Positions 1 through 64,000 of a DNA stretch of 64,000 nucleotides are shown piece after piece. The notes beneath the pieces are model-generated. The model had not been told where the DNA came from. It worked only from the letters and a program-made list of their open reading frames with translations, and made no database searches. The stretch comes from a bacterium (GTDB lineage: Bacteria; SAR324; JACQKK01): positions 1,376,001 through 1,440,000 of the forward strand of contig OZ251219.1 in NCBI GenBank assembly GCA_965240465.1, in the 5' to 3' direction. Position 1 is the stretch's first letter. Every line of letters begins with the position of its first letter. The position numbers and the translations under genes are program-made.

Positions 1-589
1 GCAGCTGAGTTTGAAGTTGTTGCAAGGTTTCTCTAAGTTGGGCGAATATCTTACGAGTATCAGTCTCATTGAGGCGCGGCGGGGGAATGGTCATCAATCC
101 CTGCAGTTGAACATTGGGGCATTGTTGCAAGTAGGTAACTAGTCTGTCAAGTTCGGCTACTGATCGCACCCCTGATTTAGAGTCTGATTGGCTAAAATTG
201 GTTTGAATTAGCACCGCACAGCTGCGGAGGTTTTTCTGGGCTTGCTTTTGCAGGGCTTCTGCCAGAGATATTGAATGCAAGAGCAGTAGCTGAAAGGGGT
301 CCGTAAAGCGAACCTTATTGCGTTGCAATAATCCCACCAGCTGCCACTGAGGAGGCTCACACAATTCCCTGACGGCAACCATTTTGGGCAGGGCTTCTTG
401 GATGCGATTCTCACCAAATAGATTCTGCCCCGCTTTTACTGCCTGACAGACCTCTTCTGCCGAGCGAGTTTTACTGACTGCCACCAGGGCAATATCGGCA
501 GACTTTCTACCACTATTGAGGGCCGCTGTGCAGATACGCTCTCTGATAACGGCTAAATTGTGCGAAATGTCAACAATCGCAGGCTTCAT
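1..589 (-). CDS. yggS: YggS/PLP homeostasis protein (3' end truncated by window edge; not in ORF track)
   Basis: Manual translation from ATG at 589: MKPAIVDISHNLAVIRERI...LVAVSKTRS...FGENRIQEA...LQRNKV...KSG...LQGLMTIPP; open frame to the window edge. Confidence 0.9.
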   Translation of the reverse strand, partial: MKPAIVDISHNLAVIRERICTAALNSGRKSADIALVAVSKTRSAEEVCQAVKAGQNLFGENRIQEALPKMVAVRELCEPPQWQLVGLLQRNKVRFTDPFQLLLLHSISLAEALQKQAQKNLRSCAVLIQTNFSQSDSKSGVRSVAELDRLVTYLQQCPNVQLQGLMTIPPPRLNETDTRKIFAQLRETLQQLQTQL

Positions 590-635
590 TAACAAACCGA
601 CCAGGGGAGGTTAATAAGCTGATTCTACTAGGAGA

Positions 636-1535
636 CTAATTGCCATTATCGTCGCTTTTTGAGTTATCTTTCTCTTTGCTCTTATCCCCAGCTTTGCTAT
701 CTTCTCCAGCTTTGACCTTGCTCTTATCCCCAGCTTTGCTATCTTCTCCAGCTTTGACCTTGCTCTTATCTCCAGCTTTGCTATCTTCCTCAGCTTTGAC
801 CTTGCTCTTATCAGCTTTGCTATCTTCCCCAGCTTTGCTATCTTCCCCAGCTTTGACCTTGCTCTTATTCTCAAGCTGGCGATCCCCCTTATCTTTGTCC
901 TTGTTTGCGGCCTTCTTTTTACCAGTGTTAGAAGTTGCTTTTTGTACTTGTTTTGCAACTTGCTTTGCAACTTGCTTTACAAAGGGTCTAACTTCCACTA
1001 GAGCTTCTAATTCCACCCGATATAAATCTCCATCGCGTTTTTCGTTTTTGATGCGGTATCGCTTGATGAAGCCACTAGTGGTGGTAGATAGACTTTCTTG
1101 TACCAGCTGATAGTTTTCCACTTCGGTTTTAGCTTCCAGTAACAAGCCACTGGCTTCTTCCACGGCATTACGCAGGGCATCCTGAACAGCCTCCTTACGA
1201 GAGGCAGCAGGGTCTTTGGGTTTCCAAGACCCTACTCCCTGACCATTTACCAACAACAGGTTCTTCCCCCCTTCCACCAGTACAGGCACCCCTTCTTGAC
1301 GAGCTTTTATAAGTAAAAGGCGTTCGGTGGCATTCAATCCCTTTGTTTGAATGGGGGCATATATTTTGCCTTCTTGCTGAGCTTTCAACCGCAGAAGACG
1401 GGTGGTAGGGTCTTCCTCCTTGGAGGGAGGATTCTTTGCCAGCCCTGACTGCACCAGCACCAACTGAGCTAGGCATAGGAAGAGTAACGTCAACGATAAT
1501 CGCAGAATGCTTCTTAAGGGTTTATGGTGTGACAT
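636..1535 (-). CDS. Exported protein with FlgT-N/LPP20-like domain and Lys/Asp-rich repetitive tail
   Basis: Signal-peptide-like N-terminus; SRKEAVQDALRNAVEEASG...YRVELEALV resembles the FlgT N-terminal domain; KSKVKAGEDSKAGD repeats. Confidence 0.6.
   Translation of the reverse strand: MSHHKPLRSILRLSLTLLFLCLAQLVLVQSGLAKNPPSKEEDPTTRLLRLKAQQEGKIYAPIQTKGLNATERLLLIKARQEGVPVLVEGGKNLLLVNGQGVGSWKPKDPAASRKEAVQDALRNAVEEASGLLLEAKTEVENYQLVQESLSTTTSGFIKRYRIKNEKRDGDLYRVELEALVEVRPFVKQVAKQVAKQVQKATSNTGKKKAANKDKDKGDRQLENKSKVKAGEDSKAGEDSKADKSKVKAEEDSKAGDKSKVKAGEDSKAGDKSKVKAGEDSKAGDKSKEKDNSKSDDNGN
676..868. repeat. In-frame ~42-bp tandem repeat (about 4.5 imperfect units)
   Basis: Unit gctcttatccccagctttgctatcttctccagctttgacctt repeated with variants. 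Confidence 0.9.
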
Positions 1536-1599
1536 GTTTCTACCAAATAGAATTGATCAAATAAAATTAATGCTAGGAGGGCCAAGATGGTTAGGAGGG

Positions 1600-2217
1600 C
1601 TAGGAAACTTCCTCAGCCAGCGGTACTTGAGATTTAGGCAGAGCTTCCGCGGGGGTACTCGGAAGAGGAACGTGATGAAACTTGGTTTGGGGACTCTTTT
1701 CTGGATTCTTGTCACGCAGCAATTCTCGGGTTAAGTCAAAGCGATCACGGTCTGTGTATGCCATGGAGATAATGTCAGTATCCATTCGGATGGCATCTTT
1801 GGGGCATGCTTCCACACATAGACCGCAGAACACACAGCGTAGTTCATCTATATCAAAAACCACGGGATATTTTTCCACCGATTTGTCTTGTTCTTCGCCA
1901 GCTTCAATGTGGATGCAATTGGCAGGGCAGATCTCCTCACACATGTAGCATGCCACACACTTGATAAACCCATCCTCGCGCATGGTCAACCTATGGCGAC
2001 CCCGATAACGGGGTGAAATACGGCGGGTTTCCTCAGGGTAGTTGATGGTGACTACATCACGCTTGCCCAGTACGTTACGCAGAAAATGGCGAGTAGTCAG
2101 CTTCAGGCCGCTTAACACCGCAGGCAAATAAAGACGCAAACCAGAATGCTGTTTAAGGACCTTAACTCGTTGCTTGGTTTGTGTCTTTACCTTTATCAAC
2201 TCACTAGACATAAGCAT
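1600..2217 (-). CDS. nuoI: NADH-quinone oxidoreductase subunit I
   Basis: TINYPEE...RYRGRH; two CxxCxxCxxxCP motifs ([24 protein letters not shown]). Confidence 0.92.
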
Positions 2218-2372
2218 CTCCCGACTACTTAGCTGATTGTTTCACGGTGAGGTTACCAATGACAAGCAGAAAGATCTAGTCAAATGTGTCTTTACAATTT
2301 CATATTATGTTGTAAAATCCCTTATCGCTTGATGTAGGAACAATATTTTCAAATAAAACAAGGAATTGAGTA

Positions 2373-3389
2373 GTGAAAAACAAGAAATTATTGCTGGGGA
2401 TTATCGCGGCGGTGGGGGCGGTGGGGGTGATTATTGCGGTGGGGATGGGGGGAATGATTCTTGGAAATCCTAAGGTTTCATCGGATGAGTATGGCGTGTT
2501 ATTGAAGTCGTTGTCCGATCCTTTCTGGAGCTCCGTTGCTGATGGCATTAAGGATGGCATTGAGGATGACGAAATAGAAATAGATTACAACCTAGCTGAC
2601 CTAAACGCTGATGAACCAACAAAATCTCAGCTTAAAAGCTGCAATGATGTCTTAGATCGCAAGCCGCGCGTGCTTATTACGGCTGTCAACACTCACCACG
2701 TCTTGTTGCCCTGCTTGAAAAGAGCCACCGATGAGGGTATTCTGGTGATAGATTTAGATTCCAGCTTGGACCACAACATCGCTACCGATGCGGGAGTAGA
2801 TATTGTATTCACCCTCAGTTCTAATAACTATGTTGCGGGAGTTCAGGGTGCGGACTATGTATTATCGCTATTGGGTACTAGCAGTACAGGTTCTGTACTA
2901 GTGATTGAGGGTTTAGTGAACGATATTAATAGTCAACGCCGAACAAGTGGATTTGCCGACCAATTGAAAAAAATAAACCCTGGGCTGAAGATAGTCACCT
3001 CTTTATCGGCTTACGGAAATATCCAAAAAGCGACTAAAATTACCACCGATGCCCTGCAAAAATATCCAGACCTAAAGGTTGTTTTTGCTGCCAGCAACAA
3101 ATTGGCTCTGGGAGCGGTAGAAGTAGTCTATTCTGCCAGCAAGGGAAATGATGTTACTGTCATCGGGGTGGGCAAGTATTCCAAAGCGGTGGAAAACTCC
3201 ATCCGAGCAAATCGCTTGAATGCCTCAGTAGTTCAATTGCCATATCTCATTGGTCAGCAGGCAGTATTGCGTGCTGTGAAAGTATTGAATGGTAAAAATC
3301 TGAACCGATTCCAGTACGTTGATTTCCTAGTACTAAGCAAGAAACTACTGGAAGAAGGTACGGAACCTATGCTGGAATATCTTAAATAA
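2373..3389 (+). CDS. Sugar ABC transporter substrate-binding protein (RbsB/AlsB-like, type I PBP)
   Basis: YGVLLKSLSDPFW, NNYVAG, QRRTSGF, ASVVQLPYLIG; hydrophobic N-terminus. Confidence 0.85.
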   Translation: MKNKKLLLGIIAAVGAVGVIIAVGMGGMILGNPKVSSDEYGVLLKSLSDPFWSSVADGIKDGIEDDEIEIDYNLADLNADEPTKSQLKSCNDVLDRKPRVLITAVNTHHVLLPCLKRATDEGILVIDLDSSLDHNIATDAGVDIVFTLSSNNYVAGVQGADYVLSLLGTSSTGSVLVIEGLVNDINSQRRTSGFADQLKKINPGLKIVTSLSAYGNIQKATKITTDALQKYPDLKVVFAASNKLALGAVEVVYSASKGNDVTVIGVGKYSKAVENSIRANRLNASVVQLPYLIGQQAVLRAVKVLNGKNLNRFQYVDFLVLSKKLLEEGTEPMLEYLK

Positions 3390-3399
3390 ATCTGTAAGG

Positions 3400-3528
3400 G
3401 CGAAATAGTTTGTTCTGCAAGGGGTATGATGTTGTTGTCATCGGGGGGGGGGAGCAAGTACTCCCAAATCGGTGCTACAACCGCTGGCAGAAGGTATGGG
3501 ACGACCTACGCTGGAACACCTTAAATAA
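3400..3528 (+). pseudogene. Heavily decayed relic of the 3' end of the sugar-binding gene
   Basis: tgatgttgttgtcatcgggg...caagtact resembles 3149-3180; ctggcagaaggta...cttaaataa resembles 3347-3389. Confidence 0.7.
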
Positions 3529-3579
3529 GTGCTGTAAAAGTAGTGCCACAAAATTATTAAATAAATAAATAAAAAATAA

Positions 3580-3607
3580 TTGAAACATAATTTCTGTATG
3601 CTACAAT
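3580..3607 (+). promoter_or_regulatory. Putative sigma70 promoter of RCC1 gene 1 (copies at 6681-6708 and 9715-9742 have CTGAAA at -35)
   Basis: TTGAAA-16 bp-TACAAT with TG extended -10 and an AT-rich UP-like tract; atcaac/gttgat inverted repeat at 3621-3652. Confidence 0.55.
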
Positions 3608-3666
3608 AATATAAGGGCTTATCAACGATTAGCCGATTATATTCTTGTTGATGGTGTACAGATAAT

Positions 3667-6216
3667 ATGAAATTAAACACTTTTATAAGTATAAAAATTA
3701 GGTTTTACACATTGGGAACGGTACTGTGTATTACTGTTTTTTCTTTGATTATTTTATCATGTTCTGGCAGTTCAAATACACCACCACCCCCTGAAACTGA
3801 CACTGGAATAATAGATCCAGTTGAGGAAAGGATCAAGTATAAGACTTTATTTTCGGGAGGGGGGGATCATACCTGTTTGTCTGTAAGAGGTGCACTATCA
3901 TGTTGGGGAAAGGGTGGTAGTGGTCGTCTGGGCAATGGAGACGTTTATGATAAATACATTCCTACTGCAGTGACTGGAATGGATAGCGGTGTGACCGATG
4001 TTGCGGCAGGGTATGATTACACCTGTGCAGTGAAAGATGGTGTAGCCAAGTGCTGGGGCGAAGGTGATGGTGGTCGTTTGGGTACTAATTTAGCTCCTGA
4101 TGATTCAGCAGTAGCAGACCTAGCAATACCAAAAAATGTGGGATTTAGTAGTGGTAGCGTTAAAGACATTAGTGCCGGAAAAGCAACCTCCTGTGCCATA
4201 AAGACAGATGAAAGTGTTTGGTGTTGGGGAAGTAACTCTCGGGGACAACTGGGGGATGGTAGCATGGATAACAAATATTCTCCAGTGCAGGTTTTTCTTG
4301 AAGATGAAATCCCCTTTGAGAATGCTAAAGCTATTAGCTCGGGAGAGTATTATAATTGTGCAATTGCTGGCGAGGATGCTCTGGTTTATTGTTGGGGTGG
4401 TAATGAAGCAGGACAGTTAGGTACGGATAATACAGATGACTCTCTTACTCCTGTTAAAGTAATCCGTGATGATGATGAAGATTTGGACGATGCCTACTCC
4501 ATTTCATCAGGAGATAATCACACCTGTGTACTTAGTGGTAGTGGTGATGCTTGGTGTTGGGGTTGGAACGGGAGTGGTCAATTGGCCAGAGGCAATAATG
4601 ATTCTTCCTTAAAAGCTCACAAGGTATCGGTTCCTGATAGCACGCCAGCTACAGGATTAGGGTTTATTCGGGCTAAAGGCGATACAACCTGTGCTATATT
4701 AAGCGGGATTGCCCGATGTGCAGGAGAGAATAGATTCGGTCAGTTGGGAATAGGTAACACTAATGATAGTAATACTCTAATAAATGTCCAACTACTCACC
4801 AGTGGAGTAACTAACATGGCAGTGGGAGCAGCCCACGCCTGTGGCATCCAGAATTATGTAGATGGTGAAATATACTGCTGGGGTAATAGCAGTAGTGGTC
4901 AGGTGGGTTATAGTGGTCATGTAGCCCTACAGCTATATCCAGTGAAGGTCTATAACACTAACGGCAATATCTCTAAGAATGTTACTTATGTTGATACAGG
5001 GAAGGCACACTCTTGTGCGATCCTGAATGGTGGAGCTTATTGCTGGGGGCAGAATAGCTTCGGTGAAATAGGCAATGGTACCGCAACTCAAGCACCTAAG
5101 CCGGTAGCAGTAACAGGTATGTCTGACCGTGTAACTGAAATTTCCGCAGGAGGATACCAGGCTTCTGGGCTCAACAATGCTCATACTTGTGCTATCAAGG
5201 ATGACAATGTTTGGTGTTGGGGATATAACAACCTAGGACAACTTGGGAATGGTTCTACAACAAACAGTTTTGTTCCCGTGCAGGCAACAAGTAGCGGTAT
5301 TGCGACTTATATTGGTACAGGATACGAGATTTCTTGTGTCTTAGTAGACAGTACACCAAACTGCTGGGGTAATAATAATGCTCGTAGATTGGGTGTTGGA
5401 TCAGGTAATAATATTGTAGCTTCGCCGAAAGAGGTTCGTTATGGTGCCAACGACGGAGCAGTCATGACTGATGCTAAATATTTATATGTAGGAGTGGATG
5501 CAGCTTGTACCATCCTGGGTGCGAAGGCTATAAGTGGTACAACCTATAATGACATTATTGCCTGTTGGGGTTTAGGTCATTGGAACATACTTTCTAATGC
5601 TGATAGGGGACACCAATCTTATGCTCTTGTATCCATCACCAGCAATGGTGGGGACGCAGACATTGTCGATGATATATATCTTCATGGCTATTCTGCGGTT
5701 AGCTTAGGACATGAACATGGGTGTGGTATAAACAAAGTATATGAAGAAAACAGCATCACCTACGAAAATGCTGCTGTTTGTTGGGGCCGTAACAATAATG
5801 GTCAGGTGGGTACTGGAAATGGGGGAACTGGTTTCGTACATCCACGAGTGATTAGATTTACGGGTGGGGGAATACCAGTTGCGAATGTTATCAGCATTTC
5901 TGCGCAATACAGGCAAAGTTGTGCCGTTGTGGATACTGGGCGGGCAGTATGTTGGGGTGATTCCACTACTGGGGGTTTAGGTAATAATTCTTTTGGCGGT
6001 AATCATGTTCCTCATCCCAAGGACCTGTTCCCATTTAATGCTGACAATAGTATTGGCTTTACCCGAATCTCTGCTGGGTATCACGGTTGCGGTATAGCAG
6101 GAATAAATTCAGACAAACTATACTGCTGGGGTAAAGGTGATGTAGGACAACTAGGCTATGGTAGAACAGGAGATATTCCAACACCAATACGAGTTTTAAT
6201 TGGTATTGATGAATAA
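3667..6216 (+). CDS. RCC1/BLIP-II repeat putative lipoprotein, copy 1
   Basis: Many HTC...CWGxNxxGQLG repeats; signal ending IILSC followed by a Pro-rich linker. Confidence 0.9.
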   Translation: MKLNTFISIKIRFYTLGTVLCITVFSLIILSCSGSSNTPPPPETDTGIIDPVEERIKYKTLFSGGGDHTCLSVRGALSCWGKGGSGRLGNGDVYDKYIPTAVTGMDSGVTDVAAGYDYTCAVKDGVAKCWGEGDGGRLGTNLAPDDSAVADLAIPKNVGFSSGSVKDISAGKATSCAIKTDESVWCWGSNSRGQLGDGSMDNKYSPVQVFLEDEIPFENAKAISSGEYYNCAIAGEDALVYCWGGNEAGQLGTDNTDDSLTPVKVIRDDDEDLDDAYSISSGDNHTCVLSGSGDAWCWGWNGSGQLARGNNDSSLKAHKVSVPDSTPATGLGFIRAKGDTTCAILSGIARCAGENRFGQLGIGNTNDSNTLINVQLLTSGVTNMAVGAAHACGIQNYVDGEIYCWGNSSSGQVGYSGHVALQLYPVKVYNTNGNISKNVTYVDTGKAHSCAILNGGAYCWGQNSFGEIGNGTATQAPKPVAVTGMSDRVTEISAGGYQASGLNNAHTCAIKDDNVWCWGYNNLGQLGNGSTTNSFVPVQATSSGIATYIGTGYEISCVLVDSTPNCWGNNNARRLGVGSGNNIVASPKEVRYGANDGAVMTDAKYLYVGVDAACTILGAKAISGTTYNDIIACWGLGHWNILSNADRGHQSYALVSITSNGGDADIVDDIYLHGYSAVSLGHEHGCGINKVYEENSITYENAAVCWGRNNNGQVGTGNGGTGFVHPRVIRFTGGGIPVANVISISAQYRQSCAVVDTGRAVCWGDSTTGGLGNNSFGGNHVPHPKDLFPFNADNSIGFTRISAGYHGCGIAGINSDKLYCWGKGDVGQLGYGRTGDIPTPIRVLIGIDE

Positions 6217-6238
6217 ATTATTGGCTTGCTTTTGCATT

Positions 6239-6283
6239 TAGCCTTCGGATACTGTGAAACAGGCCCGAAGGCTATTTTGTTTA
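6239..6283 (+). terminator. Intrinsic terminator after RCC1 copy 1
   Basis: Perfect 10-bp stem tagccttcgg (6239-48)/ccgaaggcta (6265-74) followed by ttttgttt. Confidence 0.7.
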
Positions 6284-6336
6284 TTGGTACGGATAAAATT
6301 AATAACACAAAAATAGACTTTTCTTAGGCGATAGCA

Positions 6337-6629
6337 CAAAAGCGGCTAAAATTACACCGATGCCCTGCAAAAATATCCAGACCTAAGGGAAATGATGTTA
6401 TTGTCATTGGGGTGGGCAAGTATTCCAAAGTGAACTCCATCCGAGCAAATCGCTTGAATACCTCAGTAGTTCATTGCCATATCTCATCGCTCAGCAGGCA
6501 GTATTGCGTGCTGTGAAAATATTGAATGATAAAAATCTGGACCGATTCCAGTACGTTGATTTCCTAGTACTAAGCAAGAAACTACTGGCAGAAGGTATGG
6601 GACGACCCACGCTGAAACACCTTAAATAA
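6337..6629 (+). pseudogene. Frameshifted, internally deleted copy of sugar-binding gene 3' end (donor about 3024-3389)
   Basis: Long near-identical tracts, e.g. gatgccctgcaaaaatatccagacctaa and ccgattccagtacgttgatttcctagtactaagcaagaaactactgg. Confidence 0.9.
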
Positions 6630-6767
6630 GTGCTGTAAAAGTAGTCCTACAAGATTATTAAATAAATAAATAAAAAATAACTGAAACATAACTTCTGTAT
6701 GTTACAATAATATAAGAGCTTATCAACGATTAGCCGATTATATTCTTGTTGATGGCGTACAGATAAT

Positions 6768-9314
6768 ATGAAATTAAACACTTTTATAAGTATAAAAATT
6801 AGGTTTTACACATTGGGGACAGCACTGTGTATTACTGTTTTTTCTTTGATTATTTTATCATGTTCTAGCAGTTCAAATGCACCACCTCCCCTTGAAACTG
6901 ACACTGGAATAATAGATCCAGTTGAGGAAAGGATCAAGTATAAGACTTTATTTTCGGGAGGGGGGGATCATACCTGTTTGTCTGTAAGAGGTGCACTATC
7001 ATGTTGGGGAAAGGGTGGTAGTGGTCGTCTGGGCAATGGAGACGTTTATGATAAATACATTCCTACTGCAGTGACTGGAATGGATAGCGGTGTGACCGAT
7101 GTTGCGGCAGGGTATGATTACACCTGTGCAGTGAAAGATGGTGTAGCCAAGTGCTGGGGCGAAGGTTATGGTGGTCGTTTGGGTACTAATTTAGATCCTA
7201 ATGATTCAGCAGTAGCAGACCTAGCAGTACCAAAAAATGTGGGATTTAGTAGTGGTAGCGTTAAAGACATTAGTGCTGGAAGAGCAACCTCCTGTGCCAT
7301 AAAGACAGATGAAAGTGTTTGGTGTTGGGGAAGTAACTCTCGGGGACAACTGGGGGATGGTAGCACGGAGGACAAATATTCTCCAGTGCAGGTTTTTCTT
7401 GGAGATGAAATCCCCTTTGAGAATGCTAAAGCTATTAGCTCGGGAGAGTATTATAATTGTGCAATTGCTGGCGAGGATGCTCTGGTTTATTGTTGGGGTG
7501 GTAATGAAGCAGGACAGTTAGGTACGGATAATACAGATGACTCTCTTACTCCTGTTAAAGTAATCCGTGATGATGATGAAGATTTGGACGATGCCTACTC
7601 CATTTCATCAGGGGATCATCACACCTGTGTACTTAGTGGTAGTGGTGATGCTTGGTGTTGGGGTTGGAACGGGAGTGGTCAATTGGCCAGAGGCAATAAT
7701 GATTCTTCCTTAAAAGCTCACAAGGTATCGGTTCCTGATAGCACGCCAGCTACAGGATTAGGGTTTATTCGGGCTAAAGGCGATACAACCTGTACCATAT
7801 TAAGCGGGATTGCCCGATGTGCAGGAGAGAATAGATTCGGTCAGTTGGGAATAGGTAACACTAATGATAGTAATACTCTAATAAATGTCCAACTACTCAC
7901 CAGTGGAGTAACTAACATGGCAGTGGGAGCAGCCCACGCCTGTGGCATCCAGAATTATGTAGATGGTGAAATATACTGCTGGGGTAATAGCAGTAGTGGT
8001 CAGGTGGGTTATAGTGGTCATGTAGCCCGACAGCTATATCCAGTGAAGGTCTATAACACTAACGGCAATATCTCTAAGAATGTTACTTATGTTGATACAG
8101 GGAAGGCACACTCTTGTGCGATCCTGAATGGTGGAGCTTATTGCTGGGGGCAGAATGAGTTCGGTGAAATAGGCAATGGTACCCAAGTTCAAGCACCTAA
8201 GCCGGTAGCAGTATCAGATCTGTCTAGCGGTGTAACTGAAATTTCCGCAGGAGGATACGCGTCTACTTGGGTCAACAATGCTCATACTTGTGCTATCAAG
8301 GATGACAATGTTTGGTGTTGGGGATATAACAACCTAGGACAACTTGGGAATGGTTCTAGAACAAACAGTTTTGTTCCCGTGCAGGCAACAACTAGCGGTA
8401 TTGCGACTTATATTGGTACAGGATTCGAGATTTCTTGTGTCTTAGTAGACAGTACACCAAAATGCTGGGGTAATAATTATGATAATAGATTGGGTACTGG
8501 AGCACCTAGTTATGTTAAAACCGTGCCGACAAATGTTGTTTATGGTTCCAGCAAAGAAAGCATTAGTGATGCTAAATATCTATCTGTAGGAACGGATGCA
8601 GCTTGTACCATCCTGGGTGCGAAGGTTATAAATGGTACAACCTATAATGACATTATTGCCTGTTGGGGTTTAGGTCATTGGAACGCACTTTCTAATGCTG
8701 ATAGGGGACACCAATCTTATGCTCTTGCATCCATCACCAACAGTGGTGGGGACGCAGACATTGTCGATGATATATATCTTCATGGCTATTCTGCGGTTAG
8801 CTTAGGATATCAACATGGGTGTGCTATAAACAAAGTATATGCCGAAAACACCGCCACCACCTACGAGAATGTTGCTGTTTGTTGGGGCCTTAACGATAAT
8901 GGTCAGGCGGGTACTAGAAGGGAGGGAACTGGTTTCGTAAATCCACGAGTGGTTAGATTTACGAGTGGGGGAATACCAGTTGCGAATGTTATCAGTATTT
9001 CTGCACAATACAGGCAAAGTTGTGCCGTTGTGGATACTGGGCGGGCAGTATGTTGGGGTAATTCCAGTACTGGAGGTTTAGGTAATAATTCTTTTGGCGG
9101 CGATGTTTTTTTTCCCCAGGACCTGTTCCCATTTAATGCTGACAATAGTATTGGCTTTAGCCGAATCTCTGCTGGGAATCACGGTTGCGGTATAGCAGGA
9201 ATAAATTCAGACAAACTATACTGCTGGGGTAAAGGTGATGTAGGACAGCTAGGCTATGGTAGAACAGGGGATATTCCAACACCAATACGAGTTTTAATTG
9301 GTATTGATGAATAA
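6768..9314 (+). CDS. RCC1/BLIP-II repeat putative lipoprotein, copy 2
   Basis: Near-identical to copies 1 and 3 apart from variable blocks. Confidence 0.9.
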   Translation: MKLNTFISIKIRFYTLGTALCITVFSLIILSCSSSSNAPPPLETDTGIIDPVEERIKYKTLFSGGGDHTCLSVRGALSCWGKGGSGRLGNGDVYDKYIPTAVTGMDSGVTDVAAGYDYTCAVKDGVAKCWGEGYGGRLGTNLDPNDSAVADLAVPKNVGFSSGSVKDISAGRATSCAIKTDESVWCWGSNSRGQLGDGSTEDKYSPVQVFLGDEIPFENAKAISSGEYYNCAIAGEDALVYCWGGNEAGQLGTDNTDDSLTPVKVIRDDDEDLDDAYSISSGDHHTCVLSGSGDAWCWGWNGSGQLARGNNDSSLKAHKVSVPDSTPATGLGFIRAKGDTTCTILSGIARCAGENRFGQLGIGNTNDSNTLINVQLLTSGVTNMAVGAAHACGIQNYVDGEIYCWGNSSSGQVGYSGHVARQLYPVKVYNTNGNISKNVTYVDTGKAHSCAILNGGAYCWGQNEFGEIGNGTQVQAPKPVAVSDLSSGVTEISAGGYASTWVNNAHTCAIKDDNVWCWGYNNLGQLGNGSRTNSFVPVQATTSGIATYIGTGFEISCVLVDSTPKCWGNNYDNRLGTGAPSYVKTVPTNVVYGSSKESISDAKYLSVGTDAACTILGAKVINGTTYNDIIACWGLGHWNALSNADRGHQSYALASITNSGGDADIVDDIYLHGYSAVSLGYQHGCAINKVYAENTATTYENVAVCWGLNDNGQAGTRREGTGFVNPRVVRFTSGGIPVANVISISAQYRQSCAVVDTGRAVCWGNSSTGGLGNNSFGGDVFFPQDLFPFNADNSIGFSRISAGNHGCGIAGINSDKLYCWGKGDVGQLGYGRTGDIPTPIRVLIGIDE

Positions 9315-9369
9315 ATTATTGGCTTGTAGAATTAATAACACAAAAATAGACTTTTCTTAGGCGATAGCA

Positions 9370-9663
9370 CAAAAGCGGCTAAAATTACACCGATGCCCTG
9401 CAAAAATATCCAGACCTAAGGGAAATGATGTTATTGTCATCGGGGTGGGCAAGTATTCCAAAGTGAACTCCATCCGAGCAAATCGCTTGAATGCCTCAGT
9501 AGTTCAATTGCCATATCTCATTGCTCAGTAGGCAGTATTGCGTGCTGTGAAAATATTGAATGGTAAAAATCTGGACCGATTCCAGTACGTTGATTTCCTA
9601 GTACTAAGCAAGAAACTACTGGCAGAAGGTATGGGACGACCCACGCTGAAACACCTTAAATAA
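9370..9663 (+). pseudogene. Second copy of the sugar-binding gene 3' relic
   Basis: Nearly identical to 6337-6629, with the same internal deletion. Confidence 0.9.
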
Positions 9664-9801
9664 GTGCTGTAAAAGTAGTCCTACAAGATTATTAAATAAA
9701 TAAATAAAAAATAACTGAAACATAACTTCTGTATGTTACAATAATATAAGAGCTTATCAACGATTAGCCGATCATATTCTTGTTGATGGCGTACAGATAA
9801 T

Positions 9802-12432
9802 ATGAAATTAAACACTTTTATAAGTATAAAAATTAGGTTTTACACATTGGGGACAGCACTGTGTATTACTGTTTTTTCTTTGATTATTTTATCATGTTCT
9901 AGCAGTTCAGATACACCACCTCCCCTTGAAACTGACACTGGAATGACAGACCCAACAAACCCGATAGATCCAATAGACCCGATAGATCCAATAGACCCGA
10001 TAGATCCAATAGACCCAATAGATCCAGTTGATCCAGTTGATCCGTTGGAAAGGGTCAAGTATAAGACTTTATTTTCGGGAGGGGAGGATCATACCTGTTT
10101 GTCTGTAAGAGGTGCACTATCATGTTGGGGAAAGGGTGGTAGTGGTCGTCTGGGCAATGGAGACGTTTATGATAAATACATTCCTACTGCAGTGACTGGA
10201 ATGGATAGCGGTGTGTCCGATGTTGCGGCAGGGTATGATTACACCTGTGCAGTGAAAGATGGTGTAGCCAAGTGCTGGGGCGAAGGTGATAATGGTCGTT
10301 TGGGTATTAATGATTCTAATAGTTCAACATTAATAGACACAGCAGCACCAAGAGATGTGGAATTTAGTGGTGGTAATGTCAGCGTTAAAGACATTAGTGC
10401 TGGAAGAGCAACCTCCTGTGCCATAAAGACAGATGAAAGTGTTTGGTGTTGGGGAAGTAACTCTCGGGGACAACTGGGGGATGGTAGCACGGAGGACAAA
10501 TATTATCCAGTGCAGGTTATTAAAGATGGAAACCCCTTTGAGAATGGTAAAGCTATTAGCTCGGGAGAGTATTATAATTGTGCAATTGCTGGCGAGGATG
10601 CTCTGGTTTATTGTTGGGGTGGTAATGAAGCAGGACAGTTAGGTACGGATAATACAGATGACTCTCTTACTCCTGTTAAAGTAATCCGTGATGATGATGA
10701 AGATTTGAACGATACCTACTCCATTACATCAGGAGATCATCACACCTGTGTACTTAGTGGTAGTGGTGATGCTTGGTGTTGGGGTTGGAACGGGCAAGGT
10801 CAATTGGCCAGAGGCAGTAATGATTTTTCCTTAAAAGCTCAAAAGGTATCGGTTCCTGATAACACGCCAGATACAGGATTAGAGTTTATTCGGGCTAAAG
10901 GCGATTTAACCTGTACCATATTAAGCGGGTTTGCCCTATGTGCAGGAAATAATAACTATGGTCAGTTGGGCATAGGTAACACTAACAATAATCATACTCT
11001 AAGAAATGTCCAACTACTCACCAGTGGAGTAACTAACATGGCAGTGGGAGCAGCCCACGCCTGTGGCATCCAGAATTATGGAAATGGTGAAATATACTGC
11101 TGGGGTAATAGCAGTAGTGGTCAGGTGGGTTATAGTGGTCATGTAGCCCGACAGCTATATCCAGTGAAGGTCTATAACACTAACGGTAATATCTCTAAGA
11201 ATGTTACTTATGTTGATACAGGGAAGGGACACTCTTGTGCGATCATGAATGGTGGAGCTTATTGCTGGGGGCAGAATAGCTTCGGTGAAATAGGCAATGG
11301 TACCCAAGTTCAAGCACCTAAGCCGGTAGCAGTATCAGATATGTCTGGCGGTGTAACTGAAATTTCCGCAGGAGGATACGTGGATGCTGGGGCCAACAAT
11401 GCTCATACTTGTGCTATCAAGGAGGATAATGTTTGGTGTTGGGGATATAACAACCTAGGACAACTTGGGGATGGTTCTAGAACAAACAGTTTTGTTCCCG
11501 TGCAGGCAACAACTAGCGGTATTGCGACTTATATTGGTACAGGATTCGAGATTTCTTGTGTCTTAGTAGACAGTACACCAAAATGCTGGGGTAATAATTA
11601 TGATAATAGATTGGGTACTGGAGCACCTAGTTATGTTAAAACCGTGCCGACAAATGTTGTTTATGGTTCCAGCAAAGAAAGCATTAGTGATGCTAAATAT
11701 CTATCTGTAGGAACGGATGCAGCTTGTACCATCCTGGGTGCGAAGGTTATAAATGGTACAACCTATAATGACATTATTGCCTGTTGGGGTTTAGGTCATT
11801 GGAACACACTTGCTAATGATGATAGGGGACACCAATCTTATGCTGTTGCATCCATCACCAGCAATAGTGGGGACGCAGACCTTGCCAATGATACATATCT
11901 TCATGGCTATTCTGTGGTTAACTTAGGATTTCAACATGGGTGTGGTATAAACAAAGTATATGAAGAAAACAGCACCACCTACGAGAATGTTGCTGTTTGT
12001 TGGGGCCTTAACTATAATGGTCAGGCAGGTAGTCCAAGTGGGGATTGGCTCGCACGTCCACGAGTGATTAGATTTACGAGTGGGGGAATACCGGTTGCGA
12101 ATGTTATCAGCATTTCTGCACAATACAGGCAAAGTTGTGCCGTTGTGGATGCTGGGCGGGCAGTATGTTGGGGTGATTCCAGTACTGGGGGTTTAGGTAA
12201 TAATTCTTTTGGCAGTAATAAGGTTTCTTATCCCCAGGACCTGTTCCCATTTAATGCTGACAATAGTATTGGCTTTAGCCAAATCTCTGCTGGGTATCAC
12301 GGTTGCGGTATAGCAGGAACAAGTTCAGACAAACTATACTGCTGGGGTAAAGGTGATGTAGGACAGCTAGGCTATGGTAGAACAGGGGATATTCCAACAC
12401 CAATACGAGTTTTAATTGGTATTGATGAATAA
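9802..12432 (+). CDS. RCC1/BLIP-II repeat putative lipoprotein, copy 3 (expanded DP(I/V) linker)
   Basis: Same architecture; DPIDPIDPI... linker. Confidence 0.9.
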   Translation: MKLNTFISIKIRFYTLGTALCITVFSLIILSCSSSSDTPPPLETDTGMTDPTNPIDPIDPIDPIDPIDPIDPIDPVDPVDPLERVKYKTLFSGGEDHTCLSVRGALSCWGKGGSGRLGNGDVYDKYIPTAVTGMDSGVSDVAAGYDYTCAVKDGVAKCWGEGDNGRLGINDSNSSTLIDTAAPRDVEFSGGNVSVKDISAGRATSCAIKTDESVWCWGSNSRGQLGDGSTEDKYYPVQVIKDGNPFENGKAISSGEYYNCAIAGEDALVYCWGGNEAGQLGTDNTDDSLTPVKVIRDDDEDLNDTYSITSGDHHTCVLSGSGDAWCWGWNGQGQLARGSNDFSLKAQKVSVPDNTPDTGLEFIRAKGDLTCTILSGFALCAGNNNYGQLGIGNTNNNHTLRNVQLLTSGVTNMAVGAAHACGIQNYGNGEIYCWGNSSSGQVGYSGHVARQLYPVKVYNTNGNISKNVTYVDTGKGHSCAIMNGGAYCWGQNSFGEIGNGTQVQAPKPVAVSDMSGGVTEISAGGYVDAGANNAHTCAIKEDNVWCWGYNNLGQLGDGSRTNSFVPVQATTSGIATYIGTGFEISCVLVDSTPKCWGNNYDNRLGTGAPSYVKTVPTNVVYGSSKESISDAKYLSVGTDAACTILGAKVINGTTYNDIIACWGLGHWNTLANDDRGHQSYAVASITSNSGDADLANDTYLHGYSVVNLGFQHGCGINKVYEENSTTYENVAVCWGLNYNGQAGSPSGDWLARPRVIRFTSGGIPVANVISISAQYRQSCAVVDAGRAVCWGDSSTGGLGNNSFGSNKVSYPQDLFPFNADNSIGFSQISAGYHGCGIAGTSSDKLYCWGKGDVGQLGYGRTGDIPTPIRVLIGIDE
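9949..10045 (+). repeat. 9/18-bp in-frame microsatellite encoding (DPI/DPV)n
   Basis: gatccaatagacccgata units, then gatccagtt units. Confidence 0.9.
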
Positions 12433-12481
12433 ATTATTGGCTTGTAAAATTAATAACACAAAAATAGACTTTTCTTAGGCG

Positions 12482-13807
12482 ATGGCACATCATGAGGAAC
12501 ACTGCCTGAAGAGATTTTTTGTGAAAACAACAACCAAGATTTTTATTATCTGCGTTTTGTCAGTCACGATGCTATCTGGCTGCCAAGTACAGGAGAAATA
12601 CCAGAAATTACTAAAAAAGATTACTGAGATTTTGAACATCGGTAAGGAAGAGAGTGCTGTTTCTGAAGAGAGTGCTGTTTCTGAAGAGAGTGCTGTTTCT
12701 GAAGAGAGTGCTGTCCCTGAAAGAGAGTCTGTAAAAGAATCATTTATTAGTACTAGTATTGCGGTGGGTAATTTTCACACTTGCACAGTGGTGAGAGGTT
12801 CTGCTTGGTGCTGGGGGTTAGGGAATAGTGGTCGTTTGGGTACTGGCAGTAGTAAAGAGCAAAAAAAGCCTGTCCTAGTGGAAGGCTTAGGCAATGGTGT
12901 TTCTGATATTTCAGCGGGGGCGGAACACACCTGTGCTATCAAAAGAGGTTCTGCTTGGTGTTGGGGCAAGGGATCTGAAGGACAGCTAGGAAATAGTGGT
13001 ACTAGGTCTCGGTTTAAGCCTGTAGAGGTAGTGGGGTTATCCAGTGGTGTTTCCTCTATTTCTGCAGGGTATTCACATAGTTGTGCCATCAAAGGAAACG
13101 CTGCTTGGTGCTGGGGCTTAAGCAAGGATGGTCGTCTGGGAAATGGTGTTTCTGGTGCTGTTGTGAGAAACCAGCCTGTGCGAGTATCAGGTCTTAGTAT
13201 GGGAGTTTCTCGTATTTCGGCGGGGAAGGCTCATACCTGTGCGATTGTGGCAGGGGAGGCTAGGTGTTGGGGGTTTGGAGGCAGTAATCAGCTAGGAAAT
13301 GGTAGTACTAGCGACCAATCTAGGCCTGTTAGGGTGTCTACTCTTGGTTCTGGCGTTACCGATATTTCAGCGGGTGCAGAGCATACATGTGCTATCAAGA
13401 GTGGTGGTGCTTGGTGCTGGGGAGAAGGACAACAAGGTCAGCTAGGCAATGGCGATGTAGTCAATCAGGGTATGCCTGTGCAAGTGAGAGAGCACGACAG
13501 TGGTTTTTCGAGTATTTCTACGGGTTCAGCTCATAGTTGTGCGGTTGTGAACAGGTCTGCTTGGTGTTGGGGGAATGGTAGTAGTGGTAGGATTGGTTAT
13601 GGTGGTGTACATTTGAAAACTGCCCCAGTAGAGGTAATTGGTATTGTAGGGAGGGCATCTGTGATTGCCGCGGGGTATTCACACACTTGCGTGCTGGTAG
13701 GAGGTGGAGTGGTTTGGTGCTGGGGCTTTGGTGGTAATGGTCAGTTGGGAGACGGAAAAAGCGGTTTCCATGAGAGACTCAAGCCGATCAGGCTCCGTAT
13801 GAGGTAG
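12482..13807 (+). CDS. Shorter, divergent RCC1 repeat lipoprotein (about one propeller); real start possibly GTG at 12521
   Basis: Lipobox MLSGC; about 7 HTC/HSC...AWCWG...GxLG repeats. Confidence 0.88.
   Translation: MAHHEEHCLKRFFVKTTTKIFIICVLSVTMLSGCQVQEKYQKLLKKITEILNIGKEESAVSEESAVSEESAVSEESAVPERESVKESFISTSIAVGNFHTCTVVRGSAWCWGLGNSGRLGTGSSKEQKKPVLVEGLGNGVSDISAGAEHTCAIKRGSAWCWGKGSEGQLGNSGTRSRFKPVEVVGLSSGVSSISAGYSHSCAIKGNAAWCWGLSKDGRLGNGVSGAVVRNQPVRVSGLSMGVSRISAGKAHTCAIVAGEARCWGFGGSNQLGNGSTSDQSRPVRVSTLGSGVTDISAGAEHTCAIKSGGAWCWGEGQQGQLGNGDVVNQGMPVQVREHDSGFSSISTGSAHSCAVVNRSAWCWGNGSSGRIGYGGVHLKTAPVEVIGIVGRASVIAAGYSHTCVLVGGGVVWCWGFGGNGQLGDGKSGFHERLKPIRLRMR
12647..12720 (+). repeat. 18-bp tandem repeat x4 encoding EESAVS
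   Basis: gaagagagtgctgtttct repeated. Confidence 0.9.
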
Positions 13808-13810
13808 ATT

Positions 13811-13850
13811 GGGGGATGGGGGGGGGGGTTGGGAGGTGAAGGTGGGGAGG
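13811..13850 (+). other. G-rich tract with G-quadruplex potential
   Basis: G5-at-G11-tt-G3-aggtgaaggt-G4 in the convergent intergenic gap. Confidence 0.6.
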
Positions 13851-14201
13851 CTAATTTTTTGTTTCTGTAGCGATCCATTGCAGGAATTCTGGGTTGCCGT
13901 GTGTTATGGGCCAAGCGATAATACAAGGGCATTGATAAGAGTGGAGGGTTTTCACTCTGGTAGTGAGTTCTTCGAGGCGGGTGGTTGTTGTTTTAGCCAG
14001 CAGGGATATTTCTTTAGCTGAGTTAAGCTGTCCTTGCCAGCGGTAGATAGATTTGTGCTCGCCCAAGATATTGGCACAGGCAGCCAGTTTTTCCGATACT
14101 AAAATGCTTGCGATGTTTTGGGCTTCTTTTTGGGAAGCAGTGGTAATATACACCAGTAGTGGTTGAGGAGATTTTGGTATCACGACTAGTTTTATTTCCA
14201 C
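13851..14201 (-). CDS. cutA: Divalent cation tolerance protein CutA
   Basis: LVSEKLAACANI, SIYRWQG, LHSYQCPCI. Confidence 0.92.
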   Translation of the reverse strand: MEIKLVVIPKSPQPLLVYITTASQKEAQNIASILVSEKLAACANILGEHKSIYRWQGQLNSAKEISLLAKTTTTRLEELTTRVKTLHSYQCPCIIAWPITHGNPEFLQWIATETKN

Positions 14202-15733
14202 CAGAGGGGGTATTTTTTTTCGTCAGTGTCTGGGAGTTGTTGGGGATATTTGTCAAGGTATCCTGCTTGGGCTGCTTGCAGAAAGGAATCCACCCAATGG
14301 AAGACATTATGATTAGCTACGGTTTTTTTCAGCTGGTTCATGTTGTGGATACGCTCTTCTTTTTGCATGGTGCATGCGTGGTAGATGGTGTCTGCCATTC
14401 CTTCGGTGTCAAAAGGATTAACAGTTAGGGCGTATTTACCCAGCTGGGCAGCTGCCCCTGCAAACTTGCTGAGTACCAGTACACTATTTTCCGTTTTAGC
14501 ACAGGCACAAAATTCTTTAGCCACCAAATTCATACCGTCATCCAGAGGAGTGATCAAAGCTATATCGGCGGCATGATAGTATCCCAGCAGTTCTTCGTGT
14601 TTTAGAGAACGATACTGGTAGATAATGGGAGTCCAATTTGGGCGAGAAAACTCACCATTGATTTTTCCCACCAATTGCTCTATTTCCTGCTTAATTTTTT
14701 CATATTCTGGAATTTGCTCGCGACTGGGTACCAGCACCTGTACTAGAGTTACCTTGCCTATCAAGTTTTGGTATTTTTTCAGCATATCGCTAAAGCCACG
14801 TAGTTTGTGCCTAATTCCTTTGGTATAGTCCATGCGGTCTATGCCGAGTACGATTTTCGTATCCTTTAGGCTGTTACACAGGGTTTGGCTGTATCCTTGT
14901 GATTTACTTGAGTTAACTGTGGTAGCGAAGTGTTGGTAGTCTATACCGATAGGAAAGCTGCCTACCTTAGTGACGCCATGTTTATGTTCAATATGATGTA
15001 GCGATCCGTGGCGTGAAATGTGGATTTTTTTCAGTAGAGATTCCACCGCACGCATGAAGTGTGTTTTATGCCATGGGGTTTGGAAGCCCAGCAGATTGTA
15101 TGACAGCATGGAAATTAGGATTTCTCTAGCCCAGGGCATCATGACAAATATTCGGTCTGGAGGAAAAGGAATATGGAGAAAGAAGCAGCTAGGGTTTTCC
15201 ACCCCCAGTTCCCTCAAGCGTTGTCCTAGCTGGATGAGGTGGTAGTCGTTTGTCCAGAGAAGGTCTTTTTTTTGTACTGTACTTTTAACTACGTGGGCGA
15301 ATTTCTTGTTAACCTCTTGATAGCTTCTCCAGTAGGTAGGATTGAAGTCACAACGGTGCGGCATGCAGTGAAACAAAGGCCAAATAATACCGTTGGAAAA
15401 ACCTTGATAAAAAAGCTGAAATTCCTCTTCTGTAAGAAACACAGGATTTACCAGATAGCCGATATTTTTGGTATGCCTTTTTAACAGAGACCACTTGGCA
15501 GGATGTCCGAGCACTCCGGGCCAACCGATCCACACTCCCCCACGATGACGCAACACTGGCCCCATAGCGGTGACTAGCCCTCCAGAACTAGAAGATATCT
15601 TTGAGATCCCTTCTTTATCCGATAACGTGAACGGCAAACGGTTGGAAATAATTACCAGACGCTCAATTTCTTCCGTAGAAGAATCTTCCAGAGTGGCAGG
15701 GACTAGCCACTCTTCCGACATTCTACTTCCCAT
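14192..15733 (-). CDS. otsA: Trehalose-6-phosphate synthase (GT20)
   Basis: [44 protein letters not shown]. Confidence 0.93.
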
Positions 15734-16491
15734 TGATCAAAGAAACTTAATAATTCTTTTGGAGGCTGAATCCAAACTTCGGCCTCTGTTTTACGAAGCT
15801 CAGGACGTACCAACACAGATAGCCCCTTACCTTTAAGGCTCTTAAAAGCATCTTCATCGGTGTGGTCATCGCCCAGATATGCACCCAGGCAAGGGCTATT
15901 TTCTTCCAGCAGAGTCCTCACAGCTCTACCTTTGTTATGTGCTTCGGCACGAATTTCATGACCGCCATCAATTGGGTGTAGCAACAAGCCCTCTACACTT
16001 TCTAATGGTCCCCAGTTTTTTACTACCCACCCATGCATAGCAATTTGCTTTTCAGCACTCATCCCACGATGATGCATTACAACGCCCGCGTATTTGTGTT
16101 CCACCGCATCACCCCAATCGGCTTTAGCCCTGACGCGTGCTTCGTGTAGGCCTTCTCCGATCTCATCAGGCAGGGGATTTTGCAATAAATCTTGTTTAGG
16201 GGATAAACGTTCCCAGCCATGGTTCCCCCAAATTTCGGGCATATCGCCCCAATCTAACAGATCAGCTAATTCATCAGCTACTCTGCCAGAAATAATAACT
16301 ACCTTGCATAGTTCCGATTTAATTAATCTTTCCAGTTTTTCTTGTACTCCAGGCCAAGGTTTAGCAATGCGTCTATCTATCTGCAATGGAGAGAGAACGC
16401 CATCATAATCAAGCATCAACAAGCGTGTGGGAGCTTTATTTAAGGCTTTGAAGAACGGCTTAAGTTCTCCAGATTTTTTTAGAACTTCCAT
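15703..16491 (-). CDS. otsB: Trehalose-6-phosphate phosphatase (HAD)
   Basis: LDYDGVL, ISGR, NKG, YLGDDHTDEDAF; adjacent to otsA. Confidence 0.9.
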   Translation of the reverse strand: MEVLKKSGELKPFFKALNKAPTRLLMLDYDGVLSPLQIDRRIAKPWPGVQEKLERLIKSELCKVVIISGRVADELADLLDWGDMPEIWGNHGWERLSPKQDLLQNPLPDEIGEGLHEARVRAKADWGDAVEHKYAGVVMHHRGMSAEKQIAMHGWVVKNWGPLESVEGLLLHPIDGGHEIRAEAHNKGRAVRTLLEENSPCLGAYLGDDHTDEDAFKSLKGKGLSVLVRPELRKTEAEVWIQPPKELLSFFDQWEVECRKSG

Positions 16492-16662
16492 ATATTTAAG
16501 ACTCTAAGAATGTTTATGAGAATATTTTCAAAAAATACTGTAAGTATGGTCTTTCTTATAAGACAAGATTGTTCTAGCATAGTAGGGGTGTTTATAGCAA
16601 ATCTTAATAAGAAATTGCATAAATTAGCACTCAATGACCGTGACATAAGTGATGGAATATAG

Positions 16663-18201
16663 ATGACTGAGCAGGTTACTTGTACACAATCTGCTACAGT
16701 TCTGGGCGTAGATGCCCACTTGGTGGTAGTGGAACTCGCCATTTCGCGGGGGTTAAGCCAGTTTATCATCGTGGGATTACCAGACAATGCCATTCGTGAG
16801 AGTCGTGACCGTATCACTGCAGCCTTGATGAGCTGTGGTATTCCCTTGCCCGTGCGTAAGATTGTCTGCAACCTAGCCCCCGCGGAGATCAGAAAGAGCG
16901 GTGCTGGTTTTGATTTACCAATCGCAGCTTGCCTGTTAGCAGGGATGGGTGCTGCTACTGCCAAGCGACTCAGTGATGCCATGCTGATGGGGGAAATATC
17001 GTTAGAGGGTAAGGTACGTCCCCTGCGTGGAGTGCTGGCAGCTGCCCTAGCTGCCAAAAAAGAAGGCTTGAAGGAATTGGTTATTCCCAAGCAGAACGCG
17101 GTTGAAGCCTCTATGGTAGAAGGTTTGACGGTGTATGGAGTAAGTAATTTATCCGATGTAATTTCGTGGCTGAAAGGGAAACTCCAGCCAGAACAATCTG
17201 GTGCAGCAAAAGCACTTGAACTGCTAAAAGCCCATCATAACTCGGACAATTATCTAGAACTGCAGGATGTAAAAGGTCATGAGCGTGTCAAGCGAGTATT
17301 AGAAATTGCGGCTGCGGGAGGTCATCATTTGCTGATGATTGGTCCCCCTGGTTCAGGTAAGACCATGCTCGCCCAACGACTGCCCTCCATAATGCCCCCG
17401 CTGGACTTTGAAGAAGCCCTAGAAGTATCCAGAATATACAGCGTAGCTGGTAACTTGGATGCTAAAGTACCCCTGATAAAGCAACGACCATTTCGCTCGC
17501 CGCACCACAATATTTCTCGTCCTGGCATGGTCGGAGGAGGTTCTATACCCACCCCAGGAGAAATATCACTGGCACATAATGGCGTACTCTTTCTGGATGA
17601 ATTACCCGAATTTCCGCGCGACATCCTTGATATGCTCCGACAACCACTAGAAGACCGCCGTTTAACCATTGCCAGAGCGGCTGTCTCGCTGGAATTTCCC
17701 TGTTCTTTCCTGCTGGTGTGTGCCATGAATCCCTGCCCCTGCGGATATTTAGGCTCAATTAACCAAACATGCCGATGCTCAGCTCAGCAAATCCAACGAT
17801 ACCGCTCTCGCATTTCAGGTCCCCTGCTTGATCGCATTGATTTACGCGTGGAAGTACCCGTCACTCCCTTTGAGAAACTCCGCCACAGCAAGAGTGGCCC
17901 CTCCTCTAAGTCCGTTGCTACTAATGTCCGCAAGGCACGTTCACTACAAGAAAAACGTTTTGCTAATAGTCACACCCGCTGCAATGCCCACATGCTTCCT
18001 TCCGAATTAGAAAAATATGCTCAAACCGATGAAGATAGCTGGCTATTGCTACAACAAGCCACCAATAGATTTAACCTCAGCACCCGTGCTCATACTCGCA
18101 TTATAAAAGTAGCCCGCACCGTTGCTGATCTTGTACAACGGACGCAGATCAACACCTCTGACATCGGCGAAGCCATCCAATTCCATCGCTTTCAGCATTG
18201 A
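16663..18201 (+). CDS. comM: YifB/ComM Mg-chelatase-like AAA ATPase
   Basis: IVGLPD..IRESRDR, GPPGSGKT, PFRSPHH, LFLDELPEF, AMNPCPCG, SGPLLDRID. Confidence 0.93.
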   Translation: MTEQVTCTQSATVLGVDAHLVVVELAISRGLSQFIIVGLPDNAIRESRDRITAALMSCGIPLPVRKIVCNLAPAEIRKSGAGFDLPIAACLLAGMGAATAKRLSDAMLMGEISLEGKVRPLRGVLAAALAAKKEGLKELVIPKQNAVEASMVEGLTVYGVSNLSDVISWLKGKLQPEQSGAAKALELLKAHHNSDNYLELQDVKGHERVKRVLEIAAAGGHHLLMIGPPGSGKTMLAQRLPSIMPPLDFEEALEVSRIYSVAGNLDAKVPLIKQRPFRSPHHNISRPGMVGGGSIPTPGEISLAHNGVLFLDELPEFPRDILDMLRQPLEDRRLTIARAAVSLEFPCSFLLVCAMNPCPCGYLGSINQTCRCSAQQIQRYRSRISGPLLDRIDLRVEVPVTPFEKLRHSKSGPSSKSVATNVRKARSLQEKRFANSHTRCNAHMLPSELEKYAQTDEDSWLLLQQATNRFNLSTRAHTRIIKVARTVADLVQRTQINTSDIGEAIQFHRFQH

Positions 18202-18284
18202 TATCCGAGTTTGGCTCACCAATTCAGCCAAATGTCAGTCAGTCTAATGATAGGTCGCCAAAAAATAATTGATAAGTTCCCAGA

Positions 18285-19157
18285 CTAAGCCATTTTTAAT
18301 GGCTTATACTGGTGGTTGATAAACTTTTCTCCCACTCCTTCTCCACCTAGCACAATGGCATGCTCCAAAGCCCCATGCAGATAATTCAATGCTCCCGACA
18401 CTGCTTTTAACAACAAGTTTCCTCGCATCAATTCCACCGAAATGGCAGCCGATAAGGTACATCCCGAGCCATGAGTGTTCACTCCAGTGATCCGAGCATG
18501 AGAAATCCAGTGAGTGTTGTGTCCATCAAATAGGCAATTAGTTAGCTCTTCGGTAGACCCCCGCTTTGCCAGATGTCCCCCCTTCACCAGTACAGGCACT
18601 CCGAAACGCTGCTGGATAACACCCGCAGCAGCTTCCATATCCTGTTTGTTATTCAAGGGATTGTCTTCTCTTTGTGCCAGAATGGCTGCTTCATCTAGGT
18701 TAGGAGTTATTATGGTCGCCATGGGTATGAGGTATTTCTCTATTGCTATTAAGGCATCATCATCCAGCAAGCGTGCTCCGCTGGCAGCCACCATCACGGG
18801 ATCAACCACTAAGGGTGGTAATCCCTTGCCTGCTTGCAGAGGTAGATTCCGTAGAGCCTCAGCTACTGCCATCACCATATCTTGAGATGCCAACATGCCC
18901 GTTTTTACCGCACCCACCATAAAGTATTCGCCAATTGCCTCAATCTGATGAGCAGTCAGCTCTGGTGTCAGTACCTCCACTGCGGTAACTTTTTGAGGAT
19001 TCTGGGCTGTAATCGCGGTTAAGACACTGGTACCAAATGTCCCCAAAGCAGCAAAGGTCTTTAAGTCTGCCTGAATTCCTGCTCCACCACCGCTATCGGA
19101 CCCTGCCACAGTCATTACTGTCTGCAAGGGGACAGTACTCTTCAAGGTTGAGTTCAT
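18285..19157 (-). CDS. thiD: Hydroxymethylpyrimidine/phosphomethylpyrimidine kinase
   Basis: AGSDSGGGAGIQADLKT, VVDPVM, KGGH, THGSGCTLS. Confidence 0.93.
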   Translation of the reverse strand: MNSTLKSTVPLQTVMTVAGSDSGGGAGIQADLKTFAALGTFGTSVLTAITAQNPQKVTAVEVLTPELTAHQIEAIGEYFMVGAVKTGMLASQDMVMAVAEALRNLPLQAGKGLPPLVVDPVMVAASGARLLDDDALIAIEKYLIPMATIITPNLDEAAILAQREDNPLNNKQDMEAAAGVIQQRFGVPVLVKGGHLAKRGSTEELTNCLFDGHNTHWISHARITGVNTHGSGCTLSAAISVELMRGNLLLKAVSGALNYLHGALEHAIVLGGEGVGEKFINHQYKPLKMA

Positions 19158-19300
19158 GGTTGTTTTTTGTTATTTGTCGCTATTGTGTTATGCCCTAAGT
19201 GGATGGCTGAAGAAAGAAAATCTATCATTCCAGCTTCTATTTTTAGCACCTAATTGTTAGCATGTATAAGTGCATTTTTTAATGATCTCTCGTTTTTCCT

Positions 19301-20401
19301 ATGGAATTATTCCTTAACAGCCCGATTCTGCAAGCAATTGTTAAGATTGCCGTTTTAGTGGTTGGATTTGCAATGTTGATGGGTACTTTACTTACTCTTA
19401 TGGAGCGTAAGTGGATGAGTGCTGTGCAGGACAGGGTTGGTCCAAATCGTGCTAATTTGGGTTCGGTCACCCTTCATGGTGCGTTGCATATTCTTGCTGA
19501 TGGGTTGAAATCTATTTTCAAGGAGGATACTGTTCCTATGGGGGCTAACAAGTTACTGTTTAGCATTGCTCCATATTTTGCCTTTTTGTCAGTGATTGTT
19601 CTTTGGGCGGTGATTCCTATTGCAGCTCCTCTGGAAGAGTTCACTTTTCAGATAGCTGATTTAGACATCGGCTTACTGCTGGTATTTGCAGCTACTTCGC
19701 TGGGGGTGTATGGGGCTGTTTTGGGAGGTTGGAGTTCCAACAACAAGTTTGCTTTGTTAGGAGCTACTCGTACTTCGGCTCAGATGCTGTCTTATGAGAT
19801 ATTTTTGGGTTTATCTTTGGTGGGTGTGTTTATGGTAAATGGGACACTATCTGTGGGGCAGATTGTGCTTAATCAGGGAGAGCATTGGCTAGGCTGGATA
19901 CCCAAATGGGGTATTTTCACCCAGCCGTTGGCGTTCATCATTTTTTTTGTAGCCATGTTGGCAGAGATAAAGCGTCAGCCATTTGATGCTCCAGAGGGAG
20001 AATCGGAGATTGTAGCGGGATATTTTTTGGAATACTCAGGCATGCGTTGGTCGGCATTTGTGTTGGCGGAGTATGTAGGTATTGTCGGGGTGAGTGCCCT
20101 AACGATCACCTTGTTTTTTGGAGGGTATCAAATTCTTTGGCTTGATGAGTTTGGTTTTTCCCCTGGCGGTGTATTATTGTTTCCTCTGCCTACTTGGTTG
20201 ATTGTGTTGCTTCAAATTGGCTCATTCATTACCAAAACCTTCTTTTTCTGCTGGCTGATAATCATCCTCCGCTGGACTATCCCTCGCTTTCGCTTTGACC
20301 AAATCATGGAACTAGGCTGGAAGCGTATGCTGCCCTTAGCATTGTTTAATATTTTTATAACTGCCCTGTCGCTGCTAATTTATGATTCCATACTCAGTTG
20401 A
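19301..20401 (+). CDS. nuoH: NADH-quinone oxidoreductase subunit H
   Basis: ERK..QDRVGPNR, ADGLK, AQMLSYE, PFDAPEGESE, PRFRFDQ. Confidence 0.93.
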   Translation: MELFLNSPILQAIVKIAVLVVGFAMLMGTLLTLMERKWMSAVQDRVGPNRANLGSVTLHGALHILADGLKSIFKEDTVPMGANKLLFSIAPYFAFLSVIVLWAVIPIAAPLEEFTFQIADLDIGLLLVFAATSLGVYGAVLGGWSSNNKFALLGATRTSAQMLSYEIFLGLSLVGVFMVNGTLSVGQIVLNQGEHWLGWIPKWGIFTQPLAFIIFFVAMLAEIKRQPFDAPEGESEIVAGYFLEYSGMRWSAFVLAEYVGIVGVSALTITLFFGGYQILWLDEFGFSPGGVLLFPLPTWLIVLLQIGSFITKTFFFCWLIIILRWTIPRFRFDQIMELGWKRMLPLALFNIFITALSLLIYDSILS

Positions 20402-20455
20402 TTTTGATAGTTTATTTAAGTAGTCCCGTAGTAGTTCCGAATATGCACTTTGGTG

Positions 20456-21592
20456 CTAAAGCATGAGTTGTGTGGTTAGTAGATCGGCTAGTAGAAGTCC
20501 TTTGGGAGTGAGGGCTAGGGTATGTTGATGTTGGGTAGCTAATCGTAATGTTATCCATTGCTGGCATGTTTTCTGTTGCTGGGCGTTCCAAGTGAGTTGG
20601 AATTGCTGTTGCCAGTGGTTGATATCCAGCCCCCTGGGCTGTCTTAATGCCAGCATTAGAGCTTCATTGGCGCGTTGTTGCGGAGTGAGGTCTTCCTGTA
20701 GGGTAAGGGGGAGTTGTTGTTTAGAAATAGCTGTTTGCCAATCCTGCAGGTTGCGATGATTTGCCCAGCGTTGTTGCTTCAGGTGGCTATGAGCACTGGG
20801 ACCTAGCCCCAGATAGTATCCACCTTGCCAGACTAGCAGGTTTTGCCGACTTTGTTTTCCTGCTTGGGCGAAGTTGGAGACCTCATACTGCTGCCAGCCG
20901 TGCTGCTGAAGCATTTTAGCAGCCCAGAGCATGGTTTTGGCGTGGTTATCCTGTTGGTATCCATGCCACTTTTGAATGCGAGAACTGCGTCCAAAGGGGG
21001 TGTTTGGCTCTAATTCAAGGGCATAGACCGATACATGTGGGGGCTGAAAAGCAATCCCCTGTAAGAGACTACTATGAAAAGCCTCTATGCCCTCTGGATG
21101 GGGAGCTCCCAAGATGAAATCCAAGTTGTAATTGGCAAACTGGTGGGCTACTGCCATAACTGCTTGTTCTGCTTGCTCTGCGGTGTGTTTTCGCCCTAGC
21201 ACTCGCAAGCTATGGTCGTTAAAACTCTGTACCCCCAAGCTAATGCGATTGACTCCCATATCCGCTAAATTAGCCAAGTAGGCTGATTTAGCATGTTCTG
21301 GGTTCACCTCCCAAGTGAGTTCTACATTTTTGGCTACTTTGAAATTATCTCGCACTGCCAGCAGCAGTAATTCTGCCTCTGGAGCAGTCAAGCAAGAGGG
21401 CGTACCACCACCTACATAGATGCTCTCTACCAACCCCAGCGACTCCCCCCACTCTGCCTGTGCTAGTTGAGCCTCGGATGTCAAAAATCTTAGATAACAT
21501 TTCCGAGCATCAGCTTCGTCTACACAAACCGCGAATCCACAAAATGGACACACCGAAGGGCAAAACGGCACGTGTATATACAAGCCGCTCAT
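20456..21592 (-). CDS. hemW: Radical SAM heme chaperone HemW (HemN-like)
   Basis: YIHVPFCPSVCPFC, GGGTPS, RISLGVQSF, YEVSNFA, YLGLGPSAH. Confidence 0.85.
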   Translation of the reverse strand: MSGLYIHVPFCPSVCPFCGFAVCVDEADARKCYLRFLTSEAQLAQAEWGESLGLVESIYVGGGTPSCLTAPEAELLLLAVRDNFKVAKNVELTWEVNPEHAKSAYLANLADMGVNRISLGVQSFNDHSLRVLGRKHTAEQAEQAVMAVAHQFANYNLDFILGAPHPEGIEAFHSSLLQGIAFQPPHVSVYALELEPNTPFGRSSRIQKWHGYQQDNHAKTMLWAAKMLQQHGWQQYEVSNFAQAGKQSRQNLLVWQGGYYLGLGPSAHSHLKQQRWANHRNLQDWQTAISKQQLPLTLQEDLTPQQRANEALMLALRQPRGLDINHWQQQFQLTWNAQQQKTCQQWITLRLATQHQHTLALTPKGLLLADLLTTQLML

Positions 21593-21608
21593 TTTTTGTC
21601 CTATCCTA

Positions 21609-21938
21609 TCAGGCTAAACGCAAGCCGAATGGCAGCTGGTAGTACCATAGATAAATAATTGCTACTAACGAGACCAATTCCAACAAGCGATCAAAAGAGT
21701 TTCTCTTCCTCAAACTTATTACTCTTAGCAGACCTACCACTACCACTACCCAAGCAGCATACTGCGGACCTAAACCAGGCTTGCCAAATGCAATACTCAA
21801 TAATGCTGCCGCCGCCATCAAAGCCCAGCTGGTAAAAGTATGTGCAAATAATTCCTCAGCACGACCCCCAGGATAAATCACCCGATATAGCCAAAATCCG
21901 CATAAAATCAAGGAATAAACAACCAAGGGCAACTTCAT
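21609..21938 (-). CDS. Small hypothetical membrane protein
   Basis: About four hydrophobic segments; SD-like aggagag upstream; fills the lepA-hemW gap. Confidence 0.65.
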   Translation of the reverse strand: MKLPLVVYSLILCGFWLYRVIYPGGRAEELFAHTFTSWALMAAAALLSIAFGKPGLGPQYAAWVVVVVGLLRVISLRKRNSFDRLLELVSLVAIIYLWYYQLPFGLRLA

Positions 21939-21999
21939 ATCACTCTCCTTTGTAAGATAACGACCTATTCACAGCAATTTACCCTCCCACCATAACACA

Positions 22000-23898
22000 T
22001 TATTTGGTTTTTAATATTGCCATAAATGCCTCTTGAGGAACTTCAATAGTACCGATTTGCTTCATACGCTTTTTGCCTTCTTTTTGTTTTTCCAGCAGTT
22101 TGCGTTTGCGGGAAACATCACCTCCATAACACTTGGCAGTAACATTCTTTCTTATAGCACTGATGGTTTCACGAGCTACAATGCGAGCTCCAATAGAGGC
22201 CTGTATGGCCACCTCAAACATTTGTCTAGGAATTTGCTCCTTTAAGCGTAGAGCTAGCTCCCTGCCGCGGGATGCTGCCTGTCCCTTGGGGACAATTAGC
22301 GAAAGAGCATCCACTGGAGAGCCATTGAGGAGCATATCCAACCTCACCAAATTACCACGACGAAAGCCCAGTGGCTCATAGTCAAATGAACCATATCCGC
22401 GGGTGATGGATTTAAGGCGGTCATGGAAATCAACGATAATCTCACTTAGGGGTAATTCGTAGGTAAGCATAGCTCTTTGTCCCTCCATATACTCTATAGA
22501 TTGCTGTTCTCCGCGTTTTTTCAATAACAATTGCATTGTTGCACCTACATAATCTTTAGGGACAAATACTTGCCCTTTCACATATGGCTCAGCGATAAAA
22601 TCAATGCGGACAGGGTCGGGCAGGCAGTTGGGATTTTCTATATACATCAATTTCCCCGATTTCAAGTGAGCTTCGTAGACCACGGTGGGTGCAGTGACTA
22701 TAAGATTGATGTCCATTTCCATTTCTAGTCTCTGCTGGACTACCTCCATGTGTAGCATTCCTAAGAATTTACAACGGAATCCATGTCCTAAAGCCGCGGA
22801 GCTTTCTGGCTCATACTGTAGGGCAGAGTCGTTTAGTGCTAGCTTAGCAAGGGCTTCTCTCAGATGCTCAAACAGCTCGCCCTCTGCAGGATAAAGCCCG
22901 CTAAATACCATGGGCTTCAATTGGGTGTATCCTTGCAGAGGTTCAGTAGCAGGACGGTCTGCCAGAGTGATGGTGTCGCCTACTCTGGCTTGCTGAATAT
23001 CCTTGATGGAAGCCGATAAATTGCCCACGTCTCCAGCAGTTAGCATGTTCAATTCGTGGCGTTCAGGAGTCATAATGCCAAGCGAAGTCACTTCAAACGA
23101 CTTACCAGATCTCATAAACAAGATCTTATCGCCTACATTGACTTGCCCCTCCCGCACCCGAATGTTAACCATCACGCCTAAGTAGTTATCAAACCAAGCG
23201 TCGTAGACTAGTGCCTTGAGGGGAGCACTAGCAGAACCTGTTGGAGGGGGTATTTGCATGATTACTTCCTCCATTACGGCAGTGACTCCCTCTCCAGCCT
23301 TAGAATTAACCGTAAGCATTGGAATATCTCCCCCTAATAGTCCTTGCAGTTGTCTTTGGACTGCTTTGGGGTCGGCGTGAGGCATGTCAACCTTGCTAAG
23401 TACGGGGATGATGGTTAAATCTTGCTCCAGTGCCAGATATAGATTAGCTAAGGTTTGTGCCTCTATTCCTTGCGATGAGTCAACCAGCAATAAAGCTCCT
23501 TCGCAAGCAGCCAGCGAGCGTGATACCTCATAGCTGAAATCAACGTGGCCGGGGGTATCAATAAAATTTAGTCTGTAGTCCAGACCATCTTCAGCCTGCC
23601 AGTTAAGGCTAACAGTCTGTGCCTTGATGGTAATTCCGCGTTCTTGCTCTAATTCCAGAGAGTCCAGCAAGCAACTTTTCATTTTTCGTTGAGAAACAGC
23701 ACCGCTGATTTCCATCATACGGTCAGCAAAAGTGGATTTGCCGTGGTCTGCGTGGGCAATGATGGAAAAATTACGCACCCGTTTTCCTACCAGATGCACA
23801 TCAGCAGGTGCCGAATCAGCAGTCCGACCATCGGTAGCTTTAGATTTGGCAGATTGGGGTGATGGTGGGGAAGCCTGTTTTTGTTGGGTGGAACTCAT
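22000..23898 (-). CDS. lepA: Translation elongation factor 4
   Basis: RNFSIIAHADHGKST, DTPGHVDF, KCYGGDVSRKRKLLEKQKEGKKRMK. Confidence 0.96.
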   Translation of the reverse strand: MSSTQQKQASPPSPQSAKSKATDGRTADSAPADVHLVGKRVRNFSIIAHADHGKSTFADRMMEISGAVSQRKMKSCLLDSLELEQERGITIKAQTVSLNWQAEDGLDYRLNFIDTPGHVDFSYEVSRSLAACEGALLLVDSSQGIEAQTLANLYLALEQDLTIIPVLSKVDMPHADPKAVQRQLQGLLGGDIPMLTVNSKAGEGVTAVMEEVIMQIPPPTGSASAPLKALVYDAWFDNYLGVMVNIRVREGQVNVGDKILFMRSGKSFEVTSLGIMTPERHELNMLTAGDVGNLSASIKDIQQARVGDTITLADRPATEPLQGYTQLKPMVFSGLYPAEGELFEHLREALAKLALNDSALQYEPESSAALGHGFRCKFLGMLHMEVVQQRLEMEMDINLIVTAPTVVYEAHLKSGKLMYIENPNCLPDPVRIDFIAEPYVKGQVFVPKDYVGATMQLLLKKRGEQQSIEYMEGQRAMLTYELPLSEIIVDFHDRLKSITRGYGSFDYEPLGFRRGNLVRLDMLLNGSPVDALSLIVPKGQAASRGRELALRLKEQIPRQMFEVAIQASIGARIVARETISAIRKNVTAKCYGGDVSRKRKLLEKQKEGKKRMKQIGTIEVPQEAFMAILKTK

Positions 23899-23991
23899 AG
23901 AGTCAATGATATCCTAATTTTAGCTGATAAGCAGGAACAATCCTTTTTATAAAGAGCGGTATATTTGTTTCTCTGCCTACTCATTGAGCGA

Positions 23992-26133
23992 TTAAACAGT
24001 CACCCAAGCCAGTAACCGTAGCTTATCCACTTCAAGCAAGCGGACGTTTACAGGATCGCCCTCAGGTAGCAATTCTCCTCGTAGTTGTACTGCCAACTCC
24101 ACCTGAGGCAGCCAAACCCGTGGGATACCGCTGGACGCTGATTTATAAGGCTTAGCAGTCAGTGGTTGGTGAGTGTTTTGTTCTAGCCACACTAGCTTCC
24201 AATATTTTTCTAAATTATTACGCACCTGATTCAATTCTCCTATCCTTCTCTCGGCTTGTTGGGACATCTCCTGTAACTGCTCTTTTTTCCATGGCAGAGG
24301 TTGACCTCCAAGATGTGCCAGCAATTGTTGCTGAATATACAAGTCTAGGCCTCGCCTTAAAGGTGCCGTCAGTTGCAAATAGCGTTGGCAGGCTAATCCT
24401 GCATGCGGGGCTGCCTCAAGCGAATATCGTGCCCCTGATAATCTCATCGGCTGGGTGGTTTTAGACTGTGGAGAGCACTGAGAACTAGGCTTGTCATCAG
24501 GCAGAACTTGAGATTGCATGTTCTTTTGATACTTGTGTGAGTACTTTTGTTGAGGTTTAGGTCTTGCCTTCTGCACCCGATAGCAAACGGGCAATTCTTG
24601 CTGGTGGCAATAATCAGCAGCCAGAGCATTACAAGAGATGGCTAATTCCTCCACCATGCGATAAATAGGGGCATCGCGCCGAATATGATATAACCGCACC
24701 GCTTGGGGTTGAGAGGCATCAACATGAAGCTCGTAGCGTTCTTGGGAATGTGCCCCAGCTGCGAGACGTTTATCCGCCAGTTTCTGACAGATATTAGCCA
24801 GCAATCCCCAGCTACCCTGACGCTTCAGCAGCTCTGCTCCTTGCTGATAATCGTAGTTTTGCGTTACTTTCACCCAACTGGGAAAAACATCCAGCAGGCG
24901 TATTTGCTCAGGACTAAGTTCCAAGCGAAAGCTGATTGCCTCCCGCAAGCAACCTGCCTTAAGGCTACTGCGTTCCTCACTGAGCGACAAGGGTAGCATT
25001 GGTACACAACCCGCAGGATGATACAAACTAGAGGCACGCCTAAATACTTCCTCCATTAAAGGATGATGGGCAGTTATCAAAGCTGCAGGTGCTGCAATGG
25101 AAAGCACTACCACCACTCCTGCTGGAGATGCCTTTTCTATCGCAATGGCATCATCATAATCTTTGGTGCTGGACGAATCAAAGGTGTAGCTATCTACCGT
25201 CAAGTGCCTACCTGCCCGAATATAACTACTGGCAGCTGAACGATTATCATTAGGGGGATTGACAAGAATACTCGCTAATTGAGTAGCAGATTCCAGCAAC
25301 GAGGCTGAAAAAATTCCCAGATTGGCACGTTCCATCCAGATATCAGGCCAGCCCGACCAGCAATCTGCTGCCCGCAACCAGCCTGCCAACAATTGCTGAC
25401 GCTCCAAGCCTTCCATACCCTTAAGCCCCAAGCTAACCGCCATTATCTGCCAATACTCCGAGGCTTTATCAGCTACCAGCAAAGAGCGTAGTACAACAAC
25501 CAAGCTCGGGCGTTGAAAACCCTCCGTTGATGATGGCGACACAACCGCTTCCTCAGGCAAAGGCTCTCCCCCATTTAAGCCAGCCAACCAGACTTTTACC
25601 TGCTGCATCCATATTTTTTGCTCCGCATGAATGGCTTTCTTAAGGCGTAGCTGTTGGCTATCAGATTTGCTAAGTACCAGCCAGCCATCGCGTTGTCTTT
25701 TGAAAAATACCCCCGCGGATAAAACCCAAAACCAGCATGCCCGCTGCCAACCAACCACATCTAAGCCCTGCAACAAGGTCTCTGTTGTCAGTACTTCTCC
25801 CTCAGTGAATCCGTCTCCCCCATCACCTCCCCACCGCAATTGCTCTAACGCTTGCTCTTCCTCAGCACTCAATTTGCCCTCCAGCAACTCCCGATGCCCA
25901 ATCTCCCGTTGCCTCAATTCCTCCAAGGCTGCTGAGGTATCATCGCGGTCATCCCCCCATTGAAACAGAACCCTAGCCTTCGCCAGACGCTCTTGTTTTC
26001 CATTTCCCAGCTGTATAATCCCCTCCTCTTCCCCTATCAACCCCAAGCAGATGCGTCTCTCACCATAGTAACAGCAGTACTGGGGGGGATGTTTCATGCC
26101 ATATCTCCACCCCTCCGATATAGCACAAAACAA
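23992..26133 (-). CDS. RNB-domain ribonuclease II family protein (divergent)
   Basis: Catalytic-type FDSSSTKDYDDAI, SLY...PMLP, MVEEL, HAGL...YLQLTAPLRR. Confidence 0.8.
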   Translation of the reverse strand: MFCAISEGWRYGMKHPPQYCCYYGERRICLGLIGEEEGIIQLGNGKQERLAKARVLFQWGDDRDDTSAALEELRQREIGHRELLEGKLSAEEEQALEQLRWGGDGGDGFTEGEVLTTETLLQGLDVVGWQRACWFWVLSAGVFFKRQRDGWLVLSKSDSQQLRLKKAIHAEQKIWMQQVKVWLAGLNGGEPLPEEAVVSPSSTEGFQRPSLVVVLRSLLVADKASEYWQIMAVSLGLKGMEGLERQQLLAGWLRAADCWSGWPDIWMERANLGIFSASLLESATQLASILVNPPNDNRSAASSYIRAGRHLTVDSYTFDSSSTKDYDDAIAIEKASPAGVVVVLSIAAPAALITAHHPLMEEVFRRASSLYHPAGCVPMLPLSLSEERSSLKAGCLREAISFRLELSPEQIRLLDVFPSWVKVTQNYDYQQGAELLKRQGSWGLLANICQKLADKRLAAGAHSQERYELHVDASQPQAVRLYHIRRDAPIYRMVEELAISCNALAADYCHQQELPVCYRVQKARPKPQQKYSHKYQKNMQSQVLPDDKPSSQCSPQSKTTQPMRLSGARYSLEAAPHAGLACQRYLQLTAPLRRGLDLYIQQQLLAHLGGQPLPWKKEQLQEMSQQAERRIGELNQVRNNLEKYWKLVWLEQNTHQPLTAKPYKSASSGIPRVWLPQVELAVQLRGELLPEGDPVNVRLLEVDKLRLLAWVTV

Positions 26134-26156
26134 CTAAAAGAAAGCCCTGTTTTAAT

Positions 26157-27188
26157 CTAACCTAAATCATTTAGAGAATAGGGATGGTAACGCATCACAA
26201 ACAAGACTAAGTCATTGCCTTCCAGTAATCCGATCTGCTTTTTTGGATATTCATCCCTAAGTTTTTTTAGATCTTTCCTAAAACCAGCAGTCACCTCGCC
26301 AGTCATCATAATCAAGCCTGAGTCAAATGGCTCATCATCTTTTTCCCCTTTTTCAAAGGCTGTCCTAATGTCTTTAATGGACTGTGTATTATCAACATCG
26401 CCATGATAAGACTTTATCTGGACTGCACAAAGTTTTTCCTTCATACCACTAAAAGGGAGATCTCTATATCCTATGATTGCATCCAATCCATGGCTATCTA
26501 TTTTTTCATTAATTGTTGCTGATGGCAAGGCCTTCTCTAAACACTTAATCAAAGGTTCTTCTAGATTTTTGCTGTGATGATGTTTATGTAATTCTTTGCC
26601 TATATCATCAATATTTTTACTAGCACCAACAACAAAATCATGGAATCTACTCTTGTCATCGGCTTCTTCTTTGCTAATAGTACCTGATTCTAGCTTTCGT
26701 AAAACCTCTTCAAATTGATCTCTAGAAGATACTTTTTGCCATCTTCTTATTGGGGTAAAATTTCCTTGCAACGAATTAGGTACATCTTTATTCTTACGAT
26801 AGAATGAATATAGTTTCTGGACACCTATGCAATGCCGATAATCCCCATGATTATAGTCATATTTCCCTTCTAGCAGACTCTCGTCTTGATAACTTTCATC
26901 TTCGTCCTTGAAAGAATAGCCTTCCGTTACCCTGGCAATGGTAACCTGTCCATATTTAGGTAGGTGTGTGAACACCAAATAATCGCCTTTGTTAATATTA
27001 AGCAAAAAGCCATTCCCTTGTTCATCATTCTTTTTATCTCGTAAATTACTGTCATCACCCCTGCTCCATCCAAACCGTGCTGTTCCTTCTTCCAGGTTTT
27101 TCGCCAACCAAGCCTCAAGACCATTGGCGTGATCCCAGCCTATTGTATTTACAGCTAAAATTTTGTTACCAGCTGATAGTTCCATCAT
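26157..27188 (-). CDS. Putative Mrr-like restriction endonuclease with N-terminal sensor-like domain
   Basis: C-terminal HGLDAII...AVQIKSY...GLIMMTG...LLEGNDL fits the Mrr D..QxK pattern; more AT-rich than flanks. Confidence 0.6.
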   Translation of the reverse strand: MMELSAGNKILAVNTIGWDHANGLEAWLAKNLEEGTARFGWSRGDDSNLRDKKNDEQGNGFLLNINKGDYLVFTHLPKYGQVTIARVTEGYSFKDEDESYQDESLLEGKYDYNHGDYRHCIGVQKLYSFYRKNKDVPNSLQGNFTPIRRWQKVSSRDQFEEVLRKLESGTISKEEADDKSRFHDFVVGASKNIDDIGKELHKHHHSKNLEEPLIKCLEKALPSATINEKIDSHGLDAIIGYRDLPFSGMKEKLCAVQIKSYHGDVDNTQSIKDIRTAFEKGEKDDEPFDSGLIMMTGEVTAGFRKDLKKLRDEYPKKQIGLLEGNDLVLFVMRYHPYSLNDLG

Positions 27189-27402
27189 TGTCTCCTATTT
27201 ATAATTAAAATACAAAATATACATACTTAATTGTATGTGTGAAGAGCGTATTACCATGAATAAGTAAAGTCAAATAATAACGCCTGTTTTTTTTATGTTG
27301 CTTAATTCCCTTGAAAAAACTGGTACTTGTGGCAAGATGGCGACATGGGGCGGTAAGGATTTGGCAAATTAGGCTTACCATGTCTTTTAATGATGTAGAT
27401 AA

Positions 27403-30400
27403 ATGCCCTTAAAAGATGTTCCTGCCTGCTATGACGGGTCTCGGCTGGAAGAAGAAATACTGCAATTTTGGCAGCAGCAGGATGTTTTTGCCAAGTGCTT
27501 AGAACAGACTGAGGGGCGGCCGCTGTTTTCATTTAATGAGGGTCCTCCTACCGCCAATGGCAAGCCGGGCTTGCATCATGTGCTGGCACGTGCCTTTAAG
27601 GACATTTACCTCCGCTACCGAACTATGCGTGGGTTTTATTGTCCTCGCAAGGCGGGCTGGGATTGCCACGGGTTGCCAGTGGAACACGAAGTAGAAAAAG
27701 AACTGGGCATTTTCAACAAGCAGGAAATTGAATCTCGGGTGGGGATAGAGGAATTTAATCGCCGTTGTCGGCAATCGGTCATGCGTTATGTGAAACCTTG
27801 GGCAGAAATGACCCAACGCATGGGCTTTTGGGTAGATCTGGAGAACGCTTATTTCACCCTCGACAATGACTATATTGAATCGGTCTGGCAGCTGCTTAAA
27901 ATAATCTGGGATAAGGGCTTTATTAAAAAAGACTATAAGGTTGTTCCATATGACCCGCAAGCGGGGGTCACCTTGTCATCGCATGAGGTGGCTTTGGGCT
28001 ACAAAGAGGTGGAAGATCCTTCGGTGTTCGTACGCTTTCGTCTACAGGATAAGGAAAATACCAGCCTGCTAGCTTGGACAACCACTCCCTGGACACTGCC
28101 AGCTAATTTTGCTCTGGCTGTAAATCCTGAGGCTGAGTATCTAGAAGTGGAAGTAGACCTGACTGAGCCCACTGATAAAAAATGCGAGCGATTAATAGTC
28201 GCCCAGCAGTGCTTGGAAGCAGTATTTTCAGGGGTGGAAGTAAAGATTATCAGGCGTATGCAGGGGCATGAACTGGCAGGGATGCGTTATCAGAGGCTGT
28301 TTGATGAGTGGCCTGCCGAGGGATATGTTTGTCGCATTGTGGCAGAGAAGTTTGTGGGTACAGATGAAGGTACAGGGATTGTCCATTTGGCTCCCTATGG
28401 TGCAGAAGATATGGAAGTTGCCCGCAAGCATGGTTTCACGGCAGCCCATGTGGTTGGCATGGATGGGAAATTTTTACCGCATGTATCATTTGTAGCTGGC
28501 AAATTCTTTAAGGATGCCGATAAAAGCATCATCAAGGCGTTAAAAGACAAGGGGTTGCTGTTTAGAATGCAGATTATCACGCATAGCTATCCTCATGGTT
28601 GGCGTACAGGCGTGCCGCTTATGTACTATCCTAAGGAAGCTTGGTTTATTCGCACCTCACAGATACGCGCGCGTATGGTGGAGCTTAACCAGAGTATTAA
28701 CTGGATACCCGATCACATTAAGGACGGTCGCTTTGGGAATTGGCTCTCTAACAATGTGGATTGGGCTCTTTCCCGAGAAAGATTTTGGGGTACTCCTTTG
28801 CCTATCTGGACTGATGGCGAGGAATTCATATGTGTTGGGTCTGTAGCAGAGCTAGAAAAGCTCTGCGGTAAAAATCTGATGGAGCTTGATTTACATCGTC
28901 CTGCGGTAGACAAAATAACCTTCCCTCATCCTAAAACAGGTCGTACAATGAGCAGAGTGCCAGAAGTGATTGATTGCTGGTTTGACTCAGGAGCTATGCC
29001 ATACGCCCAGTGGCACTACCCATTTGAAAACAAAGAGCGTTTTCAAAAGCAATTTCCTGCTGATTTCATATGTGAGGCCATCGACCAAACTAGGGGCTGG
29101 TTTTATAGCCTCCATGCGGTAGCTACCTTGATATCTGACCAAGCTTCTTTTCAGAATGTGATCTGTTTGAGTCACATAGTGGATGAAAATGGGTGCAAGA
29201 TGTCCAAATCGCTGGGAAATGTGATTGCCCCCTTTGAGGTTTTCAATAAGGTTGGTGCAGATCCTCTCAGATGGCATTTCCTTGCCAGAGTCCCTCCAGA
29301 AGGTCAAAAACGAGTTTCATTAGACTTAATTCGGGGAGTTTCCAGCGGATTTATCAACACTTATTGGAATATTTATGCTTTTTTCATTAACTATGCCAAG
29401 CTAGATAAAATCAATTTTAATCAGCCTCTTGACCCCAAATTACTCACCGAAATAGACCGCTGGATACTGGCATTGCTGGGAAAAACCATTCTCACAGTTT
29501 CTACTGCCCTAGACAACTTTGATGCCCGTACCGCAGGAGATTCTCTAGAACGCTTTGTCAACCAACTCAGCAATTGGTACATACGCCGCAACCGATACCG
29601 ATTTTGGAAAAGTGAGCCTGGTCAAGACAAGCAAATGGCTTATTTAACACTAGGGCATTGTCTGTATGACATCAATCGTATGCTGGCACCTTTTATGCCC
29701 TTTATCACAGAGGAGGTACATAAAAATCTAGCCAGCACCATAAACTCCAGTGCCCCCGTAAGCGTTCACCTAGATAGCTGGCCTAAGCCTGATGATTCCT
29801 TTATTGATCAGCCATTGGTTGAGCAAATGAACGTAGCCCAAAAAGTGGTTTCATTAGGTCGGGCTGCCAGAGAAAAATCTGCCATCCGAGTTAGGCAGCC
29901 ATTGTCTCTCATCAGTATCTATCTTCCCGATGAAATCGCAAAAGAAGCCGTCCTAGCCCAAAAAAAGCATATCTTGGAAGAACTAAACATCAAAAAACTA
30001 GAGTTTCTACCGCCCCAAGCCTGTATTGCCCAGTACCAAGTTAAGCCGAACCTTCCTCGCCTAGGTAAAAAACTAGGTCCGCGTATCCCCGTCCTAAAAA
30101 AAACCCTAGCTGCTTTGCCCGAAAAATCAATCGCCCAACTCCAACAAGGACAATCCATCACCATTACGCTCAATAATCAATCCCTCAACCTATCACCAGA
30201 AGATGTACTTATTGAAACCACCTCTGCCAATGCTGGTCAACAATCGGCTGCCAGTGAAGGCAAAATCCTGGTCATCATCAATACCAGTCTAAACGAAAAA
30301 TTGCTACAAGAAGGACTCGCCCGAGAACTCATCCGCTCCGTACAAGAAGCTCGTAAACAAGCTCAACTTAAACTCTCCGACCGCATCAACCTTCACATTA

Positions 30401-30564
30401 GCGGTAGCGAAATAGTCCAAAAAACCATCGCCTCCAACCAAAAATTCATCATGAGTGAAACCCTCGCTACCCACTGGGCTACCCAAAAATTAGCCTCCTT
30501 TACCTGTCAGCATAAGGTGAACCCTCATCACTGGACTATATCCCTAGAAAAAAGCACCAACTAG
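27403..30564 (+). CDS. ileS: Isoleucyl-tRNA synthetase, type 2
   Basis: GPPTANGKPGLHH, GWDCHGLPVE, WTTTPWTLP, KMSKS; type 2 C-terminus EGLARELIRSVQEARK with no C-terminal Zn finger. Confidence 0.95.
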   Translation: MPLKDVPACYDGSRLEEEILQFWQQQDVFAKCLEQTEGRPLFSFNEGPPTANGKPGLHHVLARAFKDIYLRYRTMRGFYCPRKAGWDCHGLPVEHEVEKELGIFNKQEIESRVGIEEFNRRCRQSVMRYVKPWAEMTQRMGFWVDLENAYFTLDNDYIESVWQLLKIIWDKGFIKKDYKVVPYDPQAGVTLSSHEVALGYKEVEDPSVFVRFRLQDKENTSLLAWTTTPWTLPANFALAVNPEAEYLEVEVDLTEPTDKKCERLIVAQQCLEAVFSGVEVKIIRRMQGHELAGMRYQRLFDEWPAEGYVCRIVAEKFVGTDEGTGIVHLAPYGAEDMEVARKHGFTAAHVVGMDGKFLPHVSFVAGKFFKDADKSIIKALKDKGLLFRMQIITHSYPHGWRTGVPLMYYPKEAWFIRTSQIRARMVELNQSINWIPDHIKDGRFGNWLSNNVDWALSRERFWGTPLPIWTDGEEFICVGSVAELEKLCGKNLMELDLHRPAVDKITFPHPKTGRTMSRVPEVIDCWFDSGAMPYAQWHYPFENKERFQKQFPADFICEAIDQTRGWFYSLHAVATLISDQASFQNVICLSHIVDENGCKMSKSLGNVIAPFEVFNKVGADPLRWHFLARVPPEGQKRVSLDLIRGVSSGFINTYWNIYAFFINYAKLDKINFNQPLDPKLLTEIDRWILALLGKTILTVSTALDNFDARTAGDSLERFVNQLSNWYIRRNRYRFWKSEPGQDKQMAYLTLGHCLYDINRMLAPFMPFITEEVHKNLASTINSSAPVSVHLDSWPKPDDSFIDQPLVEQMNVAQKVVSLGRAAREKSAIRVRQPLSLISIYLPDEIAKEAVLAQKKHILEELNIKKLEFLPPQACIAQYQVKPNLPRLGKKLGPRIPVLKKTLAALPEKSIAQLQQGQSITITLNNQSLNLSPEDVLIETTSANAGQQSAASEGKILVIINTSLNEKLLQEGLARELIRSVQEARKQAQLKLSDRINLHISGSEIVQKTIASNQKFIMSETLATHWATQKLASFTCQHKVNPHHWTISLEKSTN

Positions 30565-30699
30565 GTTGTGATCGGGTACGATGTGTAACTCTCCAAATAC
30601 GAGGCTCATCTGTAATAAGCACTTGTCAAACAGATAATCTGCTGACACAATTAGCAGGGATTGTTTTATTTATCGCCTTGCATATCATAACTGGAAAAA

Positions 30700-30954
30700 A
30701 TGGCTAATATTGAAATCTACACCATCACCTACTGCCCTTCTTGCATCAAAGCCAAAAAATTGTTGGGCGAAAAAAAGGTGCCGTACAAAGAGATAAACTT
30801 AGACGAAGAGCCTAAAAAACGAGATGAAATGCTAAAGCGTACGGAAGGCAAACACACTGTTCCTCAAATTTTCATCAATAATAAACACATCGGTGGTTGT
30901 GATGATCTGCAAAACCTCAGTGAAACTGAAAAGCTAGACGCTCTTTTGAAATAG
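30700..30954 (+). CDS. grxC: Glutaredoxin 3
   Basis: CPSC, TVPQIFI, IGGCDDL. Confidence 0.9.
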   Translation: MANIEIYTITYCPSCIKAKKLLGEKKVPYKEINLDEEPKKRDEMLKRTEGKHTVPQIFINNKHIGGCDDLQNLSETEKLDALLK

Positions 30955-30960
30955 TGCTGA

Positions 30961-31170
30961 TTTGCAGATACAGGGAAGCTATTTGGGTATGCTAAGAACA
31001 GCTATGAAGATGCATTTCAAAAGTTGAAAACGGGTAAGGGAGCTATAATCGGCAGAGTGGAAAAAATCAAACATTTGGGGGCTAAAGCGCAAAAGCAACT
31101 TGATAAAAATCTGCTTGAAAGTGTCGATGATAGCAATCTTCTTTTAGAAGGAAGCAAGGACGAGTCATAA
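30961..31170 (+). pseudogene. rmuC: Start-less 3' fragment of rmuC
   Basis: Manual translation FADTGKLFGYAKNSYEDAFQKLKTGKGAIIGRVEKIKHLGAKAQKQL...KDES* resembles the RmuC C-terminus; in-frame TGA at 30958-60. Confidence 0.7.
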
Positions 31171-34100
31171 ATGGAAACATCTCAAGATAGCAAGAGCGCA
31201 TCAAATTTCATATCAGATTTAATCCGTTACTATATGGATTTTCTCGAAACTAACTTCCATAAAAGGAGAGTCCCTAAAAGAAGTGTTAAATATCGTGATG
31301 GCAAGAATCTTCTCATAGGGCAAAATCTTAATAAATATCCAAGGTTCTCCGAAAAACTTTGGAAATATATCAATCGATCATTTGATGAGAATACATCACT
31401 TTCTGTTAAGAGAGGTCAATACAAGACCACAATTCCAAAGTCACGTATAGATCTTATACACAAGCAGAGTGATTCCATTACGCCTGAACACGTAGACCAG
31501 ATTCAGAATGGAATCATAGATGTGATGAATAAAGTATCAATAGAGCATCGAGATGAAGCGGATAAAGCTTTTAATATCGCATTGGATGAGACCGCAGAAA
31601 TACTCGGAGAGGTAATCATCCGCCCCTTTCTCGAGAAGATAGAAAAGCTGATAGCTAAGCAAAGCAATACAGAAATCGATTCGACATATTCTTTGGAAGA
31701 AGTTGTTGATGTCCTTGTAACACCTATGAGAGATATTATTTCAGAATCCATCAATTTATTGATAACTAATCAAGAATTCGACCCAAAAAAGGAACTGTCA
31801 ACTGAATGTGAAGTGAGGTTACTGAAAGATCGATTAATTCATTATTTTGACGATCTCTCAAAGGATGATCTCTACTCTGAGATTAGGGATCTTGTAGATA
31901 ATAAACACATCTTAGACAAGCAGGAGCTATACCTTTACTTCTGTGATATTAAATTCAATCAAAATCGTTATCCAATATTTTATATTCCCATCTCAATAGA
32001 AAAACAGGCCGATACTTTCTCGCTTAATTTTGATTCTTCGGTCTTCATCAATAAAAAAGCGATAGAATACATTGTACAGGAATATAATAATAAGAAAGGA
32101 AAGAAAGGTACACTCGCTTCGATTCGGGAGAGGATCTTAAATATTGAAGAGTTGAGAGGCAACTTGCCTGATTTATTCCAAAAGATACTCAACGAAATTA
32201 CAGATTATTTTGAGTTGGCTTCTAATATCGATTTATCTGGTGCTGAAAAACAGATTTCCAAAAGTTTTTTGATCCATGCTTCCAATGCGATTCACATTTG
32301 CATCTTCGATAAATCCGATGAATCCCTCGTGAATGATTATGAGGAAATGCTTACATTACTTGATTCTGAGGATAGTTCTCTCGCAGCTATATTTAATAAA
32401 ATAATTACGAATTTTATTAAGGAACGACTCCAACGATGTAAGAATGACATCGATAAAGAGTGGGACGTTCTTCCTGTTAGTGACAAGCTGGTAGCTAGTA
32501 GCCCTATCCCACTCAACAGCGAACAACGGCAAATACTAAATGCTTTAAATAAAGACAGCTGTAATTATATAGCTGTAGAAGGACCTCCTGGAACAGGAAA
32601 GAGCCATACAATCACTGCACTTGTATTCGATTATATTCTCAAGAATAAGTCCGTGCTAGTACTTTCTGATAAAAAAGAAGCTCTCGATGTTGTCGAAGAT
32701 AAAATCACACATACACTCAACAGTGTTCGTCTACACAAGCAATTTCAGAACCCAATTCTAAGATTGGGTAAATCAGGAAACACATATAATCAAATACTCT
32801 CAACCACTTCCATCAATAATATTCGTAACCATCATAAAGCGTTCAAAAAACATTATGATGAACTAATTCCTAATATCAAATCCAATAGATCCTATCTCAT
32901 TAGACAAATCGAAGAGACGATTGAAATTTATAAGTCGATTAATCCTGACGACTTACTCGAATATACTCAACTGGAGAAGGAACAGGATAACGATAATCGA
33001 TGGCCTATTGATGCTGGGGAGATTGCCTCTCGTGCTGATGGGCTTCAGGATTTGATGCAACTAAGCGAGAACTGCCTTAGCCTTAGTGAGTTATTTGATA
33101 ACGAGAGTGTAAGTGAATTCCTAACACTTCTCAGAAAATACAAAATAGATCCTGAAACGAGAGAGCCCATAATAATATTTCTTAAGCTCATCAAGTCGAT
33201 GAGAGAAATAATACAAAGTAAGGAGCAGGAGATCGCAGTTCTGCCCCTGTTTAGAGCGATGAATCAAAATGTCTATTCTGGACTGCAGGACTTCATCAAG
33301 AAAGCGGACGAAATAAAATCTAGCTTCTGGTGGTCTCTCTTCAAAAGGGGCCAGGTAAAGCAAGTTACGTCATCATTTTATGACCAGTTTCATACTACTG
33401 GCATTGAGAGCCCTTTATTATCACTGGATAAAATAAAAGAGTTTTGCAGAGTTACTGAAAACATTGTTGCTTCTATGGAAGGCAATATAGATTTTGAGGC
33501 CATAGGACTAGACAAATACGAAGCGAGTCATCAGTTGCTCAGCGACGATCATGCAGCCATCAATACAGTTGAAATTGAGAAAATAGAGGCATTCATTTCA
33601 TTCATTGACAAATATGTTCAAGAATACCCGAAGACGTCGAAGCTGCTCACTATAACAAGTGCTGACATATCTACCTATCATAATAATCCTCTTACAACTA
33701 TTGACAGCAAAGAATTCGATATTCTGAAAAGATTCATTAAATGGAAGAATTTCTTCAACCGCTCTTTTAACAGCCTTCCTGACTTTAACTATGTAGAAGC
33801 TAAATCAGCCCTGGAAAAATTATATACTTCGCAAATGACACATATTCTGGATGGGAGAGTCTTAAAATTTGAGGAAGAGAATCGGTCCACAGCGAGGACA
33901 CTGAAGGGGAATATCAGGAAAAAGAAAAGATTTCCGCGAGAGGAATTCAGCAAACTAAAAGAGGCATTCCCCTGCATAATAGCTGGCATCAGAGATTTTG
34001 CGGATTATATTCCACTTGAGGATAACCTCTTTGATCTTGTTATTATTGATGAGGCCTCTCAGGTTAGTATAGCTCAAGCTTTTCCTGCACTATTACGCGC

Positions 34101-35451
34101 AAAGAAGGCTGTCATCCTGGGTGACAAAAAACAGTTTAGCAACGTAAAATCAATGCAGGCACGCTCCGACACAAACGCGAAATATCTGAATCTGCTTAAT
34201 AAAAGCTTTAAAGCCAATGTCTCTGTTAATATTTCTGAATTGGAGAGACTAACAAATTTTAATATAAAAACCTCAGTCCTCGAATTTTTTGGGTTCATAA
34301 GCAATTTCGACATCATGCTATTAAAGCATTTTCGAGGGTATCGTGAACACATTTCATATTCTAGCAAGCATTTCTACGGTGGCCAGTTACAAGCAATACG
34401 ACTACGAATACACCCTATAAATGAAGTCATCAAGTTTACAAACATTGATCATGACGGATTGAAGGAAGTAACAGAAAATACAAACTCTCCTGAAACAGAA
34501 TTTATTATTACTGAACTTAATAAGCTCAAGGAGAACGATACTCAATCATCCGTAGGCATTATAACCCCCCATACCAACCAGCAGAAGTTGATATCTGCTG
34601 AAATCTCTAAATTGCCAGATCGTGACTATTTCTATGATGAATTAAATCTCAAGATTATGACATTTGATACCTGCCAGGGAGAGGAAAGAGATATTATCTT
34701 TTACTCAATGGTAGCTACGGGGGACTCCGATAGATTGTGGGGTGTGTTCATAAAGGATCTCAGCACCATCGACCTCGAAGAAAACGGTACGATAAAAACG
34801 CAACGATTAAACGTCGGTTTTAGCAGAGCAAAGGAATGTATGCACTTCGTTATCAGCAAGCCTATAGAAGAATTTACTGGTTCCATAGGTGATGCACTGA
34901 GGCATTACAATGCTATTTTAGAAAAAACCAAGACTCTACCCACCGAATCGGATGTTGATCCAAAATCTCCTATGGAGACAAGGGTTTTAGAGTGGTTAAA
35001 AAACTGCCCATTTTATCAAGAACACTTTGAGGCAATCGAGATCAAAGCGCAGTTTCCTATCGGAGTATATCTGAAGCAACTTGACCAGGATTATGAGCAT
35101 CCGTCATATGAGCATCCGTCATATGTAATAGATTTTATGTTTTTGTTTCGTGATCCTACCGATAGTAAGGATTACAAGATTATAATCGAGTACGATGGAC
35201 TAAGGAATCATTTAGATAATTATGAGAATATCAATGAATTTAACTATGAGCACTTTTATACCAAAGAGCACGTTGAAAGACAAATGGTGTTAGAGAGCTA
35301 CGGATATCAGTTTATTCGTTTAAATCGATTCAACACGGGTAGTGACCCAATAAAATCTTTGAATGACAAAATACTGAACATTGTAAAAAAAAAGACTTTA
35401 AAACCGAGACCACATTTACAGAGAAACTCCTTGATACCGTCAGCGATCTAA
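31171..35451 (+). CDS. Large SF1 (DNA2/NAM7/Upf1-like) helicase with C-terminal Vsr/DUF559-like nuclease domain
   Basis: GPPGTGKS, IIDEASQ, GDKKQ, HFR, TCQGEERD, RLNVGFSRAK; SPME...YVIDF...IIIEYDG...ERQMVLESYGYQFIRL. Confidence 0.85.
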   Translation: METSQDSKSASNFISDLIRYYMDFLETNFHKRRVPKRSVKYRDGKNLLIGQNLNKYPRFSEKLWKYINRSFDENTSLSVKRGQYKTTIPKSRIDLIHKQSDSITPEHVDQIQNGIIDVMNKVSIEHRDEADKAFNIALDETAEILGEVIIRPFLEKIEKLIAKQSNTEIDSTYSLEEVVDVLVTPMRDIISESINLLITNQEFDPKKELSTECEVRLLKDRLIHYFDDLSKDDLYSEIRDLVDNKHILDKQELYLYFCDIKFNQNRYPIFYIPISIEKQADTFSLNFDSSVFINKKAIEYIVQEYNNKKGKKGTLASIRERILNIEELRGNLPDLFQKILNEITDYFELASNIDLSGAEKQISKSFLIHASNAIHICIFDKSDESLVNDYEEMLTLLDSEDSSLAAIFNKIITNFIKERLQRCKNDIDKEWDVLPVSDKLVASSPIPLNSEQRQILNALNKDSCNYIAVEGPPGTGKSHTITALVFDYILKNKSVLVLSDKKEALDVVEDKITHTLNSVRLHKQFQNPILRLGKSGNTYNQILSTTSINNIRNHHKAFKKHYDELIPNIKSNRSYLIRQIEETIEIYKSINPDDLLEYTQLEKEQDNDNRWPIDAGEIASRADGLQDLMQLSENCLSLSELFDNESVSEFLTLLRKYKIDPETREPIIIFLKLIKSMREIIQSKEQEIAVLPLFRAMNQNVYSGLQDFIKKADEIKSSFWWSLFKRGQVKQVTSSFYDQFHTTGIESPLLSLDKIKEFCRVTENIVASMEGNIDFEAIGLDKYEASHQLLSDDHAAINTVEIEKIEAFISFIDKYVQEYPKTSKLLTITSADISTYHNNPLTTIDSKEFDILKRFIKWKNFFNRSFNSLPDFNYVEAKSALEKLYTSQMTHILDGRVLKFEEENRSTARTLKGNIRKKKRFPREEFSKLKEAFPCIIAGIRDFADYIPLEDNLFDLVIIDEASQVSIAQAFPALLRAKKAVILGDKKQFSNVKSMQARSDTNAKYLNLLNKSFKANVSVNISELERLTNFNIKTSVLEFFGFISNFDIMLLKHFRGYREHISYSSKHFYGGQLQAIRLRIHPINEVIKFTNIDHDGLKEVTENTNSPETEFIITELNKLKENDTQSSVGIITPHTNQQKLISAEISKLPDRDYFYDELNLKIMTFDTCQGEERDIIFYSMVATGDSDRLWGVFIKDLSTIDLEENGTIKTQRLNVGFSRAKECMHFVISKPIEEFTGSIGDALRHYNAILEKTKTLPTESDVDPKSPMETRVLEWLKNCPFYQEHFEAIEIKAQFPIGVYLKQLDQDYEHPSYEHPSYVIDFMFLFRDPTDSKDYKIIIEYDGLRNHLDNYENINEFNYEHFYTKEHVERQMVLESYGYQFIRLNRFNTGSDPIKSLNDKILNIVKKKTLKPRPHLQRNSLIPSAI
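35385..35394 (+). other. Slippery site A9G (A_AAA_AAG in the helicase frame)
   Basis: Codons gta aaa aaa aag at 35383-35394. Confidence 0.7.
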
Positions 35452-35747
35452 ATTCTGGAAAACTCAAGACTTGTCCAAAGTGCAATCAACTTAGACTAAT
35501 TTCTGATTTTAAAGATGCAACGTTAATTTCAGGAGAAGGTCGTTTTTGTAAATCCTGTAAGCGAGGAATTGCGAAACCTAATCGAGGAAAGACAAATAAG
35601 GCGGAAAGAAGTGCTAGTGACTCTTTTCAATGCCCAAAATGCTCAGCAAGAATGGTATTGTGTTCAGGAAAATATGGTAAGTTTTATGGATGTTCAACGT
35701 ATCCACGTTGTCGTGGTACTAGACACTACTTTCATAGCTTCCACTAG
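35394..35747 (+). CDS. -1 frame extension of the helicase: CxxC..CxxC module plus topoisomerase-type C4 zinc ribbon (117 aa)
   Basis: DFKTETTFTEKLL...CPKC...CKSC...CPKCSARMVLCSGKYGKFYGCSTYPRCRGTRHYFHSFH*; frame opens after TGA at 35364 and has no start codon before the motifs. Confidence 0.8.
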   Translation, partial: DFKTETTFTEKLLDTVSDLNSGKLKTCPKCNQLRLISDFKDATLISGEGRFCKSCKRGIAKPNRGKTNKAERSASDSFQCPKCSARMVLCSGKYGKFYGCSTYPRCRGTRHYFHSFH

Positions 35748-35827
35748 ACTTTTAAATTTTGCAGCTTCTTCATGAGTCATCTTAATTGCGCAATGAGGGC
35801 CGAGCCAGTATTTCTGCCATTGCCAAA

Positions 35828-35886
35828 CCGAGCTAGTCTTGCCGAGCTAGTCATTGCCGAGCTGGTCATTGCCGAGCTCGTTGTTG
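35828..35886. repeat. Four tandem 14-15-bp repeats ccgagct(a/g/c)gt...ttg
   Basis: ccgagctagtcttg ccgagctagtcattg ccgagctggtcattg ccgagctcgttgttg. Confidence 0.8.
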
Positions 35887-35909
35887 CTATCTTTGCCCCT
35901 GCTTAAAAT

Positions 35910-37403
35910 ATGCCTCCCTATAAAAAAACATTGCTGCGTTTGGATTGCGTACATAAGCGATTTGGTTCTACCCATGCCTTGCGTGGAATTAATTTGGAGC
36001 TAATTGAAGGGGAGATATTGATATTGATGGGAGTTAATGGTGCGGGAAAATCAATGTTGGCTAAATTGGTGGGCGGTATTTATGAGCTTGATGATGGTGC
36101 GATGTATTTGGATGGCAAGTTGTACCAACCTAGTAGTCCTCATGATGCCTTACGGGCAGGGGTGGTTACTGTGCATCAGCATGTGAAGGATGGGTTGATT
36201 GCGGACATGACTGTCGCTGAGAATTTGTCTTTTGACCGTTGGTGCTTGGGTGATGAAGGTTGGTTTTTTACTGCTGGAAGGGTATGTAGTATGGCAAAAG
36301 AGGTAGCTACACACTTAAATCTGCAGTTAGACTGGGAACAACAGGTGCGGGAGCTATCACTAGCTGACAGACAATTGGTGGCAATAGCTAGGGCATTATC
36401 TCAGCAGCCGCGATTATTGATATTGGATGAGCCAACCGCGTCGTTATCTCAGACCGAGACCGAGCGTTTATTTGGGTTGTTGAATAAATTACGTAAATCT
36501 GGATGCACGATATTATATATTTCGCATCAATTATCAGACATTGAGAAACTGGCTGATCGAGTGGCAGTACTCAAAGATGGTTGTCTGGCAAAGATATTTG
36601 AGGTTCCTGTAGATCGTACTAAGGTGGTAGAGAGCATGCTGGGATACACCATCAATGATAGTCGTCAAGCGGCGACCGCAAGTAATGAGGTGGTGCTGGA
36701 GGTGCGAGACCTACAATTAAGATCTAGTTCGCGTCCGATGAATTTTGCAGTTCATCGTGGTGAGGTGATAGCTGCAACAGGTTTGCTGGGTAGTGGCAAG
36801 ACTGAGTTTGCCGAATGTTTATTTGGAGAACGGCAGCCTTATCGGGGTAGTTTTTTGCTGAAAGGACAGCCGTACCAAGTGCGTTCTGCTAGGCAAGCAA
36901 TCAATCGGGGAGTGTTTATGCTCCCTGAGGATAGAGAGCAGGCTTTAGTAGCTGATTTTTGTCTGTTTGAAAACTTGGTGCTACCATTTACGGCTATATT
37001 CAGCCGTTGGGGTTGGCTACAAAAGGTTAAGGAGCGTGCTCTGGCTAAGCAGCAAATTTTGTATTTGAAGATCGTTTGTGCATCGGAGAGAGACCCCATT
37101 GAATGCTTATCTGGGGGCAATCAGCAGAAGATAGTGTTGGCACGCTGGCTATGCCAGCCTAGTCAGCTATTGGTGTTGGATGAACCTTTTTCTGGTATAG
37201 ACCTTGGCTCACGAAGGGATATTGCTGATAGGCTACGCTCTACTGCTAATGAACGGGCGACTTTGGTCCTTTGTTCAGACCCCGATGAGGCAGTAGAAAT
37301 AGCAGACCGCATCTTGGTGTTCCACGAGGGAAATCTCAATGGAGAACACAGCATCGCCCAGCTTGACCGTCAACAAATGCTCCAACAAATGCTTTGTGCT
37401 TGA
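35910..37403 (+). CDS. Sugar ABC transporter ATP-binding protein (RbsA-like, two NBDs)
   Basis: GVNGAGKS, LILDEPT, LSGGNQQK, LDEPF. Confidence 0.9.
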   Translation: MPPYKKTLLRLDCVHKRFGSTHALRGINLELIEGEILILMGVNGAGKSMLAKLVGGIYELDDGAMYLDGKLYQPSSPHDALRAGVVTVHQHVKDGLIADMTVAENLSFDRWCLGDEGWFFTAGRVCSMAKEVATHLNLQLDWEQQVRELSLADRQLVAIARALSQQPRLLILDEPTASLSQTETERLFGLLNKLRKSGCTILYISHQLSDIEKLADRVAVLKDGCLAKIFEVPVDRTKVVESMLGYTINDSRQAATASNEVVLEVRDLQLRSSSRPMNFAVHRGEVIAATGLLGSGKTEFAECLFGERQPYRGSFLLKGQPYQVRSARQAINRGVFMLPEDREQALVADFCLFENLVLPFTAIFSRWGWLQKVKERALAKQQILYLKIVCASERDPIECLSGGNQQKIVLARWLCQPSQLLVLDEPFSGIDLGSRRDIADRLRSTANERATLVLCSDPDEAVEIADRILVFHEGNLNGEHSIAQLDRQQMLQQMLCA

Positions 37404-37440
37404 TATCTAAGCATTATTTTACGGCTGTATCTAATCTACT

Positions 37441-38448
37441 ATGATCCCCTTATCCACCAAAAAATGGGTAGCAACTTGGCCAGCAATGGCTATTCGGCAC
37501 GGCTTGATCATTTTTACGCTGCTTATATTTATTTTCTTTTCTTTAGCTGATCCAGATTTCTTTAGTACTCGCAACATTTTCATTATCCTGCAGTCGCTTT
37601 CCATTGTAGCCATATTGGCACTGGGCGTAACTGTCAGTATGGCTGCTGGAGGTTTTGATATATCCATCGGGGCAGTGGCAGCTTCTTCTATGATAGCCTC
37701 CAGCTACGCCATGGTAGTCTGGGAGGCTGGGGCAGGAGTGGCTATTCTGTTGTCTCTTTGTATAGGGTTACTAGTAGGATTATGTAATGGATTTCTAGTA
37801 GTTAAAATGCGAGTGCCAGATTTATTGGCTACTTTGGGCATGCTATTTCTGGTGCAGGGACTACAGCGAATTCCAACTGCTGGGCATTCTATTGCTACGG
37901 GTTTTTTTCTACCCAGTGGGGAAATTGCTTCAGGTGTGTTTTCGCCAGTCTTCCTGCTGCTGGGCAGGCACCGCTTCTTTGATATAATCCCCGTTCCCGT
38001 AGTGATAATGGCATTGCTAGCCCTATTTAGCTGGGTGTTCCTGGAATTCACCAAATGGGGACGCATATTTTACGCCATTGGCAGCAATGAATATGCCAGC
38101 CGATTAGCAGGTGCACCCGTAGCAAAGTACAAAATAGTCTCCTATATGATATCAGGGGCTTATGCTTCTATTGGCGGAATCTTGCTGGCAGCTAGACTGG
38201 GGCGTGGCGATGTCGGTTCAGGAAATTCACTCTTATTAGATGCAATCTCTGCAACTTTAGTGGGCTTTGCAGTACTGGGAAAAGGAAAACCCAACGCCTT
38301 TGGTACCATTGTGGGTGCCATCTTAGTAGGCATGCTAATCAATGGATTGACCATGCTCAACGTACCCTATTACACTCAGGATTTCATCAAAGGTGTAGTA
38401 CTGGTGCTGGCTTTATCTTTCACCTTTGGGCTGAACAAAGCTCGTTAG
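37441..38448 (+). CDS. Sugar ABC transporter permease (RbsC-like)
   Basis: GGFDISIG, LLATLG, GRIFYAIGSNEYASRLAG. Confidence 0.9.
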   Translation: MIPLSTKKWVATWPAMAIRHGLIIFTLLIFIFFSLADPDFFSTRNIFIILQSLSIVAILALGVTVSMAAGGFDISIGAVAASSMIASSYAMVVWEAGAGVAILLSLCIGLLVGLCNGFLVVKMRVPDLLATLGMLFLVQGLQRIPTAGHSIATGFFLPSGEIASGVFSPVFLLLGRHRFFDIIPVPVVIMALLALFSWVFLEFTKWGRIFYAIGSNEYASRLAGAPVAKYKIVSYMISGAYASIGGILLAARLGRGDVGSGNSLLLDAISATLVGFAVLGKGKPNAFGTIVGAILVGMLINGLTMLNVPYYTQDFIKGVVLVLALSFTFGLNKAR

Positions 38449-38570
38449 TATAAAGATAAGTATGTGGGGGGTTGGTGGTGGGGGTTGGTGGTGATTGCTT
38501 GGACTGGACTGGTTTCATAAAAGACTTGGCAAAGGAGTACAGGTTTGGGTAGACTAGGATTGTTTTCATC

Positions 38571-38861
38571 GTGGACGAGAATTTTTATTTAGGATGTAGA
38601 GATGAGTTGGGGAGTTGTATTTTTTGGCATTCTAGCGATGTTAGGCAGTGCGATATTGGCGTTTCTGCTGAGTACACGGAATTAGATGCGGAGTCAGATA
38701 AGGATAGCAGCATGTTTGAATTATTTGGATTGTTGTTTAAGTTATTTATTTACACTTGGATTGGCATCATTGCTGTGATCCCGCAGATTATCATGGGCGG
38801 TTTGTTTTTGTGCTTGGGAGCAACTTTGTTGACATACCTTCCTAAGAATAAACAGCCTTAG
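38571..38861 (+). CDS. Hypothetical small membrane protein
   Basis: Two C-terminal hydrophobic segments; start uncertain. Confidence 0.4.
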   Translation: MDENFYLGCRDELGSCIFWHSSDVRQCDIGVSAEYTELDAESDKDSSMFELFGLLFKLFIYTWIGIIAVIPQIIMGGLFLCLGATLLTYLPKNKQP

Positions 38862-38877
38862 GAGCATGTTTTAACCG

Positions 38878-40452
38878 ATGGCGATTTCTGACAACAAGAA
38901 GAAAGTGGCTAATTCTACTGGTTCCCGTGAGAATTTAATCAGGCGGAGATGGCTGATGGAATTGTGGTTTAGATTGCAGAGCTGGGGGCATTGGATATTA
39001 GTGGTCTTGGTGGTTCTGGGAACAACCTTACTAGTACAATTGGGGCCTGGATTATGGTCAAGGCTTGGGGGCTTAGAAGAAGAAGTAGTAGTAAAGATTC
39101 AGTTAACGCGACAGTTATCAGATTGGCATTCACCTTGGCAGAAGAATTCTCCTGGAGATGCTAGAGGGTCTGGTTTTGTGATCGGAAAAGGACAAGTTTT
39201 AACAAATGCCCACGTAGTGAGTGATGCCCGTCAGGTGCTGGTGTACGACTATCATACGGGCGTTCCCACCTTGGCAGAGGTGGAATATATAGCTCATGAC
39301 AGCGATTTAGCCTTGTTGAAGGTCAGTGATGAGTCATTTGCAAAAGGGGTTAGTCCACTGCCTTTTGGAGGATTGCCTATCTTAAGAAGCAGGGTACGTA
39401 CCTATGGTTTTCCAGCTGGAGGCACGAGAATTTCTCGCACAGAAGGGATAGTATCACGAGTACAATTTTGGAATTATGTTCATTCTGGGGCTGATGCCCA
39501 CATCGCAGTACAAACTGATTCAGCGGTGAACCCTGGCAATAGCGGAGGACCGGTAGTGCAAAATGGTAAAGTGGTGGGAGTGGCATTTCAAAGCAACCGA
39601 GAGCTGAATGATGTAGGATACTTCATCCCCACTACCGTGATTAAACGCTTCCTAAAAGACATAAAAGACGGCCAATACGACGGCTATACTGAATTGGGAG
39701 CCATAACTTCCACCCTGCACAATAAATTCAAACGTGCCTTCCTAGGACTGAAAGAGCAACAAACAGGAGTAGTAGTGAATAATGTTCTGCCTGGATCATC
39801 AGGAGAAGGCTATCTACAAACCGGCGATGTAATATTGGAGGTTGAAGGAGCAACCGTAGATAATGAAGGCACTATCGCCTATGAAAAGCATCGGGTTGCT
39901 TTTGAACAGAAGGCGGAAGAAAAGCTCAACGGTGAAGAGATGAACATGCTCGTCTTGCGAGAAGGGCAACTGTTGAAGCTATCTATCCCGATGAAATCTT
40001 GGTCACGGGCACCTTTCCAACGGCGCCGTTATGAAAATGCTCCTCGCTATCTGATATTTGCAGGGCTGGTCTTTATGCCTTTAGAAAGAGAACTATTTCA
40101 TACCTCTGCGATCACCGATGAACCTCACTTGCTATATGCTCACAGCTATCAACCGCTGGAAGATCCTTCGGCTTTTCCTCCTGATCAGCCCCTTATTGTC
40201 CTGACTAGAATCCTTCCTCATGCTATCAATACTGCCTACAGTCAGTACGAAAAATATATAATTAGCAGAATAAATGGACAGCCCGTACGTACTCTAAAAG
40301 ATATTGCCACAGCTCTGGATACCTCTGGCGACAAACTTGAATTGACCCTCAATCCAGGTAGTATTCTGGTGGTATTCAATCGTGATGAAGCCGATAAAGC
40401 CCACTTAGAAATGCTTAAAACCTATAACATTAACCAAGACCGCCGTCTGTAG
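38878..40452 (+). CDS. HtrA/Deg serine protease with PDZ domains (plant Deg2/9/10-like), intact triad
   Basis: GSGF, LTNAHVV, DSDLALL, NPGNSGGP, YLIFAGLVFMPL. Confidence 0.88.
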   Translation: MAISDNKKKVANSTGSRENLIRRRWLMELWFRLQSWGHWILVVLVVLGTTLLVQLGPGLWSRLGGLEEEVVVKIQLTRQLSDWHSPWQKNSPGDARGSGFVIGKGQVLTNAHVVSDARQVLVYDYHTGVPTLAEVEYIAHDSDLALLKVSDESFAKGVSPLPFGGLPILRSRVRTYGFPAGGTRISRTEGIVSRVQFWNYVHSGADAHIAVQTDSAVNPGNSGGPVVQNGKVVGVAFQSNRELNDVGYFIPTTVIKRFLKDIKDGQYDGYTELGAITSTLHNKFKRAFLGLKEQQTGVVVNNVLPGSSGEGYLQTGDVILEVEGATVDNEGTIAYEKHRVAFEQKAEEKLNGEEMNMLVLREGQLLKLSIPMKSWSRAPFQRRRYENAPRYLIFAGLVFMPLERELFHTSAITDEPHLLYAHSYQPLEDPSAFPPDQPLIVLTRILPHAINTAYSQYEKYIISRINGQPVRTLKDIATALDTSGDKLELTLNPGSILVVFNRDEADKAHLEMLKTYNINQDRRL

Positions 40453-40456
40453 CTAT

Positions 40457-41989
40457 ATGTCCCTTAAACCTTGCCAAACTAATTGCTTCTTTAAGGCAAT
40501 AGCAGAACCACGCAAAACTGGCAATATTTACATAGCATGGCTGGTTGTGTTCCTACTGTTGCCTACGGGTACGGTGCGGGCAGAAAAAGCGATCTCTAGT
40601 TCTATGGTCGGCGTCACGGTGAGTGCTAATAGCTGGAAAGCTAAGCTTCCCTGGCTGGCACACCGAGAAATTTCCCGTAGTGGCAGCGCGGTGGTGGTCG
40701 CCGGGCAAAAACTTTTAACCACAGCTAATCTGGTATCCAATGCCAAAGTGATTCAAATCCGCAAGAATGGAAAGCCACAGAATTACAATGCAATCGTAGC
40801 AAGAATAGATTACGCCGCCAATTTGGCTTTGCTAAGCGTCAATGAAAAGGCTTTTTGGCATGGATTAGAACCGCTATCTATTTCGCAACTGCCCACAGGA
40901 CTTCTAAACTTCAACATTAACCGCTGGCAAGACGGTCGTTTTGAGCAAGGTAGTGCCGAAGTTATTAGATATAGCCAGCATACTTCATTTTATGATTTGC
41001 TACTGGAAACACCTGCTCTCTGGGCAAGTACCAGTTTACAGAAAGTCCTCAATGGGGAGGCTGCCATCTACAACAATCAATTGGTAGGGCTGGCTGCTTA
41101 TAAAAATAAGAACGAAGTACGTCTGATACCCAGTAGCTTGCTGGCATCCTTTGTGGAATCCTTTGCGGCATCCACACTAGCCCGAGGGTCCATATTCATC
41201 CACCGCGGTTTTGATTGGCAAGCCCTTAATCATCCTCACCTGCAGGAACACTTCTCTATCCCCAAAAACGGACATGGAGTACGCGTAAATGAAATTTTCG
41301 CCGAAGGATTTGGCTCTCAAGAATTGCAAAAAAATGACATTCTGCTTGATATAATCGGTTTTGCTATAGATTCTGAAGGGGGTATTAAACACCCTCGTTA
41401 TGGGATAATTCCCTTTACTGTAGTGTTGAATATCACCTCCAGTCCCAGCATTCCTATCAAGCTGATGCGCAATAAACAATTGCTGACGGTTAATGTCAAG
41501 CGAGAGAAAATCTCCTATACGGGTGTTAACATCCATCCTCCCCTGCGTGATGTCCAACCGCAATATGTTGTTTTCGGGGGGCTCATTCTACAGGAGCTCA
41601 GGTTAGATTACCTGCAAAGTTGGGGGGCAAACTGGAAACAAATAGCACCAAAAAGACTAACCTTAGAATACTTACTTAACTCAAGAAGACGCCTTAATCA
41701 AAAAGCATCCCGCGTGGTCATTGTTTCTGAAGTACTATCAGACCCCATTAATTTAGACTACAAAAATGCGGAAGATGTCATCATCCAGTCTGTCAATGGG
41801 CTGGAAGTCAATTCTCTAAAAGATCTTCAACAAGCACTGAAGGTCCCCAAAAACCAACATCACATTTTCAGCCCTATGCCCGGTAAAAATATCGGATTGC
41901 TAGTCTTTCCCGCGGCTGAAATGGAGCAAGCCAACCAGCGTATCGCCAAAAAATACCAGATTCCTGTTGGAACACTGCCACAGCTATAA
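40457..41989 (+). CDS. Catalytically dead Deg paralogue with PDZ domains
   Basis: Collinear with the upstream protease but has LTTANLV, AANLALL and no GNSGG; YVVFGGLILQEL. Confidence 0.8.
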   Translation: MSLKPCQTNCFFKAIAEPRKTGNIYIAWLVVFLLLPTGTVRAEKAISSSMVGVTVSANSWKAKLPWLAHREISRSGSAVVVAGQKLLTTANLVSNAKVIQIRKNGKPQNYNAIVARIDYAANLALLSVNEKAFWHGLEPLSISQLPTGLLNFNINRWQDGRFEQGSAEVIRYSQHTSFYDLLLETPALWASTSLQKVLNGEAAIYNNQLVGLAAYKNKNEVRLIPSSLLASFVESFAASTLARGSIFIHRGFDWQALNHPHLQEHFSIPKNGHGVRVNEIFAEGFGSQELQKNDILLDIIGFAIDSEGGIKHPRYGIIPFTVVLNITSSPSIPIKLMRNKQLLTVNVKREKISYTGVNIHPPLRDVQPQYVVFGGLILQELRLDYLQSWGANWKQIAPKRLTLEYLLNSRRRLNQKASRVVIVSEVLSDPINLDYKNAEDVIIQSVNGLEVNSLKDLQQALKVPKNQHHIFSPMPGKNIGLLVFPAAEMEQANQRIAKKYQIPVGTLPQL

Positions 41990-42012
41990 AGGCACCGTAA
42001 AAGCACCGAAGG

Positions 42013-43308
42013 TTATCGCTCAGTCTTAGTATGGCTAAGAGAAGCACCTGCCGTTTTTTTGAGTACTTCTATTTCAATGGCGATAATCCGCTGGGGGTCG
42101 CGTTCTGTAACTCGGAATAGGTGATTGTTATACTGGTGCTCCCAGCTAAGCGGGGGCAGATGACCTGCTTGCTCAATAATAAACCCACCTAGGCTTTCAT
42201 AGCTGCGTTCTTCGGGAAACTCTAGTCCTAGTTTGTTTTCTAGGTCGCTGATGCTAATACGAGCATCGGCACGCAGGGTGTGATCCCCTATGGGTAGTAG
42301 TTTTAGATCTTCTTGATCTTGTTCATCTTGGATTTCACCCATTAGCTCTTCTAAAATGTCCTCCATGGTGATAAATCCACTGGTGCCTCCAAATTCATCT
42401 ACCACGATAATCATATGAGAGCGTTCTTTTTGCATAATGCGAAACACTTTTGGAATAAGCATTGATTCTGGTACAAACAAAGGCTTGAGAAGTTGTCGGG
42501 CGAGGTAGCTATTTTTTTCAGCCGGATCATCTTTCAATAAGTCTTTGGTATAGAAGATGCCTTGGATGTTGTCGCTATTATTGCTAAATACAGGAATGCG
42601 ACTATAACCACTTTCTTTGGCAATCGTGATAAGTTCTTCGCGGGAGGTTTTCACCGAAACGGATAGCATTTCTGTACGTGGCCGCATAACTTCACGGGTG
42701 GATGTGTCATGGAATTTGAGTACCGCAACCAGTAGGCGTTCTTGTTCAGCCTCCAGTGTGCCTTGTCTACCAGCCATCAGCAGCATATAGTTTAGCTCTT
42801 CCAAAGTTACTACTTGGTTATGATTCAACTGATTCCTGCCCAGCAAAGACATCAGCTTATTAACGACTATGCTTATAAGTCTGGTGAGGGGGTATACTGC
42901 CGCATGGAATACCACGACGATATTCATCGCCAGAGGGGCTAATTGAGGAGCATAAACTCTAGCAAAAGCTTTAGGGGTAATCTCACTACTAAACAGCAAT
43001 AGCAAGGTCATACCGCCAATTACGGCGGCAATGGCATTAGACTGTAGCAGACGGTTGGCTAAGTCGGTAGCTAGCACGCTAGCAGTGATATTAAATAAAT
43101 TGTTGCCAATTAGAATGCTAGTCAGCATATCTCCAGGGTTTTTCTGCCAGATAGACAAACTCTTTGCCCATCTCGGATATTTCTTTTGCAACTGCTCCAG
43201 TTTAGCCAGCGACAATGAGGTTAAAGCAGTCTCTGAACCAGAGAACACCCCAGACATCAGCAGGCACAGCAGAATGCCTGTTAACTCCCATGTTGTGTCC
43301 ACAAACAC
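42013..43308 (-). CDS. HlyC/CorC (CNNM-CBS-CorC) family transporter
   Basis: FSGSETAL, ILIGNN, EITPK, VMRPR, YSRIPV, VVDEFGGTSG, YESLGG. Confidence 0.9.
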   Translation of the reverse strand: MFVDTTWELTGILLCLLMSGVFSGSETALTSLSLAKLEQLQKKYPRWAKSLSIWQKNPGDMLTSILIGNNLFNITASVLATDLANRLLQSNAIAAVIGGMTLLLLFSSEITPKAFARVYAPQLAPLAMNIVVVFHAAVYPLTRLISIVVNKLMSLLGRNQLNHNQVVTLEELNYMLLMAGRQGTLEAEQERLLVAVLKFHDTSTREVMRPRTEMLSVSVKTSREELITIAKESGYSRIPVFSNNSDNIQGIFYTKDLLKDDPAEKNSYLARQLLKPLFVPESMLIPKVFRIMQKERSHMIIVVDEFGGTSGFITMEDILEELMGEIQDEQDQEDLKLLPIGDHTLRADARISISDLENKLGLEFPEERSYESLGGFIIEQAGHLPPLSWEHQYNNHLFRVTERDPQRIIAIEIEVLKKTAGASLSHTKTER

Positions 43309-43351
43309 TCCATTTGAAGGTGACGATTAATTTTTTGGCATTTGTAGCTAT

Positions 43352-43500
43352 TCAGCCTGCCTACACAGGTAATTAATTCCCTGTTGATTAGCACCGTGGT
43401 CGTTATTGTGTCTAAGGCAAACGCATGCCTAAAACCAGATAATAGGTATGCAAACATGCCACAGGCACAATAACGACCACAACCACGACTAGGAGGCTGA
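43352..43500. ncRNA. Candidate structured RNA: rod-like hairpin with asymmetric central bubble
   Basis: Nested inverted repeats tcagcct/aggctga, gtggtcgttattgtg/cacaataacgaccac (15 bp perfect), ggca/tgcc, gcatgccta/taggtatgc. Confidence 0.5.
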
Positions 43501-43699
43501 TCTTCTTGATACATATAATCACGCTGAAAAATTATCCATACAGATATGCCTGTACTCCAAGAGTACTTACACATCCACAGGAAGCTATTCTCCCACAAAG
43601 TTAACAAAAAGTGCAAGTTTTTTCAATTTTTTGCAAAAAAATCAGTAACAGGTTTTTTTAGAGGAAGATATAACATAGGTGCTTATCATTTACGGCTTC

Positions 43700-44866
43700 C
43701 TAGAAAAAATCTCCATAAAAATTTAGCAACCAGCTGAGCAGAATTACTTGAGGCAGGGAGATCAGGGGTAGTAGCAAGGAAATTCTCCAGTTCTTAGTGA
43801 CTTCTTTAATGCCCATTATTTCGGTGGCATCAGTGGCTACCCCAGCCATCATAAAAGCAAACGCATTGCCTGGTGCACCAGCACGATTTGCTAAATCGGC
43901 AGCTAAAGGTACCGAACCTTCTGAGCAAACCTCAATTATAGTCGCTGCCAGCAAGGTAATGGATAATCCCAATAACGAAGGTCCCAGCCAAGCAGTGAAT
44001 TGTTCGGGTGTCAGGAATGTACGCACCGCTGCCGAAATAACTACTCCTAACAGCAACCAGCGGATAATCATGCGTGATCCTAGCAGGCTGTCGCGGATGA
44101 ATTTCAGTAACATTAGGGGGCCCCAACGAATCTTGGATATTTTAGCTAAGTAACGGCGAAGTTCTTGTTTTAATGAAAATTGAGAATCAGAATAAGAGTA
44201 GGGATTGGCAGGTATAAATCCTGCTGTTTCAACCAAATCAATCAGCAACCCTGTGATGATGGCTATCAAAAAAGAGCCGAAGAAGAAAACCAGCGTGAGA
44301 GGCCAGCCCACCAAGCTGATGAGGATGATTGTCAAACTGAGTGAATTCCAAGGGCTGGCAACCAAGAAAGCAACCATTTGGGCAGCAGAGGCACCACGTT
44401 CATAAAAACGCAGGCCGATTAATAGTACTCCGTGGCTACAAACATCAAATAGCAACCCCGCGGTAGCAGCCCTCAAAATGCCGTTAAAACTGCCCCGAGA
44501 ACCCAAAGCTGCCATAACCAGCTCCCTAGGCAGAGCTCCAACTAAGCCAAAGGCTAGAATACCTAGCGTCAAGCCCCATAGCATGGTGTTCAAAATGCTG
44601 TAGATATCATGTACAAAGCTACCAATGGTGCTACCTTCCAGCATTCCATGAAATCCCCAGTGCGACAGATAAGCTACCAAGCATCCCAAAAAGCTAAGGA
44701 TAAACAGCCAGTCTTTGGACTTGAACCAAGCACTCAATGAAAAAACCTTAGCCCGCTCAGACGAATCAGGACAAGCAACACAGCTACTCTTAATCGCAAC
44801 TCCAAGCGATACTGTCTTTGCCTCGGCAGAAGCTGTATCTGAGGAAAACCAATTCATAATGCTCAC
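43700..44866 (-). CDS. DUF318/ArsP-like permease
   Basis: Duplicated DVCSHG / EVCSEG motifs, FLVASP, multiple TM segments. Confidence 0.8.
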   Translation of the reverse strand: MSIMNWFSSDTASAEAKTVSLGVAIKSSCVACPDSSERAKVFSLSAWFKSKDWLFILSFLGCLVAYLSHWGFHGMLEGSTIGSFVHDIYSILNTMLWGLTLGILAFGLVGALPRELVMAALGSRGSFNGILRAATAGLLFDVCSHGVLLIGLRFYERGASAAQMVAFLVASPWNSLSLTIILISLVGWPLTLVFFFGSFLIAIITGLLIDLVETAGFIPANPYSYSDSQFSLKQELRRYLAKISKIRWGPLMLLKFIRDSLLGSRMIIRWLLLGVVISAAVRTFLTPEQFTAWLGPSLLGLSITLLAATIIEVCSEGSVPLAADLANRAGAPGNAFAFMMAGVATDATEIMGIKEVTKNWRISLLLPLISLPQVILLSWLLNFYGDFF

Positions 44867-45181
44867 TTATTGCTTGTCTTCCTTTAATAATTCTTCTAAA
44901 GTTTTGGCGGTAGGAAGGGGTTCTTGCTTTTCAAATATAGTGGGATACTTTTCACACTCCTCTGCGTTCAGCTTGATATAGCTACTCCACTTCTCAGGCA
45001 CTTGATCTTCAGGATAAATCGCTTCCACAGGACACTGTGCCACGCATAAATCGCAATCAATACAAACCTCAGGGTTGATATATAACATCTCTTTACCCTC
45101 GTGAAATGCCTCTACGGGGCATACTTCAGCGCAATCGGTGTACTTGCAGTTTCTACAGTGGGCAGTAATCACATAGGTCAT
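44867..45181 (-). CDS. fdxA: 7Fe-type ferredoxin (FdxA family); start reassigned to MTYVIT
   Basis: MTYVITAHCRNCKYTDCAEVCPVEAF...CIDCDLCVAQCP. Confidence 0.88.
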   Translation of the reverse strand: MTYVITAHCRNCKYTDCAEVCPVEAFHEGKEMLYINPEVCIDCDLCVAQCPVEAIYPEDQVPEKWSSYIKLNAEECEKYPTIFEKQEPLPTAKTLEELLKEDKQ

Positions 45182-45267
45182 TATTGACTTTTTTATTAAG
45201 GTAGAACAAAGCCCATTGGGTATAGTAACATCATAAGCTACCAAATGTCACTAATATAACTGATGAA

Positions 45268-46311
45268 GTGTATTTACCAGTGCACTGCCATAGCAAGCAA
45301 AAAAGCAAGCAGTTTGTTTATTCAGCAGGTAGTACGGTAACTAGTGAAATCTCATCATCAAACCACTCTCAAATAATGATGACCAGCACTGGCAAAAGAA
45401 TGAGATTGAAAAACTGGTGGGTAGCTACTCGTCCTCATTCTTTGGGAGCAACTATCTCACCTTGTCTGGTGGTGGCTGCGTTAGCGTTTCGGCAAGGTTC
45501 GGGGGATTGGATTTTGTGGTTAGCGATTTTAACTGCCGTTTTATTGGTACAGATAGGGGCAAATTTTACCGATGAATTCTCAGACCATAGTACCACAGTT
45601 GATAAATATCCCGCCCCGCACAAGGTGATTGCGAGAGGCTTGTTGACGGCAGTGGAAGTACGTAGGGGAGCGTTGGTGGTATTTAGCGTGGCAACGACCT
45701 TGGGCATATGGATATTATCGCAGGCGGGGTGGAGCTTACTGCCCTTGTGCTTAGCAGCGGTAGCTATCGCTTGGTTTTATAGTGCTGGTAATTATCCTTG
45801 GGGAGATTGGGCGTTAGGCGAGATATTGGTATTTTTGGCGTTGGGACCGGGCTTGATTGCAGGAGGAGTACGAGTGTTGACAGGGGTGTGGTCGTCTGAG
45901 GCGGTTTGGTATTCGTTGCCGTTAGGGGCGTTGGTTAGTGCCATTTTGTTGTTAAACAATCTGCGTGATGAGGCAGAAGATCGCCATCAAGGTAGGCGAA
46001 CCTTAGTTACTCAATTAGGGCATAGGGGAGGAGTTATTTTGCTAATAGGGATATTTTTAATTGTAATGGCTTGGCCTTTGCTAAACATGGTTCTTCACTC
46101 AACTGAGGTAGGTAGGTTTTGGACGATGCTGGTCTGGTTAAGTACTCCATTGCTGTGGCGTGCTTGGCGAGTAGTTCATTTATCGGCTGAGGATGCCCGG
46201 TCATGCTTGCATGAGGGCTTGCGAATAACCGCAGCGGCACATCTTTGTTATGGGTTTTTGCTAGCCTTAGCTTTGTTGCTTGAGGCACAACTACCCCTAG
46301 CAAGCAATTAG
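45268..46311 (+). CDS. menA: 1,4-dihydroxy-2-naphthoate prenyltransferase (real start probably near 45377-45400)
   Basis: ATRPHSL, QIGANFTDEFSD, LGEILVF, NNLRDEAEDR...GRRTL. Confidence 0.85.
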   Translation: MYLPVHCHSKQKSKQFVYSAGSTVTSEISSSNHSQIMMTSTGKRMRLKNWWVATRPHSLGATISPCLVVAALAFRQGSGDWILWLAILTAVLLVQIGANFTDEFSDHSTTVDKYPAPHKVIARGLLTAVEVRRGALVVFSVATTLGIWILSQAGWSLLPLCLAAVAIAWFYSAGNYPWGDWALGEILVFLALGPGLIAGGVRVLTGVWSSEAVWYSLPLGALVSAILLLNNLRDEAEDRHQGRRTLVTQLGHRGGVILLIGIFLIVMAWPLLNMVLHSTEVGRFWTMLVWLSTPLLWRAWRVVHLSAEDARSCLHEGLRITAAAHLCYGFLLALALLLEAQLPLASN

Positions 46312-46316
46312 AGCTC

Positions 46317-46904
46317 TTATAAACCTCGCAAGGAATCTTTCCATGATCTAGTGGGGGCGGTATTCACAATTTCTTCTGTAATTTGCTTAACGTAGTCTGG
46401 AGGTAGTTCACCTAAGATCTTTGCAGCCTTGTCTGCCTTCATTTTTACTAATATCTGCACGGCAATATCCTGTTTTAAGCTTTGCAGACGCTCTGAAGCC
46501 TGCTTGGGAGACATCCCATTAAACAAGGCTACTACCCGCTTTACATTGCCTTGTTCGGCCTCCAGTGCTTGCAAAGACTCTTGTAGCTTTTGCTGTGTTT
46601 TAGCTAGATCTGCCAATTCTTTTTGAATATTTTGTTGTAAATTACGCAATTCTCCTTCTTGGCGAGTTAACAGCCTATCACGCTCATCAAGACTACGCTG
46701 CCTATTCACTAACGAGCTCAGTACTCGTTGCTCTTTTACAGCCGAAGCCTCCACCCCAGCAGGAGTAAATCCTAATCGGGAAAATTTTACCAACTGCATC
46801 CAGTCCTTCAGTTGCTCACGACCAATATCAGTGAATGAGAGAGTGGTCGTAAATACTGTAAAACCTGCCAATAATGCCACCGATGTCCACAGCAACCAAC
46901 GCAT
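46317..46904 (-). CDS. MotE/FlbB/YlxF-like membrane-anchored coiled-coil protein with MgtE-N-like domain
   Basis: TM, coiled coil, FNGMSPKQAS...MKADKAAKILGEL. Confidence 0.7.
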   Translation of the reverse strand: MRWLLWTSVALLAGFTVFTTTLSFTDIGREQLKDWMQLVKFSRLGFTPAGVEASAVKEQRVLSSLVNRQRSLDERDRLLTRQEGELRNLQQNIQKELADLAKTQQKLQESLQALEAEQGNVKRVVALFNGMSPKQASERLQSLKQDIAVQILVKMKADKAAKILGELPPDYVKQITEEIVNTAPTRSWKDSLRGL

Positions 46905-47027
46905 TTGTTAATCTCCTAAAAGTAATCTTAGACCCTAACGCTCATCAGAGTTTATGCAAACTTCCTTCCAAATATCTTAATTTTTATTACTTATATCACC
47001 CGTTAATCCCAGTATATCTGTGCTAAG

Positions 47028-48614
47028 ATGGCTGGGGAGGGAGGACAAAATAACAAGAAAATCTGTCTAAACAAGGCTGGGCGAGAAAATACTATGAAGC
47101 AGGTGGTTATGGTGGGGCGAGTTAATGTGGGGAAATCAACGCTGTTTAATCGCTTGGTGGGTAGGCGGGAAGCATTGGTTAGTGAGGTGGCTGGGGCGAC
47201 TCGTGACATTCGCTGGGGTGAGGTGGTTGATAATAGAAAAAGCAAAAGAAGGGAAAAGCGGAAAGTACTAAAAGAATCAGCCGATAAACAAGAATCTGCA
47301 TACAATGCTGTCACAAAGGAAATCCTATTTCGGCTAGCCGACACTGCTGGCTTAAATACTGGAGATGGAATGGTACATCGTTTGTCACAGAAGGTCTTGC
47401 AAGTAGCCGACTATGTATGGCTAGTGATAGATGCCCATGAAGCAGATAAGGGATTAACAGCCGATGAGCAGAAACTAGCTTGCAAGTTAAGGCGGAGTGG
47501 AAATAATTTTTGTGTGGTGCTGAACAAGTCAGAAAGAAATAGCCACTTGGCAGAGGGAGAGCAAACAGAAGCAGAAGCAGAAGGGTTACGCTTAGGAAAC
47601 GATTTGTTCTGTGTCTCTGCTACACACGGGATTGGATTGGATAACTTGATAAGACACACTCAGGCTTTCTTGGAGGTGAACAGAAGCCAAAGAAATTATG
47701 ATGATACAGTTCGCATGACAAGAAAAGCAGACTCTGCCCCCACAGATGAGCCTGTAGATAAGCCAGCAATTGAAAATTCAATCAGTACTGCAAGCAACCC
47801 AGATGGAGATTTGCAGTTAATGATGTTAGGACGTCCGAATGTGGGCAAGTCATCGCTGGTGAACATGCTATTGGGTGAGGAGCGGATGGTAGTGTCTGAG
47901 GTAGCCGGCGAAACACATGAAGCCATCTCGCTCAAGCTACCCAGAGAGGTAGTTACAAAGGCATTAGGTGCTGGATGTCCTCAGTGGCAGGTGGCGGATA
48001 GCGTGGGAATACGTCGCCAAGCACGCATTGGGGGCGATTTAGAGCGTTTAGGGGTGGCACATAGCTTGCGGATGCTACGCAGGGCGGATGTACTGGTGTT
48101 AGTGTTGGATGCTTCTCAGTCTCCCAGTCGTCAGGATGCACGCTTGGCGTCCATGGTATTACGCTCGGGCTGTGGATTGGTGATAGCGATGAATAAGTGG
48201 GATTTATTAACCGCTGATCAAAGGCGTTCAGCAGAGCGAAACATTGCAGAAAAACTATTTTTTGCGGGCTTTGCTCCACGGGTAGCCACCAGTACAATAC
48301 TAGGAAGCGGCGGCGGACGCCTACTACGCGTGGTCAGGCGGGTACAAAGGGAGCATGGTCGCAAACTTAGGTCAGTGGATCTTAACAGGGCTTTGGAGTC
48401 CATGGTGGTCAATCGTCCACCGCCAGCTGTAGCAGGGCATACCACCAGACTCCTGTACGCCACCCAGACCGACATCAACCCCCCATGCTTTCGCTTGTTC
48501 ACCAACCACCCCGAACAAATACCCGCTTCTTATTCACGATACATTGAGGGGCAAATACGACATCACTTCGGCTTCTTGGGTACCCCGCTCCGATTGATTT
48601 GGCAAGGTAAATAA
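47028..48614 (+). CDS. der: Ribosome biogenesis GTPase Der/EngA (divergent; start likely ATG 47094)
   Basis: GRVNVGKS and GRPNVGKS, DTAG, NKWD, KH-like tail SYSRYIEGQIR..FGFLGTP. Confidence 0.88.
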   Translation: MAGEGGQNNKKICLNKAGRENTMKQVVMVGRVNVGKSTLFNRLVGRREALVSEVAGATRDIRWGEVVDNRKSKRREKRKVLKESADKQESAYNAVTKEILFRLADTAGLNTGDGMVHRLSQKVLQVADYVWLVIDAHEADKGLTADEQKLACKLRRSGNNFCVVLNKSERNSHLAEGEQTEAEAEGLRLGNDLFCVSATHGIGLDNLIRHTQAFLEVNRSQRNYDDTVRMTRKADSAPTDEPVDKPAIENSISTASNPDGDLQLMMLGRPNVGKSSLVNMLLGEERMVVSEVAGETHEAISLKLPREVVTKALGAGCPQWQVADSVGIRRQARIGGDLERLGVAHSLRMLRRADVLVLVLDASQSPSRQDARLASMVLRSGCGLVIAMNKWDLLTADQRRSAERNIAEKLFFAGFAPRVATSTILGSGGGRLLRVVRRVQREHGRKLRSVDLNRALESMVVNRPPPAVAGHTTRLLYATQTDINPPCFRLFTNHPEQIPASYSRYIEGQIRHHFGFLGTPLRLIWQGK

Positions 48615-48640
48615 GCAAAAAAGGTGTCTTTTAGGTTGAA

Positions 48641-48799
48641 TTATAGTTTGGTTTCTACAAACCAAACATGCTTTCTGACACGGGGGTCATATTTTTTCAA
48701 ACGCAGCTTTTCAGTCTGGTTCTGCTTGTTCTTTGAGGTGGTATAAAAGCTACCAGATACCTCAGACTTTAAATGGACGGTTTCACGATTTACAGCCAT
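48641..48799 (-). CDS. rpmG: 50S ribosomal protein L33, cysteine-free form (not in ORF track)
   Basis: [52 protein letters not shown]. Confidence 0.93.
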
Positions 48800-48857
48800 A
48801 ACAGTATCTCCCTTGCTTTAGGGTGGCAGATTTATCTAGCATCCGCAAGTACAAAAA

Positions 48858-49157
48858 TTAATCATCAAATAAGGCTTTTAGATTATCTCGTGCGGTTTCT
48901 ACTTCTGAAGAATTGTCTGCAGTTATAGGAGGTCCTTCACGGAAGAAGTCACAGAAATTAGCAACGGTTTTGTCTTTCACAAGTTCGGCAGAGGGCTCTT
49001 GGCACTGGTTAGGAGCATCTTTGCTATAAAAGGAACACATTCTACAGCAACGCAACCAAGAAGAACATCGGGGACAGGTGGCTTGTCTCCCTAGTGGCTG
49101 AGGGAGGTCAGAGATGTTGATGCTACAACTCCAACATGATAAAGGTGTTTTAGTCAT
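48858..49157 (-). CDS. Cys-rich putative zinc-binding hypothetical protein
   Basis: CWSC, CPRC, CRMC, ANFCDFF. Confidence 0.75.
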   Translation of the reverse strand: MTKTPLSCWSCSINISDLPQPLGRQATCPRCSSWLRCCRMCSFYSKDAPNQCQEPSAELVKDKTVANFCDFFREGPPITADNSSEVETARDNLKALFDD

Positions 49158-49232
49158 TGGCGGTACTGGTCCTTTTTGTAATCCTTAAAGCATTAGCATT
49201 ATGGAGAAAAAGTAAGTATACACAAAAGCACA

Positions 49233-50837
49233 CTAGCGAAACTTAAGGATTGTTCTTTTCAACAACCGCCACCAATTAAGGGCTTGTTCATCGTGCAACA
49301 GCACGGTTAATACCCAATATCCCAACCCGCCACAAACTAAACAAAGGGAAAATATTAGCCAGTTATGGGGTTCAAAAGCCCCTAGTTGCCATTTTCCATA
49401 AGATTGCAGTTTGGCAATCACCAGCCCCACTAAGACCGCCACCCCAGTTTGACGAAAAATTGCCCGCCATGGCGTCCAAGCACCACGGTCGTGGGTCTTT
49501 TTATTGAGCATAAACCACAAGATGATGCATTGTAGCCACACCCCTAAACTAAGTGCACCCGCTAAACCAGAAACCATAAAGCGTCTGCTCAGTAGCCAGC
49601 CACTAGGGATGGTCACCATCATATTAGCAGCAGCGGCGATAACTGGTCGGCGGGTATCACCATAAGCATAAAAGACTGGAGTCATTACTCGCACTGCAGC
49701 AATGGCAGGCACCCCCAAAGACATCCACTGCAAAGCACTGGCGGTAGATAAGACATCCTGCAGTTGGAATTCTCCGTGCAGGTAGAGCATGGCTACAATC
49801 GCCTGACTGGCTGCAATAAAACCAGCCACCGAGGGTAACAAAGGATACAAGGATGCCGACAATGTTAAACGCATTGTTTTTCGCACGCGTTGCCAATCTT
49901 TGCGGGCTATGTGGCGACTTAGAGTAGGTAGCCCAGCCGCTGAAAAAGCAAATGTAAATATCCCCAATACTAACTCCGTCAGTCGAGTGGCATTGTGATA
50001 ATGAAATATTTGACCCGTAGGCAGAAAACTAGCCAAAATTCCCAATAGCAAAATATTCGCTTGATACACTGCCAAACCCAGCAATGCCGGACCCAACAAA
50101 CGACATAACTCCCTGACATGAGGCCCTAAATAAAACAAAGGGGAAAAAGAAATCTTTTCTTTTAAGAGCCAAGGACATTGCAACAATACTTGCACTACTC
50201 CGCCCACCAAAACCCCCACAGATACCATCATCACTGGAGGAGATAACCAATTCCAAGGAGCTAACACTGCCACAATAATACCCAAATTTAAGAAAATAGG
50301 TGCTGCAGCAGGTGCTGCAAAACGACCATGTGCATTCAAAACCCCCATCGCCCAAGCTACCGAGGATACCAATGCCAAATAAGGAAAACTCCAACGCAGC
50401 AAGCGAACACTCAAGGCAAACTTATCTGGGTCCGCTAAAAAACCCGGCGAAGATACTGCCATTACCGCCTCGCTGAAAAAAATACCCACCCCACTTAGCA
50501 AGCTCGTTACCAACAACACCATCCCCAAGGTCTGACGGGCAAACTCACGCGCAACATCCTCTCCTTGCTCATGCAAAACCCGAGTGTATAAAGGCACAAA
50601 AGCTATTGTCATGGCTCCCTCTGCCGTTAAACGACGTAGGGCATTTGGCAGTCTAAAGGCCTGTACCCAAGCATCGGTTGCTCCAGATGCCCCAAAACGA
50701 TTGGCTAACAGCAAATCACGGGCCATCCCAAAGAACCGCGATAAAATAGTGTAAAATGTAATTATCCCCGCCCTAAGATAAACTTCCTCTGCATCATCCT
50801 TACCTCTACCAGCATCTTTATTTAGATAATTCTTCAT
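49233..50837 (-). CDS. murJ: Lipid II flippase MurJ/MviN
   Basis: SRFFGMARD, AFRLPNALRRLTAEGA, FYAYGDTRRP. Confidence 0.92.
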   Translation of the reverse strand: MKNYLNKDAGRGKDDAEEVYLRAGIITFYTILSRFFGMARDLLLANRFGASGATDAWVQAFRLPNALRRLTAEGAMTIAFVPLYTRVLHEQGEDVAREFARQTLGMVLLVTSLLSGVGIFFSEAVMAVSSPGFLADPDKFALSVRLLRWSFPYLALVSSVAWAMGVLNAHGRFAAPAAAPIFLNLGIIVAVLAPWNWLSPPVMMVSVGVLVGGVVQVLLQCPWLLKEKISFSPLFYLGPHVRELCRLLGPALLGLAVYQANILLLGILASFLPTGQIFHYHNATRLTELVLGIFTFAFSAAGLPTLSRHIARKDWQRVRKTMRLTLSASLYPLLPSVAGFIAASQAIVAMLYLHGEFQLQDVLSTASALQWMSLGVPAIAAVRVMTPVFYAYGDTRRPVIAAAANMMVTIPSGWLLSRRFMVSGLAGALSLGVWLQCIILWFMLNKKTHDRGAWTPWRAIFRQTGVAVLVGLVIAKLQSYGKWQLGAFEPHNWLIFSLCLVCGGLGYWVLTVLLHDEQALNWWRLLKRTILKFR

Positions 50838-50849
50838 TTATTTCAATGC

Positions 50850-53570
50850 CTACAATAATTTCTGTATAAGAGAAGGTGCTTGTTTAAGAGCATGGGAGAG
50901 TTTTTCCAAATTAGGAGCATTGGCAGCTGCTAGATGAGGAGGACCACCCCCCTTGCCATCTGCAAATTGAGCCACTTGGTTGACGATAGTACCGGCTTTC
51001 AAGCCTTTTTTGACTAGATCATCAGAAACGGCACAAACAATGATCTGCTTAGATTGAACTAGTGAGGAAAGCAGAGTAACGCTGGGATTGAGCAGTTTTC
51101 GCAGTTTGTCAGCGAGGGTTTGAAGTTCTTCTAGAGTACTTGCTTGAATTTGTTGGGTAATCAGCTTGGTCCGATTAGGAAGTACCTGGGCTGTTTTTAG
51201 AAGGGATTGGGCTTGATGAGTTTGTTTATCTTGTTGGAGGATTTTTATTTGCTGCTTAAATTCTTTGCCTTGCTGGAGTAGCTGCTGTATCTTTTGGTGG
51301 AGCTGTTGAGTGTTTACCTGCAGAAGTTGTTTACATTGATTGAGGACTTGGTGTTCTTGCTGGATCCATTTTTGTGCGGTTTCGCCAGTGATGGCAGTTA
51401 TGCGTCTAATGCCCGAGGCGATACTACCCTCAGAAGTAATCTTGAAAAAACCGATTTTACCAGTTTTAGGCGTATGGCAGCCTCCGCAAAGTTCCTTTGA
51501 GAAGCTACCGATGGTTATGACACGTACTTGCTCTCCATATTTTTCTCCAAACAAGGACATTGCCCCTTGAGAGATTGCTTGATCGTAGCTGGTGTGGTGA
51601 GTCTGAATGGGGATATTATCGCGAATAGCCTGATTGGCAAGGTGTTCTATCTGATTAAGTTGGTCTGGGTAGACTTTTTCAAAATGGGTGAAGTCAAAGC
51701 GTAGTTGCTGGGGAGTTACCACAGAGCCTGCTTGGTGGACGTGTTCTCCTAATACCTGCCTTAAGGCTGCATGGAGAAGGTGGGTCCCAGTGTGATTACG
51801 CTGAATGTTATCCCTCCATAATGGGGAGACAACAGCCTGTAGACACCCATCTTCAGGCAATATGGAGGAGAAAGAAGCTGGGGTGCTAGATGATGCTACG
51901 GATGACTTTTCAGAAGCTTTAGAAGAAGGCAAGACTTCGCAGATATGCAGGATTAGATCACCCTCTTTGTACACATCTATCACCGAAAGGCAGCCTGTTA
52001 GGGACGAAAGCGTTCCTTTATCTGCGATTTGACCTCCTCCTTGGGGATAAAAGGGGGTTTTGTCAAGTAGCAAGATAAGCTGCTGGTTGTCAATCATCCA
52101 GCGGCGGATGGTAACATTAACAATAAGTTCTTGGTAGCCAATGAATTGAGAATTCTTGCCATTGGTAATGGTGTGCCATGTACCTCTTTGATGGGGGATG
52201 TTTCTGGCAGCTCGGGCTTGAGATTGTTGCTTTTTCATGCATTGCTTAAAGCCTTTAATCTCCACAGAGATATTTTTTTCGCGTGCCATCATTTCGGTGA
52301 GGTCAGTAGGAAAGCCATAGGTATCGTATAAACGGAACATCTCTTCGCCGGGTAGGATGTTTCCGGGCAGCTGAGAAATGACGGAATTAAAGCGTTCCAT
52401 CCCGCGGGCAAGGGTTTTATGAAAACTTGCTTCTTCAGCTTCAATCACGTGGGATGTGTGGGTGGCTTGTTTGAGTAGTTCGGGAAATGTTTCTCCCAGC
52501 ACCTTGCCTACCAAAGGAACAAGCTTATAGATAAAGGGTTGTTGTTGCCCGATAACGCTGCCAAACCTCACCGCCCGACGCAACATTCGCCTCAGTACGT
52601 AGCCGCGTCCCTCGTTGGAAGGCATTGCACCATCCGATATGGCACAGCAAAGGGCACGCAGATGATCGGAAATTACTCGGGCCGCTATGCCATCATCGCC
52701 AATAAGACAAGCTGAACCACTTATATCCTGCAGGGCTTGCATTATGGGAGTGAATAAATCGGTCTCGTAGTTTGAGTTCTTTCCCTGTAGCACTCGTGTG
52801 ATTCTCTCCAGCCCCATGCCAGTGTCCACATGCTTGGATGGCAACCGAGCTAGTTGCCCTTCCTCACTGCGATTGAACTGGATAAATACAAGATTCCATA
52901 GTTCAATAAAGCGGGTACAGCCTTTCATGTTCACTGCACACTCTCGGTTTGCAGTGCGACAACTGATGCAGTCTACTTGGGAACCTAAATCGTAGTGTAA
53001 TTCACTGCAGGGGCCACAGGGACCACTACTTCCCATTTCCCAAAAATTATCATCCTTACCAAAATGTAACACCTTTGAGGATGGCAGAGGTGTTACTTCA
53101 GTCCATATGGCTTCTGTTTCGGTATCGGGAGGCAATTTTTCTGCTTCGTTGCCTGAAAAAACTGTGGCATAAAGACGGCTATCATCTAGTTTCCACTGCT
53201 CTACTAGTAGTTGCCAAGCCCATTGAATGGCTTCACGCTTGAAATAATCTCCGAATGACCAATTACCTAGCATCTCAAAAAAAGTGTGATGATATTGATC
53301 TAGGCCGACATCTTCTAGGTCATTATGTTTGCCGCTGGCACGGATACACTTTTGGGAGTTGACTGCACGTGTGTATTCACGCTGTCCAATTTCCGTGAAC
53401 ACATCCTTAAACTGATTCATGCCTGCATTGACAAATAGCAGGGTGTGGTCGTCTAAAGGGACAACAGGAGCCGAACGTACAAATTGATGCCCACGCTGCT
53501 GAAAAAACTCTATGAAGTTTTTTCTGATTTTTGCAGCTGAGTAATGGGAATTCATAAGAACAACAAGCAA
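50850..53570 (-). CDS. alaS: Alanyl-tRNA synthetase
   Basis: NAGMNQFK, HHTFFEMLGNWSFGDYFK, DTGMGLER, HTGTHLLH, ELCGGCH, GKGGG. Confidence 0.96.
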   Translation of the reverse strand: MLVVLMNSHYSAAKIRKNFIEFFQQRGHQFVRSAPVVPLDDHTLLFVNAGMNQFKDVFTEIGQREYTRAVNSQKCIRASGKHNDLEDVGLDQYHHTFFEMLGNWSFGDYFKREAIQWAWQLLVEQWKLDDSRLYATVFSGNEAEKLPPDTETEAIWTEVTPLPSSKVLHFGKDDNFWEMGSSGPCGPCSELHYDLGSQVDCISCRTANRECAVNMKGCTRFIELWNLVFIQFNRSEEGQLARLPSKHVDTGMGLERITRVLQGKNSNYETDLFTPIMQALQDISGSACLIGDDGIAARVISDHLRALCCAISDGAMPSNEGRGYVLRRMLRRAVRFGSVIGQQQPFIYKLVPLVGKVLGETFPELLKQATHTSHVIEAEEASFHKTLARGMERFNSVISQLPGNILPGEEMFRLYDTYGFPTDLTEMMAREKNISVEIKGFKQCMKKQQSQARAARNIPHQRGTWHTITNGKNSQFIGYQELIVNVTIRRWMIDNQQLILLLDKTPFYPQGGGQIADKGTLSSLTGCLSVIDVYKEGDLILHICEVLPSSKASEKSSVASSSTPASFSSILPEDGCLQAVVSPLWRDNIQRNHTGTHLLHAALRQVLGEHVHQAGSVVTPQQLRFDFTHFEKVYPDQLNQIEHLANQAIRDNIPIQTHHTSYDQAISQGAMSLFGEKYGEQVRVITIGSFSKELCGGCHTPKTGKIGFFKITSEGSIASGIRRITAITGETAQKWIQQEHQVLNQCKQLLQVNTQQLHQKIQQLLQQGKEFKQQIKILQQDKQTHQAQSLLKTAQVLPNRTKLITQQIQASTLEELQTLADKLRKLLNPSVTLLSSLVQSKQIIVCAVSDDLVKKGLKAGTIVNQVAQFADGKGGGPPHLAAANAPNLEKLSHALKQAPSLIQKLL

Positions 53571-53696
53571 ATAAATAGGGTAAGCAGTGCTTGATTATAA
53601 AAAATAAAGATACATGCATACCTTCCAAGTTTTGCCTGAGTTTTGCAAGGCATAAGCAGGCAGAAAGGTAGCCATATTTTAGGTGATTGATGAACA

Positions 53697-55241
53697 ATGA
53701 GCGAAAATAAGGAACTATATCCCTATGAAGAAGGGCAATCAGCATCTCACGGGCAACCAAGGGAAGAGTTCGGACCAGAACCCGATGGACAAGATGAATT
53801 GCAAGATTTCTTTCGTGATTTGTCTTCCCTAGACGATTATCAAAGCTCGCCTGAGACTACTGCATCTTCAGATCCAGAGATCAAGCAATGGATTAAAGAG
53901 CCTGAACCCACTTCTCCCACAGTATCTTCTTTTCCTTTACCGACAACGGATGAATCACTGAATTCCACTTTTCCTATACCTCCTAGTGGATCTGACACGA
54001 AAGATATTACTGACGATCCATTCTTTGACCGATCAAGACGTTCAAAGTTTCGTTGGCTGGGTTGGTCATTAATAGGCCTGTTGGCAGTGTTGTCAGGCAT
54101 GTTTTCCGTTAATTACTTCCAGCAGCAAAAAGAACATCTGCCATTGTACTCGGTTAAATCTGCTGGGATAGCCATTGTAGAGCAAATTAAATCAGCAGTA
54201 ACAAAGGTACTAAATGGATTGAAAAACACGCTAGATGGCTTTGGCAAATTGATAGCCAATGAACCAGTGCCTTGGCTGACAGAAAAAATAAAACAAGCTA
54301 AACCACCTGTTTTAGAAAAAAAGCCAGTGATAAAAACCAAGAGTGTTTCTAGAAGTAAGCCTAAGAAAACGGCGAAGAGTAAGCAAATTGTTGCTGTTAA
54401 GCCTGTACAGGCTGTCAAGTCAAAGTTTCCATCTCCACATACCTCGTACCCCAAGCCTTCTCCTCCGCTAGTTGTAAAATCACCAAAAATTCCTCCATCA
54501 GCTCCCCTGCCGCTAGTGCCAATTAAACCCAAGACTGCGAAGAAAAAAATAACTTTTGAAGACATCCTTCCTTCCCCAGTAGAAGAGGTTGTTGAACAAA
54601 CCGAAGAAGAAATATTTGATGAACTATTCCCCACAGAAGAAAGATCACCTTACGATAAGCCAAAAGATATTGCCGTCAAACGCACCACCCCATTTGTGCA
54701 GGCATCTCCTATCCAATCTCCATTTTCTTTTATTCTGCCCGAAAAAAACATGCCCTTTGGTAAATATATAATACATACAGCCACCTGTTTTACCGAACAA
54801 TGCCTGAAAAACTTTGCCCTAGTCCTTAAAAACCTTGATCAACAGCCATTCTTCCGCACTGAAATAAAAACAAAACAAATTTTAGAGGTTCTATCTCTGA
54901 CTGTGTTTCCCAGCCAAGAGCAAGCCCGAAACATTGCTGATTTTGTCAATCAAAACAGCTCTGGACTATCCTCTCAGGCACGGGCGGTAAGAAAAAATAA
55001 TGAATGGTACGTCTCGCTGGGGCAATACTCAGAACTTAGAGAAGCACAAAATATACGTACAATGACTAATAGGGTGGCTGCTACTGAAGCAACCTTCCAA
55101 ATCCAAGTCGGTAGCTTGGCACAAAAAACATATCAGGTGATTATTGGTCCCTTCTCCAATCGTATAATTGCTGAAAACACCATCCAAGAACTGAAAACAC
55201 AAAATACAAAATTTTCTAATGCCGTAATATCTATCCGCTAG
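53697..55241 (+). CDS. Membrane-anchored protein with Pro/Lys-rich stalk and C-terminal SPOR-like domain(s)
   Basis: Acidic N-terminus, one TM, WYVSLGQYS..EA and YQVIIGPFSNR..A. Confidence 0.6.
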   Translation: MSENKELYPYEEGQSASHGQPREEFGPEPDGQDELQDFFRDLSSLDDYQSSPETTASSDPEIKQWIKEPEPTSPTVSSFPLPTTDESLNSTFPIPPSGSDTKDITDDPFFDRSRRSKFRWLGWSLIGLLAVLSGMFSVNYFQQQKEHLPLYSVKSAGIAIVEQIKSAVTKVLNGLKNTLDGFGKLIANEPVPWLTEKIKQAKPPVLEKKPVIKTKSVSRSKPKKTAKSKQIVAVKPVQAVKSKFPSPHTSYPKPSPPLVVKSPKIPPSAPLPLVPIKPKTAKKKITFEDILPSPVEEVVEQTEEEIFDELFPTEERSPYDKPKDIAVKRTTPFVQASPIQSPFSFILPEKNMPFGKYIIHTATCFTEQCLKNFALVLKNLDQQPFFRTEIKTKQILEVLSLTVFPSQEQARNIADFVNQNSSGLSSQARAVRKNNEWYVSLGQYSELREAQNIRTMTNRVAATEATFQIQVGSLAQKTYQVIIGPFSNRIIAENTIQELKTQNTKFSNAVISIR

Positions 55242-55271
55242 CTACTCCAAGTGACTAAAACTAACATAAAA

Positions 55272-56072
55272 TCACTCAGATTCTTTCAGGATTAACACTG
55301 CCGCACAGGCAGCCCCAAAGCCATTATCTATGTTGACAACCAACACCCCCGGCACACAGCTGTTGAGCATAGTAAGTAGGGCCGCGATGCCTTCTAGTCC
55401 AGATCCGTATCCAACACTGGTGGGAGTGGCAATCACGATGGCTTTGGTGAGCCCTGCTACCACTGCAGGTAGGGCACCATCCATCCCAGCTACCACAATG
55501 ATAACTCGTGCCTGCTGAAGTATCTGCTGATGTGCTAGCAATCGTTGGATGCCAGCTATACCTACATCGGCAACTAGCTTGGGTTTTAAGCCTAGCCACA
55601 TAGCAGTTTCATAGGCTTCTGTTGCGACTGGAATATCGGCAGTGCCTGCTGAAAGAATAAGTAACTGGTTTGGGAGATCGCTATTGTGAGGGATGGTATT
55701 TATGGTTTCAGGCTTCAGGTGTGAAGCAAAGGCGAGGGTTTGTGCTTGTGGGTGTCGGCGTCCTTTGAGGGCTGTTGCCCACCGAAATGATAGATCTTTG
55801 AATCTTTTTTCTGAGAGCTTGGTAATCAGTAGCCGTTTTTGGTGAGAGAGAATTTGCGAGCAAATATCTACCAGCTGATCAGTAGTTTTACCTACCGCAA
55901 ATACGGCCTCGGGTAGCCCAGTACGCTGGGCGCGTTGATGATCCAGCTTGGCAAAGCCCAGCTCTTGAAATTGTTGTGCCTCCAACTCTTTCAAAGCCTC
56001 AGCTACCGATAGATCCTCTTGCTGAATGCACTTCAGCATGGATATCACTTGAGACATATCCATGTTTGCCAT
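55272..56072 (-). CDS. larB: LarB/CpmA (AIR carboxylase-like) protein
   Basis: DHQRAQRTGLPEAV, AGTADIPVA, DVGIAG, VAGMDGALP, PTSVGYG, VVNIDNGFGAA. Confidence 0.88.
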   Translation of the reverse strand: MANMDMSQVISMLKCIQQEDLSVAEALKELEAQQFQELGFAKLDHQRAQRTGLPEAVFAVGKTTDQLVDICSQILSHQKRLLITKLSEKRFKDLSFRWATALKGRRHPQAQTLAFASHLKPETINTIPHNSDLPNQLLILSAGTADIPVATEAYETAMWLGLKPKLVADVGIAGIQRLLAHQQILQQARVIIVVAGMDGALPAVVAGLTKAIVIATPTSVGYGSGLEGIAALLTMLNSCVPGVLVVNIDNGFGAACAAVLILKESE

Positions 56073-56090
56073 TAATTAAATCTGGAGAAA

Positions 56091-57551
56091 TCAGTTTGCC
56101 AGCTTCTTCTTTAGAATTTTGGTAACCATCACCGGATTAGCTCTTCCCTTAGTGGCACTCATCACCTGACCAACAAAAAATCCGAACACACGCTCTTTTC
56201 CATCCCGATACTGCCCTACTTGCTGGGGATATTTTTTTATTACACCCTCAACAATAGCTGTCAATTCCCCTGAGTCACTAAGCTGGATCAGCCCTTCTGC
56301 TTTGACAATCTCCTCTGGAGAAAGTCCGTTGGCAAACATTTTATCAAACACTTCTTTTGCTAGCGTACTACTTAGCTTTCCTTCCTTCACCATCTTAATC
56401 AGTTGGGCTAGTTCTCGTACCCCGAACTTTAAATCAACCACACTGCATTTTTCTTCGTTCAGGCGGGCAGCCACCTCTACCATCACCCAATTTGCGGCTT
56501 GCTTAGCAGGAGCACCTTCTGCCAGCAACCCTTCAAAAAGTATTACATACTGAGGCTCATTCACCAGCACATTAGCATCATAAACTGAAAGTCCATACTC
56601 CTCCATATACCGAGTACGCTTCTGGTCTGGTAGCTCAGGTAACAAAGCACGTTGCTTTTCCACCCAAGTCTTATCTAGCACTAACACTGGTAAATCAGGT
56701 TCAGGAAAATAACGATAATCATGGGCATCCTCTTTGGAACGCATGACATAAGTCATTTTGTGCTCTGGATCATACAGGCGTGTCTCTTGATGTATTTCTC
56801 GTCCTTCCAATAACTCCTTTCTTTGGCGAATGATTTCATGCTCTACCGTTTGCTGCACAAAACGAAACGAGTTCAAATTCTTGGTTTCTGTGCGAGTACC
56901 AAATTTTTCATGCCCCTTAACTCGCAAAGACACGTTCACATCAGCCCGTAAATGTCCTTCCTCCATATTCCCTAAACTAACACCCAAATGGATCACTAAC
57001 TGATGAACCGTCTCCATGTACGCCTTAGCTTCTTCTGCTGAGTTCAAATCGGGTGCACTAACAACTTCCACCAAGGGGACTCCAGCCCGATTCAAATCCA
57101 CATAACTGGAATTCTTGTCACGCCCTTGATGCGACAATTTCCCCGCATCTTCCTCCACATGAATACGAACAATCCGTACCCGCTTTTTGCGTGGCAGATT
57201 TCTAACCTCATCATTGCCAAGCACATCAATTTCCAACCAGCCGTTTTCACACAAGGGCTTATCATCTTGCGATATTTGATAAGACTTGGGCAGATCAGGA
57301 TAAAAATAATTCTTGCGGGCAAATTCGCTATTCAAATTGATCTCACAATGCGTCGCTAATCCTAATCGTACTGCCAGTTCAATCGCCTTAGCGTTAACCA
57401 CTGGTAACACCCCTGGCAACCCCAAACAAACAGGGCAGGTATTTGTATTAGGAGTAGCCCCATAATCATTACTGCAACTGCAAAACAACTTGCTTTTAGT
57501 TGCTAAACGGGTATGTATTTCTAACCCGATTACAGGTTCAAATTCAGTCAT
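56091..57551 (-). CDS. gatB: Asp/Glu-tRNA amidotransferase subunit B
   Basis: IGLEIH, RKNYFYPDLPK, EEDAGK, YRYFPEPDLP. Confidence 0.96.
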   Translation of the reverse strand: MTEFEPVIGLEIHTRLATKSKLFCSCSNDYGATPNTNTCPVCLGLPGVLPVVNAKAIELAVRLGLATHCEINLNSEFARKNYFYPDLPKSYQISQDDKPLCENGWLEIDVLGNDEVRNLPRKKRVRIVRIHVEEDAGKLSHQGRDKNSSYVDLNRAGVPLVEVVSAPDLNSAEEAKAYMETVHQLVIHLGVSLGNMEEGHLRADVNVSLRVKGHEKFGTRTETKNLNSFRFVQQTVEHEIIRQRKELLEGREIHQETRLYDPEHKMTYVMRSKEDAHDYRYFPEPDLPVLVLDKTWVEKQRALLPELPDQKRTRYMEEYGLSVYDANVLVNEPQYVILFEGLLAEGAPAKQAANWVMVEVAARLNEEKCSVVDLKFGVRELAQLIKMVKEGKLSSTLAKEVFDKMFANGLSPEEIVKAEGLIQLSDSGELTAIVEGVIKKYPQQVGQYRDGKERVFGFFVGQVMSATKGRANPVMVTKILKKKLAN

Positions 57552-57839
57552 CGTATCTTTATATGAGCATCGTAGAAATATGTATGAATTGCTAGATTAT
57601 TTATTTCGTCTGTAAATGTATCTTCTTCCTACGAGTTTAATATCTATATTCAAAATACATGCAAGACTTTTATCAAGGATTTATAAGCGAACTACCTTTT
57701 TTTGATAGATTTTATGTCTGTTATCGCCTTTTTTGTTTCACTTCTTGGGGTTCAAGTATACAATGTCTTCTGCAAAGTCTACTGGTCTTTCGCTTCTTAG
57801 TGGGTTGCTTTACTTTACGAGACAATTGTAGCGACGATA

Positions 57840-58778
57840 ATGACTGTACATCACAAGATAATCATTTTAGGCTCAGGCCCTGCTGGTCTAACGGCGGCTA
57901 TCTATGCTGCCCGTGCCAACCTAAAGCCGTTGGTGTTGATGGGTGATCAACCTGGTGGTCAGCTCACAATTACCACCGATGTGGAAAACTACCCGGGCTA
58001 TCCTGATGGTGTTACTGGCCCTGCAATGATGCAAGACCTTGAAAAACAAGCGACCCGCTTTGGGGCTATTTTGGATCGGAATACTGCGTTATCGGTCAAT
58101 CTCAGAGAGCGTCCTTTTCAGATACAGTTGTCACCAAATGCCCAGAACCATAAGCTGCATTGTGATACCCTAATTATCGCTACGGGGGCTAGTGCTAGGT
58201 GGCTAGGATTACCATCTGAGTTAAAATTTCAAGGGCAAGGAATATCTACCTGTGCCACCTGTGATGGATTTTTCTTCAAGGACAAGCAAATTGCCGTGGT
58301 TGGAGGCGGCGACACCGCTATGGAAGAAGCTCTTTTTCTGACTAAATTTGCCGAGTCTGTTACTATTATTCATCGCCGTGACAGCTTGCGCGCTAGTACG
58401 ATCATGCAAGAGCGAGCTATAAAAAACCCCAAAATTCGTTTTATTTGGAATTCTGTCATTAGAGAAATTCTGGGAAATGAAAAAGATGGGGTTACGGAAA
58501 TATGCCTGAGTAACACCGAAACAAACAAAGAATCGCAGATACCCATGCAAGCCCTGTTCGTGGCTATTGGACATACTCCCAACACTAAAATTTTCAAAGG
58601 ACAACTGGATTTAGACCCGACAGGCTATATCAATATTGCACCAGAAAGTACACAAACCTCCATAAATGGAGTGTTTGCTTGTGGTGATGTAGCAGACCAT
58701 GTGTATCGTCAGGCTGTCACCGCGGCAGGGACAGGTTGCATGGCTGCCATAGACGCAAACCATTTTTTAGAGGTTTAG
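57840..58778 (+). CDS. trxB: Thioredoxin reductase
   Basis: GSGPAG, CATCDG, GGGDTAMEEA, YRQAVTAAGTGC. Confidence 0.96.
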   Translation: MTVHHKIIILGSGPAGLTAAIYAARANLKPLVLMGDQPGGQLTITTDVENYPGYPDGVTGPAMMQDLEKQATRFGAILDRNTALSVNLRERPFQIQLSPNAQNHKLHCDTLIIATGASARWLGLPSELKFQGQGISTCATCDGFFFKDKQIAVVGGGDTAMEEALFLTKFAESVTIIHRRDSLRASTIMQERAIKNPKIRFIWNSVIREILGNEKDGVTEICLSNTETNKESQIPMQALFVAIGHTPNTKIFKGQLDLDPTGYINIAPESTQTSINGVFACGDVADHVYRQAVTAAGTGCMAAIDANHFLEV

Positions 58779-58927
58779 GGAACGCAGGTAGTAAAAATCT
58801 CTAGTTGTAAGATATATAAGCAATAAATTTAACTTTGGCGTGCTGTAACTTCTTGCCTATAGAGTGTAATAAGTTTTATCATCCAATATGTGAGGTGGTT
58901 TTGGATGTTTTGTAATGTGAGAGGTCT

Positions 58928-59185
58928 ATGGAGAGGCTAGTAGATATCTATGTGGGGCCTTTGTTAGTCACATTTGGAGGGATTCTAAGTGTAGTGGGGG
59001 TGGTGTTGGCGATACACTCATTGTATCGGTGTATTCCGTTTGAGGGAGAAACTTTGAATAGTCGCTATAGTGATGTAATTGGGTACCATGAGCGTAAGGT
59101 TCAGCGTCGTCGTGGGACGGTAGGACTGTTATTGCATTCTGTGGGGATGGCATTGATTGCTGCAGGCGTGTGGCTGTTGAGATGA
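58928..59185 (+). CDS. Small two-TM hypothetical protein
   Basis: gagg SD-like before ATG; two hydrophobic segments. Confidence 0.55.
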   Translation: MERLVDIYVGPLLVTFGGILSVVGVVLAIHSLYRCIPFEGETLNSRYSDVIGYHERKVQRRRGTVGLLLHSVGMALIAAGVWLLR

Positions 59186-59306
59186 AGCTGTATGGGGTTG
59201 TTTTAGAAATATGACCAACATTTTCCAGTTCAGAATGTTCTGAGAAACTAGTTTGTATAAGACACACCATGTATAAGTGAAACAGGGTTACTTCTGTTAA
59301 AATGTT

Positions 59307-59819
59307 ATGCCAAGGAGGAGCAACATGGGTCTCTTGATGAGGATATTCTATCATTTGGTAGGATCGTCGGGGTTGGTTGTTTGGCTAAGTGCTTGCGGGA
59401 ACGGTACGGAGTATGCGGATTCCTTGCCGTTACTATTTGTGAAAGATGTTGCCATGCATGAGGGCACCCTAATATCAGATGAAAGTTGCCAAGAGAAAAG
59501 ATCGGTTTGCACCAAGTTTCCAGTTGTAGTAAAGCGTAATACAACAGAATTCTCCAGTAATATAACATTCTCCTCTCAAACAATTGACGGGACAGCTCAG
59601 GCACCTGATGATTACATCCCGTTAGTAGACAGTTTATCAACCTTGAACATAGGCAGGTTGGATACCTCGTTTTTTATCTACATCAATGGCGATGTAGAAG
59701 TAGAAGACGAGGAGTATTTTATGGTTAAGATCACGAATATAAAAGAAAATGGAGATCCACGTATGCCAGCCAGTTATGAAGTCAAAATCACCATAATCAA
59801 CGATGACGTAGGTCGTTGA
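59307..59819 (+). CDS. Calx-beta domain putative lipoprotein
   Basis: Lipobox LSAC; TIDGTAQAPDDY...INGDVEVEDEEYF...ITIINDD; aggagg SD suggests start at ATG 59325. Confidence 0.75.
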   Translation: MPRRSNMGLLMRIFYHLVGSSGLVVWLSACGNGTEYADSLPLLFVKDVAMHEGTLISDESCQEKRSVCTKFPVVVKRNTTEFSSNITFSSQTIDGTAQAPDDYIPLVDSLSTLNIGRLDTSFFIYINGDVEVEDEEYFMVKITNIKENGDPRMPASYEVKITIINDDVGR

Positions 59820-59851
59820 GCCTATTATTGTCTGCATGAGAGGTTGTCAGT

Positions 59852-60829
59852 GTGATGAACGTTAAAGCGGTTAAAATAAACTTATTTCTGAAGATAACCC
59901 ACAGAGCGGCTTGGGTTTTATGTGGGTTGGTGCTGTTACTGTTACTAGCAGGAGCTCTGGTTACTAGCACGGATTCAGGGATGGCAGTACCTGATTGGCC
60001 ACTATCTTTTGGGCAATTTTTTCCTCCGATGAGAGGTGGTGTTCTTTATGAGCATGGGCATCGGCTAATGGCAGCGTTGGTGGGGTTGATGACATTTTGT
60101 TTGGCTGGATGGTTGTGGGTAGAGCGTTGTTTTGTAGTATCAAGGCGAATGGCAATTTTGGGAACGGGGTTGGTGGGGTTAGTATTAGTGCAAGGTATCT
60201 TGGGTGGAGTTACGGTCTTGCTAAAGTTACCCTTGGCAGTGAGTGTGAGTCATGCTTTGACGGCACAGTTATTTTTTATTGGGTGCGTGATGGCGGTAGA
60301 GTGGTCACGCCCTGTGATGAGATTAAGAGAGCAAGAGTTAGGAAAGAATGCATGGCAGTCTGGAAAATCACCAAACAAAAGGATTATTTCCTTACGTAGA
60401 TGGAGCGGAGTATTATTGGTGTTGGTGTGGATAGAAATACTTCTTGGAGCCATAGTGCGTCATAAGGGTGTAGGGCTGATAATCCCTGATTTTCCCTTAG
60501 CTTATGGCAAATTATTACCGAGCCAAGTATGGCAATCTTGGTCAGTGGCGGTGCATTATGGTCATAGGATGGGAGCTTTAGTGTTGACTATACTAGCGGT
60601 GTGGGTGGCTTGGCAAGTGCTGAAGCCTACAGAATTAAAAGCTTGGAATGAAAAAGATTTGCAACGTGTTGTATTAGCCATCCTGGTTACGGTGCTATTG
60701 CAGTTGTGCTTGGGGGCTTCCATTATTTGGCTACGACGCCCAGTGGTTTTGACTAGCCTACATTTGGTAAATGGAGCGTTGTTGAACGCAGCGGTATTTA
60801 TTTTGTGGGAGCGTATAAGGTGCACTTAA
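59852..60829 (+). CDS. ctaA: Heme A synthase (COX15/CtaA family)
   Basis: SGMAVPDWP, EHGHR, QGILGG, HR and H heme-ligand motifs. Confidence 0.85.
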   Translation: MMNVKAVKINLFLKITHRAAWVLCGLVLLLLLAGALVTSTDSGMAVPDWPLSFGQFFPPMRGGVLYEHGHRLMAALVGLMTFCLAGWLWVERCFVVSRRMAILGTGLVGLVLVQGILGGVTVLLKLPLAVSVSHALTAQLFFIGCVMAVEWSRPVMRLREQELGKNAWQSGKSPNKRIISLRRWSGVLLVLVWIEILLGAIVRHKGVGLIIPDFPLAYGKLLPSQVWQSWSVAVHYGHRMGALVLTILAVWVAWQVLKPTELKAWNEKDLQRVVLAILVTVLLQLCLGASIIWLRRPVVLTSLHLVNGALLNAAVFILWERIRCT

Positions 60830-61701
60830 TACCTCTAAATATCAGCTGTTTCTTGATATTGATAAGACTGGGCAAACCTCGCATTACGCTGATGGTAACC
60901 TTGGTTGCTGGGTTAGGAGCATCGTTAGCTCATACTCAAGAATTGGGAGAGAATGTAGATTGGCTGTGTCCATTGCTAGTGGGAACAGCTCTGTTAAGCT
61001 GGGGGATAAACGCTTTGAATCAATATCTAGAACAAGATGTAGATGCACTCATGAATCGCACTAAAAAACGTCCATTACCGCAAAGAGAGATTTCTGCTCG
61101 TACGGCATTTGCTTGGGGCAGTCTGATGATGCTGGCAGGGATGGCATTTTTGCTCAGTATCAATTGGCTGACAGGCTGGCTGGGGATATTTGTAGCCGTT
61201 TTATACCTAGGAATGTATACTCCTCTAAAGCGATTAAGCTCCCTAAATATGCTGGTAGGAGCAGTGCCAGGGGCGATGCCTCCCTTAGTCGGCTGGGCGG
61301 CTGTTAACGGACGCTTAGATCCTTTGGCACTGTGGTTGTTCGGGTGGATATTTCTCTGGCAATATGCTCATTTTCTGCCTATTGCTTGGCTATATCGTAT
61401 GCAGTATCGCCGGGCGGGGTTAAAAATGCTTTCTGTTAATGATAGCCAAGGAACACAAATTCGCTGGCAATTGCCTCTTTATGCTGTTGCTACCATGCTA
61501 ATGGGACTTCATCCGCAATTAACTCAGGTTGGCCGGGAAATATATATCTTTGTGGCTTTTACTATGGGACTAATCTTCTGTTTATCAGCTCTTGTAACTG
61601 CTTGGAAGTTAAGCGATCAAGCGGCACGATGGACACTGAGGATATCAGTGATTTATCTTCCTATGTTGCTGTTAGCCTTATTGTTGGGATCTTTTGACTA
61701 G
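60805..61701 (+). CDS. ctaB: Protoheme IX farnesyltransferase
   Basis: KPRI, NQYLEQDVDALMNRTKKRPLP, YTPLKR, GAMPPLVGW. Confidence 0.92.
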   Translation: MGAYKVHLIPLNISCFLILIRLGKPRITLMVTLVAGLGASLAHTQELGENVDWLCPLLVGTALLSWGINALNQYLEQDVDALMNRTKKRPLPQREISARTAFAWGSLMMLAGMAFLLSINWLTGWLGIFVAVLYLGMYTPLKRLSSLNMLVGAVPGAMPPLVGWAAVNGRLDPLALWLFGWIFLWQYAHFLPIAWLYRMQYRRAGLKMLSVNDSQGTQIRWQLPLYAVATMLMGLHPQLTQVGREIYIFVAFTMGLIFCLSALVTAWKLSDQAARWTLRISVIYLPMLLLALLLGSFD

Positions 61702-61718
61702 CCGCTGCTAGTCCATTT

Positions 61719-62627
61719 TTGATTATGAGCGTCCCTTTCTTACAGGTAGATAATATAAGTGCCCATTGGGGTCAACAGGAGGCCTTAAAAAGTGTCAGCT
61801 TTTTGCTATCGCTGGGGGAGAGAATGGCATTACTAGGGCCTAATGGGGGAGGAAAAAGTACTCTGATGCTGGTATTAGCTGGTTTGCATCGTTTGAGCGG
61901 AGGGCAAGTGCTATGGGATGGCAAAGCTGGATTAACACGCTCTGAAGTGGGTATGGCTTTTCAGGTTTCTAGTTTGGATGTACGACTTTCAATTCGTGAA
62001 AATCTGATTTTGCATTCCCGACTGCAAGGGATGAAGGCACACTTGGTAGCCGAACAGATAAAGTTCTTGCTAAAACATTTGGGGTTGGCTGCCGAAATAG
62101 ATAAGCGAGTAGAAGAATTATCGGGCGGGCAGCAACGCCGATCTGAATTGGCAAAGGCCTTGCTACATCGGCCTAGGCTATTGCTATTGGACGAACCTAC
62201 TGCTGGGCTTGACCCTGTTGCTCGCAAGGATTTTTGGGACTTACTTAATACTCTGGCAACTAAACAACTATTCAGCGTGATTACCTCCACCCATTTGATA
62301 GATGAAGCAGAATCCTGTCAATGGTCTGCGGTACTTCATAGCGGCAGGCTTACTTTATTGGGAACACCTCAGCAATTGCGTGGTGCCATGCAACAGAATA
62401 TCCTTACCTTGGGATTCTGTAGCAAATCGGCAGTAAAAAAAGCTCGCCCTATACTTGAAAAATTTAGCGGTCTTCCTGCACAATGTGATAATGAGCAACT
62501 TAAAGTAACTCCATTCTCTTCAAAAAAACTTCCTGAATTGCTAAAAGTGCTTAACCAAAACGATATCAATTACGTGCAACTAGCTTATCCTTCGTTAGAG
62601 GAAGTTATTTATTTTTCAAATAAATAA
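61719..62627 (+). CDS. ABC transporter ATP-binding protein (ABC-2 type)
   Basis: GPNGGGKST, LSGGQ, LLDEPTAGLD, STH. Confidence 0.9.
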   Translation: MIMSVPFLQVDNISAHWGQQEALKSVSFLLSLGERMALLGPNGGGKSTLMLVLAGLHRLSGGQVLWDGKAGLTRSEVGMAFQVSSLDVRLSIRENLILHSRLQGMKAHLVAEQIKFLLKHLGLAAEIDKRVEELSGGQQRRSELAKALLHRPRLLLLDEPTAGLDPVARKDFWDLLNTLATKQLFSVITSTHLIDEAESCQWSAVLHSGRLTLLGTPQQLRGAMQQNILTLGFCSKSAVKKARPILEKFSGLPAQCDNEQLKVTPFSSKKLPELLKVLNQNDINYVQLAYPSLEEVIYFSNK

Positions 62628-62642
62628 CTATGATAAAAAACG

Positions 62643-63434
62643 ATGACAAACAAACCCGTACGTAGCCTAGCCTTAGCCACATGGGGATTGCTTTCCAGAG
62701 AGATTCTGCGTTTCTCTCGCCAACCTGGGCGCATTGCAGGAGCAATTGGTACTCCTATAATGTTTTGGTTTGTGTTGGGGAGTGGCTTCGGAAACTCTCT
62801 AAGACCTCCGGGCATTAGTGAAATTGATTACCTTACCTTCTTTCATCCTGGTGCCATGCTGATGATACTCCTCTTTACTACCATTTTCTCATCCATATCC
62901 GTGATTCAAGACAGAACCAGTGGATTTTTGTCAGCTATCCTAGTCACCCAAGCTCCTAGGTTAGCTATCGTGCTGGGCAAGGTACTGAGTAGCACCATCT
63001 TAGGCACACTCCAGAGTGCTACCTTGCTATTGGCAGCTCCTTTGCTTGGCATCCAGTTGACTTTAGCGGGGGTTACCCTTTGCTTTGGAATCCTTACCCT
63101 TACCTCTCTTGGTTTAAGTTCCTTAGGCTTTGCCTTTGCCTGGCACATGAGATCCATCCAGAGTTTCCACGGTATTATGAACTTACTACTTTTCCCCATG
63201 TGGATGCTCTCGGGTGCATTCTTTTCTCATACCAGTGCTACACAGCCCATTCTTACCTTAATGTGGGGCAACCCGCTGACCTACGCTCTCAGTGCTCTCC
63301 GCTATGCCATTCTTCCCATCCAACAATCACAAGCACTCATGATTGTCTCACCACTGAACTCTCTGATAATCCTTATCTTTTTCTGCGTGGGTTCACTTGT
63401 TTGGGCACTATTTTCTGTGTTTCAGTCTAGGTGA
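62643..63434 (+). CDS. ABC-2 type permease
   Basis: FFHPG, DRTSGFL, LGKVL, LSGAFF, NPLTY. Confidence 0.88.
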   Translation: MTNKPVRSLALATWGLLSREILRFSRQPGRIAGAIGTPIMFWFVLGSGFGNSLRPPGISEIDYLTFFHPGAMLMILLFTTIFSSISVIQDRTSGFLSAILVTQAPRLAIVLGKVLSSTILGTLQSATLLLAAPLLGIQLTLAGVTLCFGILTLTSLGLSSLGFAFAWHMRSIQSFHGIMNLLLFPMWMLSGAFFSHTSATQPILTLMWGNPLTYALSALRYAILPIQQSQALMIVSPLNSLIILIFFCVGSLVWALFSVFQSR

Positions 63435-63503
63435 AACTAGATCTTGCCCTCCCCCGAGATACATTACGCTCTAACTCTTAATCTTGCCTCTCAAATTTAA
63501 CCT

Positions 63504-63911
63504 ATGGATCTTCCTACTCTCAATGCCAGCCTTAACTTTCTGGCATTGTGCTTCCTAACAGCAGGCTTTATCGCAATTAAGTCAGGACGAAAAAATCTCC
63601 ATGCACTCCTGATGATAGCAGCTTTTATTACATCCACCGTTTTTTTGGTAAGCTACCTGATCTATCATTATTCTTCACCTATCAACACCTTTAACGGACC
63701 GCTACTGGCACGCATTATTTACTTCCCAATCCTAATTATCCACATATTGTTTGCTTTTACCATTCCTCCGCTGGCCATTGCTACCATTTACACCGCAGCC
63801 ACAAAAAGATTTACAAGACATAAAAAAATTGCCAAGACAACCCTTCCTATCTGGATGTTTGTCTCTGTATCAGGAATCATTGTATACTTTATGCTTTACC
63901 GCTGGTATTAG
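63504..63911 (+). CDS. DUF420 (CtaM-like) membrane protein
   Basis: LPTLNASLN, FLVSYLIYH, HKKIAK..LPIWMFVSVSG; downstream of ctaA/ctaB. Confidence 0.85.
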   Translation: MDLPTLNASLNFLALCFLTAGFIAIKSGRKNLHALLMIAAFITSTVFLVSYLIYHYSSPINTFNGPLLARIIYFPILIIHILFAFTIPPLAIATIYTAATKRFTRHKKIAKTTLPIWMFVSVSGIIVYFMLYRWY

Positions 63912-64000
63912 GGGCAGGCAGGTTTATTATAAATATGTATATCAATAATCTCCTTATAAATAACCTAAAAGTGAGCTTATAAGGTGGACTTGACTGGTAA

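Follow-up and report, generated by a model that had tools for sequence, protein, structure and literature searches.

Poly(A) runs that interrupt a reading frame, and are nevertheless kept, have been described in several bacterial genes. Transcriptional frameshifting is reported for tssM1 of Citrobacter rodentium and tssM3 of Yersinia pseudotuberculosis (PMC4256274). In tssM1, a run of 11 A interrupts the gene just before the region for its C-terminal domain, extra A residues in the mRNA give rise to the full-length protein beside a truncated form, and the experiments described in that report show that both forms and their ratio are needed (PMC4256274). The tau and gamma products of dnaX are described as arising from a -1 frameshift at A_AAA_AAG in Escherichia coli and from slippage at an A9 run in Thermus (PMC1088944, PMC5009743). 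Bacterial transcription is reported to slip efficiently at runs of 9 A or T, for example in Thermus dnaX and Shigella mxiE (PMC1088944, PMC3017870), and a single tRNA-Lys(UUU) is described as rendering A_AAA_AAG prone to shifting (PMC5009743). In Buchnera and Blochmannia, conserved poly(A) frameshifts are reported to be rescued by transcriptional slippage (PMC3017870).

Here we describe a helicase-nuclease gene, located in a 64,000-nucleotide stretch of a bacterial genome (the window), which is broken at a run of nine A residues. As in tssM1, the run interrupts the gene just before the C-terminal domain, the break is conserved in another species, and the scheme that we propose, a full-length form beside a truncated one, is the same. 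In contrast to the 11-A, experimentally proven tssM1 site, the present one has 9 A, belongs to a different protein family and is known from sequence alone. The gene shares its heptamer and run with dnaX, and in both cases two products of one gene would differ by a C-terminal module. However, the shift in dnaX yields the shorter product, whereas here it would yield the longer one, and the Shine-Dalgarno (SD) and hairpin stimulators of E. coli dnaX were not found here. As in Buchnera and Blochmannia, a homopolymer frameshift is kept between species with an undecayed downstream frame. The endosymbiont frameshifts are described as a genome-wide by-product of extreme AT bias that affects housekeeping genes, while the present break is the sole case found by a scan of a genome of 45% GC and lies at a domain boundary of an apparently horizontally acquired gene, the short product of which looks complete.

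Standard annotation would represent this locus as a pseudogene, or as a truncated coding sequence with non-coding DNA behind it. The mechanism itself is already known from dnaX, tssM1, mxiE and endosymbiont genes, to which this gene would add one from a defence-like family. If the proposal is correct, this helicase-nuclease family has members with a domain make-up that is set at transcription or translation, which would provide a case beyond IS elements, dnaX, type VI secretion and insect endosymbionts, and one whose evolutionary signature can be measured.

Results

Domain architecture of the interrupted gene

The 0-frame ORF (31171..35451, + strand) encodes 1426 aa, comprising an N-terminal domain, an SF1 helicase, a Vsr-like nuclease and 18 out-of-frame residues that follow the sequence KKK. 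Its C-terminal end reads ...NIVKKKTLKPRPHLQRNSLIPSAI, with the stop 18 codons past KKK in the ORF listing. More than 1600 homologues (protein clusters) of the 1426-aa product were found at E≤1e-3.

The first ~440 aa (31171..32490, +) constitute a conserved domain without a recognised family or fold. A Pfam scan of residues 1-440 returned nothing below E 0.01, a Foldseek search of its AF2 model (pLDDT 79) against pdb returned no match at E≤0.001 (TM≤0.13), and an atlas search gave no usable match. The SF1 (Upf1/Dna2-like) helicase core follows (32512..34851, +; residues 448-1227; Pfam AAA_11, E 2e-18; AAA_12, E 1.7e-19), with two RecA-like halves separated by a long insert. The Vsr/DUF559-like PD-(D/E)xK nuclease domain (34960..35382, +) was assigned by an AF2 model (pLDDT 88.3) and structure alignment. 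In VIA-align, this model matched FASTKD4 RAP (Z 10.1), I-Bth0305I (Z 8.7), Vsr (1cw0; Z 8.5, rmsd 3.5, 103 residues aligned) and 3hrl (Z 7.9, 24% identity), and by this comparison the modelled domain has the restriction-endonuclease-like fold of Vsr. Its match to Pfam MTES_1575 (E 6.8e-4, 20.1 bits) was below the cut-off of 38.2, and a PDB profile search gave nothing below E 0.28. A search of 40 relatives, among them the other genome of the same genus, yielded no orthologue of the gene. We regard the gene as a single-gene helicase-nuclease that was probably acquired horizontally.

The gene shares an SF1 helicase core with the anti-phage proteins Hhe, ProA and Mokosh (MkoA/MkoC), and Hhe likewise pairs the helicase with a Vsr-like nuclease. 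Unlike all of these, it has a different N-terminal domain and a zinc-ribbon tail. An earlier note, which was made from the DNA letters of the window, had placed the gene beside hhe, a label that we could retain as a resemblance only. The Hhe model of NCBIfam (NF042953) scored 101.9 bits against a cut-off of 2000 and covered only residues 929-1229, the PADLOC Hhe model (67.8 bits) matched only the helicase core, and DUF4011, the N-terminal domain of Hhe, had no match in Pfam scans of the whole protein and of residues 1-440. ProA (139.2 bits, cut-off 1500) also matched the helicase core only, and the partial matches of Mokosh MkoC (139.5 bits) and PDC-S37 (137.9 bits) were confined to it.

The A9 run and the tail in the -1 frame

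Just past the nuclease domain, the ORF crosses a run of nine A residues (35385..35393, +), also present in independent contigs. Its phase, GTA AAA AAA AAG, places A_AAA_AAG, a heptamer of the form X_XXY_YYZ, in register with the 0 frame. The -1 frame opens at 35367 and ends with the stop codon 35745-35747. Both frames are open only in the 85 nt of 35367..35451 (+), which contain the run, and any frame change must happen there. By this arrangement, a run of at least ~9 inside a frame overlap, the locus resembles known poly(A/T) slippage genes.

The tail encoded in the -1 frame (35394..35747, +; 117 codons plus stop) consists of a linker and two zinc ribbons and can be aligned gap-free with the tails of in-frame homologues. 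It reads ...KKKDFKTETT...CPKC...CKSC...CPKC..MV..GKYGKFYGCSTYPRC. The Cys residues of ribbon 1 (CPKC...CKSC; 35472..35558, +) are conserved in all compared tails, both frameshifted and in-frame. Ribbon 2 (35628..35723, +; tail residues 79-110) is of the topoisomerase-I C4 type, and the 117-aa tail passes the Pfam Zn_ribbon_Top1 (PF01396) cut-off of 32 with 42.1 bits (E 7.6e-11). Over the 117-codon span there are 0 stops in the tail frame, versus 3 and 14 in the other two frames, and from the opening of the tail frame to the first Cys the window contains no ATG, GTG or TTG. The earlier note's reading of the nine-A run with an early 0-frame stop, the 117-aa -1 frame with its CPKC/CKSC and topoisomerase-C4-like motifs, and the lack of a start codon before these motifs was thus borne out. 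A scan of the genome for frameshift-like signatures yielded 3, and the 2 besides this gene were false.

The 60 nt 3' of the run fold no better than shuffled sequences at the 12 loci analysed (z -1.44 to +1.16), and a conserved upstream SD at the slip site was not found across the compared loci, in agreement with the earlier note, which had seen neither an obvious SD nor a hairpin. The genome contains a single tRNA-Lys gene, with anticodon UUU.

Frame state and selection among homologues

In-frame fusions are the majority among homologues (79 of 80 metagenome loci and 53 of 60 genome loci); part of the loci were retrieved with short-clade queries, and the broken share is therefore not a population frequency. 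Nine loci, including the window, are broken, every one exactly at an A9-A10 run. The tail is in the -1 frame in the window, L087, L088, L103, L116, L173, L174 and L180 and in the +1 frame in L177 (A10), so that the direction of the shift differs among homologous sites. Of 120 in-frame loci, 107 have a longest A run of 2-6 at this site, nine of 7, one of 8 and three of 9. Only long A runs carry a frame break. The earlier note had called for this comparison, and the A-run break is indeed conserved, although most homologues are in-frame. Homologues that are all in-frame and lack a conserved A run would have marked the break as a private mutation, and this is not what we observed.

The overlap of the two frames in the broken loci is 22-85 nt (22 nt in L103) and always includes the run; in L177, the tail frame opens within the run itself. 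All broken loci retain an open, conserved linker (~22 codons) between the run and the first ribbon. L116, with internal stops and an insertion in its tail, is clearly a dying copy, and the tail of L112 is decayed. L022 and several further family members have no tail, which indicates that the tail is dispensable in some lineages. Several carriers are Rickettsiales with small genomes.

In the phylogenetic tree, a clade with 99% support contains six broken loci and one in-frame locus (L086, A9+G), for which parsimony gives a single ancestral break and a single reversion. Within these seven members, the runs differ by substitutions at the tenth position (A, C or G) and not by length. The tail dN/dS was 0.105 (dS 2.4) for L087-L088 and 0.115 (dS 0.80) for L174-L180, similar to the values for the upstream nuclease domain (0.097 and 0.050, respectively). 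L088 derives from a contig at 2.1x coverage, and the name style of the L087 contig points to a long-read assembler. In pairs that share the break by descent, pN was lower than pS in the tails (Fisher p≤1e-13), all compared tails retain at least 8 Cys, and in simulations of neutral substitution both tails of a pair stayed stop-free in at most ~1e-3. As judged from these substitution patterns, relatives are shown to maintain the same break at the same run, with purifying selection acting on their tails in the shifted frame, the second mark of poly(A/T) slippage genes. This suggests that the tail is still in use. The earlier note's proposal that one gene yields two isoforms is supported in part by this comparison. 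The window's copy is a lone, long branch (0.36) in the tree. Because it is isolated and has no orthologue among the 40 relatives, its break cannot be dated and could be recent; we infer that it behaves like the copies of the relatives.

Discussion

Our results are probably best explained by a maintained poly(A) slippage site from which a 1426-aa and a ~1525-aa isoform would be made. Standard decoding would produce the tail-less protein of 1426 aa. In a minority of expression events, RNA polymerase slippage on A9 would add one A to the mRNA or, as an alternative step, the ribosome would slip -1 on A_AAA_AAG. Either slip would give ...V-K-K-K-D-F-K..., joined after K1408, in a long form of ~1525 aa whose architecture is that of the in-frame majority of homologues, and the two-ribbon C-terminal ssDNA-binding module would be reached only via A9 slippage.

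In the window, slippage would most likely be mainly transcriptional, which fits better with the lack of a hairpin or conserved SD and with the +1 position of the L177 tail. Since its shift is opposite to that of the other eight loci, -1 ribosomal frameshifting could not supply the L177 tail. For the window, -1 ribosomal frameshifting on A_AAA_AAG is possible because of the single tRNA-Lys(UUU). The classical -1 frameshift considered in the earlier note thus keeps its in-phase heptamer and shift-prone tRNA set, but lacks stimulators and does not extend to L177.

Homopolymers are a classic site of error, and one added A would restore the common architecture. The nine A are nevertheless real in the DNA, and it is highly improbable that the true run is 10 A and the gene an ordinary in-frame fusion. 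Independent k-mer assembly of two runs gave Logan contigs spanning 34800-35589 and 34800-35848 that match the window throughout (9 A, 0 differences, 0 gaps; depths 104 and 72.6; both runs are from one sample of one study, possibly the source sample). No RNA run was found to contain the stretch. In the same assembly, 71 A runs of at least 8 are unbroken within long ORFs, and the same broken state is present in independent assemblies of different species. A real but simply inactivating event, the recent loss of one A at a mutational hot spot, would have left a tail-less or decaying gene in which the intact tail is a young relic. We regard this as unlikely. In its favour, the window's copy stands alone in the tree and lacks a close relative by which the loss could be dated, tails that are broken or not under selection do decay (L116 and L112), some family members do without a tail, and the in-frame state is the commonest among homologues. 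Against it, three pairs or lineages of relatives combine the same break with a tail dN/dS of ~0.1, open tails would rarely survive neutrally in both members of a pair, and the window's own tail retains all its Cys, an open frame and a score above the Pfam cut-off. In addition, an A9 run would slip somewhat anyway, as described for other genes (PMC1088944).

Replication slippage at the DNA level might instead switch the run back and forth from A9 (tail off) to A10 (tail on) among the cells of a population. The nesting of in-frame L086 among broken relatives and the opposite break of L177 indicate that the run length changes over evolution, and 83 poly-G/C tracts of at least 9 nt in the genome hint at a habit of homopolymer switching. 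On the other hand, six of the seven clade members have an identical frame state, with runs that differ by substitution, and the contigs of both runs contained A9 only, although rare variants would be concealed in contigs. Contingency loci typically carry poly-G/C tracts, compared with which a poly(A) run of 9 is a much weaker switch, and we consider phase variation quite improbable. There is also very little to recommend a separate small tail protein, a product of gene fission with its own start codon. L087 and L088 do share a conserved Met, which lies three residues ahead of the first Cys and has a GGAG-like string upstream, and L087, L088, L174 and L177 each allow an ORF of 93-99 aa to be called. 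However, four of the eight broken loci examined (the window, L103, L173 and L180) have no ATG, GTG or TTG ahead of the first Cys, and an own start would not need the open, conserved linker that lies upstream of this Met in every broken locus.

If slippage at A9 does supply the tail, both isoforms are presumably useful. Domain content and gene neighbourhoods, which in this family are variable and often mobile or defence-like, are the basis on which the cellular role is probably DNA-targeting defence or repair; that the isoform balance tunes a toxic protein, as the earlier note had it, is speculation. We tentatively raise the possibility, which is doubtful at present, that the A-run break is a selected recoding switch and not a tolerated lesion. 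Several lineages, many of them with small genomes or intracellular, would then have fixed the out-of-frame state, setting a low, constant ratio of the tail-bearing (ssDNA-anchored) to the tail-less form, with both needed as for tssM1. Such a switch would make this the first defence-like helicase-nuclease family in which a conserved recoding site is described. A single 130-nt cassette, with its natural in-frame and out-of-frame variants, would serve as a test system and could reveal the slippage rate of the A9 run and selection on the isoform ratio. Among the 40 'short' proteins in public sets, 23 terminate directly after KK[K/N] and may be mis-annotated.

An A9 run precedes a zinc-ribbon tail in the -1 frame

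The main ORF of the helicase-nuclease gene (31171-35451, + strand) encodes 1426 aa, to which Pfam assigned AAA_11 and AAA_12 (SF1 helicase), and its C-terminus reads ...NIVKKK followed by 18 more residues. The codons at this site, GTA AAA AAA AAG (Val and three Lys), contain the A9 run (35385-35393, + strand). In the -1 frame, an open stretch begins at 35367 and ends with a stop codon at 35745-35747 (+ strand); it encodes a tail with two zinc ribbons, which past KKK reads DFKTETTFTEKLLDTVSDLNSGKLKTCPKC...CKSC...CPKC...GKYGKFYGCSTYPRC and matched Zn_ribbon_Top1 in Pfam (E 7.6e-11; 42.1 bits, cut-off 32). These two frames are open together over 85 nt only, with the run inside this overlap, and the tail frame shows no ATG, GTG or TTG ahead of the first Cys. 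When aligned with the tails of in-frame homologues, the window's tail matched without gaps, starting at KKK; one added A would give a product of 1408 + 117 = 1525 aa, the usual size in the family. The broken ORF described in the earlier note from the sequence alone was real and correct, as the A9, the -1 tail, the zinc ribbons and the absence of a start codon were all found again.

The A9 run is present in independent contigs

Logan contigs from two runs, with depths of 104 and 72.6, span the A9 with 0 differences and 0 gaps; both runs represent one sample of one study, maybe the source sample, and such contigs cannot reveal rare variants. Runs X3 and X4 yielded no contig at this place, and no RNA run turned up for it. 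As far as contigs can show, the A9 is not an assembly artefact. In a scan of the whole genome (1.6 Mb, 45.4% GC), 71 runs of 8 or more A on the sense strand sit unbroken within long ORFs, and three places, the main gene included, resembled a frameshift at an A run. The otsA/cutA-like site at 14192-14220 of the window proved to be merely a gene overlap, and the site at genome position 593996 is a complete diadenylate-cyclase-like ORF followed by junk. The 71 unbroken runs and these two false candidates indicate that the assembly is not riddled with homopolymer errors, and the main gene was the sole such case that this crude scan found.

The Logan contig graphs branch at 35560-35591 and at 35819-35878 of the window, which may reflect strain variation. 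The contig of sequencing run X1 ends at 35589, inside the ORF of the tail, where short side contigs are also seen. The second branch falls within a short tandem repeat (GCCGAGCT.GTCATT units) that separates the tail from an ABC-ATPase gene, and contigs show 1-2 differences there.

A minority of homologues breaks at the same site

Of the 120 top-ranking protein matches to residues 1000-1426, most have 1500-1570 aa and carry PF01396. Among the matches listed, the tail and the nuclease domain share a frame in 79 of 80 metagenome loci, the remaining locus (L022) being naturally without a tail; both loci from viral contigs are in frame. Nineteen of the 79 genome loci lack the nuclease region. In the other 60, the tail is in frame in 53 and in the -1 frame in three (L087, L088, L103), one (L116) is broken and further decayed, and three gave no tail match. 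These three are L112, with a decayed tail; L122, truncated past the first CPKC; and L143 (5366-5960, a Gracilibacteria MAG), which carries an unbroken A10 at the same site and is in frame only with TGA read as an amino acid (Gly). In some relatives the tail is missing or swapped for other modules, e.g. WYL. The gene was found in 1 of 86 genomes of the order of G042 and in 1 of 5 of the order of G043, namely in G042 and G043 themselves, with no further copy. Among 301 genomes of the order of L116 it occurs in 6, from which L173, L174, L177 and L180 were taken; this search and that for genome loci used short-clade queries, and the shares of broken loci are not population frequencies.

With the tail in the -1 frame, the run is A9 followed by G in the window, L173, L174 and L180, A9 followed by C in L088, and A10 in L087, L103 and L116. 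L177 has an A10 (5625-5634 of that locus) and is the sole homologue with a +1 tail; its tail frame opens within the run, the last stop in that frame being the TAA of G-TAA at the run start. The frames overlap by 22-85 nt in the broken loci (22 nt in L103), always with the run inside. In 120 loci classed as in frame, A runs at the site reach at most 2-6 nt in 107, 7 in nine, 8 in one and 9 in three, and this split from the broken loci indicates that frame breaks are limited to long runs. Of 223 motif-bearing proteins, 40 stop no more than 60 residues beyond the start of the motif, and 23 of these, the window's included, stop 0-19 residues past KK[K/N] at the protein level.

The homologue L116 (8732-9431) lies on a complete Rickettsia-endosymbiont chromosome, from the same genome as L176 and L179. 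Besides its break at A10, it has internal stops, its tail is split by an insertion, and a second, N-terminal fragment is found elsewhere in the chromosome (L139).

Age of the break and selection on the tail

We used FastTree on the last 490 residues ahead of the run in 90 rows, comprising all broken loci, every locus whose run has 7 or more A, the genome loci and each third remaining metagenome locus; 43 in-frame metagenome loci, the short rows L147, L150 and L151, and L176 (a duplicate of L116) were left out. L174, L180, L087, L088, L086, L116 and L173 formed a clade with 99% support, six members of which are broken in -1, with the in-frame L086 nested within. The whole tree required a minimum of five frame-state changes.

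For dN/dS we chose pairs with the break in common and near-identical junctions. In L087-L088 the ratio was 0.105 for the tail (dS 2.4) and 0.097 for the upstream nuclease; in L174-L180 it was 0.115 (dS 0.80) and 0.050, respectively. The tails of both pairs had pN<pS (Fisher p <=1e-13), and at least 8 Cys were retained in every tail compared. In a neutral simulation at the pair distances, with substitutions only, both tails stayed free of stops in at most ~1e-3 of trials. The two internal Lys codons of the run are AAA in 5 of 5 full-length clade members, against only 18 of 67 invariant-Lys columns that are all AAA; this lends weak support, with a biased choice of site. By the tree and the dN/dS comparisons, the break dates far back in at least some of the family, with the tail under selection. 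The reading of a recoded gene proposed in the earlier note gained support here, in that a minority of homologues breaks at the same A run and the tail is conserved.

Poly(A) slippage as the favoured mechanism

Because the linker that connects the run with the first ribbon is conserved and free of stops in all of them, and 4 of 8 broken loci examined (L116 not in the set) have no possible start ahead of the first Cys, it appears that in broken lineages the tail must be translated and joined to the upstream protein. Around the run, neither a downstream structure nor a conserved SD was found, the same outcome as at first reading. Since these are lacking and L177 shifts in the opposite direction, we favour transcriptional slippage at the poly(A) as the probable mechanism. 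Two papers describe nine A/T as the run length that brings efficient slippage by bacterial RNA polymerase and visible counter-selection, and slippage runs as put to use in the expression of Thermus dnaX, mxiE and IS elements (PMC1088944; PMC5009743). Another describes conserved homopolymer frameshifts in Blochmannia and Buchnera that are rescued by transcriptional slippage (PMC3017870). The gene tssM1, both products of which are needed, is a close formal analogue of the main gene (PMC4256274).

Alternatively, the ribosome could slip by -1 on the A_AAA_AAG heptamer, which is in phase in the window. Of the 44 tRNA genes in the genome, among them one for tRNA-SeC, a single one is for tRNA-Lys (anticodon UUU), a condition that makes this heptamer prone to shift (PMC5009743). 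Either route would yield the identical protein. The proposal of two isoforms received strong comparative support, although poly(A) slippage, as known from other genes, is a likelier mechanism than a stimulated -1 frameshift. With it, this known class would gain a case in a large, uncharacterised helicase-nuclease family.

Several observations count against slippage. The copy in the window stands alone on a long branch and its break may therefore be recent, and the decay of L116 and L112 shows that broken copies or tails can degrade; a young, dead frameshift in the window's copy, set against the constraint on the tails of the 99% clade, is nevertheless unlikely. Some of the broken loci were assembled at low coverage or possibly from long reads. 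With the A9 of the window unaltered in the contigs of both Logan runs, we consider assembly error hardly credible. Phase variation at the DNA level appears quite improbable; within the clade, the run varies by substitution at the tenth position with no change in length. Separate translation of the tail, for which half of the loci examined offer a possible start and the other half none, is very improbable.

Domains, origin and neighbourhood of the main gene

Residues 1-440 form a conserved domain without a family or fold match in Pfam, the protein atlas or Foldseek against pdb, and residues 448-1227 are the SF1 helicase core (Pfam). The model of the C-terminal domain has a confident fold (pLDDT 88.3), with structural matches to FASTKD4 RAP (Z 10.1), I-Bth0305I (Z 8.7), Vsr 1cw0 (Z 8.5) and 3hrl (Z 7.9). 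A PDB profile search with its sequence was empty, and Foldseek gave weak PD-(D/E)xK rows and nothing else. The modelled domain thus resembles Vsr-type PD-(D/E)xK nucleases, with weak support from sequence. Models of Hhe, ProA, MkoA/MkoC and PDC-S37 matched within the helicase core only, far under their cut-offs; of the hhe-like defence label, the resemblance to such systems stood, but the protein is a member of none of them.

The main gene has 35-39% GC, whereas its flanks have 44-47%, and 40 relatives searched, the genus's other genome included, held no orthologue and only three weak helicase-core matches. This contrast and the lack of an orthologue make the gene look horizontally acquired. 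Among 67 adjacent ORFs scanned at 21 homologous loci there was no constant partner gene; recurring neighbours were resolvases, an integrase, a transposase, a reverse transcriptase, and SIR2-like, AAA_13 and HEPN AbiU2 proteins. Such neighbourhoods fit a mobile, defence-like single-gene system without proving one. In 4 of the 21 loci, the next downstream gene encodes a PDDEXK_1 + RNase_H_2 protein or a DUF2779 protein (L014:7573-9078; L069:7601-8275; L102:7607-9193, - strand; L088:7723-9183), which may be an occasional partner.

Other observations in the genome

IleS (27403-30564 of the window) is 68% identical to its nearest database relative and at most 59% to named ones (SAR324 and Gammaproteobacteria MAGs); these low identities suggest an organism from a poorly sampled lineage, with no close named relative. 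In the 1.6-Mb genome there are also 83 tracts of poly-G/C, 9-18 nt long and in many cases intergenic or near ORF ends, an unusual abundance that is reminiscent of phase-variable contingency loci. In the window, a G10 tract lies at 3443-3452 and a G11 tract at 13818-13828, the latter directly after a 441-aa ORF (12482-13807) with many ...WCWG.G..G.LG... repeats, which may be RCC1-like.
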